From the NCBI GenBank assembly GCA_024276825.1, contig JAJRWI010000059.1, forward strand, positions 1-23,541: 23,541 nt of DNA, read 5' to 3'. The notes beneath the pieces were generated by a model that worked only from the letters and a program-made list of their open reading frames with translations, did not search any database and was not told the DNA's origin. Source of the DNA: an archaeon. Lineage in GTDB: Archaea; Asgardarchaeota; Thorarchaeia; Thorarchaeales; Thorarchaeaceae. Each line of letters begins with the position of its first letter. The stretch's first letter is position 1. Shown piece after piece: positions 1-23,541 of the stretch. A program made the translations under genes and the position numbers.

Positions 1-7786: not shown

Positions 7787-8506
7787 ATGAAAGAAGTAAA
7801 GAAGATTTTCGAGAATGCACGTGCTGAAGGACGAGTATTTGTCTTGGAGAATGAGGCAAAAGACATTATGCGATCGTATGATATCCCAATTCCTCCATAT
7901 GCCACTGCATCCACAGCAGATGAGGCAGTTGAGAAGGCCAAACAGATAGGTCTGCCTGTGGTACTCAAGATATTGTCAAAGGACATTCTTCACAAGTCAG
8001 ACGCTGGAGGAGTCAAGATCAATCTGAAGACTGAGGATGATGTCCGTAAGGCATTTGAAGAGATAATGCAGAATGCAAAGAAGTATGGAGAGGAAAAGGG
8101 AATAGATGTTGATCTTTCGCGTGGTGTCTTCATCTCTGATTTTGCGGATATGGGAACAGAAGTCATCATTGGAGTTACAAAGGACCCGCAATTTGGGCAT
8201 GCACTCATGTTTGGTCTTGGGGGCATATTTGTCGAGATACTGAAGGATGTGACATTCAGACTGATTCCTTTGACAGAAAATGATGCCAGAGAAATGATTC
8301 GGGAGATCAAGGCTGCCAAGATTCTTGATGGCATCAGGGGCGAGAAACCCAGAGACACTGATGCATTGGTTGACATAATCATGAAAGTGTCCAAGATGGT
8401 GAATGAAAACCCTGAGATTATAGAACTCGATTGTAACCCAACATTTGTCTATGAACAGGGAAAGGGTGCCTTGGTTGTGGACGCCAGGATAATAATCAGC
8501 GAGTAG
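7787..8506 (+). CDS. acdB: Acetate/acyl-CoA ligase (ADP-forming) beta subunit (ATP-grasp)
   Basis: PVVLKILSKDILHKSDAGGV, DPQFGHALMFGLGGIFVEILKDV, ELDCNP and VVDARI. Directly follows acdA. Confidence 0.93.
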   Translation: MKEVKKIFENARAEGRVFVLENEAKDIMRSYDIPIPPYATASTADEAVEKAKQIGLPVVLKILSKDILHKSDAGGVKINLKTEDDVRKAFEEIMQNAKKYGEEKGIDVDLSRGVFISDFADMGTEVIIGVTKDPQFGHALMFGLGGIFVEILKDVTFRLIPLTENDAREMIREIKAAKILDGIRGEKPRDTDALVDIIMKVSKMVNENPEIIELDCNPTFVYEQGKGALVVDARIIISE

Positions 8507-8519
8507 TATTGTGAAAGGA

Positions 8520-9716
8520 CTATACGTTGGAAATAATCTGGTTAACCAGTATTAATCCCCGTTTGATATCATAATATCCCAAGGAAGAATCAGACTCCTT
8601 AGTGAGTGCACTTACAAGGAGTGTCAGTGACACAATCTGAGACACCAGACGGGGATGCTGCAGCAGAAACTCTTTGTTCCCCACTGATGTGATAATTAAT
8701 GACTCAATCCTACGACTAAGCAGACTGATTCGTTCATCAACCTCTGGTAGAAACTTGAGCATTTTGAAGATTTCTAGAACTCTTTGTTCATTAGCAAGTG
8801 AGCTGGGAGATATTCCAATACTGTTTAGTAGATCGATGGCCTTTGCGGTGAGCATCTCATAATACGTGCCATCCACATGTTCAATTCCCTCCTTAGCAGC
8901 CACAATTCTGACCAGAAATCGAATTGCATCGGTGAGCACATTTCTTGTTATTCTTGGATTTGATGGCAGTGTTTTAGATAGCATTTCACTGTTGTTAAGT
9001 TCAAGGTGTGCGGCAGTTGATGAGTTCAATTGGTGCTCAAACTCAGAAGATAGTATAACATCAGCAAGACAAGGAATAATAGAACTGGTACAGATCTGAC
9101 GGATTGCAGTCAGTGAACGAAAGTCTTCACGTGGTGTATAGAACAGAAGCACCCGAATAATGTCATAGGCCCTCTCAAAGTCCTCCTCATTGGTCACGTT
9201 TCGTCCCTGATTCTTACAGATAAATGCGCTTAGTAGGACCCAAGATGATGATATTGCGTCGGTGAGTTCGGAGTAATCGTTAGACTCTAGTATATCTTGA
9301 TCGTCTAGGAATCGGGAGAGGCGGTCCAACGACCCTGAGATTCTACTCAAGGTCAGACTCCCAATCTGCACTGAATTGAGGGATGAGAGAAAGTTCCGTG
9401 GATCATGAGATGAGGGACGAATGGTAATGTAAGGGTCTTTTCGTGTCAGGAGCCACCACTTTGTGGTTGAGGTGAAAATGTCAAGGAGGTCTATTGATGT
9501 TGTGAGATCTAAAACATCAACATGGCTCTTGTTGTCTAAATAGGCAAACAATTTTGCAAAAAGAGAGATGAATTTGTCGAGGAGTGTTGATAGAGGTTGA
9601 CCGTTAATCATCACCTTGGTGTATCTGCCGACTACAGACTCTACCTTTGATTTGACAATTGGATCCATGTTGGTATGAATGATCCCAAGGTAGACATCAA
9701 GAGTCTTTCTGGACAA
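8520..9716 (-). CDS. Hypothetical helical protein with ~4 internal ~100-aa repeats resembling AAA+ lid / histone-fold helices
   Basis: 398-aa ORF with TTG start and AGGAG SD. Internal repeat LTDAI at aa 151 and 261. Each unit ends in a motif like CKNQGRNVTNEEDFERAYDII. No Walker A/B motifs. Confidence 0.75.
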   Translation of the reverse strand: MSRKTLDVYLGIIHTNMDPIVKSKVESVVGRYTKVMINGQPLSTLLDKFISLFAKLFAYLDNKSHVDVLDLTTSIDLLDIFTSTTKWWLLTRKDPYITIRPSSHDPRNFLSSLNSVQIGSLTLSRISGSLDRLSRFLDDQDILESNDYSELTDAISSSWVLLSAFICKNQGRNVTNEEDFERAYDIIRVLLFYTPREDFRSLTAIRQICTSSIIPCLADVILSSEFEHQLNSSTAAHLELNNSEMLSKTLPSNPRITRNVLTDAIRFLVRIVAAKEGIEHVDGTYYEMLTAKAIDLLNSIGISPSSLANEQRVLEIFKMLKFLPEVDERISLLSRRIESLIITSVGNKEFLLQHPRLVSQIVSLTLLVSALTKESDSSLGYYDIKRGLILVNQIISNV

Positions 9717-9808
9717 GATATTGTTCTCCTGAAAATGATATGGATGATGACCTCACTGATTCTAGTGACAATTGTCATTAACATATAAAACGTGTGAGGG
9801 CGCTGGTA

Positions 9809-10576
9809 TTATTTTCCGAATCGTCTTGATCTGCGTTCATACGACCTCAATGCTCTCCAAATGTCAATTCGCCTGACTGCAGGCCAGTATATCTGAGCAA
9901 AGTAGAGTTCGGAATATGCAGACTGCCATAAGAGAAAACCTGACAGGCGTTCCTCTCCAGATGTTCGAATTATCAGGTCTGGGTCTGGGATGCCATTTGT
10001 GTATAGATGTTGTTCAATCAGTTCTTCATCGATGTCATCAGGGTCGACCTGACCCCCCTTGATCTTCTCACCAATTGCGCGCACAGCGTCCACAAGTTCG
10101 GCACGACCAGAGTATCCTATGGCGACATTAAGGACATGATCAGAGTATTGTCTGGTTTCAATCTCAGCGGCACGAATTGCCTCTTGCACATCTTCAGGTA
10201 GAAGGTCCACTCGACCAATTGCATTGATTCTCACCTTGTGACGATGAACATCGGGATTGTTTACGACCTCCGAGAACTTTTCCTTTGCCAGTCTCATGAT
10301 TTCTTCTACTTCAGCATGGTCGCGTTGAAAATTCTCGATTGAGAATGCATAGAGCGTGCATACTTTAACACCAGCTTCCCATAGAACACGTAGGACTTCC
10401 ATGATCTTCTGAGCGCCCTTGCGATGCCCAAACCAAGGTGCATTAAGACCATGCTCACGTGCATAGCGACGGTTTCCATCAAGAACCAGTCCCACATGAC
10501 GAGGTGCCCGTTCCTTATTCAGCTGTCTGAACAGCCACCACTCATATAATCGATAAACTGGCCCTGAGAAATTCAA
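9809..10576 (-). CDS. uppS: cis-prenyltransferase (undecaprenyl/polyprenyl diphosphate synthase)
   Basis: PRHVGLVLDGNRRYA, TLYAFSIENFQR and PDPDLIIRTSGEERLSGFLLWQSAYSELYF, ending RRFGK. TTG start with GGTGA SD. Confidence 0.96.
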   Translation of the reverse strand: MNFSGPVYRLYEWWLFRQLNKERAPRHVGLVLDGNRRYAREHGLNAPWFGHRKGAQKIMEVLRVLWEAGVKVCTLYAFSIENFQRDHAEVEEIMRLAKEKFSEVVNNPDVHRHKVRINAIGRVDLLPEDVQEAIRAAEIETRQYSDHVLNVAIGYSGRAELVDAVRAIGEKIKGGQVDPDDIDEELIEQHLYTNGIPDPDLIIRTSGEERLSGFLLWQSAYSELYFAQIYWPAVRRIDIWRALRSYERRSRRFGK

Positions 10577-10651
10577 ATTGCATTCACCGCTTGTGTGTTG
10601 AAATTATGATTTGTATATAGATTTGGTGAATGATGAATTATAGTGATAGGA

Positions 10652-11023
10652 TCATATCATCTTTGCTATCTTCTCAGCAGCACGTTTCATATCAAGGAAT
10701 ATAAGTCCAAGTTTTGCATTTGCAGTGGTTGAAACAGTTAGACATGCATTCATGCCCGCCTGGACCACAAGCAGCCAGCCGTCTTCCCCCTTAACATTCA
10801 CCTGTTCTAGAGTTCCCTTTCCGAGTTCAATTGCCGCCTTTTCCCCAAGTGTCAACATTGCAGCTGTCATGGCTGCGACTTTGGCCTCATCAACATCATT
10901 TGGAAGAGCTGACACGATTGGGAGGCCTTCCACACTGACAATTGCACATGCCTCAATCTCGGGTATACTACCTTGTAGTTCTTTCAAAACTCCTTCTAGT
11001 GTGTCTCCACGTGTTTCGGTCAT
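10652..11023 (-). CDS. Roadblock/LC7 domain protein (MglB-like), directly downstream of mglA
   Basis: IEACAIVSVEGLPIVS, AAMTAAMLTLGEKAAIELGKGTLEQVNVKG and LGLIFLDMKR. AGGTGAGG SD 10 nt after the mglA stop region. Confidence 0.92.
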   Translation of the reverse strand: MTETRGDTLEGVLKELQGSIPEIEACAIVSVEGLPIVSALPNDVDEAKVAAMTAAMLTLGEKAAIELGKGTLEQVNVKGEDGWLLVVQAGMNACLTVSTTANAKLGLIFLDMKRAAEKIAKMI

Positions 11024-11033
11024 CAGGCCTCAC

Positions 11034-11603
11034 CTATTTATACATCCTTCTAAGAATTACCTCTCTAGCTATAGCTTGAAATGCCCTCTTAACTCCTACG
11101 CCTTGTATAGCAATTGTTTCATATATCGGAACATTCTCTCCAAGGCCTAAGAGATCCAACATTTCTTGACGTGACATTCTGTTTGGAAGATCGCGTTTGT
11201 TCAACATCACCACAATTGGAATCTCGCGTCCCAATGCGTCTCCAAGGAAGAGCTTGAGTTCCTCAAAACTCTCAACATTCTCTTCTCTCTGATCAGGAGA
11301 TGAGTCAGCAACAAAGAGAATACCATCCGTACCTTGCAACACCACTTTTCTCTGGTGCCTGTGCCTTTTCTGACCTGCTACTGTGAACACATCAAAAAGA
11401 ACCCTACCTCCAGCACTCATGGGCACATAGTCAAAGAACAGCGTTCGGTTAGTTTCATCTTCGATTGATGTAAACTCGCCTTTCTGGAGTCCCTCTACAC
11501 GGCCATACAACCAACGCAGGGCAGTGGTCTTACCGCCCAGTGAGGGGCCATAGAATACCAGTTTCAGATGGATTCTGCCCTTGTCATCTTTTCTCATATA
11601 CAA
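11034..11603 (-). CDS. mglA: MglA-family small GTPase
   Basis: KLVFYGPSLGGKTT (G1), RTLFFD (MglA-specific G2 with catalytic Arg), TVAGQ (MglA G3 lacking Asp), GILFVADS, NKRDL (G4). Start is TTG 11603 or ATG 11597. Confidence 0.9.
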   Translation of the reverse strand: MYMRKDDKGRIHLKLVFYGPSLGGKTTALRWLYGRVEGLQKGEFTSIEDETNRTLFFDYVPMSAGGRVLFDVFTVAGQKRHRHQRKVVLQGTDGILFVADSSPDQREENVESFEELKLFLGDALGREIPIVVMLNKRDLPNRMSRQEMLDLLGLGENVPIYETIAIQGVGVKRAFQAIAREVILRRMYK

Positions 11604-11835
11604 CTATCACCTTTATAGAGTTCGAAGTGGATTTGGAATATGCTGAGCATCTTTTCATTAGAGATGTTGTGCATTCATGTTGCACCTCGATGAGTCGCTG
11701 CAGTTGCAGATCAGCAATGGCCCGAGTTTGGAGAGTGTCATCGGGATTTAAGTGTTTTAGGATTACACTCTCATAAAAGCCTTTGTGGCACAATTACCAA
11801 GGAGTTAACTCTATTTAAGATTATAATATAAACAA

Positions 11836-12518
11836 ATGGTTACCAGAATTGGGCAAGAAAAACCAATTAACACATTAGTGTGGATGGACATAAAATTGGA
11901 ACGACTTGAAAACAACCCAATAATCATAGTTGTTGTAGGGGAGGGTGATGTTGGAAAGAGCACTCTGATAAAATATCTCATCAGTGAAACATATGAACCT
12001 CATAAGATTACGATGGGAGTTGGTTTCGAGTTTCATAAGATGGAGATCAATGGTGAAGAGGTAGAATTTGCAATAAAGGATGCAGGTGCCTAGAAGAGGC
12101 TTAGATTCATGTTGCCCATGTGGACGAAAGGCGCCAAAGGGACTCTATTGGCCTTTGACTTGGGGAGATTCCATACATTCATGCATCTAGGTGATTGGTT
12201 AAAGATCTTAAGTGGATGTGTTAGCCCGAACAGGGTGTTGTTGATGGGCGCGAACGTAGACATTGGCGACGCAAGGGAGATTGACAGAGAAGAGGCAGAG
12301 AGATTTGCTAGAGAGAATGGACTGTTGGGGTTTCGCATAGATGCGTAGAGGTTGGACACCAATCAAAAGAACATCTAAGAGATCCACTATGAAATTGTGA
12401 GAAGTTTAAATGGTCTCATCGGAAACAATGGTCTGAAATGTGCCTACTGCCGTTCGTGGGCGGACAGGACTATTATGTCCAAGATTGTCCAATTTGTCCA
12501 ATTTACAATGAATGGTGA
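11836..12518 (+). pseudogene. Disrupted Ras/Rab-like small GTPase (in-frame TAG 12091, TAG 12346, TAA 12376; possible frameshifted C-terminal CxxC pair)
   Basis: One frame carries G1 VVVGEGDVGKST, G2 ITMGVGF, G3 KDAGA*KRLR, LLAFDL, degenerate G4 GANVD, REIDREEAERFARENGL and G5-like IDA*. The ORFs 11836..12093 and 12109..12348 are in the same frame. Confidence 0.75.
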
Positions 12519-12588
12519 TGCCTGCTTGGTTCAAAAAATTAATCGAGAAGCCTGAATCTCAATAGGTCAATATAATGGTGTGCCTTTC

Positions 12589-12617
12589 AAAATAGGGGAG
12601 GGGCGCTATTTTCCCCT
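12589..12617 (-). terminator. Possible hairpin/T-tract terminator after the roadblock pair
   Basis: AGGGGA...TCCCCT inverted repeat (12594-12599 / 12612-12617), followed on the minus strand by ATTTTG immediately after the stop codon. Confidence 0.35.
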
Positions 12618-13081
12618 CAGACTCTTTCCAGCTCCTCAAGGGCAGACTTTAGATCTTCCTCATCCAACTCGTCCTTTGAAGGAGCAAGTGGTTCAACTGC
12701 GAGGAATTTGTCCAGCTCTTCAGCCAACTGTACACCCTGTTTCTTCATCACAAGACGAATTAGACCAATGTTGACCTCAGCTTCAGTCACAACACATAAG
12801 ACTCCTTTGCCACAAGCAGATGCAAATATTTTGCCCTCTGAAAACTCTGAGGTGACAATCTCTAACTCCCCTATTTGCAGGTTTTTGCCTTGTTCCTCAC
12901 TGGCACAAAAGACAGCACTGGCTATCGCACCGATTGAATCCGTGTCTACAGCGTAATAGGACAACTTTGACACATTGGCGATTGTCAGGCCAGTCTTATC
13001 AACCAGTATGACTTTCTTCACACCCTTGTCTTGGCGTATGATATCTGTCAGGATTCTATCAAAGACTTTGGGATCGCTCAT
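12617..13081 (-). CDS. Roadblock/LC7 domain protein with acidic C-terminal helical extension
   Basis: GVKKVILVDKTGLTIA, IGAIASAVFCASEEQGKNLQIGELEIVTSEFSEGKIF and NIGLIRLVMKK. Tail PSKDELDEEDLKSALEELERV. AGGAG SD. Confidence 0.88.
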   Translation of the reverse strand: MSDPKVFDRILTDIIRQDKGVKKVILVDKTGLTIANVSKLSYYAVDTDSIGAIASAVFCASEEQGKNLQIGELEIVTSEFSEGKIFASACGKGVLCVVTEAEVNIGLIRLVMKKQGVQLAEELDKFLAVEPLAPSKDELDEEDLKSALEELERV

Positions 13082-13093
13082 AAAGCAACACTC

Positions 13094-13411
13094 CTAACTA
13101 CTCTTCAGGACTACTAGTATTAGATCCTCCTTTGGTGACGGTGCGATATTGATCTGGCCCTTTGTTGTGTCAAGGGTCAGGAATGATAAAGTCCCCTCTT
13201 TTAACTCTTCCACAGCATCAATGGCTTTGCCAACGAGGGAGGTTATTATTGCAGCAACATTCTCTGTGGTTTCGGGATCAAGGTCGCTGCTCAGTGGAAG
13301 CCCTTCCATGTTGGTGATTACTACACCACGGACTCCCTCCTGTGCCTTGAGTTTGGCAATTATTGTTTGGATTCTATCTTGGCTGTTCAAGCTTGGGGGT
13401 CTCCAATGCAT
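13094..13411 (-). CDS. Roadblock/LC7 domain protein (short, dynein light chain roadblock-like)
   Basis: LKAQEGVRGVVITNMEGLPLSSDLD...LSFLTLDTTKGQINIAP...LILVVL. Start uncertain (ATG 13411 or TTG 13390 after GGAG). Confidence 0.88.
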   Translation of the reverse strand: MHWRPPSLNSQDRIQTIIAKLKAQEGVRGVVITNMEGLPLSSDLDPETTENVAAIITSLVGKAIDAVEELKEGTLSFLTLDTTKGQINIAPSPKEDLILVVLKSS

Positions 13412-13587
13412 TTGATTTATGCACACACACTTCTTACCGCACGTGAAGGTATTTTAGACTTGTGGATATGCATTATGTGTTCTATGGTAAATTTGCGCAT
13501 TTCTAATGTTGTATTACATTTTTTGACGTATAACACTTTTGCATACCATTTGATTTCTTGATGACCAGATATGGTTTACAACAATAA

Positions 13588-15204
13588 TCATTCATCATCC
13601 TCATCATCAAACATCTGCTTTGACGTCTTCCGCATTCGTCGAATCTGTTCGGTGAAGAACATATCAGCAGCCCCAGATGATGAGCCCGCTGCTTTCATTT
13701 GTTGACTTGCAGTTTCCATTAATTGAATCTCATCATCAATAGCCATCTGAGCGCGGTCCAGTTCTTTACGTACTGGCGAGGGAGCAGACTTCGCCCTTCT
13801 CTTGAATGATTCCTTTAGGGCCTTCATTCTGCTCATACCTTTTTCTTCCCTTCCACTGAAAGCATCCTCACCAGCCTTTTGTGTGACAAATGTGGTACAG
13901 ACCGTGGGGTCTAATGATTCCATGATCTCATCCTCAGCTTGTGCGACTTTCATCTTTTCAGTGACAACGCGAAGCCTTCTGTTGCCCTCAAAGTCAGTAT
14001 ACTCAATCTGGACCTGAATTGGCACTTCAGATGAATCAATCTCAGTTTCGGGTTCGACTTCAAGATGTATCTCCTGATCTCTTCTAATGGTACCGAGCTG
14101 CCCCTTCATGGATGTCTGGAGTTGACTTACTACTGATGCAGAAACACCTGATGCATCAACAACTCTTATTCCAGGGGGTGTTATCAATCGAACAGTCACA
14201 TCGCGACCAAGAAGTTGAGCACCTGCAATTTCGGACAGACTCTCATCAAGTTCATTAGGGGTCACATAGTACATCTGCCCACCAGTGGCTTCGGGCATTA
14301 ATCCAAGCGTCCTTAGTTCCATTCCTGAACCAGAGGCAATCCCGACAACATCAAAGATAGTACTGTTACCCTTGAACATTTCACCAAGTTCTTGATAGAA
14401 TTGCCTTGCTGGAGGCACTTGGAACCCTTCAAGAGAACCAATTCCAATATTTGCAAGACCATCAGTCAATAGGACAACACGTTCAACCGACTTGAGTTTT
14501 GCAATTGTGAGCGCCATTACTACTGCAGGACCAAGGGCAGTCCCACCGCCAGCAGCAAAACCCTGAATTGTATCTTTAATTTTCGACCTATTAGGACCAA
14601 TGGGAACCAGTCCAATATCATCGAGCAACTGTTTTGTGGTAGTTTCAATCTTTTCACGACTTTGAAATACATCTTCGGATAGATCAACATAATTGCCAGT
14701 GATCATGTTGATAGCATATACTTGACTTGAGAATGCAATTAGTCCAAACAATGTGTCAGGGGAATTCTCTGCAAGACTCTCAACAGTTCCAATAAGGCTG
14801 CGTTTCACTGCTGCCAAATTTGCACCTGACATTGAGCCAGAAACATCAATCAGGGCAAGAAGGGCATTTCCACCAATGACGGCCACTCCAGTTGATTCAT
14901 CAGTGGTTTCTGGGACGTGAAGCACAACATCACTATCAGCGTCTGCAAGAATTATTTCGCCTTCGATAACATTTAGTGTTCCACAAAACTTGCATACGAA
15001 ATGCTTTCCAATTTTGGGATCGTCTTTAATCAACTCTGCCTCTTGAAGAAATGCATTACATTTGAAACATGCAATTGGCTTGCCAGTTATGACTGCACCT
15101 GTGGACTCCAGCTCACTAAACTCCACACGGAGTACAAAGGGGATGTCACCCAATACCTTCTTTGATTTGGGAAAGGCCTTAGATGTGCTTTTTATTATAG
15201 GCAT
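13588..15204 (-). CDS. Sec23/Sec24-like protein (Zn finger + vWA trunk + beta-sandwich + C-terminal helical region)
   Basis: Zn finger KPIACFKCNAF...FVCKFCGTLN; vWA LIDVSGSM, GGTALGPAV, LLTDGLANIGIGSL, EATGGQMYY; beta-sandwich DVTVRLITPPGIRV...IQVQIEYTDFEGNRRLRVVT. Confidence 0.85.
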   Translation of the reverse strand: MPIIKSTSKAFPKSKKVLGDIPFVLRVEFSELESTGAVITGKPIACFKCNAFLQEAELIKDDPKIGKHFVCKFCGTLNVIEGEIILADADSDVVLHVPETTDESTGVAVIGGNALLALIDVSGSMSGANLAAVKRSLIGTVESLAENSPDTLFGLIAFSSQVYAINMITGNYVDLSEDVFQSREKIETTTKQLLDDIGLVPIGPNRSKIKDTIQGFAAGGGTALGPAVVMALTIAKLKSVERVVLLTDGLANIGIGSLEGFQVPPARQFYQELGEMFKGNSTIFDVVGIASGSGMELRTLGLMPEATGGQMYYVTPNELDESLSEIAGAQLLGRDVTVRLITPPGIRVVDASGVSASVVSQLQTSMKGQLGTIRRDQEIHLEVEPETEIDSSEVPIQVQIEYTDFEGNRRLRVVTEKMKVAQAEDEIMESLDPTVCTTFVTQKAGEDAFSGREEKGMSRMKALKESFKRRAKSAPSPVRKELDRAQMAIDDEIQLMETASQQMKAAGSSSGAADMFFTEQIRRMRKTSKQMFDDEDDE

Positions 15205-15376
15205 GTTTGATCACTCATGAGTTGGATTACAAGACATTAGGAACAGTTGAGTATTTGAGTTTCACTTGTCTAAATACAGAAGAGTGATTTATTACTAATG
15301 ATGTCGGAGAAGATTTAAGCAGTATAGACATTCAATGGACAATGGTTCAATAAGAACCTCATGGAGGAAATAACTG

Positions 15377-15742
15377 ATGGTTGACAAGGCCAAGATAGAG
15401 AAAGTGGTAGCCGAAACAATGGCCGCTAACGTGGACATTCAAGGAATTATTGTATGTGATGCAAAGGCAAATGTGATGTTTGCCCATACAATAACTGCTG
15501 ATGTTGATCACTCAGAGATTGCAGACCTCGCAGTAAAAATCGCTGCCAATTCAGCCCTTCTATCTACAAAACTTGACAAGGGCCAATTAAATGAGATTAG
15601 CATTGCCTCCGAGAAAGGGTTCATCTTGATTCTGGGGGATGTGAAGCTGGTTCTGGCGGGAATTGCGGGAGAGGGAGCTCGTGAGTCGCTAGGTCTGTTG
15701 CACATCGCTCTGAAACGAGCACTTCGCGCCATGGTTTCCTAG
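15377..15742 (+). CDS. Roadblock/LC7 (profilin-like fold) protein
   Basis: IQGIIVCDAKANVM, LDKGQLNEISIASEKGFILI and LGLLHIALKRA. GGAGG SD; TTTAAG box at 15314. Confidence 0.8.
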   Translation: MVDKAKIEKVVAETMAANVDIQGIIVCDAKANVMFAHTITADVDHSEIADLAVKIAANSALLSTKLDKGQLNEISIASEKGFILILGDVKLVLAGIAGEGARESLGLLHIALKRALRAMVS

Positions 15743-15923
15743 TAGAAGTTCGACATGAGTATCTTTTTGAATGAGTCTTAATTACGGTGACCGTACAACG
15801 ATATAATTCATATAATATGTAGGTAATACACCTGTGTTACCAATCAATAAGTTAGATTGTATCATGTGGATAATAGGGGCATAATGCCGCGCAATAGGAA
15901 AAATAAGAGAAGAGGTAAGTGTC

Positions 15924-18900
15924 TTGGTATATATTGAGAAGCTTGTATGCAAGGGCTTCAAGTCATTCGGCCGAGACACTGTCACAATTAGACTCAACCC
16001 AGGATTCACCTGTATTGTTGGACCCAATGGGTCTGGAAAGTCTAATGTGGTTGATGCTATTGTCTTTGTACTGGGACAGCTTAGTGCTAAAACATTACGC
16101 GCCAATGTCTTTTCGGATCTATTGTATTCGCCCCCGAAGCCAAACATGCCACCAAAAGCAAAGTCTGCAGCGGTGGAATTGCATTTCAACAACAAAGACA
16201 GAAAGCTTCCAATTAATTCCGATAAAGTTGTGATAATGAGAGAACTGGACGAATCAGGGAGATCAGTATGTAGGATTAATGGAAAGGTTGTATCTAGAAA
16301 CCAAGTGATTGACATATTAGGGCATATTGGTGTTGATCCGAATGGGTACAATCTGGTACTGCAGGGAGAGATTGCGAAGCTTGTTTCAGTGAGTCCTATT
16401 GAGAGAAGAAAACTGATTGAGGAAATAGCAGGTATTTCCGCATACGATGAGCAAAAGGAACGGGCTCTGAAAAAACTTGCAGAGAGTGAGGCAAACCTCG
16501 GCAAGGTCGAAACTCAGCTTCAGGAGAGAAGAAGACAGCTTGAAAAACTGGCTGCAGAGAGAGAAGAAGCCATAAGATACAATCAAATTCAAGATCAGAT
16601 TCAGAAGATTCGAATTGATAGCTTGGCATGGAATATTGTGAAAGCAAAGAAGAGAATTCAGGCGATTGATAAGACCCTGATTGAGAGGGCCCAAGAAGCA
16701 GAGGGGCTAATTCGCAGAATGGAAGAAATTGACAGGGAGATACTGGATACAGAGGCAGAGATTGAGGACATTGACGCAGAAGTAGACCGCATAGCAGGTG
16801 CAGACTCAAAGAGGGTTTCGGAACAATATGGTCTGATAAAAGCAGAGAGAGACCATATTCTTTCCAATCTGGAGAGGGACAAGGAGGCCTTTCAAAGGGT
16901 ATGGGATGAGCGAGAGCAGATTGAGAGAGAACTGTCTAAGCTGCGTGAAGAGATGGAGGAGAAGGAGAGGGAGAAGGATGAGAAGTCATTAAAGCTCGAA
17001 AAACTCGATTTTGAGATACGGGCATGTTCTGATGACATCAGTAGATTAGAGAGAAGACTTGAGAATGAACAGAGTTCTATCATGGACTCCACCGTAAGGC
17101 TTCAGGATCTCAATAAGCAGATGATGGCACTGGATGAAGGCGTCGCTGAGATAAGATCTGCAATCAAGTCAGACAGAAGAGAACTGGGACTGTTATACGA
17201 GGAAACCGAGGATGCAAGGCAGTCCTTACAGCAGGCTCAAGAGATTATCGATGACTTGAATGCCAAGATTCCAGAGAGGAAAAGTGTCCTTAAAGAAATG
17301 GAGGAACTGGAGCAGTCCAAGAGAAAAGAGATGTATGAGGTGGATGAGAAACTAAAGACGATTGATGCAGAGGTCAGAGAAACCGCCAAGGTGATTCAGT
17401 CCACGAGGGAAGAACTTGTCAGATTTGAGGCTCGAAGAGAGGCACTGCGCGATGCAGAGGAGTCATTCTTGAAGAAGCGGAAGGCTATTGCAAGAGTGCT
17501 TGAACTAAGAGATTCAGGAGAGATTACAGGAATTCATGGTACTGTGGCAGAGTTGGGGTCCATTCATCCAGAATATTCCGTGGCTATGGAGATTGCGGCA
17601 GGAAACAGGCTGTCGCATATTGTTGTTGATGATGAAAATGTTGCTACTGAATGTATTAATGTTTTGAAGCGTGAGAGAGTTGGACGGGCATCATTCATTC
17701 CACTCACGAAGATCAAGAGCCGTTCACCCAAGGGCCATATTGATGATGAGGGGGTTATTGGTTATGCAATAGATCTTGTGAGCTTCGACCCCAAGCTTAG
17801 ACCTGCATTCGAGTTTGTGTTCTCTGATACTGTGGTGACCAGTGATTTTGAAACCGCAAAAAGGCTTGGGTTCTCTGGCAGGCGAGCGGTTTCATTAGAA
17901 GGTGATCTTGTTGAGAGGTCAGGACTTGTCACAGGAGGACATTATCACAAGACATCAACAGGGCTATCACTTCAAGTCAAGGACAAGACTCCCGAGATAG
18001 AGGAGAAATTGGCAGGACTTGATAGAATCCTACAGGGTCTGAAAGACCAGCAAGATGAGTTAAGAAAGAGAAGAAAGGTGCTTGATAGAGAGATACAGGA
18101 CCTTTCAAAGAAGATCTATAGGGCCAAGCTTGAGATTGAACGTATGGAGGATACTCTCACCGAAAACAAGAGCAGGGCTGAAGCCCTGAAGAAAAAGATA
18201 GAGAGCAATAATGTATTGATTCAAGGTCTTGAACAGCAGATTGCAGAATTGGAGGAGAGGGACAAAGAGATCACAGCACATCGTGAAACTATTAGAGCTC
18301 AAAGGGACGAGTGTAATGAGGCATTGGCAAAGTCTGATGTTCATGCATTGAATCAGGAGATTAAAGACCTGAAGGAGGTCATTGAGAGTTATCAGTCTGA
18401 AAGGAACGAACTCCAGACCAGAATCAATGAACTGCAGGTCGCAATAGAGCAGAGAATTCTGCCGAAGATAGAGGATTTGGAGAGTAGACTTGTCAGTCTA
18501 AATAAGTCCATCCCCACATTGCAAGAGAGAGTCGAAGCTGCAGAGAGCAGACTTGCAGAGCATGAGAGAAGATTTTCTGAACTTCAAGCAGAAAGGGAAC
18601 GGATTGATAATGCGGTCAAGGACAAACGAGTCCGCCAACTCAGGCTCAAGGAAGACCTTAGAAATCTACGACTGGAGCAGGAAGAGATTCGTGAGAAGCA
18701 GGGGATCAATGAGCGAGCAGTATACAGGCTCAACTCAGAGCGTGGACGTCTAGAGAATGATATTGTTGGTTATACAGCAGAACTTGATGAGATAACGGAT
18801 GCACAGGAGGAAGTTGCCAAGAGAGAAACCCTGCAGGAACTAACACGAAAAGAGATTGATGACATGGGCGACAAGATTCTCGAGTATCAGAGAGAACTCG

Positions 18901-19514
18901 AGGCACTGGGACCCGTCAATCTGAAGGCAATTCAAGAGTATGACTTGGAGAATGAGAAATACGAGGAGATAGTTGATAAAAAGCGACGACTTGAAGAGGA
19001 ACATAAAGAGATCCTTGAATTCATGGAGGAGATTGAAGCAGAGAAGACTCGCAAGTTCCTGCAGGTCTATAATGAGATTGCAGACAACTTCTCCAAGGTG
19101 TTTGCCAAGCTCTCTCCTGGAGGGGAGGCAAGTCTGATGCTTGAGAATCCAGAGCATCCATTGATGGGAGGAATCATAATTCGGTCGAAGCCAAGTGGAA
19201 AGGATCTTGTTACACTTGGTGCCATGAGTGGTGGAGAGAAAACTCTGACTGGTCTTGCATTGATCTTTGCCATCCAGATGCACAGCCCATCAAGTTTCTA
19301 TCTGTTTGATGAGATAGATGCTGCACTTGATGATGTCAATGCCCATAATGTAGCATTGTTGATTAAGGAGATGGCAAAGTCATCTCAGTTCATTGTGGTT
19401 TCGCTTAGAGACACCACTGCGAACAAGGCGGATCTCTTGATTGGCGTATCAAATCAAGATGGCATCTCCCGTATTGTGCCTGTTGATCTTCAGGAGGTGG
19501 CAGTCCCATCATGA
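15924..19514 (+). CDS. smc: Chromosome segregation protein SMC
   Basis: GFKSFG, Walker A GPNGSGKSN, Q-loop VLQGEI, hinge GIHGTVAEL...GRASFIPL...GLVTGG, long coiled coils, LGPVNLKAI, signature MSGGEK and Walker B FYLFDEIDAALD. Confidence 0.97.
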   Translation: MVYIEKLVCKGFKSFGRDTVTIRLNPGFTCIVGPNGSGKSNVVDAIVFVLGQLSAKTLRANVFSDLLYSPPKPNMPPKAKSAAVELHFNNKDRKLPINSDKVVIMRELDESGRSVCRINGKVVSRNQVIDILGHIGVDPNGYNLVLQGEIAKLVSVSPIERRKLIEEIAGISAYDEQKERALKKLAESEANLGKVETQLQERRRQLEKLAAEREEAIRYNQIQDQIQKIRIDSLAWNIVKAKKRIQAIDKTLIERAQEAEGLIRRMEEIDREILDTEAEIEDIDAEVDRIAGADSKRVSEQYGLIKAERDHILSNLERDKEAFQRVWDEREQIERELSKLREEMEEKEREKDEKSLKLEKLDFEIRACSDDISRLERRLENEQSSIMDSTVRLQDLNKQMMALDEGVAEIRSAIKSDRRELGLLYEETEDARQSLQQAQEIIDDLNAKIPERKSVLKEMEELEQSKRKEMYEVDEKLKTIDAEVRETAKVIQSTREELVRFEARREALRDAEESFLKKRKAIARVLELRDSGEITGIHGTVAELGSIHPEYSVAMEIAAGNRLSHIVVDDENVATECINVLKRERVGRASFIPLTKIKSRSPKGHIDDEGVIGYAIDLVSFDPKLRPAFEFVFSDTVVTSDFETAKRLGFSGRRAVSLEGDLVERSGLVTGGHYHKTSTGLSLQVKDKTPEIEEKLAGLDRILQGLKDQQDELRKRRKVLDREIQDLSKKIYRAKLEIERMEDTLTENKSRAEALKKKIESNNVLIQGLEQQIAELEERDKEITAHRETIRAQRDECNEALAKSDVHALNQEIKDLKEVIESYQSERNELQTRINELQVAIEQRILPKIEDLESRLVSLNKSIPTLQERVEAAESRLAEHERRFSELQAERERIDNAVKDKRVRQLRLKEDLRNLRLEQEEIREKQGINERAVYRLNSERGRLENDIVGYTAELDEITDAQEEVAKRETLQELTRKEIDDMGDKILEYQRELEALGPVNLKAIQEYDLENEKYEEIVDKKRRLEEEHKEILEFMEEIEAEKTRKFLQVYNEIADNFSKVFAKLSPGGEASLMLENPEHPLMGGIIIRSKPSGKDLVTLGAMSGGEKTLTGLALIFAIQMHSPSSFYLFDEIDAALDDVNAHNVALLIKEMAKSSQFIVVSLRDTTANKADLLIGVSNQDGISRIVPVDLQEVAVPS

Positions 19515-20224
19515 GTCAAGATGATTTGCCATTCTGGGCTGCACCCCCATTCATATTGTTGACTGATGTCCTTCAGCTCGATAAGGTCGACCCCTGGAAA
19601 GTTGATGTTGGTAAACTGGTGGGGAGCTTCTTAGAAGAGATGAGAAGAGGGGGCGATATTGATTTCAGGGTTTCGGGCAATGCCCTGTATTCAGCCTCTG
19701 TGATATTCATGAGAAAGACGAGGGAACTTGTTAAATTGGGGCTTCTGCCACCAGAGGAGGAAGAAGAGGAGGAAATTCTGGAGATCCCATTGATTCGGCC
19801 CCCATTCCGTCTGACCAATCAACGTGTGACAATAGAGGAACTCCTTGTTGCAATGGACAGGGTTCTTAGCAAAGGCGTAAGGCGACGGAGACCTCCTACC
19901 AAGCGTAGGACCAGGGTCAAGGCGGACCCAATCTCTTTCACAATAGATATTGCAAGGGCGAATATCGAGGATAGCATCGCACGGGTATATGGAGACCTGT
20001 GTGAGATTATGGGGGTTGGCGAAAAAGTCAACTTCATGGACATCCTTGTCAATAATACGAGAGCTGAAGTTGTTAGGATATTCATGGCTTTGCTTCATCT
20101 GTTTGCAAGGGCATATATCGACCTTTGGGTTGATGAGGACGGAGAAATCTGGATTCTGATGATGGAGCCACCCAGAGATGAGGAAACACCGGAAGTAAAA
20201 ACTCCCACTCAGGTGATTGAATGA
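19511..20224 (+). CDS. scpA: Segregation/condensation protein A (kleisin)
   Basis: VDPWKVDV, DFRVSGNALYSASVIFMRKT, RVTIEELLVAM and C-terminal winged helix VVRIFMALLHL. ATGA overlap with smc. Confidence 0.88.
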   Translation: MSQDDLPFWAAPPFILLTDVLQLDKVDPWKVDVGKLVGSFLEEMRRGGDIDFRVSGNALYSASVIFMRKTRELVKLGLLPPEEEEEEEILEIPLIRPPFRLTNQRVTIEELLVAMDRVLSKGVRRRRPPTKRRTRVKADPISFTIDIARANIEDSIARVYGDLCEIMGVGEKVNFMDILVNNTRAEVVRIFMALLHLFARAYIDLWVDEDGEIWILMMEPPRDEETPEVKTPTQVIE

Positions 20225-20769
20225 ATGAGGATATGATCACCTTAGAGGCCGCACTCTATGTATCGGGGCGACCAATGACCATAGAGGAATTATCCGAGTT
20301 AATCGGAAAGGCGCATTCAAGCACAAAAAGACTTCTGGATGACCTTGCTTATGATTACAAGAAGCGGGGTGGGGCGCTCGAGATAGTCGAATTACCCAGA
20401 GAGCGATATGTGCTTCAGTTAATCCCTGAACTCACTCCAAGGGTGGCAAAGTTCATTCCCGGCGGACTTCTGTCATATGCCACATTGCAGACACTAGTAT
20501 TCATTGCTCTGAAACAGCCAATACTGCAGTCTGAACTGGTGGCCCAGAGAGGAACTCACTGCTATGATCATGTGCACGAGCTTATTGAGAAGAAATTTGT
20601 TGAAGCCACACCTGAAGGACGAAGCAAGATATTGAAAACTACACCACTGTTTGCAGACTATTTTGGTCTTGATCAAGACGTTGTCAAGATGAAGGCACAA
20701 TTGAAGTTTAAGATGAAGAAGATGCTAGAGAAGCAGGCGGCTGAAGAAGGAATTGACACTTCTCATTAG
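20221..20769 (+). CDS. scpB: Segregation/condensation protein B (kite)
   Basis: LEAALYVSGRP, LSYATLQTLVFIALKQPI...RG and TTPLFADYFGL. ATGA overlap with scpA. Confidence 0.93.
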   Translation: MNEDMITLEAALYVSGRPMTIEELSELIGKAHSSTKRLLDDLAYDYKKRGGALEIVELPRERYVLQLIPELTPRVAKFIPGGLLSYATLQTLVFIALKQPILQSELVAQRGTHCYDHVHELIEKKFVEATPEGRSKILKTTPLFADYFGLDQDVVKMKAQLKFKMKKMLEKQAAEEGIDTSH

Positions 20770-21779
20770 CATACTCTGGGAACTGGTTCACCATATGGCA
20801 CCTGCATTCGCTTTCTGCCGCCTATTGAGGTCTTCATGACAACTCGGGACTCATCAGCATTTGCAACACCAATCACCTTTGCGTCACGTGTAGCATCATG
20901 TCGCCTGAGGGCCTTGATTATCTCATCTGTATATGATGGATCAACAGCCATGACTGCTGTCCCCTCACAGCTCATATGAAGTGGGTTTAGTCCAAGAATC
21001 TCGCATAGCGAGCTGACAGCTGGACGCACAGGTATCAAAGACTCATCAATCTCAATCTCAACTTGGGACTTGGATGCGAGTTCATTCAGTGCCACTGCAG
21101 TTCCCCCTCTGGTGGGATCTTTCATTGCATGAACACCACCAATATCAAGACAATCGCGAATGGGATTCCACAGTGGAGCCACATCACTCTTCAAGTCGGT
21201 GTCAAACTTCAGACCTTCTCTATGTGCCAGCAGGGTTGTGCCATGATCTCCAATTGGGCCCGTCACGATAATACTATCATTCGGTTGAACTCCGCTATCA
21301 GTGATTGGATCATCTAGATAAGGAACACCTATACCAGTTGTTGACATTATAAGACCGTCAAGAGTGCCTTTGGGCATGACCTTGGTGTCTCCAGCAATCA
21401 TTGCTACACCAAGTGGTTCGATCACAGAGTTCAATGACTGAAGTATCATCCTCATGTCTTCAATCTCAAAACCTTCCTCCACAATCAGAGTGTTTGTCAT
21501 GGCAAGTGGTCTGGCTCCCATGACCGCAAGGTCGTTAATTGTACCGCATGCAGTGAGTGCTCCCAGATCGCCCCCAGGGAAGAACAGGGGATGAACAGTA
21601 TGAGCATCAGTACATACTATCAGTGTCTTTCCATCAGAAAGAAGTGTTGCACCATCATCCATCTCATCTAACCCAATGCTGCCAATCTTTCTACGGCTGA
21701 AGGATGGAATGATTACCTCTTCTAGTAGACGCTGCATTATTCGTCCACCTGCACCGTGTGCAGACTCGATCTTGGCCAC
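20766..21779 (-). CDS. hypE: [NiFe]-hydrogenase maturation protein HypE
   Basis: HGAGG, PLFFPGGDLGAL..GTINDLAVMGARP, GDTKV, MKDPTRGG and C-terminal PRVC. GTG start with GGAGG SD. Confidence 0.95.
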   Translation of the reverse strand: MAKIESAHGAGGRIMQRLLEEVIIPSFSRRKIGSIGLDEMDDGATLLSDGKTLIVCTDAHTVHPLFFPGGDLGALTACGTINDLAVMGARPLAMTNTLIVEEGFEIEDMRMILQSLNSVIEPLGVAMIAGDTKVMPKGTLDGLIMSTTGIGVPYLDDPITDSGVQPNDSIIVTGPIGDHGTTLLAHREGLKFDTDLKSDVAPLWNPIRDCLDIGGVHAMKDPTRGGTAVALNELASKSQVEIEIDESLIPVRPAVSSLCEILGLNPLHMSCEGTAVMAVDPSYTDEIIKALRRHDATRDAKVIGVANADESRVVMKTSIGGRKRMQVPYGEPVPRVC

Positions 21780-21922
21780 AATAATTCCTCCATATGCACT
21801 CTGACGGACCTACTAGGAGTATATGAAAAGGATGATATGAACCAAATGGCGAATTTACCATGAAGTAACATTTAAAACAGTTCAAAGAAGAGCGTGATTG
21901 AACTATCCCAGAGGTAATAATA

Positions 21923-22300
21923 ATGGGTGTCTGGCATCGAAGATCAACAAGAGAGCCAACAGGAGCTCGTAGAAAGCGGTTCAGAAGTAAACGCAAGTAT
22001 GAGATGGGCCGCACTCCAACTGAAACTCTTATGGGAGAGCCAAAGAGGAAAAAGATTGACAGCAAGGGCGTTCACAAAAAGATGCCAGCATTGCGACTCA
22101 AATATGTGAACGTCACTGATCCAAAGAAGAAACAGACTTTTCGTGCAGAGATTCAGGATGTTGAGATGAACCCTGCCAACATGGACTATCAGAGAAGAAA
22201 GGTAATTACCCGTGGGACAATCATTAAGACTTCAAAGGGACGTGCGGTTGTCACCAGCAGACCTGGACAAGATGGCATCCTCAATGCAGTTCTCATCTAA
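21923..22300 (+). CDS. rps8e: 30S ribosomal protein eS8
   Basis: RSTREPTGARR...KRKYEMGR, NPANMDYQRRKVITRGTII and VTSRPGQDGILNAVLI. Confidence 0.97.
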   Translation: MGVWHRRSTREPTGARRKRFRSKRKYEMGRTPTETLMGEPKRKKIDSKGVHKKMPALRLKYVNVTDPKKKQTFRAEIQDVEMNPANMDYQRRKVITRGTIIKTSKGRAVVTSRPGQDGILNAVLI

Positions 22301-22309
22301 TTGTTGAGG

Positions 22310-22693
22310 TCATTCCTCAACCTCGGCCTCAATATTTGTAATAACAAACTCTTTTCCACCAATAATGACTGTAGAGCTGCTGCCACACTCGGGACATTTC
22401 ATTGGAGCGAACAGTGCAAGTTGTGGAGGAAGTTCTGGATCCACTCTGGTCTCACCCTCATAGCCACACTCCTGACACTTGATTCGACCCTTTACCTTTG
22501 TGATCTTCAGAGTTGCCCCCTCAATTATTGTGTCTTTGCTGGCAATCTCAAAGTTGAACTCAAGCTGTTCAGGAATCAGGAATGTAAACTCACCAATCTC
22601 GACATTGACAGAGGTCACTCTCTTCACATTGTGACTCTCTGCTGCCGCCACCGCTGCATCGACAATTGAACAGGCCGCTGAGAACTCGTGCAT
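22310..22693 (-). CDS. hypA: Hydrogenase nickel incorporation protein HypA
   Basis: N-terminal MHEFS Ni motif, CQEC and CPEC Zn sites, GGKEFVITNIE. Confidence 0.95.
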   Translation of the reverse strand: MHEFSAACSIVDAAVAAAESHNVKRVTSVNVEIGEFTFLIPEQLEFNFEIASKDTIIEGATLKITKVKGRIKCQECGYEGETRVDPELPPQLALFAPMKCPECGSSSTVIIGGKEFVITNIEAEVEE

Positions 22694-22825
22694 TGGAGAT
22701 CATCAAGATGGACCTGCCAACTGGAGTTAAGGCGTTTTTGTTATGGCTAATTGCACTAGCACCTTTTATTAGAGAGATGTGTTATTGGAGAATCTGAGGA
22801 TTCTCTAGTCTTGGGAGGTACAAGA

Positions 22826-23491
22826 TTGCCAAAGTCAACAAGTAAGAAGTCAATTGCTAAAAAGACAAAGTCTACAAAGACTGCCCCAAAGAAAACTAAG
22901 ACTAAGAAGAAAGAAGAGAAACCAAAAAAGAGGATCACCAAGACGGAGAAAGAGAAGAAGATCAAGAAGACTGAAACAAAGGCTGCAAAGAAAAAGGGAA
23001 CTAAAAAGACAACAAAGAAGGCCAAAGAAACAAAGCGCAAGAAGCCTGCTAAAAAGAGTTCTAAGATGAGAGCCACAAAGAACAAAGCAAAGACCAGAAA
23101 GCGAAAGACTGCAAAGGCGAGAGGGGAACTCGAAGAACTATTGAGTGAAACTCGAAGTGATGATGAACAGATCGTGATTGGAGCGATTGACCGATTGGGA
23201 GAGATCAAGGATCCAAAGGCAACCGAGTACCTCATTCGATGTCTGAAAGACCCAAGAATGATGGTCAGACAGTTTGCCGCTGTTCAACTGGGTGAGCGTC
23301 AAGACAAGACTGCCGTGGATGCTCTGATTGAACTCTTGCATGATGATCTCATTCTGGTAAGACAGACTGCAGCTGGAGCATTGGAAAATATTGGTGGAAA
23401 AAAGGCACTAACTGCAGTGAAGAAGGCAGAGGCGGAAGGACTATTGTTTGATGAACTTCCAGAGGGAATCAAACTCAAGCGACGAGATTAG
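22826..23491 (+). CDS. Lys-rich (histone H1-like) N-terminal region fused to PBS-lyase-type HEAT repeats
   Basis: About 95-aa K/T/A-rich tail (KKTKSTKTAPKKTKTKKK...), then HEAT units (AIDRLGEI..PKATEYLIRCLKD, VRQFAAVQLGE, VRQTAAGALENIG). GGAGGT at 22814-22819 favours TTG 22826 over 22811. Confidence 0.8.
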   Translation: MPKSTSKKSIAKKTKSTKTAPKKTKTKKKEEKPKKRITKTEKEKKIKKTETKAAKKKGTKKTTKKAKETKRKKPAKKSSKMRATKNKAKTRKRKTAKARGELEELLSETRSDDEQIVIGAIDRLGEIKDPKATEYLIRCLKDPRMMVRQFAAVQLGERQDKTAVDALIELLHDDLILVRQTAAGALENIGGKKALTAVKKAEAEGLLFDELPEGIKLKRRD

Positions 23492-23541
23492 GTCTTACTT
23501 TTATATATGGGAAGACCAGACAATGGCTGTCAGGTGATTCT

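Follow-up and report, generated by a model that had tools for sequence, protein, structure and literature searches.

The window, a stretch of 23,541 nucleotides from a Thorarchaeaceae genome, holds between positions 10652 and 15742 one MglA-family small GTPase gene, four roadblock genes (Rb1, Rb2, Rb3 and P2), the remnant of a further GTPase gene and a Sec23/24-like gene. Pfam and structure matches confirmed, each in its place, all six genes that a preliminary description had listed here. The features, with the flanking genes, are as follows:

9809–10576, minus strand: flanking cis-prenyltransferase (UPPS; Pfam Prenyltransf, 2e-77)
10652–11023, minus strand: Rb1, roadblock/LC7 protein of 123 aa (Pfam Robl_LC7, E 1e-16, 60.8 bits)
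11034–11603, minus strand: MglA-family small GTPase (solved MglA structures, E 6e-39)
11836–~12325, plus strand: Ras/Rab-like GTPase pseudogene remnant (Pfam Ras match of the first ORF, 11836–12093, at 1.2e-7)
12326–12520, plus strand: MITE-like interspersed repeat of ~195 bp (40 matches across the contigs of the genome)
12617–13081, minus strand: Rb2, long roadblock of 154 aa (Robl_LC7, 6.8e-11, 42.2 bits)
13094–13390 (ORF open to 13426), minus strand: Rb3, short LC7-type roadblock (Robl_LC7, 2.3e-15, 56.5 bits)
13450–13500, minus strand: promoter-like region of Rb3-Rb2, with conserved motifs and putative promoter function
13588–15204, minus strand: Sec23/24-like Zn-finger/vWA protein of 538 aa (Sec23_BS 8.6e-9, Sec23_trunk 3.2e-6, VWA_2 1.3e-8)
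15377–15742, plus strand: P2, divergent fourth roadblock of 121 aa (match to a solved Roadblock/LC7 protein, 4.6e-7)
15924–20769, plus strand: flanking SMC, ScpA and ScpB (Pfam)

Pfam detects 13 roadblock domains in the 2.94-Mb genome, which is 98% complete; three of them fall together with P2 within 5.1 kb, a local clustering far above the ~0.02 domains expected by chance in a segment of that size.

The best solved relatives of the GTPase are the MglA proteins of M. xanthus and T. thermophilus, whereas Arf matched only at 3e-12. Its ORF starts at TTG 11603, and the orthologues start at ATG 11597, giving 187 aa. Aligned to M. xanthus MglA, the P-loop GPSLGGKT (GxxxxGK[ST]) and the G4 motif NKRD (NKxD) are invariant in 20 orthologues. 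The residue-by-residue alignment further indicated that Thr replaces Asp in the G3 motif (T74-VAG-Q78; FTVAGQ against YTVPGQ in M. xanthus MglA), in line with Thr78 being a hallmark of the MglA family (PMC3000849). [quoted passage not shown] MglA is 90–96% identical across Thorarchaeaceae, and orthologues with 57–68% identity are present in 287 of 400 Asgard genomes.

Rb1, Rb2 and Rb3 all score above the curated Pfam Robl_LC7 cut-off of 23 bits. Rb1 lies 10 bp downstream of MglA in the position of an MglB partner, and matches solved roadblock proteins at 1.3e-24. Among the 19 Thorarchaeaceae loci measured, 16 have 2–20 bp between it and MglA. Rb2 additionally matched the Pfam family MAPKK1_Int (LAMTOR3; 1.1e-7) and contains a conserved acidic C-terminal helix. 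Its profile aligned with M. xanthus MglB over residues 11–146 (1e-5), covering the C-terminal extension. By sequence Rb2 is the cluster member nearest to bacterial MglB; within Thorarchaeaceae its identity is 83–93%. Rb3, 12 bp upstream of Rb2 (a gap of 1–26 bp across most measured loci), comprises 98 aa from TTG 13390, with the frame open back to GTG 13426 and the orthologues beginning TTG-ATA-AGT-CAA. It matched LAMTOR5 in Pfam (1.5e-6), and its profile retrieved a solved archaeal roadblock (1.8e-36) as well as the eukaryotic dynein light chain roadblock (2e-20). P2, transcribed divergently and away from the Sec-like gene, remained below the Robl_LC7 threshold (0.013, 15.6 bits) but nonetheless matched the solved Roadblock/LC7 protein listed above.

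A correction to the preliminary description concerns the Ras-like remnant, which ends at ~12325, where the 195-bp repeat begins. In the read-through frame it scores 79.8 bits for Pfam Ras. A single in-frame TAG (12091–12093), located at the position of the switch-II Gln, is the one stop that interrupts the GTPase coding region, whereas the TAG and TAA further on belong to the repeat; PylS was not detected in this genome (98% complete). The G4 motif is degenerate and the 3' end is cut by the abutting repeat. The remnant was missing from the corresponding spacer in 20 other Thorarchaeaceae loci and is unique to this genome, where its paralogues reach an identity of only 26–31%. The matches to the repeat have sharp common ends and 71–94% identity, and other sampled Thorarchaeota contain only pieces of 30–65 bp; no Rfam family matched it, and its fold z-score is about −1.7. 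In other genomes the Rb2-MglA spacer holds unrelated genes (CLC channel, arrestin-like, zinc-ribbon). We regard the remnant as a dead gene, lying in a spacer prone to insertions and severed by a MITE-like repeat.

The Sec23/24-like gene is already known and is a true Sec24/23 homologue. Structural model, Foldseek and profile agreed on a domain order of a CxxC...CxxC zinc finger, a vWA trunk, a β-sandwich and a C-terminal helical domain; strands form the N-terminus. The family profile found yeast Sec24 at 1.2e-20, aligning residues 43–473 to Sec24 96–556, and Foldseek with the model (mean pLDDT 88.9) yielded Sec24/Sec23 at E ~1e-30 with a TM of ~0.7 over ~590 columns. Among 45 sequences from 10 Asgard families C46, C49, C71 and C74 as well as D120, S122, S124, T222 and D248 are invariant; the MIDAS motif DxSxS...T...D is complete, predicting an intact metal-binding site. 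In eukaryotic Sec23 a C-terminal gelsolin-like domain bears the arginine finger for Sar1. A gelsolin domain is absent from the Sec-like protein, the model of which ends in helices 433–532 with nothing beyond, and the protein accordingly lacks the Sec23 arginine finger. The gene is present in single copy, as in most Asgard genomes, which gave one match each, and a second Sec23/Sec24 paralogue for a heterodimer was not found in the 98%-complete genome. Within Thorarchaeaceae its identity is ~55%, so that MglA and Rb2 are far more constrained. Three Asgard Sec23-like proteins co-precipitated with Asgard Arf weakly and insensitively to the nucleotide state (PMC11914678).

Between the Sec-like gene and Rb3, a gap of 130–216 bp in most loci, we detected a TATA-like motif, CACAAGTCTAAAATA (13450–13464), occurring once in the window versus 0 expected, and an upstream motif, ATGCGCAAA (13492–13500). 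Both are conserved in position in 14 Thorarchaeaceae loci and are also found in the Thorarchaeaceae genome G315, where Rb3 has no upstream Sec gene. From these motifs we infer that Rb3-Rb2 has its own promoter, separate from the Sec-like gene, which would then form a separate transcription unit.

We compared gene order across Asgard genomes. The block UPPS-Rb1-MglA-Rb2-Rb3|P2-SMC-ScpAB recurs, free of Sec, in at least 10 families, Hermod- and Freyarchaeota included; in Hermodarchaeota G100 we observed the order Rb1-MglA-Rb2-Rb3|P2 without Sec. Sec-free clusters, with the P2 orthologue divergent and directly adjoining Rb3, are found in families f2, f6, f14, f16 and f33 and in G315, and partial clusters in families f4, f7–f12 and f15. 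None of 20 MglA-centred loci from 15 families gave a Sec match, and G311 (sister family f2) as well as G315 carry Sec and MglA on separate contigs. Solely in Thorarchaeaceae is Sec located between Rb3 and P2 (20 of 21 sampled loci), and it keeps its adjacency to Rb3-Rb2 in the genomes L046 and L048 despite a rearranged upstream P2-SMC side. UPPS adjoins Rb1 in f2, f4, f6, f14 and f33, lying a few kb away in the same block in f7 and f16, and SMC, ScpA and ScpB follow P2 in f2, f14, f16 and G315. As these genes are equally well conserved as neighbours, the adjacency here reflects block synteny.

In some other lineages Sec-like genes have different GTPase or roadblock neighbours. In the Loki genus g70 a Ras-family GTPase is encoded two genes upstream on the same strand (9 loci), in the Loki genus g64 an MglA/Arf-like paralogue 126 bp upstream on the same strand, and in family f19 a roadblock 210 bp upstream, likewise on the same strand. 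The two Loki GTPases are not MglA orthologues, one belonging to the Ras family and the other being a 33%-identical paralogue. At a background density of 1.2–2.2 small GTPase/roadblock genes per 100 kb, ~0.7–1.4 such neighbourhoods are expected among ~20 independent contexts, compared with 4 seen. This frequency is modestly above chance, and some real tendency of Sec to neighbour GTPases and roadblocks may therefore exist. The preliminary description had named absence of linkage in related genomes as part of what would refute its proposal; the survey shows such absence for this particular cluster, though not throughout, since three other lineages place Sec near different GTPases or a roadblock.

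The cluster resembles the MglA-MglB switch of M. xanthus and T. thermophilus in the GTPase family (with Arg53, TxxGQ and NKRD), in the roadblock gene 10 bp downstream and in the match of Rb2 to MglB including the C-terminal extension. It differs in encoding four distinct roadblock paralogues, where the bacteria have one or two, in its archaeal host and in its setting between UPPS and SMC-ScpAB. MglC is an accessory roadblock of the bacterial polarity switch; for the archaeal host, neither gliding nor polarity of type IV pili is known. The platform that Ragulator offers to a small GTPase is built by the roadblock heterodimers LAMTOR2/3 and LAMTOR4/5. Here, too, several roadblock subunits are encoded with a small GTPase, among them a long one that matches the LAMTOR3 family (Rb2) and a short one, without the last helix, that matches LAMTOR5 (Rb3). 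Unlike Ragulator-Rag, however, the cluster lacks a LAMTOR1-like wrapping subunit as well as any Rag-type GTPase-roadblock fusion, its GTPase is of the MglA type, and heterodimers are suggested by gene pairing alone.

With COPII Sec23/Sec24 the Sec-like protein shares zinc finger, trunk, β-sandwich and helical domains in matching order. In contrast to COPII, it has no gelsolin domain and exists as one copy rather than a Sec23/Sec24 pair, its MIDAS is complete where the aligned yeast Sec24 is missing the final Asp, and no Sar1, Sec13 or Sec31 context was seen around its gene. A similar core of vWA, β-sandwich and helical domains with a zinc finger is found in the Sulfolobus archaellum regulators ArnA-ArnB (PDB 8s05; Foldseek E 1.5e-15), which their authors likened to the Sec23/24 core (PMC12852372). 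In ArnAB, however, the zinc finger resides on a separate FHA protein and phosphorylation provides the regulation, whereas the Sec-like protein is a single polypeptide whose gene has neither FHA nor kinase genes next to it.

Taken together, the locus is probably best explained as an ancient Asgard switch of one MglA-type GTPase and four different roadblocks, with the Sec-like gene lodged in it as a separate unit in Thorarchaeaceae. By analogy to bacterial MglA-MglB and to Ragulator, the roadblocks may form dimers that serve as binding platforms for MglA and control which nucleotide it carries or where it is located. The closely spaced MglA-Rb1 and Rb3-Rb2, and the adjacency of Rb3 and P2 wherever Sec is absent, would mark candidate pairings, and the Sec-like gene would have entered the divergent Rb3/P2 spacer in the Thorarchaeaceae lineage. 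We consider it very improbable that MglA and the roadblocks have no joint function and simply lie with UPPS and SMC-ScpAB in a region that rearranges slowly. Unrelated housekeeping genes do hold their position in the block across Asgard classes, and Tran et al. reported for the Loki strain MK-D1 that operons generally do not combine small GTPase with roadblock genes (PMC10933270). Nevertheless, the MglA-Rb1 and Rb3-Rb2 spacings are 1–26 bp in most genomes, a 5-kb segment contains 4 of the genome's ~14 roadblock genes, and MglA and Rb2 are more strongly constrained within the family than Sec. Moreover, bacterial MglA-MglB homologous pairs bind and regulate one another (PMC3199381), and a complex has been modelled for a Thorarchaeota MglA-MglB pair (PMC13408092).

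The preliminary description had joined all these genes into one system in which the MglA-type GTPase, regulated by the roadblocks, engages the Sec23/24-like protein. MglA and the four roadblocks indeed constitute a real and deeply conserved cluster, the homologues of which bind one another; membership of the Sec-like protein is not supported by synteny. A functional coupling within Thorarchaeaceae, where GTP-bound MglA or a roadblock heterodimer would recruit the Sec24-like protein as effector or scaffold, in an analogue of Sar1-Sec23/24 whose gene order is fixed because the products cooperate, appears unlikely, though it has points in its favour. Sec has roadblock genes on either side and adjoins Rb3-Rb2 in nearly all family loci, through two upstream rearrangements, and the three further lineages add their own GTPase and roadblock neighbours. 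Since MglA has its own arginine finger, a partner devoid of the gelsolin arginine could still be an effector, and the acidic C-terminal helix of Rb2 and the invariant Sec MIDAS could, speculatively, meet. Against this, the complete conserved cluster is Sec-free in all other sampled families, the sister family among them, as well as in G315, the Rb3-Rb2 pair has its own promoter-like motif, the conservation of UPPS and SMC-ScpAB renders adjacency unspecific, and the GTPases beside Loki Sec are not MglA orthologues. Nothing that we found ties the Sec-like protein to the MglA-roadblock switch. As Sec sits inside the cluster in a single archaeal family and behind a separate promoter-like element, position alone does not prove a primitive vesicle coat.

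If an ancestor of Sec23/24 were indeed linked to a small GTPase in Asgard archaea, this would bear directly on the origins of vesicle coats. Gene position cannot carry this claim, because the GTPase-roadblock cluster is older and more widespread than the Sec adjacency and independent of Sec. In a broader and distinctly doubtful version, the Sec24-like protein would serve Asgard archaea as a scaffold under GTPase control, recruited by MglA-roadblock in Thorarchaeaceae and by the adjacent Ras-like or MglA/Arf-like GTPases in Lokiarchaeia. With MglA supplying the arginine finger, the lack of a gelsolin domain would be of no consequence, and such a scaffold would be the nearest prokaryotic counterpart of the Sar1-Sec23/24 pre-budding complex. 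Its candidate GTPase partners are Thor MglA, the Ras-like GTPase of Loki g70 and the MglA/Arf-like GTPase of Loki g64. We found no description of the five-gene MglA/roadblock switch as a conserved cluster in the literature. Kept across Asgard classes, it offers a clean biochemical target for asking how the platforms built from roadblocks diversified prior to Ragulator and the dynein light chains.

The window corresponds to contig C52 in a Thorarchaeaceae genome of 2.94 Mb and 98% completeness, and its nearest relatives are records titled Thorarchaeota. The clustering of GTPase, roadblock and Sec23/24-like genes within ~5 kb, as noted in the preliminary description, was confirmed and every family assignment stands. 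The Sec23/24-like gene (Sec), three roadblock genes (Rb3, Rb2, Rb1), the small GTPase gene MglA, the cis-prenyltransferase gene UPPS and the gene of a 398-aa protein form a minus-strand run from 15204 to 8520, in the order Sec, Rb3, Rb2, MglA, Rb1, UPPS, 398-aa protein.

Features of the locus (window positions, strand)
15377-15742, plus: P2, fourth roadblock, pointing away from Sec and followed by SMC, ScpA and ScpB
13588-15204, minus: Sec23/24-like gene
13492-13500, minus: ATGCGCAAA motif
13450-13464, minus: TATA-like CACAAGTCTAAAATA
13094-13390 (to 13426 with the longer ORF), minus: Rb3 roadblock
12617-13081, minus: Rb2 roadblock
11836 onward, plus: Ras-like remnant, between MglA and Rb2
11034-11603, minus: MglA
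10652-11023, minus: Rb1 roadblock
Downstream of Rb1, minus: UPPS, cis-prenyltransferase
8520-9716, downstream of UPPS, minus: 398-aa protein with no Pfam match

Three of the 13 Pfam-detectable roadblock domains of the genome, together with P2, are crowded into 5.1 kb. An Rfam scan of the window yielded zero family matches. Among the sampled loci, the 398-aa protein was found in Thorarchaeaceae only. Elsewhere in the same genome (G000), a roadblock gene adjoins two Ras-like genes (C41:1580-4280), a 320-aa roadblock protein is encoded near a 213-aa GTPase (C28:67910-70306), and a tandem-roadblock ORF lies in another roadblock/small-GTPase neighbourhood (C63:10223-32493).

MglA aligned to the solved Myxococcus xanthus MglA with an E-value of 6e-39, retaining in this alignment the P-loop, the switch I Arg53, the Thr-for-Asp G3 motif (TVAGQ) and NKRD. 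Its identity is 90-96% inside Thorarchaeaceae and 57-68% for orthologues outside the order. In most Thorarchaeaceae genomes, G000 included, two MglA hits fell below an E-value of 1e-45, indicating a second close MglA paralogue elsewhere in the genome. The four roadblocks are mutually distinct: Rb1 (123 aa) matched archaeal roadblocks of solved structure at 1.3e-24, the C-terminal helix of Rb2 (154 aa) is acidic and conserved and the Rb2 profile matched MglB, the partner of bacterial MglA, with the extension included, Rb3 (98 aa) is of the short LC7 type, and P2 is divergent. With the Rb3 profile, DYNLRB1/2, the dynein light chain roadblock of eukaryotes, was matched at E ~2e-20 and scored well ahead of MglB and the LAMTORs; Rb3 may be its nearest relative in archaea.

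The structural model of the Sec-like protein was confident (mean pLDDT 88.9), with zinc-finger, vWA-trunk, beta-sandwich and helical domains. A Foldseek search retrieved Sec24 and Sec23 at E ~1e-30 with a TM-score of ~0.7, and the family profile found yeast Sec24 at 1.2e-20. Among 45 sequences spanning ten Asgard families, no variation was seen at the four cysteines of the zinc finger or at any residue of the complete MIDAS (D120, S122, S124, T222, D248). The gelsolin domain is absent, a feature previously reported for the Sec23-like proteins of Asgard archaea (PMC11914678). A four-chain complex prediction of MglA, Rb3, Rb2 and Sec, run with alignments and scored for Sec, returned 0.00, a value that counts neither for nor against binding.

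We surveyed about 20 kb around the Sec-like gene from 60 genomes. The gene is present in 152 of 400 Asgard genomes. These include 78 of the 85 Thorarchaeaceae, and in other families its identity is 27-38%. The order Sec, Rb3, Rb2, MglA, Rb1, UPPS was kept in 20 of 21 Thorarchaeaceae loci. Conservation is equally strong over all 20 kb of this family's loci, between a radical-SAM gene at one end and an AIR-synthase-like gene at the other, so that conservation at family level says little. The gaps were 1-26 bp for Rb3-Rb2, mostly 2-20 bp for MglA-Rb1, 130-216 bp in most loci for Sec-Rb3, and usually 141-675 bp (maximum 3925 bp) for Rb2-MglA. The latter spacer, which harbours the Ras-like remnant in the window, holds a CLC channel, arrestin-like or zinc-ribbon gene in other genomes; within one genus, an arrestin/Vps26-like gene (Arrestin_N 2.5e-20) occupies it in G333 (L041:6801-7790, plus) and a CLC chloride channel gene in G320 (L031:5807-7609).

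Centring the comparison on MglA revealed a wider distribution. MglA orthologues occur in 287 of 400 Asgard genomes, among them families without a Sec-like gene. The block UPPS-Rb1-MglA-Rb2-Rb3 with the adjoining P2, often followed by SMC-ScpA-ScpB, was present in f2 (the sister family of Thorarchaeaceae), f6, f14 (Hermodarchaeota), f16 (Frey/Jord) and f33, with partial versions in f4, f7-f12 and f15. In the window and loci L180-L198, the order UPPS, Rb1, MglA, Rb2, Rb3, P2, SMC, ScpA, ScpB held over several Asgard classes. The synteny of the UPPS-to-ScpB block is unusually deep for archaea. A further 20 loci centred on MglA, drawn from 15 families, contained no Sec match, and in the Hermodarchaeota genome G100 the Rb1, MglA, Rb2, Rb3/P2 arrangement is intact with Sec on a different contig.

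Two genomes are the decisive cases. G311, from the sister family, has the entire window-like block with Rb3 and P2 142 bp apart and Sec on another contig. G315, inside Thorarchaeaceae, likewise has the block without Sec, which again lies on another contig, with no roadblocks or GTPases nearby. Because its congeners G312-G314 hold Sec at the Rb3/P2 site, Sec most likely departed from this site in G315. Therefore, the adjacency of Sec to the cluster originated within a single family and is subject to loss.

Two motifs are common to 14 Thorarchaeaceae loci: the TATA-like CACAAGTCTAAAATA, which precedes the TTG start of Rb3 by about 60-75 nt, and the ATGCGCAAA motif about 30 nt further upstream. 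Both are present with unchanged spacing in G315, where no Sec precedes Rb3; judged by these motifs, Rb3-Rb2 seem to be served by a separate promoter that either predates Sec or is independent of it. The palindrome-like conserved motif ATGCGCAAA / TTGCGCAA, which occurs in duplicate in L046 and L047, could be bound by a regulator.

The Ras-like remnant is absent from the Rb2-MglA spacer of all other sampled loci, and its own-genome paralogues share merely 26-31% identity with it. A single in-frame TAG takes the place of its switch-II Gln, its G4 motif is degenerate, and its 3' end is replaced by a 195-bp interspersed repeat beginning at about 12326. The second TAG and the TAA fall in this repeat and not in the GTPase, for which reason a reading with three stop codons at conserved residues of the GTPase was rejected. 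Pyrrolysine recoding of the TAG was also rejected, given that PylS was not found in the 98%-complete genome, that G4 is degenerate and that the repeat has displaced the 3' end. The remnant is a pseudogene. The repeat itself (12326-12520, plus) is MITE-like and sharply bounded, and it has 40 matches in G000, the copies being 71-94% identical. This expansion is confined to G000; the other sampled Thorarchaeota have no more than 30-65-bp pieces. It matched no Rfam family, and its RNA fold was weak on both strands (z about -1.7).

Most Sec contexts outside Thorarchaeaceae, namely in Hermod and Frey families, f21, f23, f30 and f2, lack a nearby GTPase or roadblock. The three with such a neighbour were the Loki genera g70 and g64 and family f19. 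Nine g70 loci contain an Rce1-like protease, a Ras-family GTPase, an AhpC-like gene and Sec in this order, and g64 has an MglA/Arf-like GTPase, a paralogue at 33% identity and not the orthologue, 126 bp upstream of Sec, f19 a roadblock 210 bp upstream. At a combined density of 1.2-2.2 Ras-like and roadblock genes per 100 kb in these genomes, about 0.7-1.4 such neighbours are expected over roughly 20 independent contexts, versus four observed with Thorarchaeaceae counted; as this count was made post hoc, a wider tendency is only suggestive.

Several features of the Loki loci were recorded alongside. In the nine g70 genomes (L071-L074, L080-L082, L086, L088), methyltransferase, NurA, Rce1-like CAAX protease, GTPase, AhpC-like and Sec24-like genes form a conserved run in this order. 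The GTPase has DFGGEE at switch II, without Gln, and a CAAX-box reading was ruled out by the lack of Cys in 9/9 C-termini. Between it and Sec, an AhpC/TSA-family gene (L071:8295-8834, plus) has an in-frame TGA at its redox motif (W-U-S-H-C) and likely encodes a selenoprotein peroxiredoxin, because reading through the TGA improves the Pfam score from 2.6e-12 to 2.9e-22. The GTPase adjoining Sec in Loki G161 was rejected as an MglA orthologue, being one of eight paralogues and 33% identical; its strong HMM score is due to its own sequence in the training set.

The literature covers the Sec23/24-like protein, Asgard MglA and the Asgard roadblock proteins individually (PMC11914678, PMC10933270, PMC13408092), and we found no published description of the conserved five-gene cluster in the literature searched. 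The proposal that MglA, the roadblocks and Sec form one candidate proto-coat or GTPase-regulatory system holds in part: the MglA-roadblock cluster is Asgard-wide, whereas Sec was found inside it, among the sampled loci, only in Thorarchaeaceae and is absent from it in G311 and G315. In the loci sampled outside this family Sec is unlinked to the cluster, with other GTPases or a roadblock beside it in g70, g64 and f19. A functional coupling of Sec with the MglA-roadblock switch in Thorarchaeaceae appears rather unlikely. The locus is probably best described as an ancient MglA-plus-four-roadblock switch accompanied by a lineage-specific, separately transcribed Sec24-like lodger.
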